A stretch of DNA of 64,000 bases. Origin: Octopus sinensis (Eukaryota). The notes below the pieces were generated by a model. That model was given only the letters and a program-made list of their open reading frames with translations. It did not search any database and had not been told where the DNA came from. Shown here piece by piece: positions 1 through 64,000 of the stretch. Both the position numbers and the translations under genes were made by a program. The DNA is taken from contig NC_043003.1 of NCBI RefSeq assembly GCF_006345805.1, forward strand, positions 20,646,001 through 20,710,000. The letters run 5' to 3'. Numbering within the stretch: the stretch's first letter is position 1; the number at the start of each line of letters is the position of its first letter.

Positions 1-464
1 CCGGTCTCAAATGTCATACAAGTGCAACACTCATCCCTCGACTCGCAATGCACTTACAACAAGGAGCTATTTCAATGCGTTATATCACACAATACAAAAC
101 AAAATCTATTTAAGAAATCATTAATAAACAATACGTCTATACTATACAGTATTCTCCATATAAATTGACGATTAATAATGGATGCAATAAAAATATGTAA
201 AACAAATTCTTTGTAAAAACAGTATATGAAACTAGAATATATATATACATATATGCGTGTGTATACACACGTATGTACTCATGTGTGTATTATGTATGCA
301 TGTATGTATGTGTGTGTGCATGCGTACGTGTGTGTGCGTGCATGCGTACGTGTACGTGTGTGCGCTCGCTCGCGTGTGTATAGAAAATGCCTGGTGACAA
401 AATCTGTAGAACAACATGTAAAATGCCTTTCGGTATTTAGTTACGGCCTATTAAGATCTGATTG

Positions 465-597
465 CAAAACCCGCCGAGGTCGACTTTGCCTTTCATCCTT
501 CAGAGGTCGATAAAATAAAGTACCAGTCATGTACTGGAGTCGATTTAATCGACTGACTCCCTTCCACCCAAGTTTCTGGCCTTGTGCCTACGTTAGA

Positions 598-629
<32 letters not shown>

Positions 630-645
630 TATTATTATTATTATA
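465..645 (+). mobile_element. SINE B 3' part with alternative tail and (ATT)n
   Basis: CGCCGAGGTCGACTTTGCCTTTCATCCTT...CTGGCCTTGTGCC + (TAT)n. Confidence 0.78.
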
Positions 646-1095
646 GTTTCATCTTCTCCATCCACCTCTTAACATCTCTCTGTCTCTGTTTCTCTCTCTC
701 TCTCTCTCACTTTGTTTCACTCACTATTTCTACCTTTATATCTTTCACTTTCACTCACTCAGTTTCTCTAATATTCTTTCTTTCCTTTTTTCCTCTCTTA
801 TAATATACATATACGTACATACGCACATGCATACCTGGTTATATATGTATATGTATATGGACGTGTGTATTAATGTTTGTTCTTATGAGAAGTTATCTAT
901 AAAAATAATTCAACATTAAATTGAAGGATCACTCAATACTTTTATTAGAATACGCATTTGTGAATTTCTACAAGAAACAAGATTTACAGATATACAGTGA
1001 CTTCGAAATCTCTACTTACTCACTCGCCGTCGCCTAACTGAAGACGGATGGTGATACGAAACTTCGAACCTTTTCCTTATACATGTATATACATA

Positions 1096-1167
<72 letters not shown>

Positions 1168-1322
1168 CATGTATATATTACATACATATATAAATATACG
1201 TACATATAATATATTTATATATGTATATAAGTATGTATATATGTGTATATATGTTTGTATATGCATGTAAGTATATATATATATATGTATGTATATATAC
1301 ACATACAATATGTATATGTGCA

Positions 1323-1360
<38 letters not shown>

Positions 1361-1379
1361 TATATATATATAATATATA

Positions 1380-1418
<39 letters not shown>

Positions 1419-1850
1419 TATATATGTATATATGTATGTATCCTAATGATCTCTCCCAAGAGAGAAGATTTACCCTCTTATCTCCTGCACTACTGCTCTT
1501 GGGTTATTTACGGGTAACTGCTTACAGTTTTTCTGTTTTTTTTTTTGTTTGTATTTGTTTTTTTCAGCCTCTTTTCTTTATCCTTTCTTCATTTTCCTTC
1601 TTTTTTCTTTCCTTTGTTCAAATGTTTCTGTTTCAGAACCCTGCACATCTACAATCGTCAGACTTGGTCTGCTTTGCCTTAATTATCCTTTTCATTCAAA
1701 ACTTGACTCAAAGATACTTGCAAATACATTCAAGCACGTACATGCATAGATATTCGTCATATTCATGCATGCGTGCACATAGCACACACAGCGTGCACGC
1801 ACACACACTCATAAACATATACGCACAGAGTTAATCCAACCAATGCATCC

Positions 1851-1903
<53 letters not shown>

Positions 1904-2571
1904 AATATATATATAAATATATTTATATATATATATATAGCCATACACCGTTACAATAGACACTCTTATAACTTTATATACATATACAAATATAAACATG
2001 CACAGAGGTGCGCAGGTACACACACATTCACGCACTCATAAAGAGAAACGCATACAACAATACACATGAAAGCATGCGCACATATACACACACATGCATT
2101 TACTGACCCACCGACAAGTAGCTGAATATAACATACACAGATACATTACTTGACACAATGCACACACACACACACACACACACAAGCCGGTAAATAATCT
2201 TAAAAGTAATGTGACTTTCTTTATGGTCTTTAGTGCGAAACGACGAGAGTTATTTCCGCACCTTTCAGCAACTGAACTAATCGATTTATATTTGAAACCA
2301 TTGTCGAATATAAGGAAAGGTTGTTGCTGTTGTTGTTGTTGTTGCTTGTCTCCATGTCACACTTGATTGAGCTGATCAATAATTGATCGTGTTCCAGTTA
2401 TGACCAGCTTGTTCCATTCAGATTATGTACATCTAAGACAACAAAATTTTATGTAAGGAAAATTTGTTGTCGTTGTTAAGTTCCTCGTCATCTCTGGTTG
2501 AGCTTTTCCAGCCAACTGTTACCAGCCCGTTTCATTCAGCCAATGTACATCCAGGACTATACTATCTAATA

Positions 2572-2953
2572 CAGTAACTCTCAACCAGAGCCCATGTGAC
2601 CCCTGAGGTTCATATAAAATTGGGGTGGGGGTCTACGTAAGTAAAATACTGAATTGGGGATCCACAATAATACTTTAAGGGTTCATGAACGAAGCTTCCT
2701 TTCGATGTGTTTATTGCAAGAAGCAGGTAGGTTTCTTTATCTGACGTTTTATAACCGTATTACCGGCTACTGGAACATGTTCTCCCAGAGAGTTCTGTTA
2801 CAAACCGAGAGTGAATGTATGAAAAACCAAATAGATATTTTCAAAGAAGTATTTGTAAAAGTAGTTTTTATACGTCGAATGAAAATGGAGGTCCACCAAG
2901 ATAAAATAATAAAGGGATCCGTAGGTAAAAAGCATGATCGTCAAGAACCACTG
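2572..2953. mobile_element. hAT (Charlie-like) MITE, 382 bp
   Basis: Ends CAGTAACTCTCAAC / revcomp CAGTGGTTCTTGAC (cf. CAGTGGTTCTCAAC); 8-bp flanks ATCTAATA / ATCTATTG resemble a decayed TSD. Confidence 0.62.
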
Positions 2954-3272
2954 ATCTATTGTAAGAAAAGTTTGTTGGTGTTGTTGTTCTTATTTTGGTC
3001 CATGTAGTACCTGGCTAAGCAGATCAGTAATTAATCGTGTAACTGCCATATCCATAATGGGCGTCTAGGACCGTAATTTTTATTGTGGGGAAAGCCTATT
3101 ATTGTCGTTACTGCTCCAGCTCTTGATTTTGCTGCTGTTGTTGTTGTTTAAGTTCCTGATTGAACAGAAAAAAAAGATCCCCAGGTACTCAGGCCATGAT
3201 TATTCATGTTGTTAAAAACAAATTTGAACACTGTGCATCCAGAAATGCATTACAAAAACACTTGTTTCCCAT

Positions 3273-3500
3273 CCACATGATTTCGGGTTCGGTCCCACTG
3301 CATAGCATCTTGTGCGAGAGCTTTCTATTATAGCCTAGAGACGACCAAAGCCTTGTAAGTGGATTTGGTTGACGGAAACTGAAAGAAGCCTGTCGTGTGT
3401 GTGTGTGAGTATGTGTGTGTGTGCTTGCGTGTGTGTACGGCTTTCGTCTGTGTTTGTCTCCACCGCTTGAAAACCAATGTTGGTATATTGACGTACCCTT
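3273..3500 (+). mobile_element. SINE family A, partial
   Basis: CCACATGATTTCGGGTTCGGTCCCACTG...GACGGAAACTGAAAGAAGCC. Confidence 0.72.
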
Positions 3501-3534
3501 GACTATATTATATATATATATATATATATTACAT

Positions 3535-3845
3535 CAGTGGTTAGAGCGTCGAGCTTACGATCGTGAGGTTGTGAGCTCGAATCCCAGACCGGGCTGCGTG
3601 TTGTGTTCTTGAGCAAGGCACTTTATTTCACGTTGCTCCAGTTCACTCAACTGTAGAAATGAGTTGCGACGTCACAGGTGCCAAGCTGTATCGGCCTTTG
3701 TCTTTCCTTGGATAACACTGGTGGCGTGGAGAGGGGAGGCCGGTATGCATGGGCGACTGCTGGTCTTCCATAAACAACTTTGCCCGGACTTGTGTCTAGG
3801 AGGGTAACTTCTAGGTGCAATCCATGGTCATTCATGACGAAGGGG
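3535..3845 (+). mobile_element. tRNA-derived CORE-like SINE family C
   Basis: A-box-like TGGTTAGAGCG, B-box-like GCTCGAATCCC, CORE-like 3603-3663. Confidence 0.8.
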
Positions 3846-3854
3846 GTCTTTATG

Positions 3855-3886
<32 letters not shown>

Positions 3887-4120
3887 ATATATGTGTGTGT
3901 GTATTTATGTATATATGTATATATATATATGTATCTATGTGTGTGTATAATAAAATATTTAAGATATTAAATTACCATAAAAAAAAGAATATTTTAATTT
4001 CTTGGAAAGCACTTCTTTCAGGATGAAGCTATCCGCTTTCTACAAAATGATCATTTAATTTATATAATATATAGTGTATGTATATATGTGCGTGTGTGCA
4101 TGTGTGTGTGAATGTGTCTG

Positions 4121-4152
<32 letters not shown>

Positions 4153-4733
4153 ATGTAAACATGTATAATATATAAAATATATAAACCAGGAAGTGTTACA
4201 AGTTCTTAACTGTAAATAACACACAATAAAACTGACGGACATTTCCTTAACTTTATAGTATTTAATTGAAATTACTACAAGGACAAAACATGCAATAAAC
4301 TTGTTAATGTTCACGTCTAATTAGTGTGTTGTCATTCAAATGTTTAACTCAGGGCAGAATTTACGTGCATAATAAAAACATCTGATGAAAGAACCTGGTT
4401 TGAATTACGTTAGGCAGCAGCAGTGACAGCCATATCATACACAAATTCAGCTCTTTCAACACTACAAACATTCTCAAGTCTAACAAGGTTTAATGAACCG
4501 TACAAAACGAATCCGTTGAAAGTGTTTGAAAATTCCTTGGTAATGTTTACGTGATAACATGATTTCATTAAGACTAATTAGGTATAGCAACAGCGGCTAA
4601 AAGCACTAGTTAAAATATAAAATACCTCACAGCATTCAATCTCATGCAGTTGTATTCTAAGTCCATATTTTGCCAGATTCGAATTTGCGCTTTTTTTCTA
4701 TTTGCTGCTGGAAGGAATGAATAACAATAATAC

Positions 4734-4774
<41 letters not shown>

Positions 4775-4871
4775 TCAGTCAGTCACTTTACGTTCCTATG
4801 TTTGTTGGTCTTTTACCTGAAGAAAATGTATTAATGATTGAATAATTAGCAAAGTGGCTGTGTGGTAAGTA

Positions 4872-5275
4872 GGCGCAGGAGTGACTGTATAGTAAGTAGC
4901 TTGCTTACCAACCACATGGTTCTGGGTTCAGTCCCACTACGTGCACCTTGGGCAAGTGTCTTCGACTATAGCCTCGGCCCACCAAAGCCTTGTGAGTGGA
5001 TTTGGTAGACGGAAACTGAAAGAAGCCCGTCGTATATATGTATATATACGTGTGAATGTGTGTGTTTGTTTGTGCGTCAGTGTTTGTCCTCCAAAATCGC
5101 TTGATAACCGATGCTGGTGTGTTTACGTCATCGTAACTGAGCGGTTCTGCAAAAGAGACAGATAGAATAAGTACTAGGCTTACAAAGAATAAGTCCTGGG
5201 CTCGATTTCTTCGACTAAAGGCGGTGCTCCAGCATGGCTGGAGTCAAATGACTGAAACAAGTAAAAGAGTAAAGA
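4872..5275 (+). mobile_element. tRNA-derived SINE family A, full length
   Basis: Head GGAGTG(G/A)CTGT..GTAAGTAGCTTG...GGGTTCAGTCCC, CCTTGGGCAAGTG, internal microsatellite, tail GACTGAAACAAGTAAAAGAG. Confidence 0.85.
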
Positions 5276-5304
5276 AAAAGCGAATTACTGATAAATGCAA
5301 ATTA

Positions 5305-5525
5305 AGCCGGCGAACTAGCAGGATCGTTAGCACTCTGGACAAACAATACTTAGCAGCATTTAGTCCGAATGTACGTTCTGAGTTCAAATTCCAGCCAGGT
5401 CGACTTGGTTTTTTATCTTTTCGGGTTCGATAAAATAAGTAATAGTTAGGCGTTAGAGTCGATGTAATCGGCTTACCCACTTCCTGCGAACTTGCTGGCC
5501 TGGTAACAAAATTTGAAATCAATAA
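5305..5525 (+). mobile_element. SINE B with alternative tail
   Basis: GGCGAACTAGCAGGATCGTTAGCAC...GTTCTGAGTTCAAATTCC...GTCGATGTAATCG...CTGGCCTGGTAACAAAATTTGAAA. Confidence 0.78.
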
Positions 5526-5930
5526 TAAAGACAAATTGAAGATTACACATTTCTTTTTAATCCGCGTGTTTGTTGCTTGCTGGACGTGTTATCATGGTAT
5601 TGACAGAGCGAAAGAGAGAGACACACATACACAGACAGAGAGGAAGGGAGAATCTATGTACTACAGGAGGGAGAATCACTTCTTTTCTTTCTAGTTTTTA
5701 AGTTGGAAACTTTCCTTTTTGCATTCACCACAAGCAAATTTTCTAATCGAAAAAAATATAACAAAAACAAAAACAAAACAAGGGGCAGTAAATTTCATTA
5801 CTATTAATTGATTGGGTGTCCATTAAAATTATCTACAAAACTGAAGGCAGCGAACTGGCAGAATCGTAAGAGCACCAGGCAAAATACTTAGCAGTACCTA
5901 TGTATATATGTGTGTATAGGCACCGGTTTG

Positions 5931-5972
<42 letters not shown>

Positions 5973-6239
5973 TAAATCGATAACGACTGATGACTTAAAG
6001 AACAGAAACTAACAAAAATGCAAATCAAGTGGACGTATTCAATGGATATATTAATTTGATGCTCGGTAAAAGTGCAGGCGGAAAATTAACAGTAAAAACA
6101 GGACGTTTTGAGTATGGCTCTTCGTTTGATCGTAGATGAAATTTCGAGAGTGGGAATAAAGGAGGAGGAAACATGTAGTCAAGAGAAAAGCATGTGGGTC
6201 GCTACATGGTCGAAGAAAATATGTACATGTATGACTATT

Positions 6240-6289
<50 letters not shown>

Positions 6290-6506
6290 CATAAATATAT
6301 ATATACTATTTATATATACACATATATATACATATATACATACATATATATAGTGTATATATTATATATATATATATGTATATATATATGTGTATATATA
6401 TATATACATATATATATACATGTATATATATATATGTGTGTGTGTATATATATATATACATATATATATATGTGTATATATATAATATATATATATATAT
6501 AAATAG

Positions 6507-6572
<66 letters not shown>

Positions 6573-7539
6573 ATACATATGTATATACACATACATAATA
6601 TATATATATTACATGGGAAAATGCGAAAAGAGAAATAATATTCTTAAGATTATATAGCTGGAAAATTATAGGACAAGTTATTACACTTGGAAATTTTAAC
6701 CATACAGCTATGTCTACATCTAAGATGTTTAAGCAGTACAGATTTAAACCACATATGTACTGAAAAATACACCTCATTTTCATTCGTTTCTGATTATGAA
6801 ACCAATCGAGATAGGAGCGCGTCGACCGACGATACTCTTAAAGATTGTGGTTAAGTAATTGCAAGAAACAAGAACTAAAATTTATCATCATCATTATAGT
6901 TCTCCTACCATAAACCATATTTCATGAATATTAAAAGCTTATTTCTTTTGTCACAACCACGACCCATGCAAACTTTTATGATTACATGAGAAGACATCTT
7001 GGTATGTTATCTACTTGAATATAAAAGTTCCGAATGATTATACTATATTCTCTCTCATTTTGTACAAATTCGTGTGATTTCGTCAATGATATAAATGACA
7101 TTTAACTATAAAAGTAACAAAAATCATTCATATTCATGAAATCCATCTCTGAGTTTCACAACTCAAACTGTTTAACAAAAATATAAATATATTTATGTAA
7201 GGGCGTATTGTAAAATTCATATGTGTGCATATATATGCGTGTGTGTGCATATATGTGTGTGTGTGTGCATATATATATGTGTGTGTGCATATATATGTAT
7301 CATATCGTATATAAATTATCAAAGGGTAATCGGAAATATTAGAAATTTCCATTACCAGTGGCCTAGCGTGTAAATATTTAGTCAATAGACAATATATTAT
7401 TCATATAAATACAGTGTATATTTAAACACATGAGAGGTAGCTATCATAGGAATTTAACTGTCCTCTCTAGCGTGTAGGTAGTCCTATGACGGCTATCACT
7501 TATGTGTTTGAATGTACACTGTATTGATATGAATTATAT

Positions 7540-7574
<35 letters not shown>

Positions 7575-7802
7575 ATTATATATACACATACATATTTATG
7601 TATGTGAACTTGAGTTTGCATGTATGTATATATGATGTGAAGTTACAGTCTCGAGTTGATCTTCAAAATAAGTTGACTCTAACTTTTAGTATAGAGTCAC
7701 CAATAATTACACCACCAATAAGTGCTTATTCGTTATTCTTAAAAGTGCTTTGAAATAAAATAATTCTCTCTCTTTCTCTTTCTCTCTCTCTCTCTTTCTC
7801 TT

Positions 7803-7853
<51 letters not shown>

Positions 7854-8937
7854 AAATCGAACACGCATGCTCATGTATGTACTCTGCTTGTTTACCAATA
7901 GTCTGCGATTGAGCGCGGTGGAGATGACTCTCAAAGCACTGAGTGTTAAAATATTTGAAAGTCATAGAGAAGCGAGACAACTCACCCCAAATCCCATTCA
8001 GGAGCGACTGACATCGATGTTTCACCATTTTTTTCGGCTTATCATCATCTCGTGCAGGAACTGAATTGGAGGTGAACTGAATCGCCTTCCATGACAATGT
8101 AGAAATACTGTAGAAACCATTTGCTAGTTTGCGCCGATGATGATACGTAAGAATAAATTCATTTATGAATTAGAAGCAGTGCAAGTGTTGTAAATATTAT
8201 CTGAAAACCCGTAGTGAATGTATACCGCAATGTTGTTCGCCAGTAGGCTGCGATTATGCGCGGTGGAGATGACACATACATATATACATAATGTCCATTC
8301 GTTACTGAGAAAGACCATCACTGACCAACAGGATCATTGTTCACTCAGGCAAATGTATGAGCACTCTTCATAAACGTACATATATGCATAAATACATACA
8401 TACACATTTATGTTTGCCCACGTGTTTGTATCCATATGCAAATACTTTTTATGTGATATCTATATGTGTTTTTATATATAATCGATGAGGTCATAATAAG
8501 ACCGAAACAAGGCGGAGATTATCTCCCGTACTTGCCACAATAATTAAAACAATATTAGTAATTGACTAATAGCGTTTTCGTTTTTTTTCTCCTCAATATT
8601 TCTAGTTTCCTTTTAAATAATTCTCGCACTATTTATACATACTATGTATGTAACTGCGTGTGTGCGCACCAGCACGTGTGTTTTCTACTTGTGTGCGTGT
8701 ATGTGTAAGTATTGCATTTAAACACGTATGATTAAGTGAATGTGTGCATATGTGAGGAATGAAAGGGGTCAGGGCAGAAATGAGAATTCATACAGATATT
8801 GTATATACATTTATATATTTCCCGCACGCTTGTATATATTACTTCATTTATTCATATTGCACTTTACGTCGGTCTTTTTTATATATAACTTGAAGTCATA
8901 TATATATATATATATATCGTTCATAATAAATAATTAA

Positions 8938-8972
<35 letters not shown>

Positions 8973-9033
8973 ATCACCATGCTGGACTGCTAAACTCTAC
9001 GTGCTTTTTTCCATTCTCTATTTCTTCTTATTC

Positions 9034-9069
9034 CTTTCTGTCGAAGAGCGTAGGCTCGAAACATAAAAA
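9034..9069 (+). ncRNA. Hammerhead-like motif in a dispersed (TA)n-associated repeat
   Basis: CTTT-CTGTCGA-A-GAGC GTAG GCTC-GAAAC-AT-A-AAA; related copies at 26773-26807(-), 39131-39165, 39956-39992. Confidence 0.42.
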
Positions 9070-9216
9070 AAACTTTTCTATTTTTCTCCAACGTCATACT
9101 AATACATTTTCTTGTTGGTCCTACACCCGTCTTCGTCTTATGTTTTTCTATAAATTTCAACTATATATGTATATTATTTATATCTGTTTATATATGCGTT
9201 TGTATACAAAACACAC

Positions 9217-9330
<114 letters not shown>

Positions 9331-9384
9331 CGGAGATGTACTCGCATAGCAAGTAATTTGATCTGAGATCGTGTGCTGAAACGA

Positions 9385-9588
9385 AAACAATTGCAGCGTG
9401 GAAGGTGTTTATAAGCCATTTAAGAACACACAAAAGCCGTTCGATTCACTTCAACATTTAAGTTTAATTTGTCATTAATTTGTCATTTAATTTGTCATGA
9501 CAAATTAAACTTAAATGTTGAAGTGAATCGAACGGCTTTTGTGTGTTTCTTAAATGGCTTATAAACACCTTCCACGCTGCAATTGTTT
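9385..9588. repeat. Near-perfect spacerless palindrome (~90-bp arms)
   Basis: Arms match except for a 1-nt indel; centre TTAATTTGTCA|TGACAAATTAA with two extra copies of the 11-12-mer on the left. Confidence 0.93.
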
Positions 9589-9621
9589 ATATATATATAT
9601 ATAGATGGGATCATGGGTGTG

Positions 9622-9780
9622 TAGGCGCAGGCATGGCCCCGTGGTTAAGAAGCTTGCCTTGCGACCATGTGGTTTCTGTTTCTGTCTGACTGCATGCCAC
9701 ATTAAGTAAGTGTCGTCTACTTTAATCTCGGGCCGACCAATTTTTTGTGAGTGGACATGAAAGACGGAAACAATGCAAAA
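9622..9780 (+). mobile_element. SINE family A, diverged 5' part
   Basis: GGCGCAGGCATGGC..TGGTTAAGAAGCTTG...CTCGGGCCGACC...GTGAGTGG. Confidence 0.6.
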
Positions 9781-9818
9781 AGTAGTCGTTTTCAAGTACT
9801 GAATCAACCTGCTTTAAA

Positions 9819-9819
<1 letters not shown>

Positions 9820-9901
<82 letters not shown>

Positions 9902-9965
9902 GAATGACAATCGGGAGTTCCAACAAAACCTGTGATAAAGAGAAATAATAAGAGTAATAATAATA
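9820..9965. repeat. (AAT)n microsatellite
   Basis: Direct reading. Confidence 0.93.
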
Positions 9966-9982
9966 AACATTTATGTAATATA

Positions 9983-10013
<31 letters not shown>

Positions 10014-10303
10014 AATTCCTTACTGGGAATGACAAAGTTTAAAAATCTGCTGGATCTCGCTCATAAGGGAATCTTACATAGCTTATAAAATCTCTATTTG
10101 GTAGGGCTCATATTAAACTCTGTTGGACTTTTGGATTTTACTCAAAGAATATTGGAATATTGCATATATACCATTATGCCTATAAAACGGATTTATAACT
10201 TCAATACCCATATATATCTCTCACATCTATTTTCTTTCCTCCACCTCACTCTCTATTTTGTATCAGATCTAAACTAACTATGACTTAACCATCCTCTCAC
10301 ACC

Positions 10304-10355
10304 GTCTCCAATGAAAGGATATTATTAATTGATATTCTAGAAACAGCCGTAAGAC
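10304..10355 (+). ncRNA. Decayed type I hammerhead ribozyme-like motif
   Basis: Stem I GTCT/AGAC, core CCAATGA (2 changes from CUGAUGA), stem II AGGATAT/ATATTCT, GAAA, near-palindromic stem III ACAGCCGT, GUA site. Confidence 0.5.
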
Positions 10356-11343
10356 CTATCTATCTATAAATGCTCTAATATCTATACAGCCTTGGTTTTT
10401 TTTTATCTTATTACGCAAAAAATTCTTATATACACACGCTGACATAGAACCAACGTTGAACCCTTTATTCGCAATATTACCGAATCTGGAACTTAACTAT
10501 GGTATGTCTGTAGCACTTATTCAGTATTACCTGACACCTTTGGGTCTCAATGACACCATTATCTCTTATATATATATATATATATATACATACATATATA
10601 TATATGTGTGTGTATTTGTGCGAGTGTGCATGTATTATGCGTTAAGTCCCATCATCACTGTTTCACAACTGGTGTTGGCTTGTTTAGGTTCCCATAAGTA
10701 AACAGTTTGGCAAAATACACTGATTTGCATTAGTACCAAACTTTAAAAAAATAAGAACTGTGGTCGAATTTTTTAACTGAACTCATCAATGTGGTTCCCC
10801 ATCATAACCGAAATCCAATGACTGGAACATGCTAAAAAATAATGACAAAAGATTCGCTGTAGAATTTATTTTTCCGAGGGTATAAAAGTAGGATCCATCA
10901 GACTTATATGTTTATCTTTTTACATGTTTATCATAAAATAGAAATCCTCTCCCTAATAAGACAGTAGTAATGTTTGATGTTTCACAATGTATGCAAAATT
11001 AGGACTCGGTAAAAAAATATACACGTTTAGCTGTTTATAAGCAGAAAATAGGATTCAAAATAAAACCGATCACTCTAGTATTCCAGTTAACATAACGATC
11101 AGTCACACCTTGTAAACTGTAGAAGCTACGAACCTTTCGATGGATAAAAGAATGGCGTTTTTCGCTAATGAAGTGATAACACTAGAAAATGTTGCATACC
11201 TCTCAATTTTTTGGCTCATTGCCAGCGGAAATTTTGTTGTATGTCGACTATGTACACATTTGCTAAATTCCAGCTTAAATTTTTATATTGACAAACAGTG
11301 TCTCAGATTTCAAACTAGTTTGTATGTGTGTGTGTGTGTGTGT

Positions 11344-11391
<48 letters not shown>

Positions 11392-11498
11392 CGTGCGGTT
11401 GTGTGTTGTGTGTGTGTGTGTGTGTGTGTGTGTGGTTTGTGTGTGTTTGTGTGTGTATTAGAAGGTTTGGATGTGATGTACAGGTATTATATGTTAGG

Positions 11499-11748
11499 AG
11501 AAATAAAGTACTCAGAAATCGGGATGGTTGTACATTTACAGATTTTTATTAATATATCACATGTTTTTATAAATCATATATTAGCGCTTGCATTTACTCC
11601 AGTAAACTCTTCAGATTTTGTGTCAACTCTAGTAGAAGAGTCTACTAGAGTAGATACACGCGCTAATATATTATTTATAAAAACATGTGATATATTAATA
11701 AAAATCTGTAAATATAAAACCATCCAGATTTCTGAGTACTTTATTTCT
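11499..11748. mobile_element. Foldback MITE-like element
   Basis: Inverted arms ~114 bp (outer 89 bp with 4 mismatches), 22-nt spacer. Confidence 0.7.
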
Positions 11749-11846
11749 TCGAAGTTATATATATATATATATATATATATACATACATACATACATACAT
11801 ACATACATACATACATAGATGCATTCATCCATACATACATGCATAC

Positions 11847-11882
<36 letters not shown>

Positions 11883-13699
11883 ACAGACCACGTATGTAAA
11901 AGCTAGTGAAGTAGACTTCACTGCCGTTGAATTAGAGAAGTATATTTAATATAGAATACAAGCCGTAGTATATCTACATCCAGTACTAGAAGTTTCCTGA
12001 CAGTATCGGATATGACTTTATCCGATTAATAAACGCCGTTAGTCAGTTGTTATGTGTGCTTTTCCTGTAATAGACAGCTGACGAACAGTTGCTGTTACTT
12101 GAGTAAAATCAAATTCGATGCTCGAAGGCACTCCGAGTAGAGGATGTGAGCATTCCGTGCTCGTATTTTATATTACGTATGTATGCATGCATGTATCTAT
12201 GTATGTATGTATGTATGTATGTATGTATGTATGTATGTATGTATGTATGTATGTGTACGCACGCATACACGATATCAATGAGATAGTTTTAATTACTCTA
12301 ATTACAAATTTGTTGCTTTTAGCATTGTTCTAATAACTTCTTTTGACGTTTCATGTTAATAAAGGGAACTACAATACGGTTACACGACCGGCTAGACATA
12401 ACAGCTAATTTCCCACCAAATCACATCTACACGCACACAAACACACAACACACACAGACAGACACACAAACACACGCGGGCTCTCTCTCTCTCTCTCTCA
12501 CACTCACACACATGCACACATAGACACACACACACACACAGTTACATTCGATAATGTAGCCCTAAACACAAAGTTCCTTGTCATGACAAGAACACATTTG
12601 ATCATAGTTACACTCAGTCAGGGCTGACCTTGAGCTAAACAGCAACAGCAACAACAGTAGCAGCAAAAAGAAAAAAAAAAGAAGAAAAAAAACACATTTT
12701 TTCCGCATCCGCTCTCTTGTACCCTACTCAAGATTTTCCTATCTTGCAAACCAATTTCTCTCATTCTTTGATGTTTCGAATATTTTTTCTTTTTAATTTT
12801 TTGTTTTCTTTTTGCTTCTTATTTTTGTTTTGTTTTTTTTTCCTGAGGACAGAGGCTTCTTAATTCTGTTGATATATTTTTTGTTGTGTTTATTGGGTGA
12901 AGGGAGATAACTCTCATTGTTTCTCGTTTTACTTTACAACGCCACACCATTTTCTTTACTCTTTTCTCCATTACTTCTTACCACCTTTCTCTCTTGTTCT
13001 TTCACTCTTACCTGCCTTCTTTCTTTTTCCTTCCAATTCCTCACATTTCCTCACTTATTGATCTTCTTTTGTTCTCTCAAGCTTTTTTCTTTCATTCTTT
13101 CTCTTTTGTTCTTTTTGAATTGCTATTTCCCTAATGTTCGTTCTTTACTCCTTCTCTCAAATTTTTACCTTCATTTTTTACTTCTCTCAATTATATTTAT
13201 ATATTTTCTATATTTTCTTAAATTCGTTTCCTTCCCTTCTTTCTTCAAGGTTAGTGAGAACCGGGGGGATGGTATTTCTGTAATTTTTTTCGCTTTCTAC
13301 CTTTCTTTTATTCTTTCTTCCTTTCCTTCTTTTCCCTTTCTTTCTTTTTTTCTTTCTTTCTTTCTTCAAAACGTCATGTGTACTTCTCACATTTTTCTTC
13401 TCTTTGAGGGTGCTGAGCTTGCAGAATCGTTAGATCGTTAAAAAAATTTTCCTTGCAGTATTTATCCCGACTCCGAACATTCTGATTTTTCCTTCCCTTT
13501 ATTTCACACTTCATTAAAAAATTTTTCTATATTCTCTTTCTTTTCTTTTATTCTGAGGGTTTTTAATAATAATAATTGTCTTTTCTCTCCCTTTATTTTT
13601 CGTTCATTTTCTTTCCCCTTTCTTGTTTTCTTTGCTTCTTTAGGGGGTCATTCATTTTTATTTAATCTTTCTTCCATTTATTTCTGCATCAATGAGGGC

Positions 13700-13910
13700 A
13701 TATGACTTAGTAGCTAAAAGGGTTAGGCTTACGATAGTAAGATTTCAGTTTCGATTACAGGACTGATCAATACTTTGTCTTCTTGATAAAAGCACTTCAT
13801 TTCATGTTCGCAAAAATAAATAATCCTGTGGCAGACTGGCGTCCCATCCAGCGGGGAGTATATAGGCCACGGAATCCGGGGAAACCGGCTTTAGGAGTCT
13901 GTATGTCTCA
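13700..13910 (+). mobile_element. SINE family C-like, diverged
   Basis: GACTTAGTAGCTAAAAGGG...AAAAGCACTTCATTTCATGTT...GACTGGCGTCCCATCCAGCGGG. Confidence 0.5.
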
Positions 13911-14439
13911 AGAAGAAGCTTTACTTCATTTCTTTCTTTACTTATTATATTTTTATTTTCCTGCATTCTCTTTCTTTCCTTCGTTCATTTTTGATGGAGG
14001 CTATTTCTCCATTTTTTTCTTCCTTCATTCCTTTATTTCTTCTGTCTCATTCTTTCTACAATTTTGACTATTGCTTTTCTTTATTTTTTTTTATTCAGTC
14101 TTCAACTTACGGTTTCCTCCTTACTTTTTTCTTTCATTCCTTTCCTGCGAAAGGGGCGAGTCAGTGGGGGGGGGAGTCGTGATTTTTTTTTGCTCACATT
14201 CCTTTTATCTTTCTTCAATTATTTCCCTTTAAACCTCCTTTTTTTTCTTTTACCTTTACTATGTATATATACGTACATACATAATATTTATATACATATT
14301 TATATATATATATATGTGTGGTGTGTGTGTATATATATATATGTATATATATATATGTAATATGTATATATATATATTCATATATTTATATATATAGTTA
14401 TACATGCATGCATTTATATATGTATATATGTATATATAC

Positions 14440-14486
<47 letters not shown>

Positions 14487-14600
14487 CATAATATAATATG
14501 ATACATATATTATATATATATACATATATATATAAATATAAATAAATAAATATATATATGTTTATATATATATATGTATATATTATATTTATATATATAT

Positions 14601-14659
<59 letters not shown>

Positions 14660-15144
14660 ATATATATATACATGAATTTGATATTTCTTTGAATTTCTTC
14701 CTTTATTCATTCATCTTTAATCAATTCTTTAGAATTCGTTTAATTTTGGGTTTCTTCTTTCCTGAAATTCTAGATTTCTTTCTTCCTTATAAATGTCCTC
14801 CACCTTCCTTATATTTACCTGCTCTAATTATAAAACTCCGCTTCGAAAGTTTTCAAAGCGAAGACAGCGACGCCTGGTGGAGATAGAAGTCGTGCATGCA
14901 CATTTTTTCTACTCTCTTTCCATCTCCCCCCCCCACTTCTTTCTCCCCCTTCTTTTTTATCTGTCTCTGTCTCTATCTCTCAGTCATCCTATCTATTATA
15001 TATCCTATCTATCAGTCCCTCCTTTTCACTCCCCTGCCTTCTTTCTATCCTTCTCTTTTATAATGTATATGTACATATATGTGTCTATTTACACATGTAT
15101 TTCATCAATATGTATGCATGCATGTATGTATATATATATCATAC

Positions 15145-15196
<52 letters not shown>

Positions 15197-15278
15197 CATA
15201 TATATATATATATATATATTATATATAATATATATGTATGTTGTATACTAAGGCAGTGCTTCAGTATGATCACAGTCA

Positions 15279-15322
<44 letters not shown>

Positions 15323-15640
15323 ATACATATATGTACAAACACATTTATATATATATGAATGCATGTATATATGTACGTACGTGCATATGACTGTTCACTA
15401 TATAAACATACACATGTATGTATACGTATACTTACATATATATATACATGTATGTATCTATATGATTATATTGTGTGTGCGTGTGTTTGTGAGTATGTAT
15501 ATGTATGTATGCATAGGTACATATGCATGCATATTCATACACAAAATACATACCTGTCTACATATGTATCTATCTACTTGTCTACATGTGTCTATATACC
15601 TACTCATACACATACATATATATATATATGTTGTGTGTTA

Positions 15641-15694
<54 letters not shown>

Positions 15695-15754
15695 TATATA
15701 TATTTGAATATTATGTATATATGTATACATATATATAGAGAGAGATATATGTGT

Positions 15755-15794
<40 letters not shown>

Positions 15795-15876
15795 TATATA
15801 TACCAGTCTCTCTATCAATATATCGGACAGTCTATCTATCTATCCATTTATCCATCTACTCACCATAATATCACAC

Positions 15877-15934
<58 letters not shown>

Positions 15935-16234
15935 GCCTTAATTATTTCCTACGTGTGTTATACTGCTTTACCAGTAAATAACAAACACATAGGTTTATGT
16001 AATTTAATCACATTCATTGTTGTTATTGTTGTTATTATTATCTATATTTTTTGCATTGTTGATTTTTGTTTCTTTTATACTCTATAATGAATAAAGAAAG
16101 AAGGTTTTTTTTTCCATTTCCCATGTAAAACATTAAAAGAAAATTAATACTAATTTACATATGTTATATATTTTTTAGTACAAATATGTGTATACGTTTA
16201 TCTACCTGAAGATATATATAATATATATTATATA

Positions 16235-16301
<67 letters not shown>

Positions 16302-16614
16302 TGTATTATATATATATATATATATATATGAATGGATGGGTGTTTGTTGGTACGTGTGTAATATATGCATGTAATTTTTTTCTGATATATTGACGTTCTT
16401 ATTTTGCAGAATTCAAGTTGGTCATTATCAAGGAGACAATACTTCTTTTTCTTTCTTAAAACAGTTCCAGTGATTTCTGAATATGCAAATGAGTTAGTGT
16501 GTATATATATGTACGTCCTTTTGCTAAATTTGTGAAGTTATCAGCACTTATGTTATAGATGTACATATATGCTTTGAGACAAATATGTGTGATTGTTTCT
16601 TTTTTGTGTGTGTT

Positions 16615-16676
<62 letters not shown>

Positions 16677-17080
16677 TGTGTGTGTGTGTGTGTGTGAGTG
16701 TTTATTCGTACGTGTATACATACTATATGTACACTAGTGATTCTGTGTATATGTTCAGTTCAGGAAAGTTAAATGGAGATATTTTGAAACGTTTTACAAA
16801 TCGTCATGCTTCCTTAATCTATTGGATTTTGTGGATGCGTGTCACTTTACTTTGTATCGTCTTTGGAAACCCTACCATGACCAGGTTTTTACAGAAGGGT
16901 ACTACCACACAGCCCATGACACTTATATCAATACGCACAGACGAGACTCTCCAACACATACATGAAACAATTGTTACAGCATTAACACTAGTTACTCTAC
17001 TAAAAGAAGTTATTCATTTCCTCATTTCGGTATTGATTATTTCCTTGTGCGTTACTTTCGTAGCTGCGACCTTGATATTC

Positions 17081-17650
17081 TATAGGGTTCTCCCGAAAGT
17101 TCGTGCTGATTTATAGTAGCTTTTATTTCGACTTATTTTAGAACATGGTTGAGTCCATAAAATAGGATTTGACTACACCTCCATTTAGAGCACAGTTTAA
17201 GCTATCTTTTCGTGGAAGAAGGTTTATGTTCCTATAACCTGTGTTAATTCTGTAACCCTTTAACTTGGAAGATAAGAAAGTTCATTTTCGGCATTTGATG
17301 CCTTAGGAACTAGACAAAAATTGCTGCATCTCGGCTGGGACGTGTTACCTCACCCTCCATATTCACCAGATATTGCTCCTTCGGATTTCCACTTATTCAG
17401 GTCTCTGCAGAATAGTCTTAATGGTAAAATTTTCAATACCTTGTATGACGTAAAAAGATACCGTGATGAATTCTTTGCCATGAAAAAACCTCAGTTCTGA
17501 GAAGAGGGTATTTTCAGGTTAAAGGAAAGATGGAGATACATTGTGCAACAAAATGGTTCATATTTGGTTGATTAAAAATGTAATGGCAAGTATTTATTGA
17601 CCTTTTTCTTTCCTTTAAAAATTGGCACGAACTTTCCAGACAACCCAATA
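17081..17650 (+). mobile_element. Internally deleted mariner element (570 bp)
   Basis: ~34-bp imperfect TIRs (TATAGGGTTCTCCCGAAAGTTCGTGCTGATTT vs revcomp TATTGGGTTGTCTGGAAAGTTCGTGCCAATTT), TA at both ends; 17309-17575 encodes LGWDVLPHPPYSPDIAPSDFHLFRSLQ...RWRYIVQQNGSY with one internal stop. Confidence 0.9.
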
Positions 17651-17799
17651 AATTACCAATGAATTCTCATTAAGTAACAAGAAGCACATAAATCCGTGGA
17701 AAAACATATTACGATCACACTGGAAAATATATTTTTTCCTTCAAAGAAGTTCTATATCAGGCAACTACTTGAAACAACGTAGTATTTACTAAGATTGAA

Positions 17800-18078
17800 A
17801 TGCTTCCAATATCACAGATCAGTTGATATTGCCGACGATAGATAAAGAATACTCTGTAACAGTGTTATAACAGTACAAAATAGAAGCAGCAGCAGTAACA
17901 AACACGTAACGAATCAGCAATCTTTTAGAAACCAACAATCAATATTTCCAACACACTGTAAACTGTATCTGGACTTCGAAGTCTAGACTACGAACTGCCG
18001 ACTACGTCAGACCGCTACTATTTATATATAGTGATCCCGTCTATTCTCGTCAGTGGGTGTCGTACTCTCACCACAACA
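17800..18078 (-). repeat. 3' LTR (outer ~12 bp missing)
   Basis: Aligns to 22241-22513 at roughly 80% identity by eye; begins TGTTGTGG right after the PPT. Confidence 0.85.
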
Positions 18079-18086
18079 TCTCCCCT
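18079..18086 (-). promoter_or_regulatory. Polypurine tract
   Basis: AGGGGAGA immediately before the 3' LTR TG. Confidence 0.7.
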
Positions 18087-18539
18087 GTTGAGATTTCGAG
18101 TTCCGAAGAAATAAAGAAATTTTATTTATCATTATTATTTTTAGTATCTTTTATCGCTTGGGCCTTATTTCCCGGTGTTCGGTCCGCTTCCATTTTCCCA
18201 TGCTGGTTCTACGTGAGTCTATTATTTTCGGTGCTGAGATATCGAATAAATAAAAAATACTTCCATAGGAATTTCTCTCTGTCTCTTCTTTAGCTGATTT
18301 ATGTGTCTCGTATGTTCCCAGAGTGGTTCTTTAATTGGATACATCATACTTCCTTTTTTTGTTTTGTTACAAGGCCATTCTCCCAGCCTTCTTTACCATT
18401 TCTGTAAGGTTTTAAATGCACTTTATTTTCTACATCGAAATATTTCATTACATCTTTCGTATTTTCTTTACATTTTTTATTCTCTGGCAATAACTTATCA
18501 AAATCGATTTTATTCTTCTCGTGAATATCACTCCGCGTG

Positions 18540-18960
18540 TCACTTTCCTGAATTTTTACTTGGATTGGGGGTAACTCTATATACCCTTAAGAATTTTGTT
18601 AGTGCATCGTCGTTACTTAATTCGTTCCTAGCTTTTCTTAACGCTCTTTTGAACGTGTCCGTGAATCTTTCTACCTCCCCATTTGATCTCGGGTGGTAGG
18701 GTGGAGTGAAAATATACTTTATCGCATGCATTTTATAGAATTTCTTGAATTCATAGCCCGAGAACTGTGTTCCATTATCAGAAACTAATGTGTCTTAAAC
18801 GCCATATTGCGCAAGTAATTCATATACGAATAATAGTTGCCTTAGTCGTTGGTTTATTGCATCTGCATACCTCTGGCCACTTTGTACAGCTGTCTACCAC
18901 GATTAGATAGTAAGCACCGTTCAATGGTCCGGTATAGTCAATATGTAATCCAGCCCATGG
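18540..18960 (-). pseudogene. Gypsy integrase remnant
   Basis: LVSDNGTQF...PPYHPRSNGEVERF with 35 residues between D and E. Confidence 0.88.
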
Positions 18961-19586
18961 GTTCCGAGTCTTCGGCTACGATTAATATTTTACCGGTGGG
19001 GCTTAGGCTGCGAACGCACAACCTCAACAAGTTCTTACCAAATTTTCGATATCCCGGTCCATAGTCGGCCAATAGACGTAGCTCCTCATCAGAGCTCTCA
19101 TCCTCGACATTCTCGGGTGTCTGCTGTGAAATTGCTGCAATACAGTTTTTGTAATGTAGTCGGTATTGCAACTCTTTGTGCATTCATCAGAATATCCTCG
19201 CATATTGAGAAACTACACGAATTTGTATTTTTATTCTGCTTATTTTTTTAAAGCTTCTTTCATTTTTGTAATATACTCATCGCCTACAGATTTCATTTTT
19301 ATATCCTGTGCAGTCGCAAGCAGTTCTTGGATAACATTAGTAATAATATTTTGTTTTGGGATTTGGTTTGCAAGATTCTTTATATGAATTCGTGTGCTGA
19401 AGCATATTTTGTTGTGTCTGGGGAGAGTCATTTTCTTTTTGTGCCTTACAATTTAACACACTCACCATTAAAATTTCCACTTATTTCTTATTTTTATTTT
19501 CTTAAAATTTTCGTAATAAGTAATAATACTTTTTATTTCATTTTCTGCCTGCATTGCAGTTGTCACGGGTTCCGTATTTTGGGGAA

Positions 19587-19868
19587 TTAGTCTCGATAGA
19601 CAGTCCGCATGACCAATTTTTTTAATGGAATATACTGCATTTTGAAATTGTAATTTAGTAACATTGTACCCCAACGTTGTAGTCGGTTCGCTGTATGGGT
19701 AGGTAAGCCTTTCTTTGACCCACAAATTGATAGCAATGGTCGACGATCTGTTTGTAACAGAAAACTTGTACCATGTAGAAACTTGTGACATTTTTTCACA
19801 GCAAAGATAATCGATAGGACTTCTTTTTCTATCTGACTGTATTTTTCTCTGCCGCTATCAGCGAGCAC
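19587..19868 (-). pseudogene. Gypsy RNase H remnant
   Basis: EKYSQIEKEVLSIIFAVKK...LQTDRRPL...RLQRWGTMLLNYNF. Confidence 0.88.
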
Positions 19869-20291
19869 GAAACATGAATCACTGGTTTCATACTTCCATC
19901 TTTATACTTGTGTAGCAAAACTGCTCCTATTCCGTACTCCGAAGTATCAGACGCTACAACAATGTTAATTTCAGAATCGAAATACACTAGAGATAAATCT
20001 GCGATTAGAATTTTTTTTCATTGCTTCAAAGGCGTTTTGGCATTTAACAACCAATTCCACATTACTTCCTTTTTTAATAAGTCATTCAATGGAGCTCTTA
20101 ATTTGTGCATGTTAGGAATGTAGTTTTGGTAGTTGTTTGCCGGCCCAAGAAACGATTATAATGTTGGTATATTTATCGGAGCAGGCTTATTTTTTATTGC
20201 GCCTGCCCTCGACGAGTCAGGCCGTCTACCATTTTTATCAATTATTTGCCCTAAGTACCTAATTTGAGGCAAAAAGAAATCTTACTTTTCT

Positions 20292-20576
20292 TCACTCAAA
20301 GTGAACCCATACTCTAATTTTCTCGAACACAGCTTTTATATGCTCCACATATTGTTCACGTGAATTACTGTTAATCAATATATCGTCCAAATAAAAGATT
20401 GCAAATTCACAATCAGATAACATAGCATCCATGATTTGTTGAAATATTGCCGGCGCAACCTTTAATCTAAAAGGTAACCGGATATATCTGTACAATGCTC
20501 TACGCGTGTTTATTGTCAGATACTTTGAGTATTTGGCATTTGCTTTATTCTGTAAATAAGCGTCAGACAGATCCAA
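20292..20576 (-). pseudogene. Gypsy reverse transcriptase remnant
   Basis: DLSDAYLQ...RLPFRLKVAPAIFQQIMD...YLDDILI. Confidence 0.9.
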
Positions 20577-21150
20577 TTTGTAGAAAATTTTTCCACCATT
20601 TAAATTTTGGGAAAATGTCCTCTGGGGTCGGGAGTGGATGATGGCATGTCTTTAAGCAGTCTTTCAGTTCTGTAGAGAAATCGGCACGCAGCCTAATGTT
20701 ATTATTTTTCTTTTTACTGCACACCGTAGGCGCCGCTCATTTAGAGTAACCCACCTTTTTGATAATTCCACCCTTTTCCAGTCTGTCCAACTTTCCATTT
20801 AGGTACATCGTTTTCACTTACTTGAAAGCAGGCTATAGTCTTTTTACATAGATCTAAGTCCTCCGATTGTACTTGAGAAAACATCTTTTTCAATTTTCTC
20901 TTCAATTCCTCAGACGATTTATTTTTAACGAGACAATCATTTATGTTTTTGCAGTAGAGTTATAAGTCAAATAACTCCAACCAATCTGAACAAAACAGAT
21001 TGATTGCTTTCTCCACAATGAATATTTTTGCTTCGCGTGTTTCTCCTGGAAATGTGACAGACGTCACATTTCGCCCATGAAATGTAATTTATCACCCGTC
21101 ACGCCGTGCACAATTTTCGCTGTTTCCCGATTTTTTCCGTGTATTCGCAT

Positions 21151-22156
21151 TTATGATTGAAATATCACTACTTGTATCCATCTGTAGTTTACACCATTTA
21201 TTTTTTCGTGTACGAATTTTCTTGTCTTTGTGTCGCATTCACTTTCTGCTGAAAACCCCTTAGAACTTTTTGCTTTCGATCCTCGTAATCTTGTCCTGTA
21301 GTATGAGCTCTTGTTACCAAGTTTCTGACAACTATAGAATTTTAACCGGTTTTTAAACGGACACTCTTTTCTGAAGTGTAGGCCTCCATATCCGTAACAT
21401 GGATTTGGGCCTGGCACTCTTTTGGTTGTACTTTCCGGGTCGACACATCTGTATTTTTGCAGAAATTTCTCTTGAATTTTTTTCACGTCTTGCTTCAGGT
21501 TTACCATTGTTTGACATTTTTCTGAAATGGTCTGTAGTGTTAAATCTTGGTCCGCTTGCTCCATTTTTGAGAGAATCTTTGTCCGAATTTCTCTATCTTC
21601 GGTTGCCGTAAGGTATTGTACGACGATAAGGGATTTAAACATATCCTGAATGAGTTCCTGAAGTTTAAAGTTTTCACACATACAGTTGACTACAAGTTAG
21701 GTTCTAACGCTCCATTCGAATGTTAAATAACGAACTTTTATCACAAAAGATCATTGAGAGAAATTCAATAGTTTCTTGGAAACAAATCTCACTCGACTTT
21801 TTGGGCAAAATAAAGTTACAGTAGCGTTCATGCTCGGCCGCAGCTACCTTGCATAGTAATACCCTCACTTTCTCTTTATCCGACCACGACTTGCAATCTT
21901 TGTTAAACATTTCCTCGTACCTTCTAGAGTACGCAGGAGACGTAATACTCTCCTCTGGATTATAAGTAAATTCAGAAATTGAGTTCGCCACGCGGTCTGG
22001 CGTAAACGAACTTACAGAATTTTCGGACTTCCTTGATTGTAACTCATTTAACTGTTGTTGTTGTTGTTATAATATTTGCTTCTGCAAATATTATAACAAC
22101 AGTTGTTCCTGTTGCTTCTTTTGAAGCTGTATTACTGTAGCTAATAGGTTCTCCAT
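21151..22156 (-). pseudogene. Gypsy gag + protease remnant
   Basis: ATG 22156 (MENLLATVIQLQKKQQ), ISEFTYNPEE...RYCNFILPKK, degenerate knuckle CYGYGGLHFRKEC, LQMDTSSDISII (aspartic protease) in a shifted frame near 21175. Confidence 0.8.
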
Positions 22157-22215
22157 AATTTATCAATTTGTATGATGCACAAATTGTAAAATAACCTACG
22201 TGAGCTTCGAAAAAC

Positions 22216-22226
22216 CCTTGTCGCCA
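22216..22226 (-). promoter_or_regulatory. Primer-binding site
   Basis: TGGCGACAAGG 2 nt inside the 5' LTR; one mismatch from TGGCGACGAGG, recalled as the complement of the tRNA-Ser(GCU) 3' end. Confidence 0.75.
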
Positions 22227-22228
22227 GA

Positions 22229-22513
22229 TGTTATATCTTTACGCCTCCAATATCGCAGTGCGGTTGATATTGTCGACAATAGATGAAGAATACTCTATAA
22301 CAGTGTTATAACAAAGCAAAATAGAAATGGCGACTGTAACAAAGACGCAACGAATCAACAATCTTTTACGAACCAACACACTAACTGGAACTGTAATCTG
22401 TAACTGGACTTCGAAGACCAAACTACGAACTGCCGACTACGTCAGACTGCTACTATTTATATGTATTGATCTCGTCTATTCTCGTCAGGTGGTATCGTAC
22501 TCTCACCACAACA
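22229..22513 (-). repeat. 5' LTR (285 bp)
   Basis: Minus strand reads TGTTGTGG...TATAACA (TG...CA); direct repeat of 17800-18078. Confidence 0.88.
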
Positions 22514-22799
22514 AAATGGGAAATGCTTTTCTACAAGAAAGACATATCTGCTTCTTCTTCAGAGGACAGTGTTGGTTTTATATTTTGCAACAGTTCTCCA
22601 TGTATTAAAAAGCTAAATAGATTTCAAAGCGCATCTAATTACATTAGTTAAAAGATATTTGGCTTAATCATGGATCCAGTAATTTCCATGTAAATTTTTA
22701 GAACCCTTCAGAAACTTCTCAAATGTAATCATTAAGCTGATAAGACTAATAATGTATATGAACTACATAAACGCACTTTCAACGAATTGCTAATAGGAG

Positions 22800-23110
22800 C
22801 ACTCCGTCGCTTACGACGACAATAGCCCCAGCTGATACGATCAACGGAACAGCCTGCTCGTGAAATTAACGTGAGCAATCCACAGACACGCGTACCCCTA
22901 ACGTAGTTCTCAGGGAGATTCAGCGTGACACAGAGTGTGACATGGCCGACCCTTTGAAATACAGGTACAACTCATTTTTGCCAGCTGAGTGAACTGGAGC
23001 AACGTGAAATAAAGTGTCTTGCTCAATGACACAACGCGTCGCCGGGAATTGAACTCACGACCTTACAATCGTGAGCCGAATGCCCTAACCACTAAGCCAC
23101 GCACCTTCAC
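22800..23110 (-). mobile_element. SINE family C, full length
   Basis: Reverse complement of GGCTTAGTGGTTAGGGCATTCGGCTCACGATTGTAAGGTCGTGAGTTCAATTCCCGG + CORE-like segment. Confidence 0.85.
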
Positions 23111-24450
23111 AATAGAATACACAACTAAATCACATCAGAAAACCAGCCACAAAACATACGACATTAATGCGGAAACCAAAAATTTAACCACCAAACTAAA
23201 CATCGATGTTAGCATACAACGACTTAATACACGAAAGCCTTTTGTGACCGTGAAAGATGACAAAGCTAATTTAAATCATAAACCTACACTAATTAATTAC
23301 AACTAAAAACGAAATAGGTATCATCAACGAATCAATATTAGAAAAAATAATAAGTTGTCCAACATATTACACAACCTCAAGCAATGGATGTGTAGTAACA
23401 TTTCATTGAATAGTTTAAACACATCAATACAAATAGAAATGTAGGGTTATACAGTTTTTTATTTTTGAATTTTCCCCGTTAATCTCATATCGACCTCCTG
23501 CTCTAGGTATTCGAGTTCTGTAAGATATGCACCACAATCACCGATTCCGATATTAATATTAACCTGAACGCTAGAAAATTGTTACATCTTCAGGGAAAAC
23601 TCTTATTGAACTTAAAAAGAAAGGGTGATGAAATCTTCGTCATCGCTGTAGGAAGGGATGACGGAACTAAATCTAGTTGTCTTGTTTAACCTATTTAGAC
23701 TTAGCAACGAAATACGGGAAGCCAAAATAGGATTATACAGGAATGATGGTATAGGAATGGCTCATAGCACAAATAGACACGACATGAATACTATTGAGAA
23801 AGGTTTACTTATGATATCCACACAACTTAGCCTAGAGATTGCAGTTAATGTCATTTACAAAACTGTCAATCATTTGGTTGTTAGCATGAACCTTAACAGA
23901 GATGGATACCGCTCATTGCTGAAACTAAACGAAGAAATCACTTAAATAAATAAAAGCTCAAGTCATCCACCTTCAGTTATGAAACAGATCGCAAATAACA
24001 TTAGTTATCTCACCCGTTGTCTTTCTCCGGATAAAGCAACTTTCTATGGAACAAAGCCTAACGTCAATGTAAGTATCAGTTATAGTGAATCTTGCCGTCG
24101 GTATAAAAAATCCCGTAGTTCACTCTTGCGCACAGCTTAAACGTGACGAGTATTGTTTGAGGGCTTCTCACACTAACACACATTTTCCACATCCACATAA
24201 ATGCTATAAAATGTTTAACGGAAACAGTGTTAATGTTAGCACTTCTTGTTGCGTAAATACAGGTTCATAAAGCTTTAATTACAACAAAATAATGTTCCAC
24301 AGCAGATTTGCAACTTCACTCCCTCTTAAAACTGTTCTTTAGACAAATATGCCTTGAGAAGGAACTGGTGTATAGATCCGACATCCACAATTTAGATGGC
24401 ACAATAAGGATATATATAGGCATCAAAGGAAACGTTCATGGAAAGATACA
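23111..24450 (+). mobile_element. Penelope-like element remnant (RT + GIY-YIG), probably Naiad-type
   Basis: VTVKDDKANL, KQW..FIE*FKHI, TITDSDINI.LNARK, IGLYRNDG (for GLYRDDG), SSHPPSVMKQI, then CLEKELVYR...IYIG; heavily frameshifted. Confidence 0.78.
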
Positions 24451-24488
24451 CACAGCATACACGCATATATATATATATATATATATAT

Positions 24489-24671
24489 CGGCGTAGGCGT
24501 GGCTGTGTTGTAAGTAGCTTGCTTCCCAACCACATGGTTCCAGGTTCAGTCCCTACTGCATGAAATTTTGGGCAAGTGCCTTCTACTATAGCCTCAGGCC
24601 GACTGATGCTTTGTGAGTAGATTTGGTAGAGGGAAACTGAAAGAAGCCCGTAGTATATGTGTATGTGTGTG

Positions 24672-24712
<41 letters not shown>

Positions 24713-24720
24713 TACGTATG
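24489..24720 (+). mobile_element. SINE family A, 5' half
   Basis: Head through GAAAGAAGCCCGT, then microsatellite. Confidence 0.8.
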
Positions 24721-24889
24721 TGTGTATGTACATCATACGAACGAATGAGCGATGTGTACTCAATACATATCTTTGAAAACGGTTTTATTTATTATTGATA
24801 CTGAACTAAGATTGTCCCACGACTAGTGTGTCACAGTACTGCGATCTTCAGGCGAAACAGTTACAACTCACTAGTGTTAGTGATGTATA

Positions 24890-25090
24890 TCTATCTATCA
24901 ATCTATCTATCTATCTATCTATCTACCTACCCACCTACCTACCTACCTACCTACCTACCTACCTACCTACTTATTTATCTATCTATCTATCTCTATATCT
25001 ATCATCATCTATCTATCTGTTTGTCTATCTGTCTGTCTGTCCACTTGTCTGTCCGCCCGTCTGTCTGTCTGTCTGTCTGTCTGCCTACCT
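24890..25090. repeat. Compound (ATCT)/(ACCT)/(GTCT) microsatellite
   Basis: Direct reading. Confidence 0.93.
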
Positions 25091-25731
25091 ACCCGACTCT
25101 CTTTCTGTCTATCTACGTGTGTGTATATATATCTATCAACGGTTTTTCCATACATCATCATGGGATGCCACCCAGGATGATATACAGGTGTTTCTTGGGA
25201 TCCTTGGGTATTTCAAGTCTTTCATTAATTAGTTATCCTGTTGCGGTCGACCCAATCAGACCAGGGTTCAACGTGTCCCAGTTAGAGCAAACTCTGGTAG
25301 CACTATCTCTTTCACGGCTGACACCAGGTCCTTGACCACTCTTTCGGCAATCTCATATATATATATATAATAACATATTTACGAGAATCAATCTAGGACC
25401 AGAAAACAGGACACAAACAGTCTAAGTTGACATGCACCTCATATTTTTCGCATTCTACACTGCTGTTACCGAATGCGTCATACAGCAATAGAGTAGTTTA
25501 CCTTGATGGTTAAGTACCTACGAACTTAGGTATGCTCCTTATGCGATATGTGGCAGGATAGTACCATCAATATTCACATCAGCACAACATTAATATAATC
25601 GAATTTATGTGGAGTTCATCGTATGTTTTCTTTACTGTAATCAGTAACAGAACCATCGTGACACGTACACAAACTCAAACACATACGAGCAGACAGGCAC
25701 ACACACAAACGCACGCACGCACGCACACACC

Positions 25732-25785
<54 letters not shown>

Positions 25786-26213
25786 AATGGCTTGCATATA
25801 TTCATGTCTAAGAGTTTAACGAAAACGATATAGAACCATTGAAGACAGTCTAAAGAGACACGAACAATGCATCAATAGTAATATGGCCGAACATTTTAAA
25901 GATTATAATACAAAACCTCTACCGATATCCTCTATCGAATTAGATGCTTTAAATGTTTTACAGGTATATATTAATTCATCCTACATCACAAATACGAAAT
26001 TTGATTCACAGATCTAATTTGTTTTCCATATATAGTCACCAGCGCCGTTATATAGGTAATTTAATGCTGCTTAGTGTAATATTCTATATTCTTATTGAGA
26101 TTTAATCTCAATGATATAAATAAGATGCATATATTAATACATATATCCATACATACGTACGTACATAGAAACATATATCTGCATGTGTATATGTGTGGAT
26201 GTTTATCTTTATT

Positions 26214-26266
<53 letters not shown>

Positions 26267-26299
26267 ATATATATATATATATGTATATATTTATTCTTT

Positions 26300-26560
26300 T
26301 AATCTTTTCAGTCATTTGACTACGGCCATGCTGTTATAGTCGAACAAATCGATCCCAGAACTTATGTTTTGCAAGCCTATTACTTATTCTATCTTTTGAC
26401 GAACCGATAAGTTACAAGGACAGAAACACACCAACATCGGTTGTCAAGCGATGGTGGGGTGGCAAACACAGACACAAACACACAAATATATACATACACA
26501 CACATACACATATACTACGGGCTTCTTTCATTTTCCGTCTACCAAATCTACTCACAAAGC
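26300..26560 (-). mobile_element. SINE family A, 3' part
   Basis: Reverse complement of the tail and mid-body. Confidence 0.78.
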
Positions 26561-26615
26561 ATGTTTGTTTTGTACACCACCTGTCTTCGTCTTTTGTTTT
26601 TTTTTCGTAAACTCT

Positions 26616-26663
<48 letters not shown>

Positions 26664-26856
26664 TATATTATATATAATATAGGGAGAATTCACAAAAAAA
26701 AAACAAAAGACGAAGACTGGTGGTATAGACAACAAACAGATATATTAGTATGACGCTAGGATGTGAAAAAGTCTTTATGTTTCGAGCCTATGCTCTTCCA
26801 CAGAAAGGAACACAGAAAGAAACGAGAGAAAATAAAGATGTGTAGGGTAGCGATCT

Positions 26857-26894
<38 letters not shown>

Positions 26895-26909
26895 AGATCG
26901 CTACTATAT

Positions 26910-26943
<34 letters not shown>

Positions 26944-27592
26944 AATTATATATATATATATATATATAGCTAGAGAGATACATCTCTTTCTCTCTCTCAC
27001 TCTCTCTCTCTCTCTCTCTTCTCTATATAATATATATATATATTATATTATATAATATATATACATCTATCTATCAATTATATATAATTAAAGTCAAAAT
27101 GAGGGTGAAAAAATTGGATATTAATCTATATCCAAAAAATTGGATATTAATCTATATTAATCTACATTTTCGTTATTTTTCATTTGTCCTGCTCGCTTAC
27201 GTTCTTGGTGTGTTGAATTATTTCTTGAGAACAATTCTTAGTGGTTGAATCCCTTTGCGGATCTATATCTAGCGTAAGAGCGTCCACATAGTGGATTTTC
27301 TCTCATAGTTGTGTATCTATTATATATATATATATGTATATGTATGTATAAATTTGGTGTATCTGTTTATTCAAATATAGATATATACTTACATTTACGT
27401 ATATATGTATGAATGTATGTATGTATGTATGTATGTATGTATGTATGTATATTCGTGTGTGTATGTGTGTGTGTGCGTATCTGAACAACAAAGATACACG
27501 AAACAATAAAAGGATGGATGAGTTAAAGTATCATAATCAGTAAGTCTGGCTCTTTTGCAACCCCCACGTCCTACCATAAACTATATCCATTG

Positions 27593-27651
<59 letters not shown>

Positions 27652-28060
27652 TCACTCTCTCTTCTAATACTTTAAGTAGTAAAGCAACGGAGATGAAATC
27701 TCTTACTCCATAAACATAAGAATGGAAAAGAAACATTGTATCAATCAAATCGAAGATACTGATAAATGTACCCTCGTGCACTTCCGTGACTGCATGTGCA
27801 TGTGTATATATATTCGTGTGCGTGTGCACCTGTGAATGTGTATGTGCCTATATGGTGTGTATATTTGTACAATGAACTTCTTAGATATCAACAAAATACA
27901 ATGGAGAGGAGCTTAAGCTCATTAGACAGCTTAACAGATTTCAACATTGTGTTTTTTGCTCTTGTTGTTTTTCGCTTGGTATTAATTTTCTGACTGTAAA
28001 TGTGTGTGCCTGTGTATGCGTATGGGTATGTATTTGTGTGTGCGTGTGTGTGTGTGTGTG

Positions 28061-28108
<48 letters not shown>

Positions 28109-28483
28109 TGTGTGTGGTGTGTGTGTGTGTGTGTGTGTGTGGGCGTGTGTGTGTGTGTGTCCCCATATGTGTGTACATTCAAAAAAATGCTGCTGTGTCG
28201 GTAATTTTACATAGTCAGCTTTGAAGTTATCTGTAAGATAAAATCTCGGGATGATGTTGAGTGTGTATAAATATATATATACATACATGTGTACGTAGAA
28301 GATACACGCACACGCGTGGTGTACACATACATACTAGCATACACACAAACACAAATGCACATATAGACACAGACACAAATATGTATAAATATATACCTAT
28401 ATATATACGTCAGTGTATGTGTATATATATATATATATGCACGCATGTATAAATATATGCCTACATATACGTAAATATACATA

Positions 28484-28523
<40 letters not shown>

Positions 28524-28673
28524 TATATGTATGTATATTATGTGTGTATAAGTATATGTGTGTGTGTCTGTCTGTCTGTGACCTGATGACACAGGGAAAT
28601 AATACGTATTGAAATTGGATATTAAGATATATTCAGTAAGAGAAATGTGAAACTGATATATACATATATATAT

Positions 28674-28728
<55 letters not shown>

Positions 28729-28825
28729 ATATATATATATAAAGCACACGGAGAGAGTATTTCAAAGACGCGAATAAATGGATAAATAGTAAAATATGCA
28801 TAATATATAGCTTGAGAGAGGTAGG

Positions 28826-28946
28826 GAAGAAGAAGAAGAAGAAGAAGAAGAAGAAGAAGAAGAAGAAGAAGAAGAAGAAGAAGAAGAAGAAGAAGAAGAA
28901 GAAGAAGAAGAAGAAGAAGAAGAAGAAGAAGAAGAAGAAGAAGAAG
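28826..28946. repeat. Pure (GAA)~40 tract
   Basis: Direct reading. Confidence 0.97.
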
Positions 28947-30149
28947 AGAGATTAGTAATGTCTGATTCCGTGCATGAACCTGGGTGATAACATTAATGTT
29001 TACCGCACTCTTTGTCTAATCTGGAATCAGCCATTTTGTGACGTTCACAAACAGAATTGCTTAACTCAAATACCATCGTCCTCGTCACTCAATGGCTGTT
29101 TTCTAACTTAAACCTTGCTGTACTTTCTAAATTGTTTTATTCATATAAAGATTACAATTGGCGATAAGCTAATGCGAAATACTCCATTCGCTGAGAATGC
29201 TTGATATCGTAACTCGTTGCTCGGTCAATAGTGTGTCAACAGTGAAGGCATTTAACTGTTATCTTTATCTAAGAACTATTTCGTTTCCCCATTAGGGCTT
29301 TGTAATTCTACTTCAGATATCAGATAGTCAAAGGTCGTTGCTGCTGCAGTTGCTGTTGTTGTTTTTCGCCCTAAGTCAGTTTTGACCTCGTAGACCTATG
29401 ATCAAATACCTTCTAGACGTAACCATTCTATCTTCTTGTATAACGGAAGCTATATTGGCCATATTAGATGGTAAAGTGTAATTTGATGCAGATTCGGTTG
29501 CTATCTCTTGCAGGTCGTATGACCACGTAGAAATGCCTTTGTTTCTGCTTGTCCCTAAATTTGTGAAAGTAATATTTTGTCTAATTCCCCCTTTTTTTCT
29601 AACACAGGCACAAGCCTGTGATCTCTTATATTCTCCAAGTTTAGGTGAGGATTTTAAGATAGTGTTGTGGAAAGATTCTGACCAGCGCCAAGTGGCTAAA
29701 AGTGGACTGCACGTGGCTATAAAATAAAGTACTGTGAGCAATGGGCAAGCAGTTCACTGTGAGCCGTTGCTTGAGAGCGTTGAGTCTCGAGTAACAGTAA
29801 TCATACTGCGTCGTGTAAATATTTTTTCTTTCCTCCTGCTTCGTTAAATGATATATCCAACACTAGGATATAAACGATAGAATTGGGGCCAAAAACTAAT
29901 TTCTTTAATTAATCAACCATATCTTTTTTCATCGATTAAATCTCCCTTAGCGGGTTATGTGTATGCAGCTGCGTTAAATTATGATGGTAATCTCTCGTAA
30001 TCCGAGAAAGACGGTTCTGCAATTTCTTGCTGAACAACCTGTATAGATAGTTTGTTTATAGGGATCAGATGTTTGTGATGTACTTTAACTTACTCCTTCA
30101 AATCAACATTGCCTCTACAGGTTCACATTCTAACACACATCAAGTGTCG

Positions 30150-30280
30150 AAGTGATCGCAGAGAAGCGTCAGACGAAGTGTATTACTCAAGAACACAATG
30201 CAATCCCCTGTCCAGGAATTGAAACCACGATATCGCGACCGTGAAGCAACGCTCTAACCACTAGTCTGTGCGCCCTCACA
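30150..30280 (-). mobile_element. SINE family C-like head, diverged
   Basis: TAGTGGTTAGAGCG...GGTTTCAATTCCTGG...GTGTTCTTGAGTAA. Confidence 0.6.
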
Positions 30281-32167
30281 TGTTAAACTATATTTTTAGT
30301 TTTATCAGTTAAACATCGTAAGGAGAGAGGTAAGATTCGACTACTTATGTAAGTGGGATAGAACAATTCGTAGTGACTGCAATGCTGTTTCATATTACTT
30401 AGACATATTTACACTTTGTCAGTGTTACATCGACAAGACCTCTGAACCTTCGAGAAACCGTACTGCTTGGAAGTAGACCTAACACCTCCCCCTGACCCCT
30501 TGAGCTTCCTATTCGACCAGTAGTCTCTTTGCATTAAAATAAAATCACGAACCAAGTGTCCACTTGAATGGAAAATCACACACGTCAGCTGAATGATGGC
30601 CAAGATCCAGGCAAAAGAAACTGAAATCACTCCTAGAATAATCGTCTCCCTAGCAAGATCAAATATTGAAATAATGTGCACAGAATGATGAGAATTGCTG
30701 TGTTGGCTATAATCAATATAATGATTTTCTTTATACCGATCTAATAGGCTAACTCTGTTGACTGGCAATTAATCGATAGAACTATGCTAATATATGTTTT
30801 TGGTTTGTTTGTTTTTTTCTCCCATTTTGTTTTGTCGTATATTTTTAATAATTTCTTTGAATGGTCATCTTTTGAAAGTTGCCCAAGACTTTTTTCCTTA
30901 TGAAAATTTTGATTTATTGGATAATTCCATATCTGTCTCCCTGTCTCTCTAACTCTCTCTCACATCTGTATTTTTTTTTTTTTTGTTTGGGGTTTTTTTT
31001 TTGCTGAATGTCAACAAATAGAGTTGATTGAGATATATAGAAATAGAGACAATACTTTATTAAATCCATTCAACCCAATTATACTATTGGTATTTATTTG
31101 ACCTCAATGCCAGATGATTGCGACACTGAAAACTGACAAACAGGGTATTGTAAAGTATTTTACCTCACTCGCTACCCTCCTTTCCATTTCGAGCGTTTCA
31201 ATGTTAAATAAAAATTATTTATAACAAAATATAAAAATTATTCATTATAAAAAAAATAAGTTATATTCTTTATAAAAAAAAACTTTATTTTTATTAAAAA
31301 ATAAAAATCCTTTATAAAAAAATATTGATTTCATCGTTAGGCACAAAGAAATGGATACATTTATAAAATTTTTCTCAAATATTTTTGCTTGCTCATATCA
31401 GCATCAACAAGTTAAATTGTTATCTTTTATAGTAACTCCTGCAAGTTAATTTGCAGTATCTTTGCAATTTCCTAAATTAACTCGTTTTCGACCGTTCTAA
31501 GTTATTACGGAAAATATCAAGAAATTTACTGCTAACTGTTTTTACAGCTTTTTTTTCTGTCTCTTGGTCTATCTGTCTGTTTGCATTTTGTTCACCCTAT
31601 CTCTTTCGTTCGCTCTATTACTCTCAATCTTCTCTAATTTATTTATTTAATTTAATTCCATTTTGTTTTTTATTGGCGCTTTCATCTCAATGGAGAACTT
31701 TAAATTCAGAGAACGCTATGCTGAAATCAAATTAGAAGCATCATAAGTGTACCGAATTGGATGCTGCTAAAAATTGAAACCAGCACACAAAGAGGCATAA
31801 GATAGTTTGTTTTGTTTTTTTCCTTTCTGATATACAAATGCACATAGAGAAACAGACACTCTTAAGTACACATATACACACAAATGTTTCTTCCACATCT
31901 TCCTTAACCATTTGGACTTGTCTCCAGCGTAAGAAATTTTGTGTCGACAAAACTGGTCAATCCACTTTCACTATTGGATGAACTCCTTCTATGGAATGAT
32001 CAGTTCCTTCATTAAAGCTAACGCTGAATCTAGTTGAATCTTTATTCACTTGTGAAATATATAACTTATGCAAAGCTACTCCATATGATAGCAAGAAGAA
32101 GAAGCATTGCTTTTGTGATTCGAAAGTGTAACCCATGGCATATTTGTTTTCAAACCTTGCCCAATCA

Positions 32168-32575
32168 GGCGTAGGAGTGGCTGTGTGGTAAGTAGCTTGC
32201 TTACCTACCACATGGTTCCGGGTTCAGTCCCACTGTGTGGCACCTTGGGCAAGTGTCTTCTACTATAGCCTCGGGCCGACCAAAGTCTTGTGAGTGGACT
32301 TGGTAGACGGAAACTGAAAGAAGCCCGTCGTATATATGTATACATATATGTGTGTGTTTGTGTGTCTGTGTTTGTCTACCCAGCATCGCTTGACAACCGA
32401 TGCTGGTGTGCTTACGTCCCCGTAACTTAACGGTTCGGCAAAAGAGACCGATAGAATAAGTACTAGGCTTACAAAGAATAAGTCCTGGGGTCGATTTGCT
32501 CGACTATAGACGGTGCTCCAGCATGACCGCAGTCAAATGACTGAAACAAGTAAAAGAGTAAAGAGTAAAAGAGAG
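32168..32575 (+). mobile_element. SINE family A, full length
   Basis: Same head, body and (TAAAAGAG)n tail as 4872-5275. Confidence 0.88.
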
Positions 32576-32866
32576 AGTAATCAACATTAATCTTTTTAAA
32601 CCTAAGTTCCACACTTAAATACATACGTTCAATGCCACAGACACACACACACACACACACATGCACACACACACGCATACACACGCACACACACACACAC
32701 GCATACACACCGCACAACACACCACAACACACAACACATGCACACCACACACACTATATTTTATATATTATATAGATATATATATATATATATACACACA
32801 CATATCTTTATATATATATATTATATATATATATATATATTATATATACACTTACACATAATCTGT

Positions 32867-32906
<40 letters not shown>

Positions 32907-33485
32907 TTACAATTCTGTATACATATAATATAATATATATATATATATATACACTTACACATATCTGTAACAATATATATATATATATATTATATACACT
33001 ACACATATCTGTTCATATATATATATATACTAGCATATTAGTAAAATATAAGCATTTAGATATACCAAAATATACAAAAAATGTGATATATATGGTAAAT
33101 TTTTTTTTAGATTTAAAAATGGATTGCGTCCCTAACATCATGTTTGGGTATTCTATTCTATATATTTATCGATTTAGAACTGGGGAAACTTTTCAAAATT
33201 TTTCGCTGCGTATTTTTATTATACATTGGCTATGTTCAAGTTTCTCAGAATCGAACCGTATCATGAGGTAGAGAAAACAGACCACAGAAACACGCACATA
33301 CAACTCCTTTAATAGATATATATATACATACATCCATGAGCACAAACACATATATACTTACTGTAAATTGTAAATTGAACATGTAAATAAATGTCTTAAA
33401 TTTGGTATCGTATATTTTTTTAAGAAACAAGCAAGTGCGTTTTCTGCGATAGATGGAGTAGCGGTGACGAGTGAAATTTCTGTAA

Positions 33486-33709
33486 ATAATAATATTTATA
33501 AGCTTAAAGCTTTTAACTGATCACCGTGTATTGAAAATAATCTAATATTTGGGCATATAGCCCTCGACGGTAAAAAGTGAGTTTTACAGGCGTACGGAAA
33601 ACCACGTTTTTTTCTATCAAGGGCTATTATGCCCCAATATTAGACTAGTTTCTTTAGTCAATACACAGCGATTGCTTATAAGCTTTAAGCTTAAAAAGGT
33701 TATTATTAT
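33486..33709. repeat. Foldback of two inverted SINE-D bodies
   Basis: Arms 33486-33576 and 33607-33709 are inverted and both resemble 38960-39050. Confidence 0.75.
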
Positions 33710-33744
33710 CGTATATTTTTATCTACTTTCTCTTTCTTCTATTA

Positions 33745-33905
33745 ATCTTTTCATTGAATAGCTTAAACACATCAATGCAAATACAAATGTAGGGTTATAC
33801 AGTTCGTTATTTCTGAATTTTCCCCGTTAATCTCATATCGACCTCCTGCTCTAGGTATTCGAGTTCGGTAAGCTATACACCACAATCACCGATTCCGATA
33901 TTAAA
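33745..33905 (+). mobile_element. Second fragment of the same Penelope-like RT
   Basis: ~160 bp close match to 23400-23557 (e.g. TTTTCCCCGTTAATCTCATATCGACCTCCTGCTCTAGGTATTCGAGTTC). Confidence 0.8.
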
Positions 33906-34084
33906 AACAAACAAACAAAAAGAACGAAGCTCCAATAACGGACAGAGTCAACAACTATTGAAAAGGTTGCAAAAAGCAACGAAAATTTTAGAAATAATAA
34001 ATAAGTAAATGAGTAGAAATCGAACCGATGAGTTGTCAATTAATAAGGCATTGAAACAGAATGACTCTCCCCAGACACAGCAAT

Positions 34085-34260
34085 AGGTAGGTGTGTGTGT
34101 GTATGGCTATGTAGTAAGAAGTTTGTTTTTCAACCACATAGTTCTGGGTTCAGTCCCACTGTGTAGCAGTATGGACAAGTGTCTTGTGCTCTAACCTCGG
34201 GGACGACCAAAGACTTGTAAGTGGAATTCGTAGACGGCGGCTGAAAGAATCCCGTCGTAA
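34085..34260 (+). mobile_element. SINE family A, partial
   Basis: CAACCACATAGTTCTGGGTTCAGTCCCACTG...GACCAAAGACTTGTAAGTGG. Confidence 0.7.
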
Positions 34261-35469
34261 ATATTTGTGAGTGTATGTGTGTGTCTTTCTATGTGCTCAA
34301 TGAAACAATTAAAGAAGATATGAAAAATAATTAAAATGATACATACAGAATCATCGTCAAATTATAGTTGATTTGGCAAAGTCCACGATCGAAAATACTA
34401 TCACAGAACTGTTACTGAAGAAATATATTTAAACAGGAAGAGTTGTTGGGAAGGATAATAAAACTGCACAACACAAATTGCACAGTAAACTAAAACTATT
34501 CAATCTGTAAAGGTTGTTCTTACTGGGTCAGTGACCGCTACATAACGGTTTGAATATACAAATTTTGGAGTCTGGAAGCAAGAATTAAGTATGATTACAC
34601 TAGGAGGACAGTCCACTAAACTCTAAAATTTTTATGAAACTGTTGTGTTATGCTTCTTCGAAAAACATACAACGTGATTAAAATGCTTCAAATACTGTCA
34701 AAATAATTCTTCGCTTAAAAATAAACGTAATCTTTTTTTTTTTCTAATTGATGCGATATGCAATAACAACTACTCTTATAGAAAAAGCTCTCTAACATAG
34801 GATAAGCATCAAAAGAAGATCTTATATGTGGATACATTACCATCTTTAAACACAACAGAATTTTCTAGAATATTCTAATGAAAATTTCCACTCAATGAAG
34901 AACAAAACGTATAAATATTATGGAAGCCAAGCAGCTATTTTCTCACTGATATGTAAACAATGTTGTAAGATTCAGGATTTTATTTATGATAAAAGAATCA
35001 TCAATAATAACAGAATTGATAACAGAATCATCGATGACTTTTCACAATGACTTTTACAGAGCTTGTGTGAGAAAAGATGGGGTCCTGAGATCAGAAACCT
35101 GGCTTGATTATATGAATTAGGGTCGTCTCCGCTAACAGCAATCAAGAGGCTAAACTGTAGAGTTAAACTAAACGATAAATTAAGCATATCCCCAGAGAAC
35201 GGGTACAGTTGATCTGCAGGTTTATTCACAGTTTACGCCTATTAAATTGAATACACAATTCGCGGGATGATTCAAAACTAGGCCACGCGTTGAGATCGAG
35301 CTCAGACCCACGTGATTGTGAAGCAGGCTTCTTAATCACACGAGCATGTTTGTGCTACGAGTTATTAAGTTACTTGGTTGTATTAGCTAAGTTTCAAATA
35401 GTAACCTTGTGAAGACAGGATTTCGAACCAAAAGGTAAATATACTTAATGAAATTTCAAGTTCTGTGAA

Positions 35470-35905
35470 TGATATTGCTTTCAAATTTTGGCACAAGGCC
35501 AGCAATTATGAGGAATTTGTTAAGTCAAATACATTGAGCCCAATGTTTAACTGGTACTTCTTATTTTATCGACTCGAAAAAAAGGCAAAGTCGACCTCGG
35601 CGCAATTTGAATTCAGAACGTAAAGATGGACGAAATGCAACAAAGGTTTTTTCCCCGGCGTAATAACGAGTCTTATTTCTTTACTGCCCACAAGGGGCTA
35701 CACTTAGAGGGGACAAACAAGGACAGACAAAGGGATTAAGTCGATTACATCGACCCCAGTGCATAACTGGTACTTAATTTATCGACCCCGAAAGGATGAA
35801 AAGCAAAGTCGACCTCGGCGGAATTTGAACTCAGAAAGTAAAGATGGACGAAATACGGCTACGCATTTCGCCCGGCATGCTAACGTTTCTGCCAGCTCGC
35901 CGCCT
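35470..35905 (-). mobile_element. Two adjacent/nested SINE B copies with different tails
   Basis: 35673-35905 has the Tx1-like tail; 35470-35672 has the GGCCTTGTGCC tail. Confidence 0.82.
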
Positions 35906-36779
35906 TTATTGTATAATTAATATTTTTGTGGATGATAATAAAAATAAATTGTACAACAATTATCCTTAAGTTTAGCATGTGACTCTACAATTTCTAACCA
36001 GAAATCTTTTCGTAATCGTTCAGCCAATCTTCCTCAGGTCACTTTCTACTGACATAAATAATGAAAAAAAGTTTATTTTTCCTGCATATCACTAAAAAGG
36101 TGAAACCGTCAAGGCTGGAATGAATTTCATCATAGATCTGCTCAATTAAAGATAAACTTGGGGTTAATCAAAACAACAACAATAACAACAACAGCTTATA
36201 TTTTTTGTAAATTTCAAGACTATAGTCATCTTTAATTGAAACTCGGTTATATCTTTATCGATGTAATTAAAAAATAAATAATAAAGTGTGCAAACTACTC
36301 CTATAGAATATTAGTCAGAAATGATATGCATAATTTTGTAAATTAATTTTGATTAAATTTCCTAATCATTATTCCGTTTTTCGTTGGTTTACGCTTTGTC
36401 TTTTGGTTTTGAAGACAGAGAAAAGAATAATATTTTGATGTTTTCATTAAAGAAGCGTGCAAAATTTTAAATTAAATTTCAATTTAAGATATAATTTTTT
36501 ATCCTCAGAAACCATTGAATAAAATAACGTCTATTGTAATATTACAGTAATGTGAAGGAGGAGGAGGTGGAGGAGGCATAAATTATGTTTCGAATTAAAC
36601 TATCGACGGATTCACATTTACGTTCCATTTCACCGGTGTCGATTGTAAGGAATACTAGTCTATCATACTTTGGAAACTAGATGCAAGAATAGCTTTACAT
36701 ACTATGTTATTATAAAATCAATACCAACTTTTTTCCTTCTGCCGATAAGTTTCTCATACCGTCATATCTTCAACAGAGA

Positions 36780-37200
36780 CGAAAAGAGAATAGGATAGTA
36801 CAGTAGTTCAGTTTTATATGAATGGCCTAAAGAGTTTCGTATTGCCGACAGTCAGTGGGTAAATTTACTACTGATTTTCGATTTTATGATGCCAGGTGAA
36901 GGAGTCATAAATGAGAAAGATTTTTTTGTGGTAAACATGCAGACAATAAACGAAACGAGACAATTGGGCGCGGCTGTTTGGATACTGGCGATTTTGGCGC
37001 GGCTGACCAGACATCCAACCTGTTTTGGTGATGGTCCTTTTTGGCACTGGAAGCAAACACACATACACAAACGCGAGCTCGCGCAGAAATATACACTCAC
37101 TGGCTGAGAGTGAGAGAGAGTGAGGGAGGTAATAGAGATGGGAGAGAGAGATTATGCACTCATACAAACATAGCTAGATGCTCAAATACATAAACAGGAG
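36780..37200. promoter_or_regulatory. Possible cis-regulatory or promoter-proximal unique segment
   Basis: Local CpG enrichment, GGCGCGGCTG x2, palindrome CGCGAGCTCGCG, TTTATGA motifs; not matching any repeat seen in the window. Confidence 0.28.
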
Positions 37201-37448
37201 AGAGGGGGAGAGAACGAGAGAAACATTCAAAGAAGGGGAAAATTAATACTGAAGTTAATAAATCAACGTCGAATCAGCGATGGCAATTAGGCAACGCGAA
37301 AACGTCTCATATTCTACAATAAATATGAGTTATAAACATAAAAAAACTGCTGTATTCACCTCCTTCTGTATGTGTATATTTTATTCTATAGGTAAAAATG
37401 TACCCTACCGGCAGATGTCAACTTAATAGTGATATTTCTTGACTTATT

Positions 37449-38005
37449 TAATAATAAAAATAATAATAATGAAATTATTGTGTACAGTGCTCAGGTGCAC
37501 CACAACTTGTCAAAAGTGCATATAAAGCATATGCAGTAATGTACAAATGTCTGGAAAGTGAACAGTGTAAGAGTCAGATACATGCTTGCATGTGTATGGA
37601 GGGGAGAAAATCAGGCGTAGTGTTGGCGAATCTCAGGAAGCATGGAAGTTTTGAAGGATGCAGTTCTCCGACAACTAACAACTGATGCCGGAAGTTTGTT
37701 CCATAGTTCAGCAACTCTTAGCGTGAAAAAATGTTTTCGAAAGTCATGGGAGCTGTGCTATTTTCTGACTTTGTAAACATGTCTACAGGTGTTAGACAGG
37801 TGGAGTTTGAAAAGGTACTCAGAGTTATGGTTTGTAAGATGGTTAATAATTTTATGAGTGTTTGCCAAGTCAGTTGCCAGACGTCGGAGTTTCTATGTAT
37901 CCATGCCCAGGGAAGTAAGACGTTCTCAGTGTATACTTACGTTATAGTGACACAAAGTGATTTATAATTTAGAGCCATAATAGATTTTTTTGTTTATACG
38001 ATATG
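37449..38005 (-). mobile_element. 5'-truncated CR1-clade LINE 3' end
   Basis: ERLTSLGMD..KLRRLATDL...HFFTLRVAELWNKLPASVV...SFK, 3' UTR, (ATT)n tail. Confidence 0.82.
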
Positions 38006-38549
38006 TTTATTTTCTGTATGTTTTCCATAACAGATCTACTACACAGACGATTCATTTGCCAGTCGACACAATTTATAAAATCAATCGATTCCTTTCAGGC
38101 TGCTCTGTTCTATGGGACAGCCAATGTTGTACATAAAAATAGAACTGCTGTATAATCTGAACATCTTTTCCGCTCTGATAAATATGACAGTATCAAAAGC
38201 CAATGGGGTTATTATATACAGTGCACTAGAACATGACGGAAAAGGGTAAAAGAGGAGACATAAATAGCAAACCAAGAAAAGAAAGACAATTATGATAGCC
38301 AAAAGTACATATATATTGCATTGGATAAAAGACAAGAAAACAGAAAAGTGAACTATGAAAGAAACATAAGGAGAAAAGGTGTGTGTACATTAAGTGTGAT
38401 ATAAAGAAGGAAATTTTATTTTAATACTCTTTAAATTGCGTGTACCGAGTTTTTCTACGAGCTTCCGCAATACCAGCGAATGTTTTATTCACTGTTTCCT
38501 ATATATTTCAAATCACGAATTTCGTCTGAGCAGATGACAATTGAGTGTA

Positions 38550-38590
38550 CAGTATTGACAAGACTTTACAAGCGCGAAACGCGTCTATCG
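38550..38590 (+). ncRNA. Decayed hammerhead-like motif
   Basis: CAGTA-TTGACAA-G..CTT TAC AAG..C-GAAACGCGTC-TATCG; palindromic ACGCGT followed by a GUC site. Confidence 0.38.
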
Positions 38591-38751
38591 CTCGTCTCCG
38601 TCATTGCAGCGACAATGTTCGCCTCCCTCCAATGTATATCGTACTTTTAACACAAATCTATGAAGGGATTTTATCTGAGAAAATTTCTCAACATCTTTCC
38701 TTCTAATTGTTCGTATGCATTTAGTACTGGTACACAGATGGCGATATATAT

Positions 38752-38785
<34 letters not shown>

Positions 38786-38874
38786 GATATATATATATAT
38801 ATATAATTATATATATATATATAAAGCAGTACTTGGAGAAAGAAGAACGGAACGAAACGAACGAATCGAATCGA

Positions 38875-38943
<69 letters not shown>

Positions 38944-38954
38944 CTATATATATA

Positions 38955-39120
38955 ATAGTATTTTATAAGCTAAAGCTTATAAGCGATCACTGTGCCATGA
39001 CTAAAGAAAATGGTCTAATAATGGGGCATATAAGCCCTCGACAGAAAAAAGTACTTTTTCCTGTACGAGTGGGACGCGAACCCACACCTCTTTGCTTACA
39101 CGACCAAGTGTGCTACCGTT
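38955..39120 (-). mobile_element. tRNA-derived SINE family D (head partly lost)
   Basis: Minus strand GGTAGCACACTTGGTCGTGTAAGCAAAGAGGTGTGGGTTCGCGTCCCAC (B box GGTTCGCGTCC); body ends CTTATAAGCTTTAGCTTATAAA into (TA)n. Confidence 0.65.
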
Positions 39121-40586
39121 TCTCTTATTCTTTTCTGCTGAAGAGCGTAGGCTGATACGTAAAAGAGTTTCTCACTTTCCCGAGTGTCAAACTAATACAC
39201 CTTCTTGTTGCTTATACACCTGTCTTGGTCTTTTGTTTTTCTCTAAATTTCTACTATATACAACATATGTGTATGTATGTATATATATACTATCTATATA
39301 TATATATACTCTATACATATATATATACAATATATATATTCATTATTTATATATATGTATATATAATACATACAATACATGCATAATACCATCATGTATG
39401 TATGTGTGTTGTATATATATAGATATATATATTATATATATTATATTATATGTATTACACACACACACACAAACCCCCCACTCATACATGCAGGTGAATA
39501 TATTATCATCTGATTACGCAAAACTGAGAATAACACTACATCTTTTAACATATTTTACCAAAATTACATGAAAATATCTTGAAATACTAAAGATAAATTT
39601 AGTCAATGAAATCGCCATTGGCTTCAACCACGGCCCTCCAGACACTTCGAAAACTCCTGCAACTTTTCTGGACAGCCTCCTTGTTTAAGCTGGGTATGCT
39701 GCCATAATCCTTGCTTTCAGCTCATCTTTGGTGTTACAAGGAGTTTTGTNNNNNNNNNNNNNNNNNNNNNNNNNNNNNNNNNNNNNNNNNNNNNNNNNNN
39801 NNNNNNNNNNNNNNNNNNNNNNNNNNNNNNNNNNNNNNNNNNNNNNNNNGGCATATAAGCCCTCGACAGAAAAAATTACTTTTTCCTGTACGAGTGGGAC
39901 GCGAACCCACACCTCTTTGCTTACACGACCAAGTGTGCTACCGTTTCTCTTATTCTTTTCTGCTGAAAGAGCGTAGGCTTGATACGTAAAAGATTTTCTC
40001 ACTTTCCCGAGTGTCAAACTAATACACCTTCTTGTTGCTTATACACCTGTCTTGTCTTTTGTTTTTCTCTAAATTTCTACTATATACATACATATATTAT
40101 ATGTATATAGTATATATATTATATATATATATATACATATATATACATATATATATACATATATTATATACATATTTATATATATTGATATATATATCTA
40201 CATACATGCATATACATCTGTATGTAATGTGTGTGTATATATATATCTATATATATTAATATTATATATTATATATATGTATTACACACCCAACACACAA
40301 ACCCCCCCACATTCATACATGCAGGTGAATATATTATCATCTGGATTACGCAAAAATGAGAATAACACTAACATCATTTTAACATATATTTACCAAAATT
40401 ACATGAAAATATCTTGAAATACTAAAGAGTAAATTTAGTCAATGAAATCGCCATTGGCTTCAACCACGGCCTCCAGACAACTTCGAAAACTCCTGCAACT
40501 TTTCTGGACAGCCTCCTTGTTTAAGCTGGGTAATGCTGCCATAATCCTTGCTTTCAGCTCATCTTTGGTGTTACAAGGAGTTTTGT
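39025..40586. repeat. ~730-bp direct duplication straddling the gap (39025-39749 vs 39850-40586)
   Basis: Same sequence on both sides, differing mostly by 1-nt indels and microsatellite length. Confidence 0.92.
39750..39849. other. Assembly gap (100 N)
   Basis: Run of N. Confidence 1.
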
Positions 40587-41159
40587 TGGTCTTTCACTTA
40601 ACTGCGTCCTACACATAATAATCAAAAGGGTTGCAATCTGGGGAGTTAGGTCGTCAAATGTTAGGGATTATGTGGTCGCAGAGATTGTCTTACTGCTATG
40701 ACTGGGTTATCCTGCTTGTGTGGTATGGTGCAGAGTCCTGTTGCCAGACACAGGGTCTTTCAGCAGCCACTCTCTTGAACCAGGGCAGCACTACCTCATC
40801 CAGGCACTTGATGTAGGCCTCCATATTGAGCGTGAGGCTGTGTGGGAAGATGAATAAAGGCATAACGTTATGATGTTAACTGGATGTTTCATTTTTATCA
40901 CTCTCGGTACATGTTCTCAGATTGCACTGTCCTCAGATTGACTCCCAAACATTCTAAAATGTTCGTATTGGATCTTCTGGCGCGAATGCCAAGCATTTCC
41001 AAATTTCTGGCAGTGATTCGCGTCATTATGCTGTTTTTATTTTCAGAGACGGTGCCCAAACGACCCTACAATACCCTGTAGTCGACTAAATCAAAAGCAA
41101 GTAATGTGCATGCGCGAAAAAATAAAAAATATAAAATGGCGACGATTTACCCATCGCAT

Positions 41160-41160
<1 letters not shown>
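40320..41160 (-). mobile_element. Internally deleted maT-type (DD37D) Tc1/mariner element
   Basis: ATG 41026, HTH remnant (LGIRARRSNTNILECLGVNLRTVQ), deletion, then KHPVNI, WQQDSAPYH...PNSPDCNPFDYY with 37 residues between the Ds; stop at 40435; several nonsense codons; TIRs weak. Confidence 0.82.
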
Positions 41161-41207
<47 letters not shown>

Positions 41208-41240
41208 TGTATATATATATATGATATGTGTGTGTGTGTG

Positions 41241-41272
<32 letters not shown>

Positions 41273-41720
41273 GTATGTATGTATGTATGTATATGTGCAG
41301 ATTTGTATGTTTTGTTCTATGTATGTATATCGGCAGATTTGTATGCTTTGCTCTATGTATGTATTCTCATGCATATAGTTGCATATCTATACGTGCTCAT
41401 ATATATTTCAATGATAAACTTCTGGAAAGTGTTAAGATTTTTACGGTTCTGGTGCTCGATTGGATTTGTAGCATTCGAATTAGCTCTCTCCTTTCTGGTA
41501 TGTAGATTTCCATTTGTGTGTAAAGTATGATCAAGTTTTGCGAGAATCTTGGCTATCATTCAGCTGTCGTGTGTGATTTTCCACTCACTATAATGAAATG
41601 ATTTGAACAGGTTTTTCAGCAAGAAGTTGCAAAACCCTCATTTATCAATTGCGACAAGAGAATCCATCTCTCTCTCTCTCTCACACAGTTTCTCATATAT
41701 ATATATGCCCATATATATAT

Positions 41721-41789
<69 letters not shown>

Positions 41790-42986
41790 TTATATGTGTG
41801 TATGTATATTTATGTGTATATGTGTATGTAACGGTGTGTATGTGTATATGCGTATCTGTTATAGTCCTACCAATTTGGGGTTGAACATTATCTAAACTGA
41901 AACACTGGCACGTTTAGAGTATGCATAGTATTAAAAATACTGTTGGTTAAATGTGGTCATGGAATTTTCTCTATGTTTGAAAATTTTGTTGTAAAAAGTT
42001 GTTCTCTCTTAACAATAAAGGCGTTGTCTCACATGAAATATTTAAGGTTTAAAAAAAAACAGTTAAATCTTTAGCTCTGCAGTTCTTTCCATTTTTCATT
42101 GGATGTAGCGTGGAGAGCGCATTAACTCACTTTTATTTCTGTTGCAGTACGCAAAGTTGTAAGTGATAATAACTAAGTATGTGTAGCTAATCTTGACTTT
42201 ATGGACATTAAAAAGTTTATACTTCCTATCGATTCACGGGAAATGCTGTTTGATTAAAAGCACGAAGTTTCTAGCTACGATAGTTGTACATCTACATCGA
42301 ATGGACTATTGAACTGTATACACTCACTTATATTACATGCTACTTATGGAGAATGTGTGATTATGGATTCTCTGTCTGCGTCGGTTGCAATTGTCTACTA
42401 GTTTGCCGTTCTCTCAAAACAAAAATAATTTCGATAAATAACGTATTTAATATATCTTTTGTAATGTTTTTTGTCTAAGTTTATGTCACTGGTCAATCTG
42501 AGTTATTTCTCCTGCTTCATTTTGTATTGTGTGCGTGTATATATGTGTGTGTGAGTGTGTGAGTGTGTGTGTGTTGATTATACTACGAGGTAGGGGTGCT
42601 AAGCCGTGAGATATAGAATGCAATGTTCGAATATGCTAAAAGCATGCTCGGACTTGTATTTTGCCATGAAGAAAATTTCTCGCTGTAGAGAAATGTGTAA
42701 ATACACCCAAATCTGCTCGCAACGCTTCCTATCCAGACATGGATATATATGTTTTTATTCACTCTTCAAATGTTGCTTCTCATGATTACTCGTGCATCAG
42801 CGTCCTGATTTTTAAATAGAACAAAACATGTTCTCAGAAAGTGAAGATTACTTGGAGACAGAATGCATGTTTTAAAACATGCTAAGACACGTTTTTCCAC
42901 AGCAAAACTGTTAGTAGCTCGCATCTCTATACTGTGTACATTAATGACGTATACATATACATATGTGTATATATATATATTATATA

Positions 42987-43027
<41 letters not shown>

Positions 43028-43056
43028 CATATAGATGTGTATATAAATATATTATA

Positions 43057-43457
43057 GGTGTAGGAGTGGCTGTGTAGTAAGTAGCTTGCTTACCAACCAC
43101 ATGGTTCCAGGTTCAGTCCCACTACGTGGCACCTTGGGAAAGTGTCGTCTACTATAGCCTCGACCCGACAAAGCCTTGTGAGTGGGTTTGGTAGACGGAA
43201 ACTAAAAGAAGCCCGTCGTATATATGCATATATATGTATGTGTGTATATGTTCGTGTGTCTGTGCTTGTCCCCCCACTCACCATCGCTTGACAATCGATA
43301 CTGGTGTGTTTACGTCCCCGTAACTTAGCGGTTCGGAAAAAAGAGACAGGTAGAATAAGTACTAGGCTTACAGGGAGTAAGTCGTGGGGTCGATATGCTC
43401 GACTAAAGGCGGTGCTGCAGCATGGCCGCAGTCAAATGACTGAAACAAGTAAAAGAG
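43057..43457 (+). mobile_element. SINE family A, full length
   Basis: Same structure as 32168-32575. Confidence 0.88.
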
Positions 43458-43542
43458 TATATGTATGTATACACAGACACACACACACATGCACACACAC
43501 ACACCACACACCATATATATTAATATATATATATATAATATA

Positions 43543-43577
<35 letters not shown>

Positions 43578-44073
43578 CGCAATAAAATAAACATACATGT
43601 CATTGCAGAGTATCATAAAATAGGTGCGCACCAAATAAGAAGTACGAGCAAAATATATGTGGCTATATTTATACAGAGATATATACATGTGTTCTTGCAC
43701 CCATCGGCATACAACGTTGTATACAAAAATATACGCTTAAAACTCATTAACATACAACACATTAGTGCAGACATTGATGACTATTAAGATGTACATAAGG
43801 AAATAACTTCATGTAGAACCATAAACGAATATACACCGATTTTCACAAAGGTGTATGTGTATAAAAGGCGGATATGCATATAAACAATCTATACAACACA
43901 TACACACAACTCACGCACATGAATACATATATATATATTATATATATATACTTACAAACGAATAAGTGTGACTTTCTATATACCTACTATATACCTACAT
44001 ATATATATTATATATATATATATATTATATAATGCACCACAAATATCTATATATATATATATATATATATACA

Positions 44074-44124
<51 letters not shown>

Positions 44125-44283
44125 ATATATATAATATATATATATATCTATACAAATATATATAAATATACATATATACATATACGCAAATACACCACAC
44201 ACACACAGAGATTACTCGTGTTTATACAGTTATATATATTTTATATATATATATATATATATGTATCTATCTATCTATCTATA

Positions 44284-44355
<72 letters not shown>

Positions 44356-44814
44356 TATCATAGGTATATGTAAACATAGATCTTACTTACGTACACCCAA
44401 TACCCCACATCTAATTTTGTTTTGTATCACCCATGGACACCATATAAATACATTTTGTATAGGTGAGTTTGAATTATTCCTGCTTTATATCATTATCTTG
44501 TTGCGATTTTTTTTTACTCTTTTAATTAGTAGGTTGCCTTCAGCAGTAACTCTGTATCTTCTTATTCCCCAACCCCACCTGTAAACATTATTAAATGCGT
44601 ATTTGATGTCTAAACTCTATCTTACTACTTTCGTAGGCGTCCCTGCACTCTCAAGTTGTTTGTTCAAGATCCTACTTACATATGACACTTTATTTCTATT
44701 TATCTTGAACGATGAATACCAAAGCTATTTTTACTTCATCACATATCCTTCTGTGACGTTTAGAAAATTTCTCCCACCATCTAGCAAATATTAATCGTTT
44801 CCGTTAGCAACGGT

Positions 44815-44960
44815 TTCAAATTTTGGCGCAGGGTCAGCAGTTTTTGAGGAGAGTGGGAGTCGATTACATCGATCCCCAGTACTCGATTGGTACTTATTTG
44901 ACCGATCCCGAAAAGATGAAAGGTCAAGTCGACCACGGAAGAATTTGAACTCAGAATGTA
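44815..44960 (-). mobile_element. SINE B partial, alternative tail
   Basis: GTCGATTACATCGATCCCCAGT...GAATTTGAACTCAGAA. Confidence 0.72.
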
Positions 44961-45058
44961 ATACCTGCCACCGGTGCTACAGTCACCGGTATGAGTGTGT
45001 GAATTTGTGCGTGTATAGACAGACAGAAGGAAGGACGGACGGACGGCGGACGGACGTA

Positions 45059-45097
<39 letters not shown>

Positions 45098-45149
45098 TGA
45101 ATGTATGTCGTTATATAGATACATGCTAAACACGTATAAAACAAATACA

Positions 45150-45345
45150 TATACACAGTTCGACGGCGAGTGAGATGACTTGGCTTTTGAAATACAGGTA
45201 CGACTCATTTTTGCCATCTGAGTGGATTGGGGCAACGTGAAACAAAGCGCCTTGCTGAATGACACAGCGCACCGCCCGGAATCGAACTCACGATCGAAAG
45301 GTCGTGAGCCGAATACACTAACCGTTACGACACGCGCCTTTACTT
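45150..45345 (-). mobile_element. SINE family C, 5' part
   Basis: GGTTAGTGTATTCGGCTCACGACC...GAGTTCGATTCCGGGC + CORE-like segment. Confidence 0.75.
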
Positions 45346-46080
45346 GCATGCTTACATACAAGTGTTACGTTTGCGTTTACGAGTGTGTGGGGGTGTAAAT
45401 AGATCCAGATAAGTTTGGTAAGTTTAAGTCGAAGGATTGTTAAGATTTACAGTATCAACTGATTAATATATATTTAAAAGACTTCTTCAATTCCATTGCC
45501 ATTATACGATTGAAGAAAGCATTTCCAGCAGAAGCCGTCTTGCTAGAAGCGGCTTTCATTATTACTCTTTTTTTTTTCTCTCTCTTTGATACATTTGGGA
45601 ATTATATAAAACAAAACTGGTTTAATTTATGTAAGATTTTCGTGACAGACGTTTGAGTTTTCATGAATGTGTGTTTTGATTGACGAAGTATTGATGTGGT
45701 TTGAATTGTGTGTAAACTGCATGTGCAGATTGAAAACAGAAACAATACCCCATTATAATACACGCCTTGGGAACGATAAAATTAGATACAAATGAATACG
45801 TAATCAAAATTCAAGGACTTGAACTCATACGCAACATAATAGTACAATATAGTACTGTTAGTAACTAACTACAAATATATTTCTTCGAGTATTTTTAGTA
45901 CAATAGAAAAACACAAGAACGCGCGTATCCAAAGGCACAAAGAGCTGCGTTCGGTTGTATAATGAAAACACATAAAAATAAAATTACTGATAACTGATAC
46001 AAAAATTATTGCAGAAGCACATAGTAACACATTTTTTTTTTCGTTTTTCGTTTTTCGTTTTAGTATAACTAATAAACCCA

Positions 46081-46330
46081 ATGCTTGTAGAATTACTTCT
46101 TGTTTTTCTTGAGGTTGTTATTGTTGTAGCATTTCTTCTTTTATTTCTTTTTCTTCTACTTCTTCTCCTCCATCTGCTTTTTTCTTTTCCTTTTTCTCTC
46201 TGCCTCCGCCTTCTTCTACTTCTCTTTCTACACTATCTCCTCTTCCTTCTCCTCTTTCTTCTTACACTTCTTCTTCTTCTTGCTTTTCCTTCTCTTTTTT
46301 TTACCTTCTTGTCTCTTCCTCCTCCATTTT

Positions 46331-46361
<31 letters not shown>

Positions 46362-46630
46362 TTATTATTATATTATTATTATTATATTATTATTATTATT
46401 CTCCTACTTCTTCTTCCTTCTTTTTCTACTACTTCTCCTTCCTCTTCATCATTATCTTCTCTGTCTTCTTCTTTCCTCCTCTTCCTTGTACTTCGTCTTC
46501 ACTTTCTCTTCCTTCTCTGCTTGTTTCTTCTCCTCGTGCTTCTTCACTTTTTTCTCTTCTCTCTCCTCCTCCTCCTCGTTCTCCTAGTGCGTCTTCTTCT
46601 TCTTCTTCTTCTTCTTCTTCTTCTTCGTGA
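46081..46630. repeat. Pyrimidine-rich (CTT/CCT/TAT)n low-complexity tract
   Basis: Direct reading. Confidence 0.9.
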
Positions 46631-47940
46631 CTATTTAAGCTATGCGTTCGTGGATGACTACTAAGTTGGATGTAGGACTGAAGAAGGATCAAGAACTCCT
46701 GAAATATGATTATAAATTCATTACCTAGTTTTCTATATTCCATCGCACTGTTTATAAGGAAGTATTCGTATACGAAACGTCGTAACTTTCAGTGTTGGCT
46801 CTAATTTCTATAGAAACTTTGTAAAGTTAATTTCTAAAAGAAAGTGATTAGATACTACGACTCATTTCCTCGTCACTCTATTACTTCTGCTAATCTGAAA
46901 ACTTGCTTAATTTATCACAAGAATTTATTTCTGTTTAATATTAATTAATAATTTCTAATTAAACTAAATCATTTTCAAATACACAGCTTGGAGCTATAAT
47001 AGCCATGTCAATATATATATATATCTAAATGAATGAAATATTGATTAATTAGTGATTACGTAATTAAGTGTTGAGTCTTTTGTAAGGCAAGTAAAATCAA
47101 GCGTACAACACAGAGACGAGAGCATAACACCTCCTGCGGGTTATGAACTTATGATCCAAAAGACAAGAGGTTAGGAATTTCATGTTCTCGATCATAACAT
47201 ATCTCAATATTAATTTAGATAAGAAGCAAATCAATAAATGTATGTTTGAACTGCATAGTACAAGATTGTATAGATTCTACATATTGAAATATAGCCAGCG
47301 ACGGTGCACTGTCGGAAAGTTCCAAGAGAACAGAGTTATTAAGTACCAGGTCAACCTCGATCGAGACGACCAATATTCAAAGGCTATTCAGCTGAATTTC
47401 CTGTCTTTTTTTTTTTTTTTTTACTCCAGACACAGTATATATATAATTGTATGATTCAATATCTTTTCATCTTTTTTTATGATGTCACTGTGGACTGTTG
47501 GCTCGTTGGCTACTATTTCAAGCAAGATAAACGACTACCTAGAGGTTCTCTCGATCCTTTCTGCGAGCGAATCAGCAGCTGACATACGTAACAGGACTGT
47601 ATGTATTTCAATTTTTTCTTAGAATTCCTTTAAGAAAGACATTAACACCAGAAACTTCCACCCACCTAGTCATGGAAGTGTCTCATCTATCGTTAAATGT
47701 CAAGGAGTGAATAATCCGTTATCAATTAAGCTAGTGCGTGTGATAAAGAAATTGTTAAACATATCTATATATATATATGCACAAACACATAGATATACAT
47801 ATACAGGTGTGTATGTGTGTATGTTCCAGTCTATGCATGTATGCGTATGCATGTATGTATACGCAAGTAGGTTTTTCTTTCTCTTTGTGTTTGTCTCTCC
47901 GTAACTGACTGTCTGTCTTTTATTCTCTCTCCCTCTCTCT

Positions 47941-47982
<42 letters not shown>

Positions 47983-48153
47983 CATAAATATGTAAATACA
48001 CACATATATACATACATATATATATATATATTTATATATATATATATATATACACACGCACGCACACATGCACATATCAGTATGTATGTGTATGCATGTA
48101 TGTTTGTATATGTATCTACATATACATACATGTGTTTGTATGTATATATATAT

Positions 48154-48212
<59 letters not shown>

Positions 48213-48214
<2 letters not shown>

Positions 48215-48345
48215 TTTTACTTGTTTCAGTCATTTGACTGCGGCCATGCTGGAGCACCGTCTTTAGTCGAGCAAATTGACCCCAGGACTTATTCTTTTGA
48301 AGCCTAGTACTTATTCTGAAACAAGTAAAAGAGATAAAAGACTAA
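48213..48345 (-). mobile_element. SINE family A tail fragment
   Basis: TTTTACTTGTTTCAGTCATTTGACTGCGGCCATGCTGGAGCACCG. Confidence 0.75.
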
Positions 48346-48436
48346 AAGAGAATACGCTTCCTCTTAGATTTTCAGATACTTCCCTTCTTCATCTTTGTGG
48401 TCAATGTCAACGTCGTCATCGTCCTTGTCATCACTT

Positions 48437-48437
<1 letters not shown>

Positions 48438-48510
<73 letters not shown>
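48438..48510. repeat. (TAG)n microsatellite
   Basis: Direct reading. Confidence 0.93.
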
Positions 48511-48597
48511 ATTCAGAGCAGCAGAGTAGTAGTATTATAGCAGCAGTCAGTAGCGGCGCGCCAGTAGGCGCCAGTAGCGGATGCTGCGCCAGTGTGT

Positions 48598-48920
48598 AAC
48601 TGGTACTTAATTTATCGACCCCGAAAGGATGAAAGGTAAAGTCGACCTCGGCGGAATTTGAACTCAGAACGTAACGGCAGACGAAATACCTATTTCTTTA
48701 CTATCCACAAGGGGCTAAACACAGAGAGGACAAACAAGAACAGACAAACGGATAAAGTCGATTATATCGACTCCAATGCGTAACATGTACTTAATTTATC
48801 GACCCCGAAAGGATGAAAGGCAAAGTCGACCTCGGCGGAATTTGAACTCAGAACGTAGAGACAGACGAAATACCGCTAAGCATTTCGCCCGGCGTGCTAA
48901 CGTTTCTGCCAGCTCGCCGC
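48598..48920 (-). mobile_element. SINE family B tandem (2 units, Tx1-like tail)
   Basis: Head GGCGAGCTGGCAGAAACGTTAGCACGCCGGGCG at right; junction GAAATACC|TATTTCTTTAC at 48690. Confidence 0.88.
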
Positions 48921-50059
48921 TACGATCTTGGTTTTATGCTTAGCTTTTCCACATCTTCAAGTGAAAATTGAGTTGGGTCTTCGCGGGCAGAGCATCTTCG
49001 AAACCAGTAAATATTGTTAATAGCATTTCCCGTATTTTACTTTTTTGACATGTGCATCTAGTTTCGAGTTGTTTGGAGTTCAGTGTCATTTTTCAGTGTC
49101 CTAAGTTTTCTCTATAGCTAGTCATTTTTCATCTGACGCCGATTTCTGGGGGTTTTTTTTTTCGTTCGGCTAGGTCACAGCCTCAATTATAGCACGGCAT
49201 ATTTTACCAATAATTGAAGTAAGCGTAGTTTTGTTTCTGGTTGCATGCTACGATCAAGTTGTTCTACAGGATAGAAACGGAATTCTTATCTAGATGTACC
49301 TAGATCCTGAAGGGTCGTTGGTTGGGGGCCCATCTATTTTTGTTTCCGAGATATTAAATTGCAGCTGGGTGCATAGATACCTAAAAGGTATTTAAACATT
49401 GCGGGCATTGTTTCTTGATCCTGACTACTGTTAATCACCATGTTGGCCGTAGCCGACTCGCAGTGTAGTCGAGCAACACAACCTATTTTTATGTAACGTA
49501 GCTTCTTTCTTTTCAGCTATTAGACCTCACTACAACAACAAGCTGTAGCTGATGTATTGTTGCAGGAGTTGTCAAAGAGCAGGTCAGTGGGGGATATTAG
49601 TTCTGTCTTTGATAGAACATCCTAGGGATATTTTTTTTTATGTAGAACTTTCATATCCTTTCTGCTGTCTTTCTACATTGTTCGCTAATCTTCCCTAAAA
49701 GTCACCTACTCTTTCCAAACTTACGTCACGTCTTCCAATGGTACACACCAGTATATTTTAGCAGTCTTTTTATTCAATATTTTACATACAGCTTCAGCTT
49801 CCACTGCGGAACGCTTACTTCATCAGCTGACAAATAGGCGTCGTAACGTTTCGACACCTTACGAGTGTATCGCTCTCTAAGATATTGCCGAGGAGGAATT
49901 ATGATATTAGGTACGTTCGCACTATTATAGTTCTCAGAGACAGACAACCACACAAATATACAAACATAAATAATAGAAACATGCATACATATTTACATAT
50001 ACTTATAAATATGCATGCGCGTGTGTATATATACGTATGCAATTATATATATATATATA

Positions 50060-50290
50060 TTGTTTTAGTCTTTCACACGTTTCACTCATTTGACTCCGGT
50101 CATGCTGGAGCACCAACTTAAAGGATTTTAGTCGAAGAAATCATTCCCATGACTAATTCTTTGTAAAGTAAGTACTTATTCTATCGGTTGCTTTCACCAA
50201 ACCGCTAAATTGCGGGAACGTAAACGCAACAACATCGGTTGTCAAACAATGGTGGGAGAGCAAACACAGACACAAAGACACACACGCATA
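50060..50290 (-). mobile_element. SINE family A 3' part
   Basis: CATTTGACTCCGGTCATGCTGGAGCAC...AACATCGGTTGTCAAAC. Confidence 0.72.
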
Positions 50291-50300
50291 TATAGGTACG

Positions 50301-50321
50301 TAGATAGACATATAGATAGAC

Positions 50322-50412
<91 letters not shown>

Positions 50413-50447
50413 GAGACAGACAGATAGACAGACAGACGGACAGACAC

Positions 50448-50506
<59 letters not shown>

Positions 50507-50511
50507 CAGAC

Positions 50512-50569
<58 letters not shown>

Positions 50570-50598
50570 GACAGACATAGATAGAAGATAGATAGATA
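50301..50598. repeat. (GATA)n/(GACA)n compound microsatellite, 3' flank of Tx1
   Basis: Direct reading of tandem GATA/GACA units. Confidence 0.97.
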
Positions 50599-50997
50599 TG
50601 TTTCTTTATTAGCCACACAGGGCTGCACACAGATAGAACAAATTACAAGGTAGAGCTTTTCTTTTGAAGGTATTAAAAAAAAAAAAAAAAAAAAAAAAAA
50701 GGAAGGGGGAGGTTCGATCAAAAGGGATCGTAAAAGGAGAGAAAGAGGACAAAAATAAGGGGGGTTAAAAAAAAAAAAAAAAAAAGGGGGGGGAGAGGAA
50801 AAAAAATGATCAATAGGGATCGTTATCACAGAAATGTCAATATGAAGTGTAAAGGGGAGGACAGGTGAGGTTTACCCGTGGAAAGAAAAGCCTGCGGAAA
50901 AGACCACGGTAACCTCGGTCAATGAAGTCACATTTTATATTTCTTTTTTTTTTTTTTTTTTTGCAAATAAGCAACTCTCTGTTTTCGATTTCTGGGT

Positions 50998-53900
50998 TCA
51001 TAGGACTATGCTCAAGGTGGCTTCGTCATTCATACGTGCCATTCTTGCTACATTCACCCATCTTTTTTTAAAACATTCGCTAGACAAAACTTGCCTCTCT
51101 ACTCTCACTTTCCTTTTCAAGTGGTACTTGAAGAAGTTGATGAGAGATTGACCAGAGAGGAAAGTGTTTGTCTCCAATCCTTTCAGACGCGTCCACCAGA
51201 TACATTCTTTCGCCATAGCCACAAGGATGATGAAAATAGCTCTTCCTTCCCGTTTGAAGGAAGGAGGCGTGACAATATTGACGATAGACTCAGCTGATAA
51301 ACCGACTCGTCCCACACGTGACAGCAGTTGTTCGACATAAGCCCACAGGTCGGAAATTGTTGGACACTGAACGAGTGCGTGCAGAACGGTTTCGTCGCTC
51401 TGACCGCATCTCGGGCAGGTCGGCCCCGTGTTTCTCGAGCCGTGTCTGTAGAGCTTATCCCGAACGGGTAGCGCTTCTCGGTAGCACTGCCAGGCAGGGA
51501 TCTCTGGAAGTTGTCCATGGGCCCTGGCCCGAAAGTCGTCCCGAACAGGCGGGTCAGGTACTCCTCGTCGACGTCCAGGTTCGCCCCGAGCTCGTCGTCG
51601 TACCTCCCCTCCACTAAACCCCTATAGAATGCTTTGGTTGTGTTGAAGTCACTTAAGGTCGACCCAGGACGGCAGAGTTGCTTGAGAGCAACGCGACACT
51701 CGCGGTGCCATTCGCCCTTCCTCGGCCTCTTTTTGATCCACGACTGCAGTTCGGTCATGGAGACGAGCTGCGGGAAAGCGTGCCTCACAAACGGCGACCA
51801 CACCTGTTCACCGTCGTCTACATAGAGCCAGAGATGTCGCAGTCTCAGCGCGTGTCTGCGCATCATCAACCACGGCATGCCCAGCCCTCCTTTTAACGGG
51901 TGTTGACAGCAAATGGATCGCCTGACCATCGGGACGCATCCTTTCCACAAGAAGCGAAAGAGGATGCGTTGTAGTTTGGTGATGGTAGGGTCGGGACAAG
52001 GTACGACGGTCAGGCGGTAGTAGATGACGGACGCGATGTACGTGTTCGCCACCTCCGCTCGACCTTTTAGGGACAGTTTCCTCTCGGCCCATTGCCGGCG
52101 AGAGTGACCACCCTACTCGTTATCTCGTTCCAGTTCTTCTCCACTTGGAGGTCCGGACCAAACCAGACCCCGAGCAACTCAACCGGGCCGTCGGTCCAGC
52201 GTCCCACGACGGAGGCGCTGGTGGACGGCATGGGCTTGCTTCTCCAGGTGCCTAGTCGCAAGCCCACTGACTTTTCCCGGTTGATTTTCGCTCCTGTCAC
52301 CGCTTCGTAGTTTTTCAGTGTCTCGCCGACCAGCTCGATGTGCTCGTGGCTAGACACTATGACGGTGACGTCGTCCGCGTATGCAGACACGCTCGTCCCG
52401 CATCCCAATTCTCGCGGGATGCCCCTTAGAGTCGCCAGCTTCCGCAGTAGTGGCTCAAGAGTCAATACGTATAGAAGCGCCGAGAGGGGGCATCCCTGAC
52501 GGACCGAACGTGCAATGTCGAAAGGTCTCGATAGATGTCCATTTACGCGAATTACCGAACGGATGCCTCTGTACAAGGCAGCTATCCAGCCGCGGAAGAC
52601 GGGACCGAAACCAGCCGCTCTCAGGACTGCCTCCAAGTATCGATGGTCTACCCTATCAAAGGCTTTTGATTGATCCAAGTTGATCAGGGCCCCACCCATG
52701 CCAGGTTCGTTAACTACCCTGTCTATGATGTAGCGCATCAGATGGAGGTTGTCATGGATGGTCCGGCCTGGCACGGCGCATGTTTGCGCCTTGTCGACCA
52801 GTTTCTCGATGACAAGCGCCAACCTCTTGGCTAGCACCTTGGCCAAAATTTTCAAGTCTGCATTAAGCAGAGTGATGGGCCTAAAGTTATCTATTACATT
52901 TCCCTTGTTTAGATCTTTCTTCAGCAGTGTTACGGCTCCTCGGCTCACAAAACCAGGAATGCTCCCGTTTTGCTGCCAGTTGCAGTACACCGCCGCCAAG
53001 AGATCTCCAAACAAGTCTGGCATACAATTGTAAAGCTCGTAGGGTAGACCATCCAAACCCGGTGATTTGTCCCTCGAGCATTCTGCCATCGCTTCCCGCA
53101 CTTCCGCCGCCGTGATGGCACCTTCGCAGCACCCTGCCTTTCTTGTCGAGAGTCGTGGTAGGCTATGTAGGTAGGCACTGAAGTCCACCCTACGTTCTTG
53201 CCCTCCACTCGTTCCGAACAGTCGGGCAAAATGCTGCTGAAAGGCCTCACACATTTTACTTGGCTCGAGCAATTCGCGCCCCTATTCATCTACCAGTGAC
53301 CGAATGGTGGCTTTGTTGCCCTGTTGCGCCTCTGCCACCCGGGCCTCTCTCGCGGCTCCAACACCTTCGTTCCTTAGAGCACGCATCCTAGCTCTGACAG
53401 CACATCCTTCGTGTTTGGCGTTGAAGTGTTGGTCGAGGGCCAACCTCGCCGCCAAAACGTCGGATGCGATGCCGCTTCTAATTGCCTCTTCTAGCTTCTT
53501 AACTAGCTCACCCTCTACTCTATTTCTATCTATGGCTAGTGCTTTGCTGTACCTAATCGCTTCTGCTTTTACTGCTCTCTTGAGGGCAAACCACCATTTG
53601 TTGTTGATGATGGCTCCCGTCAAAGCCCTCTTTACTAGTGTGCTAATCCGGTCTCTGAAAACTTGTCTCGATGGGAAAGACGCGTTTAGTTTCCAGTATC
53701 CGGGACCCTGCCTAAGTGTCTTACCTAAGTCTAGCGTACATGTCACAAGTTTGTGATCCGTGTAGCTGACTATGTGGAATTGTGGACATCCTATGCTATC
53801 TCTATCTACTGTCCTACACAGTATCCTATCTAGATACGATCTCGACGACCCGATGCGGTTGCTCCATGTCCACGTTGGCGCATTCGGGTGGTCTAGTCGA

Positions 53901-54433
53901 AACCTGTCAGACAGTTGAAAGCGTCTGAGCAGGTCTCTGAGGCATTTGCATCCCCGTCTATTCCTATCTCTACCCACGTAGTCTACATGCGTGTCCAAGG
54001 TAGCATTCCAATCCCCCACTAAGAGTAAAGGACGAGACGTTCCCAAGAAAACTTCTAGACGTTGAAAGAAATCCGCCCGACCTGTTAAGGGCGGTGCGTA
54101 AACTGATACGAGCCGAAAAGCGCACCCATTGCTGCCGTCGACATCCAGGACGACCAGTCTACCCTCCGGGTCTACGAATATTGTCCTTACATTGAGATCC
54201 AGACTCTTGTGAAAAAGTACCGCGGTGCCACTACCGCCCATTCTCGGCAGACAGGGGGAAAAATAAATGTTGAACTGTCCGCCAAACATGGTCTTTAGGG
54301 CCCGCGGATTGTGGAGTCTGGTCTCGCTTATGGCTATGATTTCTAACTTATGTGACTTTATGTCATTTAAGAGGTACCCTTGTTTCCAAGGGGACCCCAA
54401 GCCACGCGCATTTACACAACCAATCTTGATCAT
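50998..54433 (-). pseudogene. Tx1 ORF2: APE endonuclease - reverse transcriptase - zinc finger (~1145 aa if repaired)
   Basis: MIKIGCVNARGL, AISET, GDWNA, SYLDRI, SYTDHK (APE motifs); SPGLDG, NFRPITLLNADLKILAK, DQSKAFDRV, QGCPLS, YADD (RT); CPRCGQSDETVLHALVQC (C-terminal knuckle). Lesions: in-frame TAG at 53282-53284 and 1-nt deletions near 52096 and 51494. Confidence 0.93.
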
Positions 54434-54464
54434 AGTTCTAATGAATTAGAATACAGAGGGTTAC

Positions 54465-56465
54465 TTACTGCTCGAAAGTTTTTGCTTTCTCCTCCGTTGG
54501 TTTGTCCTCGAGAAGATCCCAGTACAGTTTCTTTGTGAGATATTTTTGGCATTTACCAACCGCACTGGGGAAAATGCCTTTGAGTGTGTGGTGCAGACTT
54601 TTGGAGATGTGTATTATTTTGATGTGGTCTGGTGGTGTTGTGTATGGGTGGTTGTTTGTTTTTATGTCATCTTCTGTTATGTTTGTTTTTGATTGGATGT
54701 ATTCCATCAAATTTGTGTTTTTGGTGTCTATGGCTGTGAGCATGTTTGCTGTATATGTTTTTGTGGTGTTGGTGTGGCTGTTGTTTGCGTTGGGTTTTGA
54801 AATGTCTTCGGGAGATGTATTTCCCCCTGCTTTGTTCGTGTTTGCATTTGGTTTGGTTGTGTTTTCTTTTTATTTCCTTCTTTTTGTAGCTATTTGCCAT
54901 TCCTCACTGGTTTCGTCTTCCGACGAAATTTCTGAGGAATCAGAAGGGGTAGGGTAGGGGTATGTTGTGGGCTTCTATGTATGTCTGTGTAAGTGGTTGT
55001 TGTTGTTTTCGTTGTTGTTGGTTGTTGAGTGTTGTGTGTGTTGAGTGCGGTATAAGGGATGGGGGATCAGTTTGTGTGTGTTTTCTTTGTTTTTCTGTTC
55101 CTTTGGGTTTTGCTGTTGATGGTAGTGTTGGTATTTTTCCAGGTGTCGAGTGGTTTTTGGTTGATGACGGATTAGCTTGGTGTGCTTCTCTTGTCGTCTT
55201 CTGTGTTGATGGTGGTGTGGGTAGTAGAGCTTTTTTTCCGGAGTGCTTTGGTTGTGGTAGTGGTTGTTGTTGTTGCTCTTGGTGTGCAGTGGTTGGGCAC
55301 GTCTTTTTCAAGTGTGTTTCGCTTCCACACAAATAGCAGCGTGGTCGCCTGCCCTCTACCACTATATAGAGTTTGTAGCCTCCTGGCAGTTCTATAGCGG
55401 TGGGTATCTTCTCTCTTGCTGCTTCATCCAATTGAAGCAGGAATTCGATTGATTTGCCCACATAGTCTTTCTCTCCTAGAACCGCGATTTCCAGGATGTT
55501 TGTCTCTGACATTGTCTCTGACATTTCAAAGCAGATGGCAGAGACCACCCATTGTGTTTCGACATCAAATGGTATGATTTTATTTGGACTTTCGTGACCC
55601 TTTTGTTTAAATAGACTGGTATCATTACCAAGTCGTCCGAATGTAGCTCCAATGTGGAAAAACGTTTTGCTAAACTTTCGTTGAGGAAACGTACTTGGAC
55701 TGTACCAAATTTGTTTCCCCAACTGATATATTCCTTGGAGTCCCATACAGGACGAAGGCATTTATCGATTTTTTCCTGCGGTGCATTTTCTGTTCTTCTT
55801 GTTTTTTTGTTTATTACTTTATAAATTATTGTTTTTTTTTGCGTGTTTTCCACGATGTGTTGTGGAATATGAAGGTGCAATTTGTCTCCTTCTTTGGAGA
55901 AGAGTGCCTTTGTGCGGTTTATCTCTTGTGTGGTGAATGTTACAATTGTTCTTTTTTGTTTTGTTACGTCCGCAAAATTCGTTTTGAATTTGGCAGTAGA
56001 AGTGTTAATTGTGGCAGTGTTAATTGAAGTCATGGTAGTGGTGTTGGTGTTGGCGGTATTAGCAGCAGAAGGCTTGGATGTAGCATTTGACGTCGTAGTA
56101 GTGGTGTTGGTGTTGGCGGTGTTGTCTTTGGTCGGCGGCTTTGTGCCAATTTCGTTGTTGTTGTTGTTGGTGGTGATGGTGGTGGTGCTGGCATTCATGT
56201 TTTCGTTTGTATTCATTTTTGAAATCCCTTTCTCTGTCCCTTTATCATCAACAAGTGGTGTGGGGAGTGAGGGGAAATCTAAGTTAATGTCTTTGGTCGC
56301 GGCGATGGTGAATGCGACGTTAGATTTGTTGTTGTTGTTGTTGGTGGTGGTGATGGTGGTGACAGCGGTGTTCACGCTGCGATGTTTAGCAGCTAGTGGT
56401 AGCAATAGTGTTTTGCTACCGTTCTGCATGACTGGCGGGCTAGCCACGTGGTTTCTAGTTGCCAT
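54465..56465 (-). pseudogene. Tx1 ORF1 (gag-like nucleic-acid chaperone), disrupted
   Basis: ATG at 56465; T/N-rich low-complexity N-terminus; 1-nt deletion in an A-run near 55582 moves the frame into the segment with CYLCGSETHLKKTC (C-x2-C-x4-H-x4-C); second shift near 54950 and an in-frame TAA near 54873; frame closes at 54465 just before ORF2. Confidence 0.8.
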
Positions 56466-56686
56466 TTTCAAAATGAAAAATGGCTAAAAAACCCACGAAA
56501 GTTTTGAAAGTTTTTTTGTAATTTCGCCCATACAGGGGCGGAATTCTACGTGAATAATTCTCAGGTTTTTTAGTGAATGAATTTGCACAACGATTAAAAC
56601 AAAATATTTGACAACAAGGAGTTTTAAACATGTAAAAGTGGCCAACTTACTTGGAGCCGATATGACTAGCGTCCGTCCATTGTGAT

Positions 56687-57520
<834 letters not shown>

Positions 57521-58196
57521 TACGTTTACTGAGATATTTCTCGAGATACACACTTAAATACGCACACATACACACACACTCACGCACACGCAGACGTACA
57601 CGCGCATACAGAAAGAAACACAAACACACACACACACATTTATACATACTACAAACGTTTACAAATAACCATAACTTCATATTTGGGCTTGGACGCAAAT
57701 ATACGCCAAAAAATATGTACTTTACCAATTCTCTTTGAGCATGTGTTCGTGAGTGGTTTACGTATTTACACATATAAATATGTGTACGTGTATGTGTATG
57801 TTTACATATGCGTTTGCATACGTACACACACATACACACACACTCACACACACACACACATGCAGTTATATAACACTGTTGATGGCAACATTAAAAAAAA
57901 ACATTTTCTTTGTGTTTATTTTAGTGGTTTCTTTTTATCCTACGCATTTGAAAAACTTGTATGAATGGGTGCGTGTTTGTGTCTGTGAATTTGGCAACAT
58001 CTGCGCTTATACAATTATCTATATGCATACCCAAATGTAAACTAATGTGCGCCTGTATACGTATGTATGTATATTGCGTATAAATATATATATATATTAT
58101 ATTTATACACACACATTCATATATATGTGTATATATAATATGTGTGTGTGTGTGTGTTCATATATATGTGTATACATGTGTGTGTGCATGGTTGTG

Positions 58197-58287
<91 letters not shown>

Positions 58288-58679
58288 CAGACAGACAGAC
58301 AAATTGACAGACTGATAGAGAAACACCAACGTCGATTCATACGTACATATATACAAACATATTTAAATGCATACATGCACACACACGCATACAAGCATAC
58401 ACGCGCACATATACATACATACATACATACATACATACATACACACATACATACATACATACATACATACATACATACACACATACATACATCCACACAT
58501 ACATACATACACACATACATACACATGTGTATGACGCTTACAGTTAAACAAACTAGTAATGTAAATGCAATGCTGGAAGACAGATTGTCTGTGGGACAAC
58601 AAAGAAAGCTAATTACCAGAAGCTAAATAACCACAGGAATGACAGAAATAAAAAAATATATATAAAATAATATACAGTA

Positions 58680-58693
58680 CCATCGTGATCGCC

Positions 58694-58725
<32 letters not shown>

Positions 58726-59030
58726 CATCATCATAATTATCATCATCATCATCATCATCGCCATCATCATCATCATCATCGCCATCGTCATCATCATCAT
58801 CATCATCATTATTGTTTCATCGTCGTCGATCTCTTCATCACCACTTGAATCCCACTCTGCAATGGCCGACCACATTGCCAGCCTCGTCGTCATCACCAAC
58901 CATTTATACAAATATTCGTAAAACCTACTTCTATGACCAACATCATCATCATCATCATCATCACTACAACCATCATCATCACCATCGTCGTCGTCGTCGT
59001 CGTCGTCGTCATCGTCATCAACAGCAAAAA
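58680..59030. repeat. Imperfect (CAT)n/(CGT)n trinucleotide tract
   Basis: Direct reading. Confidence 0.9.
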
Positions 59031-59313
59031 ACAACCACAGAAAGCAGCAGTACAATCGCCAATGTAAACACTACAATCATCGCCAACGTCCACCATAACA
59101 AGAATATCAATGACTCCGACACTTCAACAGCAATAACAAAGAACAGCAATGCAGCAGCCCCACTATCACAAAACAAAAAACAACAACAATTACAGACACA
59201 ATCAACAACATCAGACATCAAAAATTACTGAAAAATACACTTACTGGTAATGATAACGACGACCACCACCACCACCACCACCAAAAACATGTCACACACG
59301 CACATCTGTTTCT

Positions 59314-59730
59314 TATTTCTTTATTGCCCTCAAGGGGCTAAACATAGAGGGGACAAACAAGGACAGACAAACGGATTAAGTCGATTATATCAACCACAGT
59401 GCGTAACTAGTACTTAATTTATCGACCCCGAAAGGATGAAAGGTAAAGTCGACCTCGACGAAATTTTAACTGAGAACGTAGCGGCAGACGAAATACCTAT
59501 TTCTTTACTACCCACAAGGGGCTAAACACAGAAGGACAAATAAGGACAGACAAACGGATTAAATCGATTACATCGACTCCAGTGCATAAATAGTACTTAA
59601 TTTATAGACCCCGAAAGGATGAAAGGCATAGTCGACCTCGGCGGAATTTGAACTCAGAACGTAACGGCAGACGAAATACATCTAAGCATTTCGCTCGGCG
59701 CGCTAACGTTTCTGCCAGCTCGCTGCCTTT
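59314..59730 (-). mobile_element. SINE family B tandem (2 body units + head)
   Basis: ~180-bp units; junction at 59497. Confidence 0.88.
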
Positions 59731-61029
59731 TCTATTAATTTTTGCCGCGCCCTTTTATCATTTTCCTATTCCTGTTTTTCTGTACAAAAAGCCCTCAAAA
59801 CGTCTTTACTGTCCCTCGATGTACTGCATTGTAAATGTGTTAAGAGGGGATAAATCAAGCCAAGAGTTAGGCTAACCTCCTTTCCACTCCGAAATTTGGA
59901 ATTCAACTCCGGAATAAGTTAGTAGTTATCCGATGATATTGGGACCTCGATGTTCATACAGATCTCACTTGATAGCATATTCTTCTGGGTCAACTTTAAA
60001 CTTACCTCATAGAAGTATTGTTGCACAAAGGTGACGAGAAACTAAGATTATCCACACCAGAATCTCAAACTGTCATATTAATATTCCCAAGAGCCATGTA
60101 CTGAGGCACTAGATGTAGACAAGCGGAACATACATCCTGCAACATATCAGTTAAAAATTCTTCTCAATACTCCTTTGGGGATATATCAAAGCTACCTCTA
60201 TTCTCCGAAAAACTTTGTTCCATTTTTGTGTGTGTTTTGTTGCATAAAAGCAGTCGAGCAAGGAGGCACTAACTTTTGCACCATACATTGACCACACTTC
60301 TTTTAGTCTTTGGGCAGGGACAAGTTGAGTCATATCTTTTGACATGAAGCATTAGTAAACGATGTTGTTGTTAGTGTTGCCATTGCTGATTTAACAATTT
60401 TCTTCATTCAATTTATTGCTCATGCAGTTATGTTTTTCTTTTTCTTTTTTTCTTTTTTTTTTTTGTCTTCTGATGTGCAAATTTAAGTGTTTAAGCTTGG
60501 AACTCTACATATGTTTGATCTTATCTGCGTCAGATTTTCTTTTAATTATACTTTACCACTTGAAAAGATTTAGGTATGTATTTGATTATGTTACTGCCGC
60601 CACAATTACAACGAATGCTCTTTCCTACTACTTCTGAAGCGATCATCTTGCAACAAGTATAAGTATATTGCAAATCGTTATTATTTGTTGGAAATATATA
60701 CATCAATAAAAATATCCAAAGACAAACTTTTCTTCTACACCAGGTAAAGGGGGTAGAAAGTGAAAGCCATCCATAAGAAAGACTGAAACAAATTTATTTT
60801 TTCACAAGGAAATTGGACTAAAAATTACTTTCGTAGCAGAGCTGTCTTTCAGACGTTCATTCGTTTCAAAATACAAAAACCATTGCGACCTCAACAACAG
60901 ACATAACAACAAAAACGACAATAACAATAATGATAATAATAATGATAACAGTATCATTAGGGACTGCTAGGATACTTATGAAGGTTCTAAGCATCAAAGG
61001 TTATTTATTATAGTCTGACGGTTCAGCAC

Positions 61030-61540
61030 TTTCGAGAGAGGGAGTAAGCCGATTACATAGACCCCAGTGTTCAACTGCTACTTATTTTATCAACCTCACA
61101 AGAATTTGAACTCAAAACATAAAGACGGACGAAATACCTATTTCTTTACTACCCACAGAGAGGACAAACAAGGACAGACAGACGGATTAAGTCGATTACA
61201 TCGACCCCAGTGCGTAACTGGTACTTAATTTATCGACCCCGAAAGGATGAAAGGTAAAGTCGACCTCGGTGGAATTTGAACTCAGAACGTAGCGGCAGAC
61301 GAAATACCTATTTCTTTAATACCCAAAAGGGGCTACCCAGAAAGAGGACAAACAAGGACAGACACACGGATTAAGTCGATTACATCGATCCCAGTACATA
61401 ACTGGTACTTAATTTATCGATCCCGAAAGGATGAAAGGCAAAATCGACCTCGGCGGAATTTGAACTCAGAACTTAACAGCAGACGAAATACGGCTACGCA
61501 TTTCGCCCGGCATGCTAATGTTTCTGCCAGCTCGCCGCCT
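61030..61540 (-). mobile_element. SINE family B tandem (3 units)
   Basis: Junctions at 61138 and 61308, head at 61500-61540. Confidence 0.88.
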
Positions 61541-61680
61541 TAACAACAACAATAACAATAATAATAATGGTAATGATGATGATGATGATAATCATTTTCT
61601 TCTATACGGAGGCTAGACTATTACAACGATCCCAGTGATTAAGTAGAACTTATTTCAAGAAGAAGAAGAAGAAGAAGAAG

Positions 61681-62329
61681 CGTCACAGAAAACGAGAAAG
61701 TAACCATACTCTGGGATATGCCTATACACACAGATAGAGAAATTAAGGCCAATAGGCCAGATATAGTTGTCAGAGATCATGAAGGAAAAAAATGCTTTCT
61801 AATTGATAAATCAATACCTATTTCTTTACTACCAACAAGGGGCTAAACACAGAAGGGACAAACAAGGACAGAGAAACGGATTAAGTCGATTACTCGACCC
61901 CAGTGCGTAACTGGTACTTAATTTATCGATCCCGAAAGGATGAAAGGCAAAGTCGACCTCAGCGGAATTTGAACTCAGAACGTAGCATCAATACCAGCAG
62001 ATGACAACGTTTCTCTAAAACAAAATACAAAGACCTGGGAATAGAGGTAACTCGAATGTGGAATCTAAAAACAGAAACAATTCCTATCATAGTAGGCGCA
62101 TTAGGTATGAGAAAAGAATATTCAGACAAATACATAACAAAAACACCAGGACTAACAAATATATATAACATACAGAAAATTGCACTACTTGGCACTGCAC
62201 ACATCCTACGTAAAATACTTTCAATACAGCAACCATAAGAGCATCACAACAAACCCAAGGCACACGAAGCTGCGCTCAGTAGTGAAGTGAAAGCACGTTA
62301 TATAAATAAAACTACTGAATAATTACAAT

Positions 62330-62375
<46 letters not shown>
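61681..62375 (+). mobile_element. 5'-truncated Dong/R4-clade (RLE) non-LTR retrotransposon, interrupted by a SINE, ending in (TAA)n
   Basis: VTENEKVTILWDMPIHTDREIKANRPDIVV...CFLID.SIPADD; KYKDLGIEVTRMW...IPIIVGALG...QKIALLGTAHILR; (TAA)n at ~62330-62375. Confidence 0.87.
61819..61986 (-). mobile_element. 5'-truncated SINE B inserted in the Dong fragment
   Basis: Flanked by 9-bp direct repeat ATCAATACC (61810-61818, 61987-61995); removing it restores ...LIDKSIPADD. Confidence 0.9.
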
Positions 62376-62394
62376 GCCCTTTCTAATATAGATA

Positions 62395-62580
62395 CTAGGT
62401 CTTTAATTTTGGTAGAAGGACTAATCACTCACATTGATCCTAGTAACTAACTGGGTATATAAGTTCCGAAAGGCAAAGTCGACCTCAGCGGGATTTGGGC
62501 TCAGAACGTACAGAGCCGGTAGAAACGCTGCTAAACATTTTGTCCGGCGTGCTAACGACTCTTCCATCTCGTCGCCTTTA
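62395..62580 (-). mobile_element. SINE B diverged copy
   Basis: AAAGTCGACCTCAGCGGGATTTGGGCTCAGAACGT...CGGCGTGCTAACG. Confidence 0.7.
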
Positions 62581-63232
62581 AATCAACTTCATTAGAAGAT
62601 ATTTTTTGTTGTGTGTTAGCGTGGGCTGTTATTTTTACTTCCTCGTTTTTTTTTTTTTATATTTAATATTTCTATTTTTGTTGATATTTCGTATAATTTA
62701 GTTATATAGAACGTGGGTTCGTTTTTATTGTTTCTGTTTTCGGATTGTGGATTCTTCCTTTTGTTTTCCTTTCTCGAAATATTTCCTATTCAATATAAAT
62801 GCTATATATGTTGCTTTTGATTTTGTTTTTGTTTTTTGTTTATTTTTTTTTTTGGGGGGGGGGTATGCTTCTTGTTTGTTTTAGTAATTTATTCAATGTT
62901 TTGATTTATATTTTAATATTCATTCATGATAATGATGTCTTACTGCTTGCTCTTTTAACAATAGCAATATCTTTCTATCACTGCTCAAAGTGTGGCTGTA
63001 CAATACTTGATTTGGCATATGTGCGCGTGTGTGTATTTCTGTGTGTGTGTGTATGTGTGCGTGTGTGGTTGTATGTTTACAGATATAAATATATATACAC
63101 AGACATGTTCATTGTGTGCACGTAAACAAATATACTTACATATATACATATATATGCGTATATGTGTGAGTGTATATACGTATATATATGTATGTACGTA
63201 TATATATGTATGTACGTATGTATGTATGTATG

Positions 63233-63307
<75 letters not shown>

Positions 63308-63439
63308 GTATGTGTGTGTTTGTGTGTGTGTGTGTTTATCTTTCTATGTATATATATAAATATATATACCGAAAATATATACACGTATATATTTACATAT
63401 AAATATATACACATATATATATGTGCGTATATTTATGTG

Positions 63440-63490
<51 letters not shown>

Positions 63491-63535
63491 TATATATGTA
63501 TATAAATATTTACATATATACGTAAATATATATAA

Positions 63536-63569
<34 letters not shown>

Positions 63570-63888
63570 ACGTATAAACGTGTATATGGTTGTCAGTGTG
63601 TTTATGTATGCAGGCAAATTATGGAATCACTATATCATCGGAAGGGAGTGCTGAGAAAATATAAGAAGCAATAAATAATTTTTGACGTGGAAACGAATAA
63701 ATGAAGGGGAACATTTATTTTTTTTATAGAGAACTATAGGTAGAGAACTATAGGTATGTCTGGAAAATTTTCTACGCCACCCGATACCGTGCCAACACAG
63801 CTTACCCGATAAATAATATTACAACGATCATTCAAATTATCTTATAAAGATGGCAGGATGTTCGCTTTTTAATACATATTTAATGCGT

Positions 63889-63928
<40 letters not shown>

Positions 63929-64000
63929 GTGTGTGTGTGAGTGTTTGTATGTGTGTGTATGTGTGTGTGTGTGTGTATGTGTGTGTGTATGTGTGTGTAT

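What the first reader, a model, noticed from the sequence alone, without database searches (positions are those of the whole stretch)
50600..50650. SINE family B ends in the same ~50 nt as the Tx1 LINE: candidate Tx1-mobilised SINE
Seen: Tx1 3' terminus on its own strand is CCTTGTAATTTGTTCTATCTGTGTGCAGCCCTGTGTGGCTAATAAAGAAAC. SINE-B 3' terminus, read across copies starting at 35673, 48691, 59314, 59498, 61309 and 61819, is CCTTGT-TTGTCCTCTCTGTGTTTAGCCCCTTGTGGG(T/C)A(G/A)TAAAGAAATA. By hand about 39 of 47 aligned positions match, with one 3-nt gap, and the match ends at the terminus of both elements. Neither has a poly(A) tail. Established: many SINEs borrow the 3' end of a partner LINE (L2, CR1, RTE) so that its RT recognises them, whereas mammalian L1 relies on poly(A). 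Inference: this high-copy tRNA-SINE is mobilised by a Tx1-clade LINE using stringent 3'-end recognition. I do not know of this pairing being described in cephalopods, but could not check.
Basis: partly seen in the sequence, partly recalled or inferred. Interest (0 to 1): 0.85.

Follow-up and report, generated by a model that had tools for sequence, protein, structure and literature searches.

The report
Octopus SINE shares LINE 3' tail
A short, abundant octopus repeat (SINE) ends in the same ~50 bases as a nearby full-length L1/Tx1-type LINE, and the same pairing recurs in the paper nautilus Argonauta, so this LINE group is very likely what copies these SINEs; this is a new example of a well-known kind of SINE-LINE partnership.

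Summary
Window 50600-50650 (minus strand) is the exact 3' end of a 6.09-kb full-length but broken LINE (56685->50600) that sits inside a (GATA)n microsatellite. Its last 50 nt align with the SINE-B consensus tail at 39 of 47 positions plus one 3-nt gap. The score is 45, against 15.2 +/- 2.4 (maximum 26) for 2000 shuffles. Both elements end at the same point and neither has poly(A).

The tail belongs to the LINE. It ends four related LINE copies from Argonauta hians and an unidentified sample, and it is about twice as conserved as the rest of the 3' UTR (69% vs 33%). Argonauta has its own SINE, with a different head, whose tail matches the Argonauta LINE tail at 33 of 35 positions (z = 18).

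Best reading: octopod L1-group LINEs recognise a specific 3' tail, and SINEs that carry that tail are copied in trans.

Caveats:
- I could show only "L1 group". I had no Tx1 reference, so the Tx1 label is untested.
- The tRNA origin of the SINE head was not confirmed.
- The small stem-loop in the tail has no covariation support.
- The window's LINE copy is a relative of the SINE's partner, not clearly the partner itself.

Novelty: a new member of a known kind. Tail sharing with L1-group LINEs is rare.

The parts
50600..50650 (-). 3'-terminal tail of the LINE (CCTTGTAATTTGTTCTATCTGTGTGCAGCCCTGTGTGGCTAATAAAGAAAC). This is the region shared with the SINE-B tail.
   Evidence: Exact single match. 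Alignment and shuffle statistics. Profile hit at E = 1e-10.
50600..56685 (-). Full-length (6.09 kb) L1-group, Tx1-like non-LTR retrotransposon. It is inactivated by at least four lesions.
   Evidence: ORF map. Pfam Exo_endo_phos, RVT_1 and zf-RVT. The 5' junction with (TATC)n lies at about 56686.
50600..51000 (-). LINE 3' UTR of about 400 nt, with long T/C-rich tracts and the conserved tail at its end.
   Evidence: The ORF2 C-terminus ...NDEATLSIVL* ends at about 51001 and aligns with the C-termini of relatives. UTR alignment.
51001..54445 (-). ORF2, broken. APE domain 54445-53285; in-frame stop 53284-53282; RT 53281-52070; frameshift; 52112-51186; frameshift; 51621-51001 carrying zf-RVT.
   Evidence: Human L1 ORF2p is the best solved-structure match (E = 4e-33).
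54943..56466 (-). ORF1, frameshifted (56466-55479 and 55761-54943). It has one CCHC zinc knuckle (CYLCGSETHLKKTC, about 55294-55341) and no L1-type Transposase_22 domain.
   Evidence: The knuckle is only weakly detected: Pfam zf-CCHC E = 0.14, TUT7 knuckle E = 0.005.
50301..50598 (.). (GATA)n/(GACA)n microsatellite flanking the LINE 3' end.
   Evidence: and direct reading.
56687..57520 (.). (GATA)n microsatellite flanking the LINE 5' end, in the same orientation as the 3' flank. The LINE therefore splits one array.
35674..35906 (-). SINE-B full-length copy. Its tail is at 35674-35722.
48691..48920 (-). SINE-B full-length copy. It is followed directly by a partial unit at 48589-48690.
48589..48690 (-). 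5'-truncated SINE-B unit (consensus positions 49 to about 150), joined to the tail of the upstream copy.
59498..59729 (-). SINE-B full-length copy, the upstream unit of a two-unit array.
59314..59497 (-). SINE-B unit that starts at consensus position 49 and carries its own tail. It is the downstream unit of the array.
61309..61542 (-). SINE-B full-length copy, the first unit of a three-unit array.
61139..61308 (-). SINE-B unit from consensus position 49, with a 14-nt deletion inside the tail. It is followed by an older unit of another SINE family (about 60990-61138).
61819..61986 (-). Solo 5'-truncated SINE-B copy with a 9-bp target-site duplication (61810-61818 and 61987-61995), inserted in another retroelement.

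Best explanation
Window 50600-50650 is the 3' terminus of an L1-group (Tx1-like) LINE. Its last 35-50 nt form a conserved module of the form CTGTGT-N2-4-GSCC(C)-CTTGT-GGSY-AATAAAGAAAT(A/C). SINE-B carries the same module as its last ~50 nt. SINE-B is a ~232-nt pol III-type SINE with a CORE-like body.

The most likely mechanism is the classic 'stringent' SINE/LINE partnership. The ORF2 protein of this LINE group (endonuclease plus reverse transcriptase) binds the 3' tail of its own RNA and starts target-primed reverse transcription at the end of ...GAAAT(A/C), without needing poly(A). SINE RNAs that present the same tail are copied in trans.

Shown here:
- the shared, co-terminal tail;
- its ownership by the LINE lineage;
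- its recurrence as a matching LINE/SINE pair in a second octopod genus;
- the absence of poly(A);
- target-site duplications of 9-13 bp.

Inferred, not shown:
- that the ORF2 protein recognises the tail;
- that a small stem-loop (a 4-bp GGCC/GGCU-type stem with a CUUGU loop) is the determinant;
- that the partner of SINE-B is a sister family of the copy seen in this window.
For: 1. Tail identity is 39/47 and co-terminal, with z = 12.7 against 2000 shuffles. It is the only non-SINE match in the window.

2. The tail ends four other copies of related LINEs: L001 (end 2019), L002 (ends 7284 and 7650, the latter a 5'-truncated copy that is 3' UTR only) and L004 (end 4191). These elements are 70-82% identical to the window LINE in DNA.

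3. Among these five UTRs the last 37 columns are 69% identical pairwise, against 32-34% upstream.

4. L061 is 82% identical to the window LINE. Its homology continues through the 3' UTR into the first bases of the tail region before the contig ends. The tail is therefore not a SINE fragment pasted onto this one copy.

5. Argonauta hians has a SINE with a different head but a homologous body. Its tail, TTCTGTGTTCGGCCCTTGTGGCTAATAGAGAAATC, matches the Argonauta LINE tail at 33/35 positions, and the similarity extends over about 70 nt (score 63 against 16.4 +/- 2.6, z = 18).

6. Other SINEs in the window have the same head and body but a different tail (..GCTGGCCTTGTGCCAAAATTTGAAA..). The tail is therefore an exchangeable module.

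7. There are clean TSDs: 9 bp in the window, and 12-13 bp in Argonauta. Seven of 12 Argonauta tails, LINE and SINE alike, are followed by TAT.

8. A paper on O. vulgaris (PMC13282606) reports 13 recently active L1-Tx1 families and a joint SINE+LINE burst at JC distance 0.065. The SINE-B units here are 1-7% from their consensus.
Against: - No functional test was done.
- The stem-loop is tiny. Single-sequence folding z-scores range from +0.04 to -2.7. On 7 sequences, 82% of cells pair (about 50% in the slid controls), but covariation is no better than in shuffles.
- The window's LINE tail is only 27/36 identical to the SINE-B tail over the last 36 nt. That is no closer than an Argonauta LINE (30/37), so the true partner family was not seen.
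- LINE clades absent from the window (RTE, CR1, Dong-R4) could not be screened for the same tail.
- The Tx1 label is untested.
- Only 7 SINE-B units and 5 LINE tails were available.
Confidence: 0.72

Rival explanations
1. Reverse direction or local artefact. The last ~50 nt of the window's LINE would be a SINE-B-derived fragment, either a short 5'-truncated SINE insertion or a template-switch chimera at the LINE's end. It would then not be a native LINE tail.
For: The LINE/SINE similarity starts abruptly at CCTTG and covers only ~50 nt. Head-to-tail SINE arrays in the window show that chimeric or tandem junctions do form here.
Against: The same tail terminates four related LINE copies from other sources, including a copy that is 3' UTR only. 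It is the best-conserved part of the UTR. L061 shows LINE-to-LINE homology running into the tail region. The LINE tail keeps AATAAA, whereas the SINE has AGTAAA.
Confidence: 0.05
2. The tail is shared by descent, but a different autonomous element moves the SINE. That element would be another LINE clade that carries, or tolerates, the same tail. The L1-group LINE would then be a bystander or a former partner.
For: The window LINE's tail is only about 75% identical to SINE-B's. Octopus genomes hold active RTE, CR1 and Dong-R4 LINEs (PMC13282606; PMC9115989). None of these could be screened here.
Against: Every LINE found with the tail belongs to the same APE-RT-zf-RVT group. The LINE and SINE tails track each other within a genus: CGGCCC..GGCT in both Argonauta elements, AGCCC in both window elements. 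No other LINE-like 3' end in the window matches.
Confidence: 0.12
3. The tail is a fossil. SINE-B acquired it from this LINE group, but mobilisation does not depend on specific tail recognition. For example, initiation could rely on short terminal microhomology with AT-rich target sites, as in relaxed L1-type priming.
For: The L1 group is generally of the 'relaxed' type (PMC3472496, PMC3747384). There is no covariation support for the stem-loop. The junctions show a TAT preference that could reflect primer-template annealing.
Against: The tail is twice as conserved as the rest of the LINE UTR across lineages that have diverged to 70-82%. SINEs with unrelated heads retain it in two genera. Neither element has the poly(A) that relaxed priming uses.
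Confidence: 0.1
4. The resemblance is a chance or low-complexity match.
For: Both tails are T/G-rich with an A-rich end.
Against: None of 2000 dinucleotide shuffles reached even 60% of the observed score. An independent replicate in Argonauta gives z = 18.
Confidence: 0.01

Closest known systems
Stringent-type SINE/LINE pairs with a common 3' tail, e.g. eel UnaSINE1/UnaL2, tortoise Pol III SINE/CR1, tobacco TS/RTE (Ohshima et al. 1996; Kajikawa & Okada 2002; reviewed in PMC3747384)
   Same: The SINE's last ~50 nt match the LINE's last ~50 nt and are co-terminal. Neither element has poly(A). The conserved tail contains a potential small stem-loop. SINE families sharing one body carry different tails, so the tail is modular.
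   Different: The known pairs are overwhelmingly L2, CR1 and RTE. Here the LINE is an L1-group element (APE-RT-zf-RVT, with a CCHC ORF1). No assay has been done. No terminal short tandem repeat is evident on the window copies, although relatives L001 and L004 end in (ATT)n.
L1-clade LINEs with SINE partners that share a tail: maize/sorghum SINEs with a monocot L1 lineage, and Chlamydomonas SINEX-3_CR/L1-1_CR (Ohshima 2012, PMC3472496)
   Same: An L1-group LINE whose conserved 3' end, with stem-loop potential, is shared by a SINE. This argues for specific rather than poly(A)-based recognition within the L1 group.
   Different: Those three cases are in plants and a green alga, and at least the algal pair ends in poly(A). 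The present pair is in animals (octopods) and lacks poly(A). According to that survey only 3 of 58 known pairs involved L1-clade tails.
SINEU mobilised by Tx1-Mar LINEs in crocodilians (Kojima 2015, PMC4494074)
   Same: A proposed partnership between SINEs and Tx1-type LINEs of the L1 group. Insertion-site behaviour is shared between SINE and LINE.
   Different: That link rests on a shared target (Mariner-N4_AMi) and shared snRNA-derived 5' heads, not on a shared 3' tail. Here the link is a shared 3' tail, and target specificity is only hinted at.
Microsatellite-specific Tx1-clade LINEs: Kibi (TC)n, Koshi (TTC)n, and crocodilian Tx1 in (TTCC)n/(TTTC)n (Kojima & Fujiwara 2004; PMC4494074)
   Same: The window LINE sits inside a single (GATA)n array that reads (TATC)n on the LINE strand on both flanks. 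Relatives L001 and L004 are followed by (ATT)n.
   Different: There is only one fully flanked example here. (GATA)n makes up about 2.4% of the non-LINE window, so chance is about 1 in 40. The SINE-B copies are not in microsatellites.

Membership tests
SINE/LINE pair with a common 3' tail (stringent type) | The 3'-terminal sequence of the SINE is similar to the 3'-terminal sequence of the LINE, co-linear to the very end, and beyond chance. | tested here: met
   39/47 identities plus one gap, z = 12.7. Argonauta replicate: 33/35, z = 18.
SINE/LINE pair with a common 3' tail (stringent type) | The tail is a genuine, conserved feature of the LINE family, not of a single copy. | tested here: met
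   Five LINE termini from at least three sources. The tail is 69% identical pairwise against 33% for the rest of the UTR. A 5'-truncated LINE copy also ends with it.
SINE/LINE pair with a common 3' tail (stringent type) | A conserved RNA stem-loop in the tail, supported by compensatory changes. | tested here: inconclusive
   A 4-bp stem with a CUUGU loop is present in all 7 sequences, and one GC-to-CG pair change is seen. Covariation does not exceed shuffles, and folding z-scores are weak.
SINE/LINE pair with a common 3' tail (stringent type) | The tail is required for trans-mobilisation by the LINE's ORF2 protein. | not testable with these tools
   Needs a retrotransposition assay.
SINE/LINE pair with a common 3' tail (stringent type) | Overlapping periods of activity for the SINE and the LINE. 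| tested here: inconclusive
   SINE-B units are 1-7% from a 7-copy consensus. The LINE copy has about 4 lesions, but no family consensus was available. The literature reports a joint SINE+LINE burst in O. vulgaris.
L1 group of non-LTR retrotransposons (L1 + Tx1) | ORF2 with an N-terminal APE endonuclease, a reverse transcriptase and a C-terminal Cys-rich domain, and no RNase H. | tested here: met
   Exo_endo_phos E = 3.5e-16, RVT_1 E = 1.5e-31, zf-RVT E = 6e-8. Human L1 ORF2p is the top solved-structure hit, ahead of R2. Distant named relatives are vertebrate and plant L1 elements.
Tx1 clade | The RT domain groups with Tx1 references (Xenopus Tx1L, Keno, Kibi, Koshi) rather than with L1 proper in a phylogeny. 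| not testable with these tools
   No Tx1 reference sequence was obtainable, and source names of relatives were uninformative. Published RepeatMasker-based annotations list 'L1-Tx1' as the L1-group LINEs of Octopus.
Tx1 clade | Target-sequence-specific insertion (multicopy genes, transposons or microsatellites). | tested here: inconclusive
   The window copy splits one (GATA)n array, at prior odds of about 2%. L001 and L004 are followed by (ATT)n. n is too small.
Tx1 clade | ORF1 has a CCHC zinc knuckle rather than the Transposase_22-type domains of vertebrate L1, and the element has no poly(A) tail. | tested here: met
   A CX2CX4HX4C motif is present and weakly detected. There is no Transposase_22 hit. 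The element ends ...AAAGAAAC followed by (TATC)n. That Tx1 ORF1 carries CCHC knuckles is from my own knowledge, not from a tool.
tRNA-derived CORE-SINE | A 5' head recognisable as a tRNA, with internal A and B boxes. | tested here: inconclusive
   Rfam at E <= 1 and ARAGORN find no tRNA in the copies. By eye there is a B-box-like GAGTTCAAATTCC and an A-box-like TGGCAGAAAC about 55 nt apart.
tRNA-derived CORE-SINE | A central CORE domain. | not tested
   The resemblance of ...TTTCATCCTTTCGGGGTCGATAAATTAAGTACCAG... to the MIR/CORE segment is from memory only. Published annotation says octopus SINEs are mainly tRNA-Core and tRNA-Deu.

The most novel reading that the evidence does not exclude
Octopod L1/Tx1-type LINEs would be stringent-type elements whose conserved 3' stem-loop tail has been captured repeatedly by SINEs with different heads. 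This LINE group, rather than the RTE element highlighted so far, would be the engine of the octopus-specific SINE expansion (about 11% of the genome). In addition, the same machinery would build head-to-tail SINE arrays. It would do so either by re-using the 3' end of a resident copy as a landing site or by switching templates at a fixed point (consensus position 49). That would explain the invariant AAAGAAATA|GGTATTTCGTC junctions.
Probability: 0.3. Interest if true: 0.7.

Novelty: new member of a known kind. Interest (0 to 1): 0.5.

Why it matters
SINEs are the largest repeat class in Octopus genomes and are over-represented in brain transcripts. None of the papers I could search names the autonomous element that copies them. 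A shared 3' tail with L1/Tx1-type LINEs points to a concrete, testable driver.

The finding also bears on a general question. The L1 group is the textbook 'relaxed', poly(A)-dependent lineage, and only three tail-sharing SINE pairs were known for it in a 2012 survey, all in plants or algae. An animal L1-group lineage with a conserved, poly(A)-less tail shared by SINEs in two genera would support the view that specific 3' recognition is ancestral in this group and was relaxed later.

In practice, the tail motif gives a simple handle for classifying the many 'unclassified' octopus SINE families.

Tried and rejected
1. Two scans of metagenome contigs for the tail motif gave nothing, then 52 hits. 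None of the 52 contained SINE-like sequence, so they are chance matches.

2. Naming the LINE clade from source annotations failed. Two cluster look-ups, the representative search and a third homologue search seeded with a Patella relative returned no Tx1- or L1-labelled close relatives. Only distant dog, lizard and plant L1-type proteins were named, so I can support 'L1 group' only.

3. Rfam and ARAGORN did not recognise a tRNA in the SINE head.

4. A Pfam scan of 10 other long ORFs in the window found no further LINE domains. A second batch failed on a bad coordinate and I did not repeat it. The window-wide tail searches served as the check instead.

5. TSDs of the SINE arrays could not be defined with my approximate ends.

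6. A full-text search for four diagnostic sequence strings found no paper. The Albertin 2015 paper and the supplements of Ohshima 2012 and Kojima 2015 are not held.

7. L061, the closest relative of the window LINE, ends about 15 nt into the tail region, so it gives no second full tail.

8. L057 and L058 carry only loosely similar ends (..GGGCCTTGTGACC....CCTCTTGTGGCCAAT..). I did not count them as tails.

Rejected readings: a chance match, and a SINE fragment pasted onto this one LINE copy (see rivals).

Full report
**What is at the coordinates.** It is the 3' terminus of a non-LTR retrotransposon running from about 56685 down to 50600 (6.09 kb).

On its own strand the element has these parts:
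- ORF1: 56466-55479 and 55761-54943, with one frameshift. It carries a CX2CX4HX4C zinc knuckle and has no L1-type Transposase_22 domain.
- ORF2, endonuclease: an apurinic/apyrimidinic-type endonuclease at 54445-53285 (Pfam Exo_endo_phos, E = 3.5e-16).
- An in-frame stop at 53284-53282.
- ORF2, reverse transcriptase: 53281-52070 (RVT_1, E = 1.5e-31).
- ORF2, C-terminal part: two further frameshifts, ending at about 51001 and containing zf-RVT (E = 6e-8).
- A ~400-nt 3' UTR, which ends ...GGCTAATAAAGAAAC and is followed at once by (TATC)n.

The 5' end abuts the same repeat in the same orientation: (GATA)n at 56687-57520 and 50301-50598. The LINE therefore splits one microsatellite. (GATA)n arrays make up about 2.4% of the rest of the window, so this placement hints at target preference but does not prove it.

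**Which LINE group.** The RT's best solved-structure match is human L1 ORF2p (E = 4e-33), well ahead of R2 (about 1e-20). Close relatives are cephalopod proteins (Argonauta hians 69%, Acanthosepion pharaonis 52%), and those with a C-terminus carry zf-RVT. More distant named relatives are vertebrate and plant L1-type proteins. This places the element in the L1 group.

I could not obtain any Tx1 reference, and source names were uninformative. 'Tx1 clade' therefore remains plausible but untested. In its favour: there is no poly(A), ORF1 has a CCHC knuckle, the element sits in a microsatellite, and published annotations call the L1-group LINEs of Octopus 'L1-Tx1'.

**The SINE.** BLAST with one copy finds SINE-B units whose 3' ends lie at 35674, 48691, 59314, 59498, 61139, 61309 and 61819, all on the minus strand.

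A solo, 5'-truncated copy (61819-61986) has a clean 9-bp target-site duplication (61810-61818 and 61987-61995). This fixes the SINE terminus at ...GTAAAGAAATA, with no poly(A).

Rfam and ARAGORN do not recognise a tRNA in the head. Only B-box-like and A-box-like motifs are visible by eye. 'tRNA-derived' is therefore unconfirmed here, although published annotation describes octopus SINEs as mainly tRNA-Core and tRNA-Deu.

**Is the match more than chance?** A local alignment of the LINE's last 121 nt with the SINE consensus gives 39 identities over 47 aligned positions plus one 3-nt gap, and it runs to the end of both elements. The score is 45. For 2000 dinucleotide-preserving shuffles of the LINE tail the mean is 15.2, sd 2.35 and maximum 26 (z = 12.7). 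The reciprocal test against the whole 3' UTR gives z = 12.4. Sensitive searches of the window with the SINE tail, and with a profile of seven tails, find only the seven SINE-B tails and the LINE end.

**Whose tail is it?** I fetched related LINE copies through their proteins.
- L001, from an unidentified JGI sample, ends ...GGGCCCTTGTGGCCAATAAAAGAAATC followed by (ATT)n.
- L002, from Argonauta hians, has one copy ending ...CTGTGTCAGCCAGGTGGCTAAGAAAGAAATT. It has a second, 5'-truncated copy consisting of 3' UTR only, which ends ...CTGTGTCGGCCCTTGTGGCTAATAAAGAAATC.
- L004, also from Argonauta, ends ...CTCTATGTTTTTGCCCTTGTGGCTAATAAAAGAAATA followed by (ATT)4.

These elements are only 70-82% identical to the window LINE in DNA. 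Even so, across the five 3' UTRs the last 37 alignment columns are 69% identical pairwise, against 32-34% for everything upstream.

L061 is the closest relative of the window LINE (82%). Its homology runs through the UTR into the first bases of the tail region before the contig stops.

The tail is therefore an ancestral, constrained feature of this LINE lineage, not a SINE fragment attached to one copy.

**Independent replicate.** The 19 kb of Argonauta sequence holds about a dozen tails. Most belong to a SINE with a different head but a homologous body.

The consensus tail of that SINE is TTCTGTGTTCGGCCCTTGTGGCTAATAGAGAAATC. The Argonauta LINE tail is TTCTGTGTCGGCCCTTGTGGCTAATAAAGAAATC. They agree at 33 of 35 positions, with similarity over about 70 nt (score 63 against 16.4 +/- 2.6 for shuffles, z = 18).

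The SINE and LINE tails also track each other within a genus. Both Argonauta elements have CGGCCC...GGCT, and both window elements have AGCCC.

Argonauta SINE copies have 12-13-bp TSDs. Seven of 12 Argonauta tails, LINE and SINE alike, are followed by TAT, which suggests one endonuclease.

**Modularity.** Other SINEs in the window share the head and body of SINE-B but end ...GCTGGCCTTGTGCCAAAATTTGAAA..., or in (ATT)n. The tail is therefore an exchangeable module. This second tail also has a GGCC-TTGT-GCC motif and may come from another lineage of the same LINE group. I did not show that.

**Structure.** All seven tails compared can form a 4-bp stem (GGCC/GGCU; GCCC/GGGU in SINE-B) closing a CUUGU-type loop. 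Some can extend it to about 11 bp (UUCU.UGU.GGCC...GGCU.AUA.AGAA). On the alignment, 82% of cells pair, against about 50% when partners are slid. There is one GC-to-CG change. Covariation does not exceed shuffles, and single-sequence z-scores run from +0.04 to -2.7. The stem-loop is a reasonable candidate recognition element, but it is not demonstrated.

**Which LINE is the partner?** Over the last 36 nt the SINE-B tail is 27/36 identical to the window's LINE, but 30/37 to the Argonauta L004 LINE. The copy in the window is thus a member of the right group but probably not of the family that drove SINE-B. O. vulgaris is reported to have 13 recently active L1-Tx1 families.

**Mechanism proposed.** The ORF2 protein of these LINEs binds the conserved 3' module of its RNA. 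The LINE version contains AATAAA, so pol II transcripts probably extend past the element end, and initiation must then be internal and specific. The protein nicks AT-rich targets and primes reverse transcription at ...GAAAT(A/C). SINE RNAs that carry the module are copied in trans.

The sequence facts above are shown. Protein-RNA recognition, the role of the stem-loop and the identity of the partner family are inferred.

**Comparison with what is known.** SINE/LINE tail sharing is classical for L2, CR1 and RTE. For the L1 clade, a 2012 survey found only three tail-sharing SINEs among 58 pairs, all in plants or a green alga. Tx1-type LINEs have been proposed to mobilise crocodilian SINEU elements, but on the basis of shared targets and heads rather than tails.

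I found no paper that describes an octopus SINE with an L1/Tx1 tail. Repbase, Dfam and SINEBase could not be consulted, so the pairing may already be recorded there.

I rate this a new member of a known kind. Interest is moderate, because it names a likely driver of the octopus SINE expansion and adds an animal case of specific 3' recognition in the L1 group.

**Unexplained: the SINE arrays.** Every full-length SINE-B copy in the window is followed by a SINE unit that begins at consensus position 49.
- In four cases the junction is the identical AAAGAAATA|GGTATTTCGTC.
- The fifth case, at 35674, has a spacer of about 35 nt.
- No SINE head lies upstream of the full copies, so this is not nested insertion.
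- Three downstream units share a diagnostic base (GACTTTACC), which fits an amplified dimer.
- Against that, one of the four identical junctions (61139/61138) and the spacer case lead into another SINE family. In two of three arrays the downstream unit is much closer to the consensus than its upstream partner (2.0% vs 5.4%; 1.2% vs 7.1%).

Template switching at a fixed point, an amplified composite, and re-use of a resident tail as a landing site all remain open.

Noticed in passing
window 48589-48920, 59314-59729, 60990-61542, 35400-35906 (minus strand): Every full-length SINE-B copy is followed head-to-tail by a SINE unit that begins at consensus position 49. The junction AAAGAAATA|GGTATTTCGTC is identical in four cases, and there is no SINE head upstream of the full copies. 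Some downstream units belong to another SINE family, and upstream and downstream units differ in divergence. An amplified dimer, RT template switching and re-use of the tail as a landing site are all still possible.
   Followed up: partly
window 50301-50598 and 56687-57520: The 6.09-kb LINE splits a single (GATA)n/(GACA)n microsatellite of about 1.1 kb, in the same orientation on both flanks. Such arrays are about 2.4% of the rest of the window. This hints at microsatellite targeting, as in the Tx1-clade elements Kibi and Koshi, but it is a single case.
   Followed up: partly
window 421-640(+), 5302-5530(+), 35400-35636(-), 44730-44956(-), 62270-62578(-): A second SINE family has the same head and body as SINE-B but a different tail (..GCTGGCCTTGTGCCAAAATTTGAAA..). 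Two of the copies end in (ATT)n. LINE relatives L001 and L004 also end in AAAGAAAT(C/A)+(ATT)n, so (ATT)n arrays may be retroelement termini.
   Followed up: partly
L002 8620-10310 and L004 4827-5850 (Argonauta hians): Argonauta has a high-density SINE (about 9 copies in 19 kb) with a different head, the same CORE-like body and the LINE tail. Its TSDs are 12-13 bp, and 7 of 12 tail junctions are followed by TAT.
   Followed up: yes
window 61660-62300 (+): This is a fragment of another retroelement whose translation includes ...NRPDIVVRDHEGKKCFLID.... It is the host of the solo SINE-B insertion with the 9-bp TSD. I did not classify it.
   Followed up: no
window 50660-50960 (LINE 3' UTR): The UTR contains unusually long homopolymer tracts: T22-26, C8 and T19 on the LINE strand. 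Relatives instead share a CCCCCCTATTGGGGATTTCT motif in the UTR.
   Followed up: no
proteins P0123 and P0143: A fragment of this cephalopod LINE family is deposited as a protein of a 'Herbaspirillum sp.' MAG, which is probably host contamination. In Patella caerulea, 11 near-identical copies of a related LINE ORF2 are annotated at neighbouring locus tags on one contig, which suggests insertion into a tandemly repeated target.
   Followed up: no
window-wide: The window is very rich in microsatellites, with (TA)n, (TG)n, (GATA)n, (ATAC)n, (GAA)n and (TTC)n arrays of 100-800 bp every few kb.
   Followed up: no
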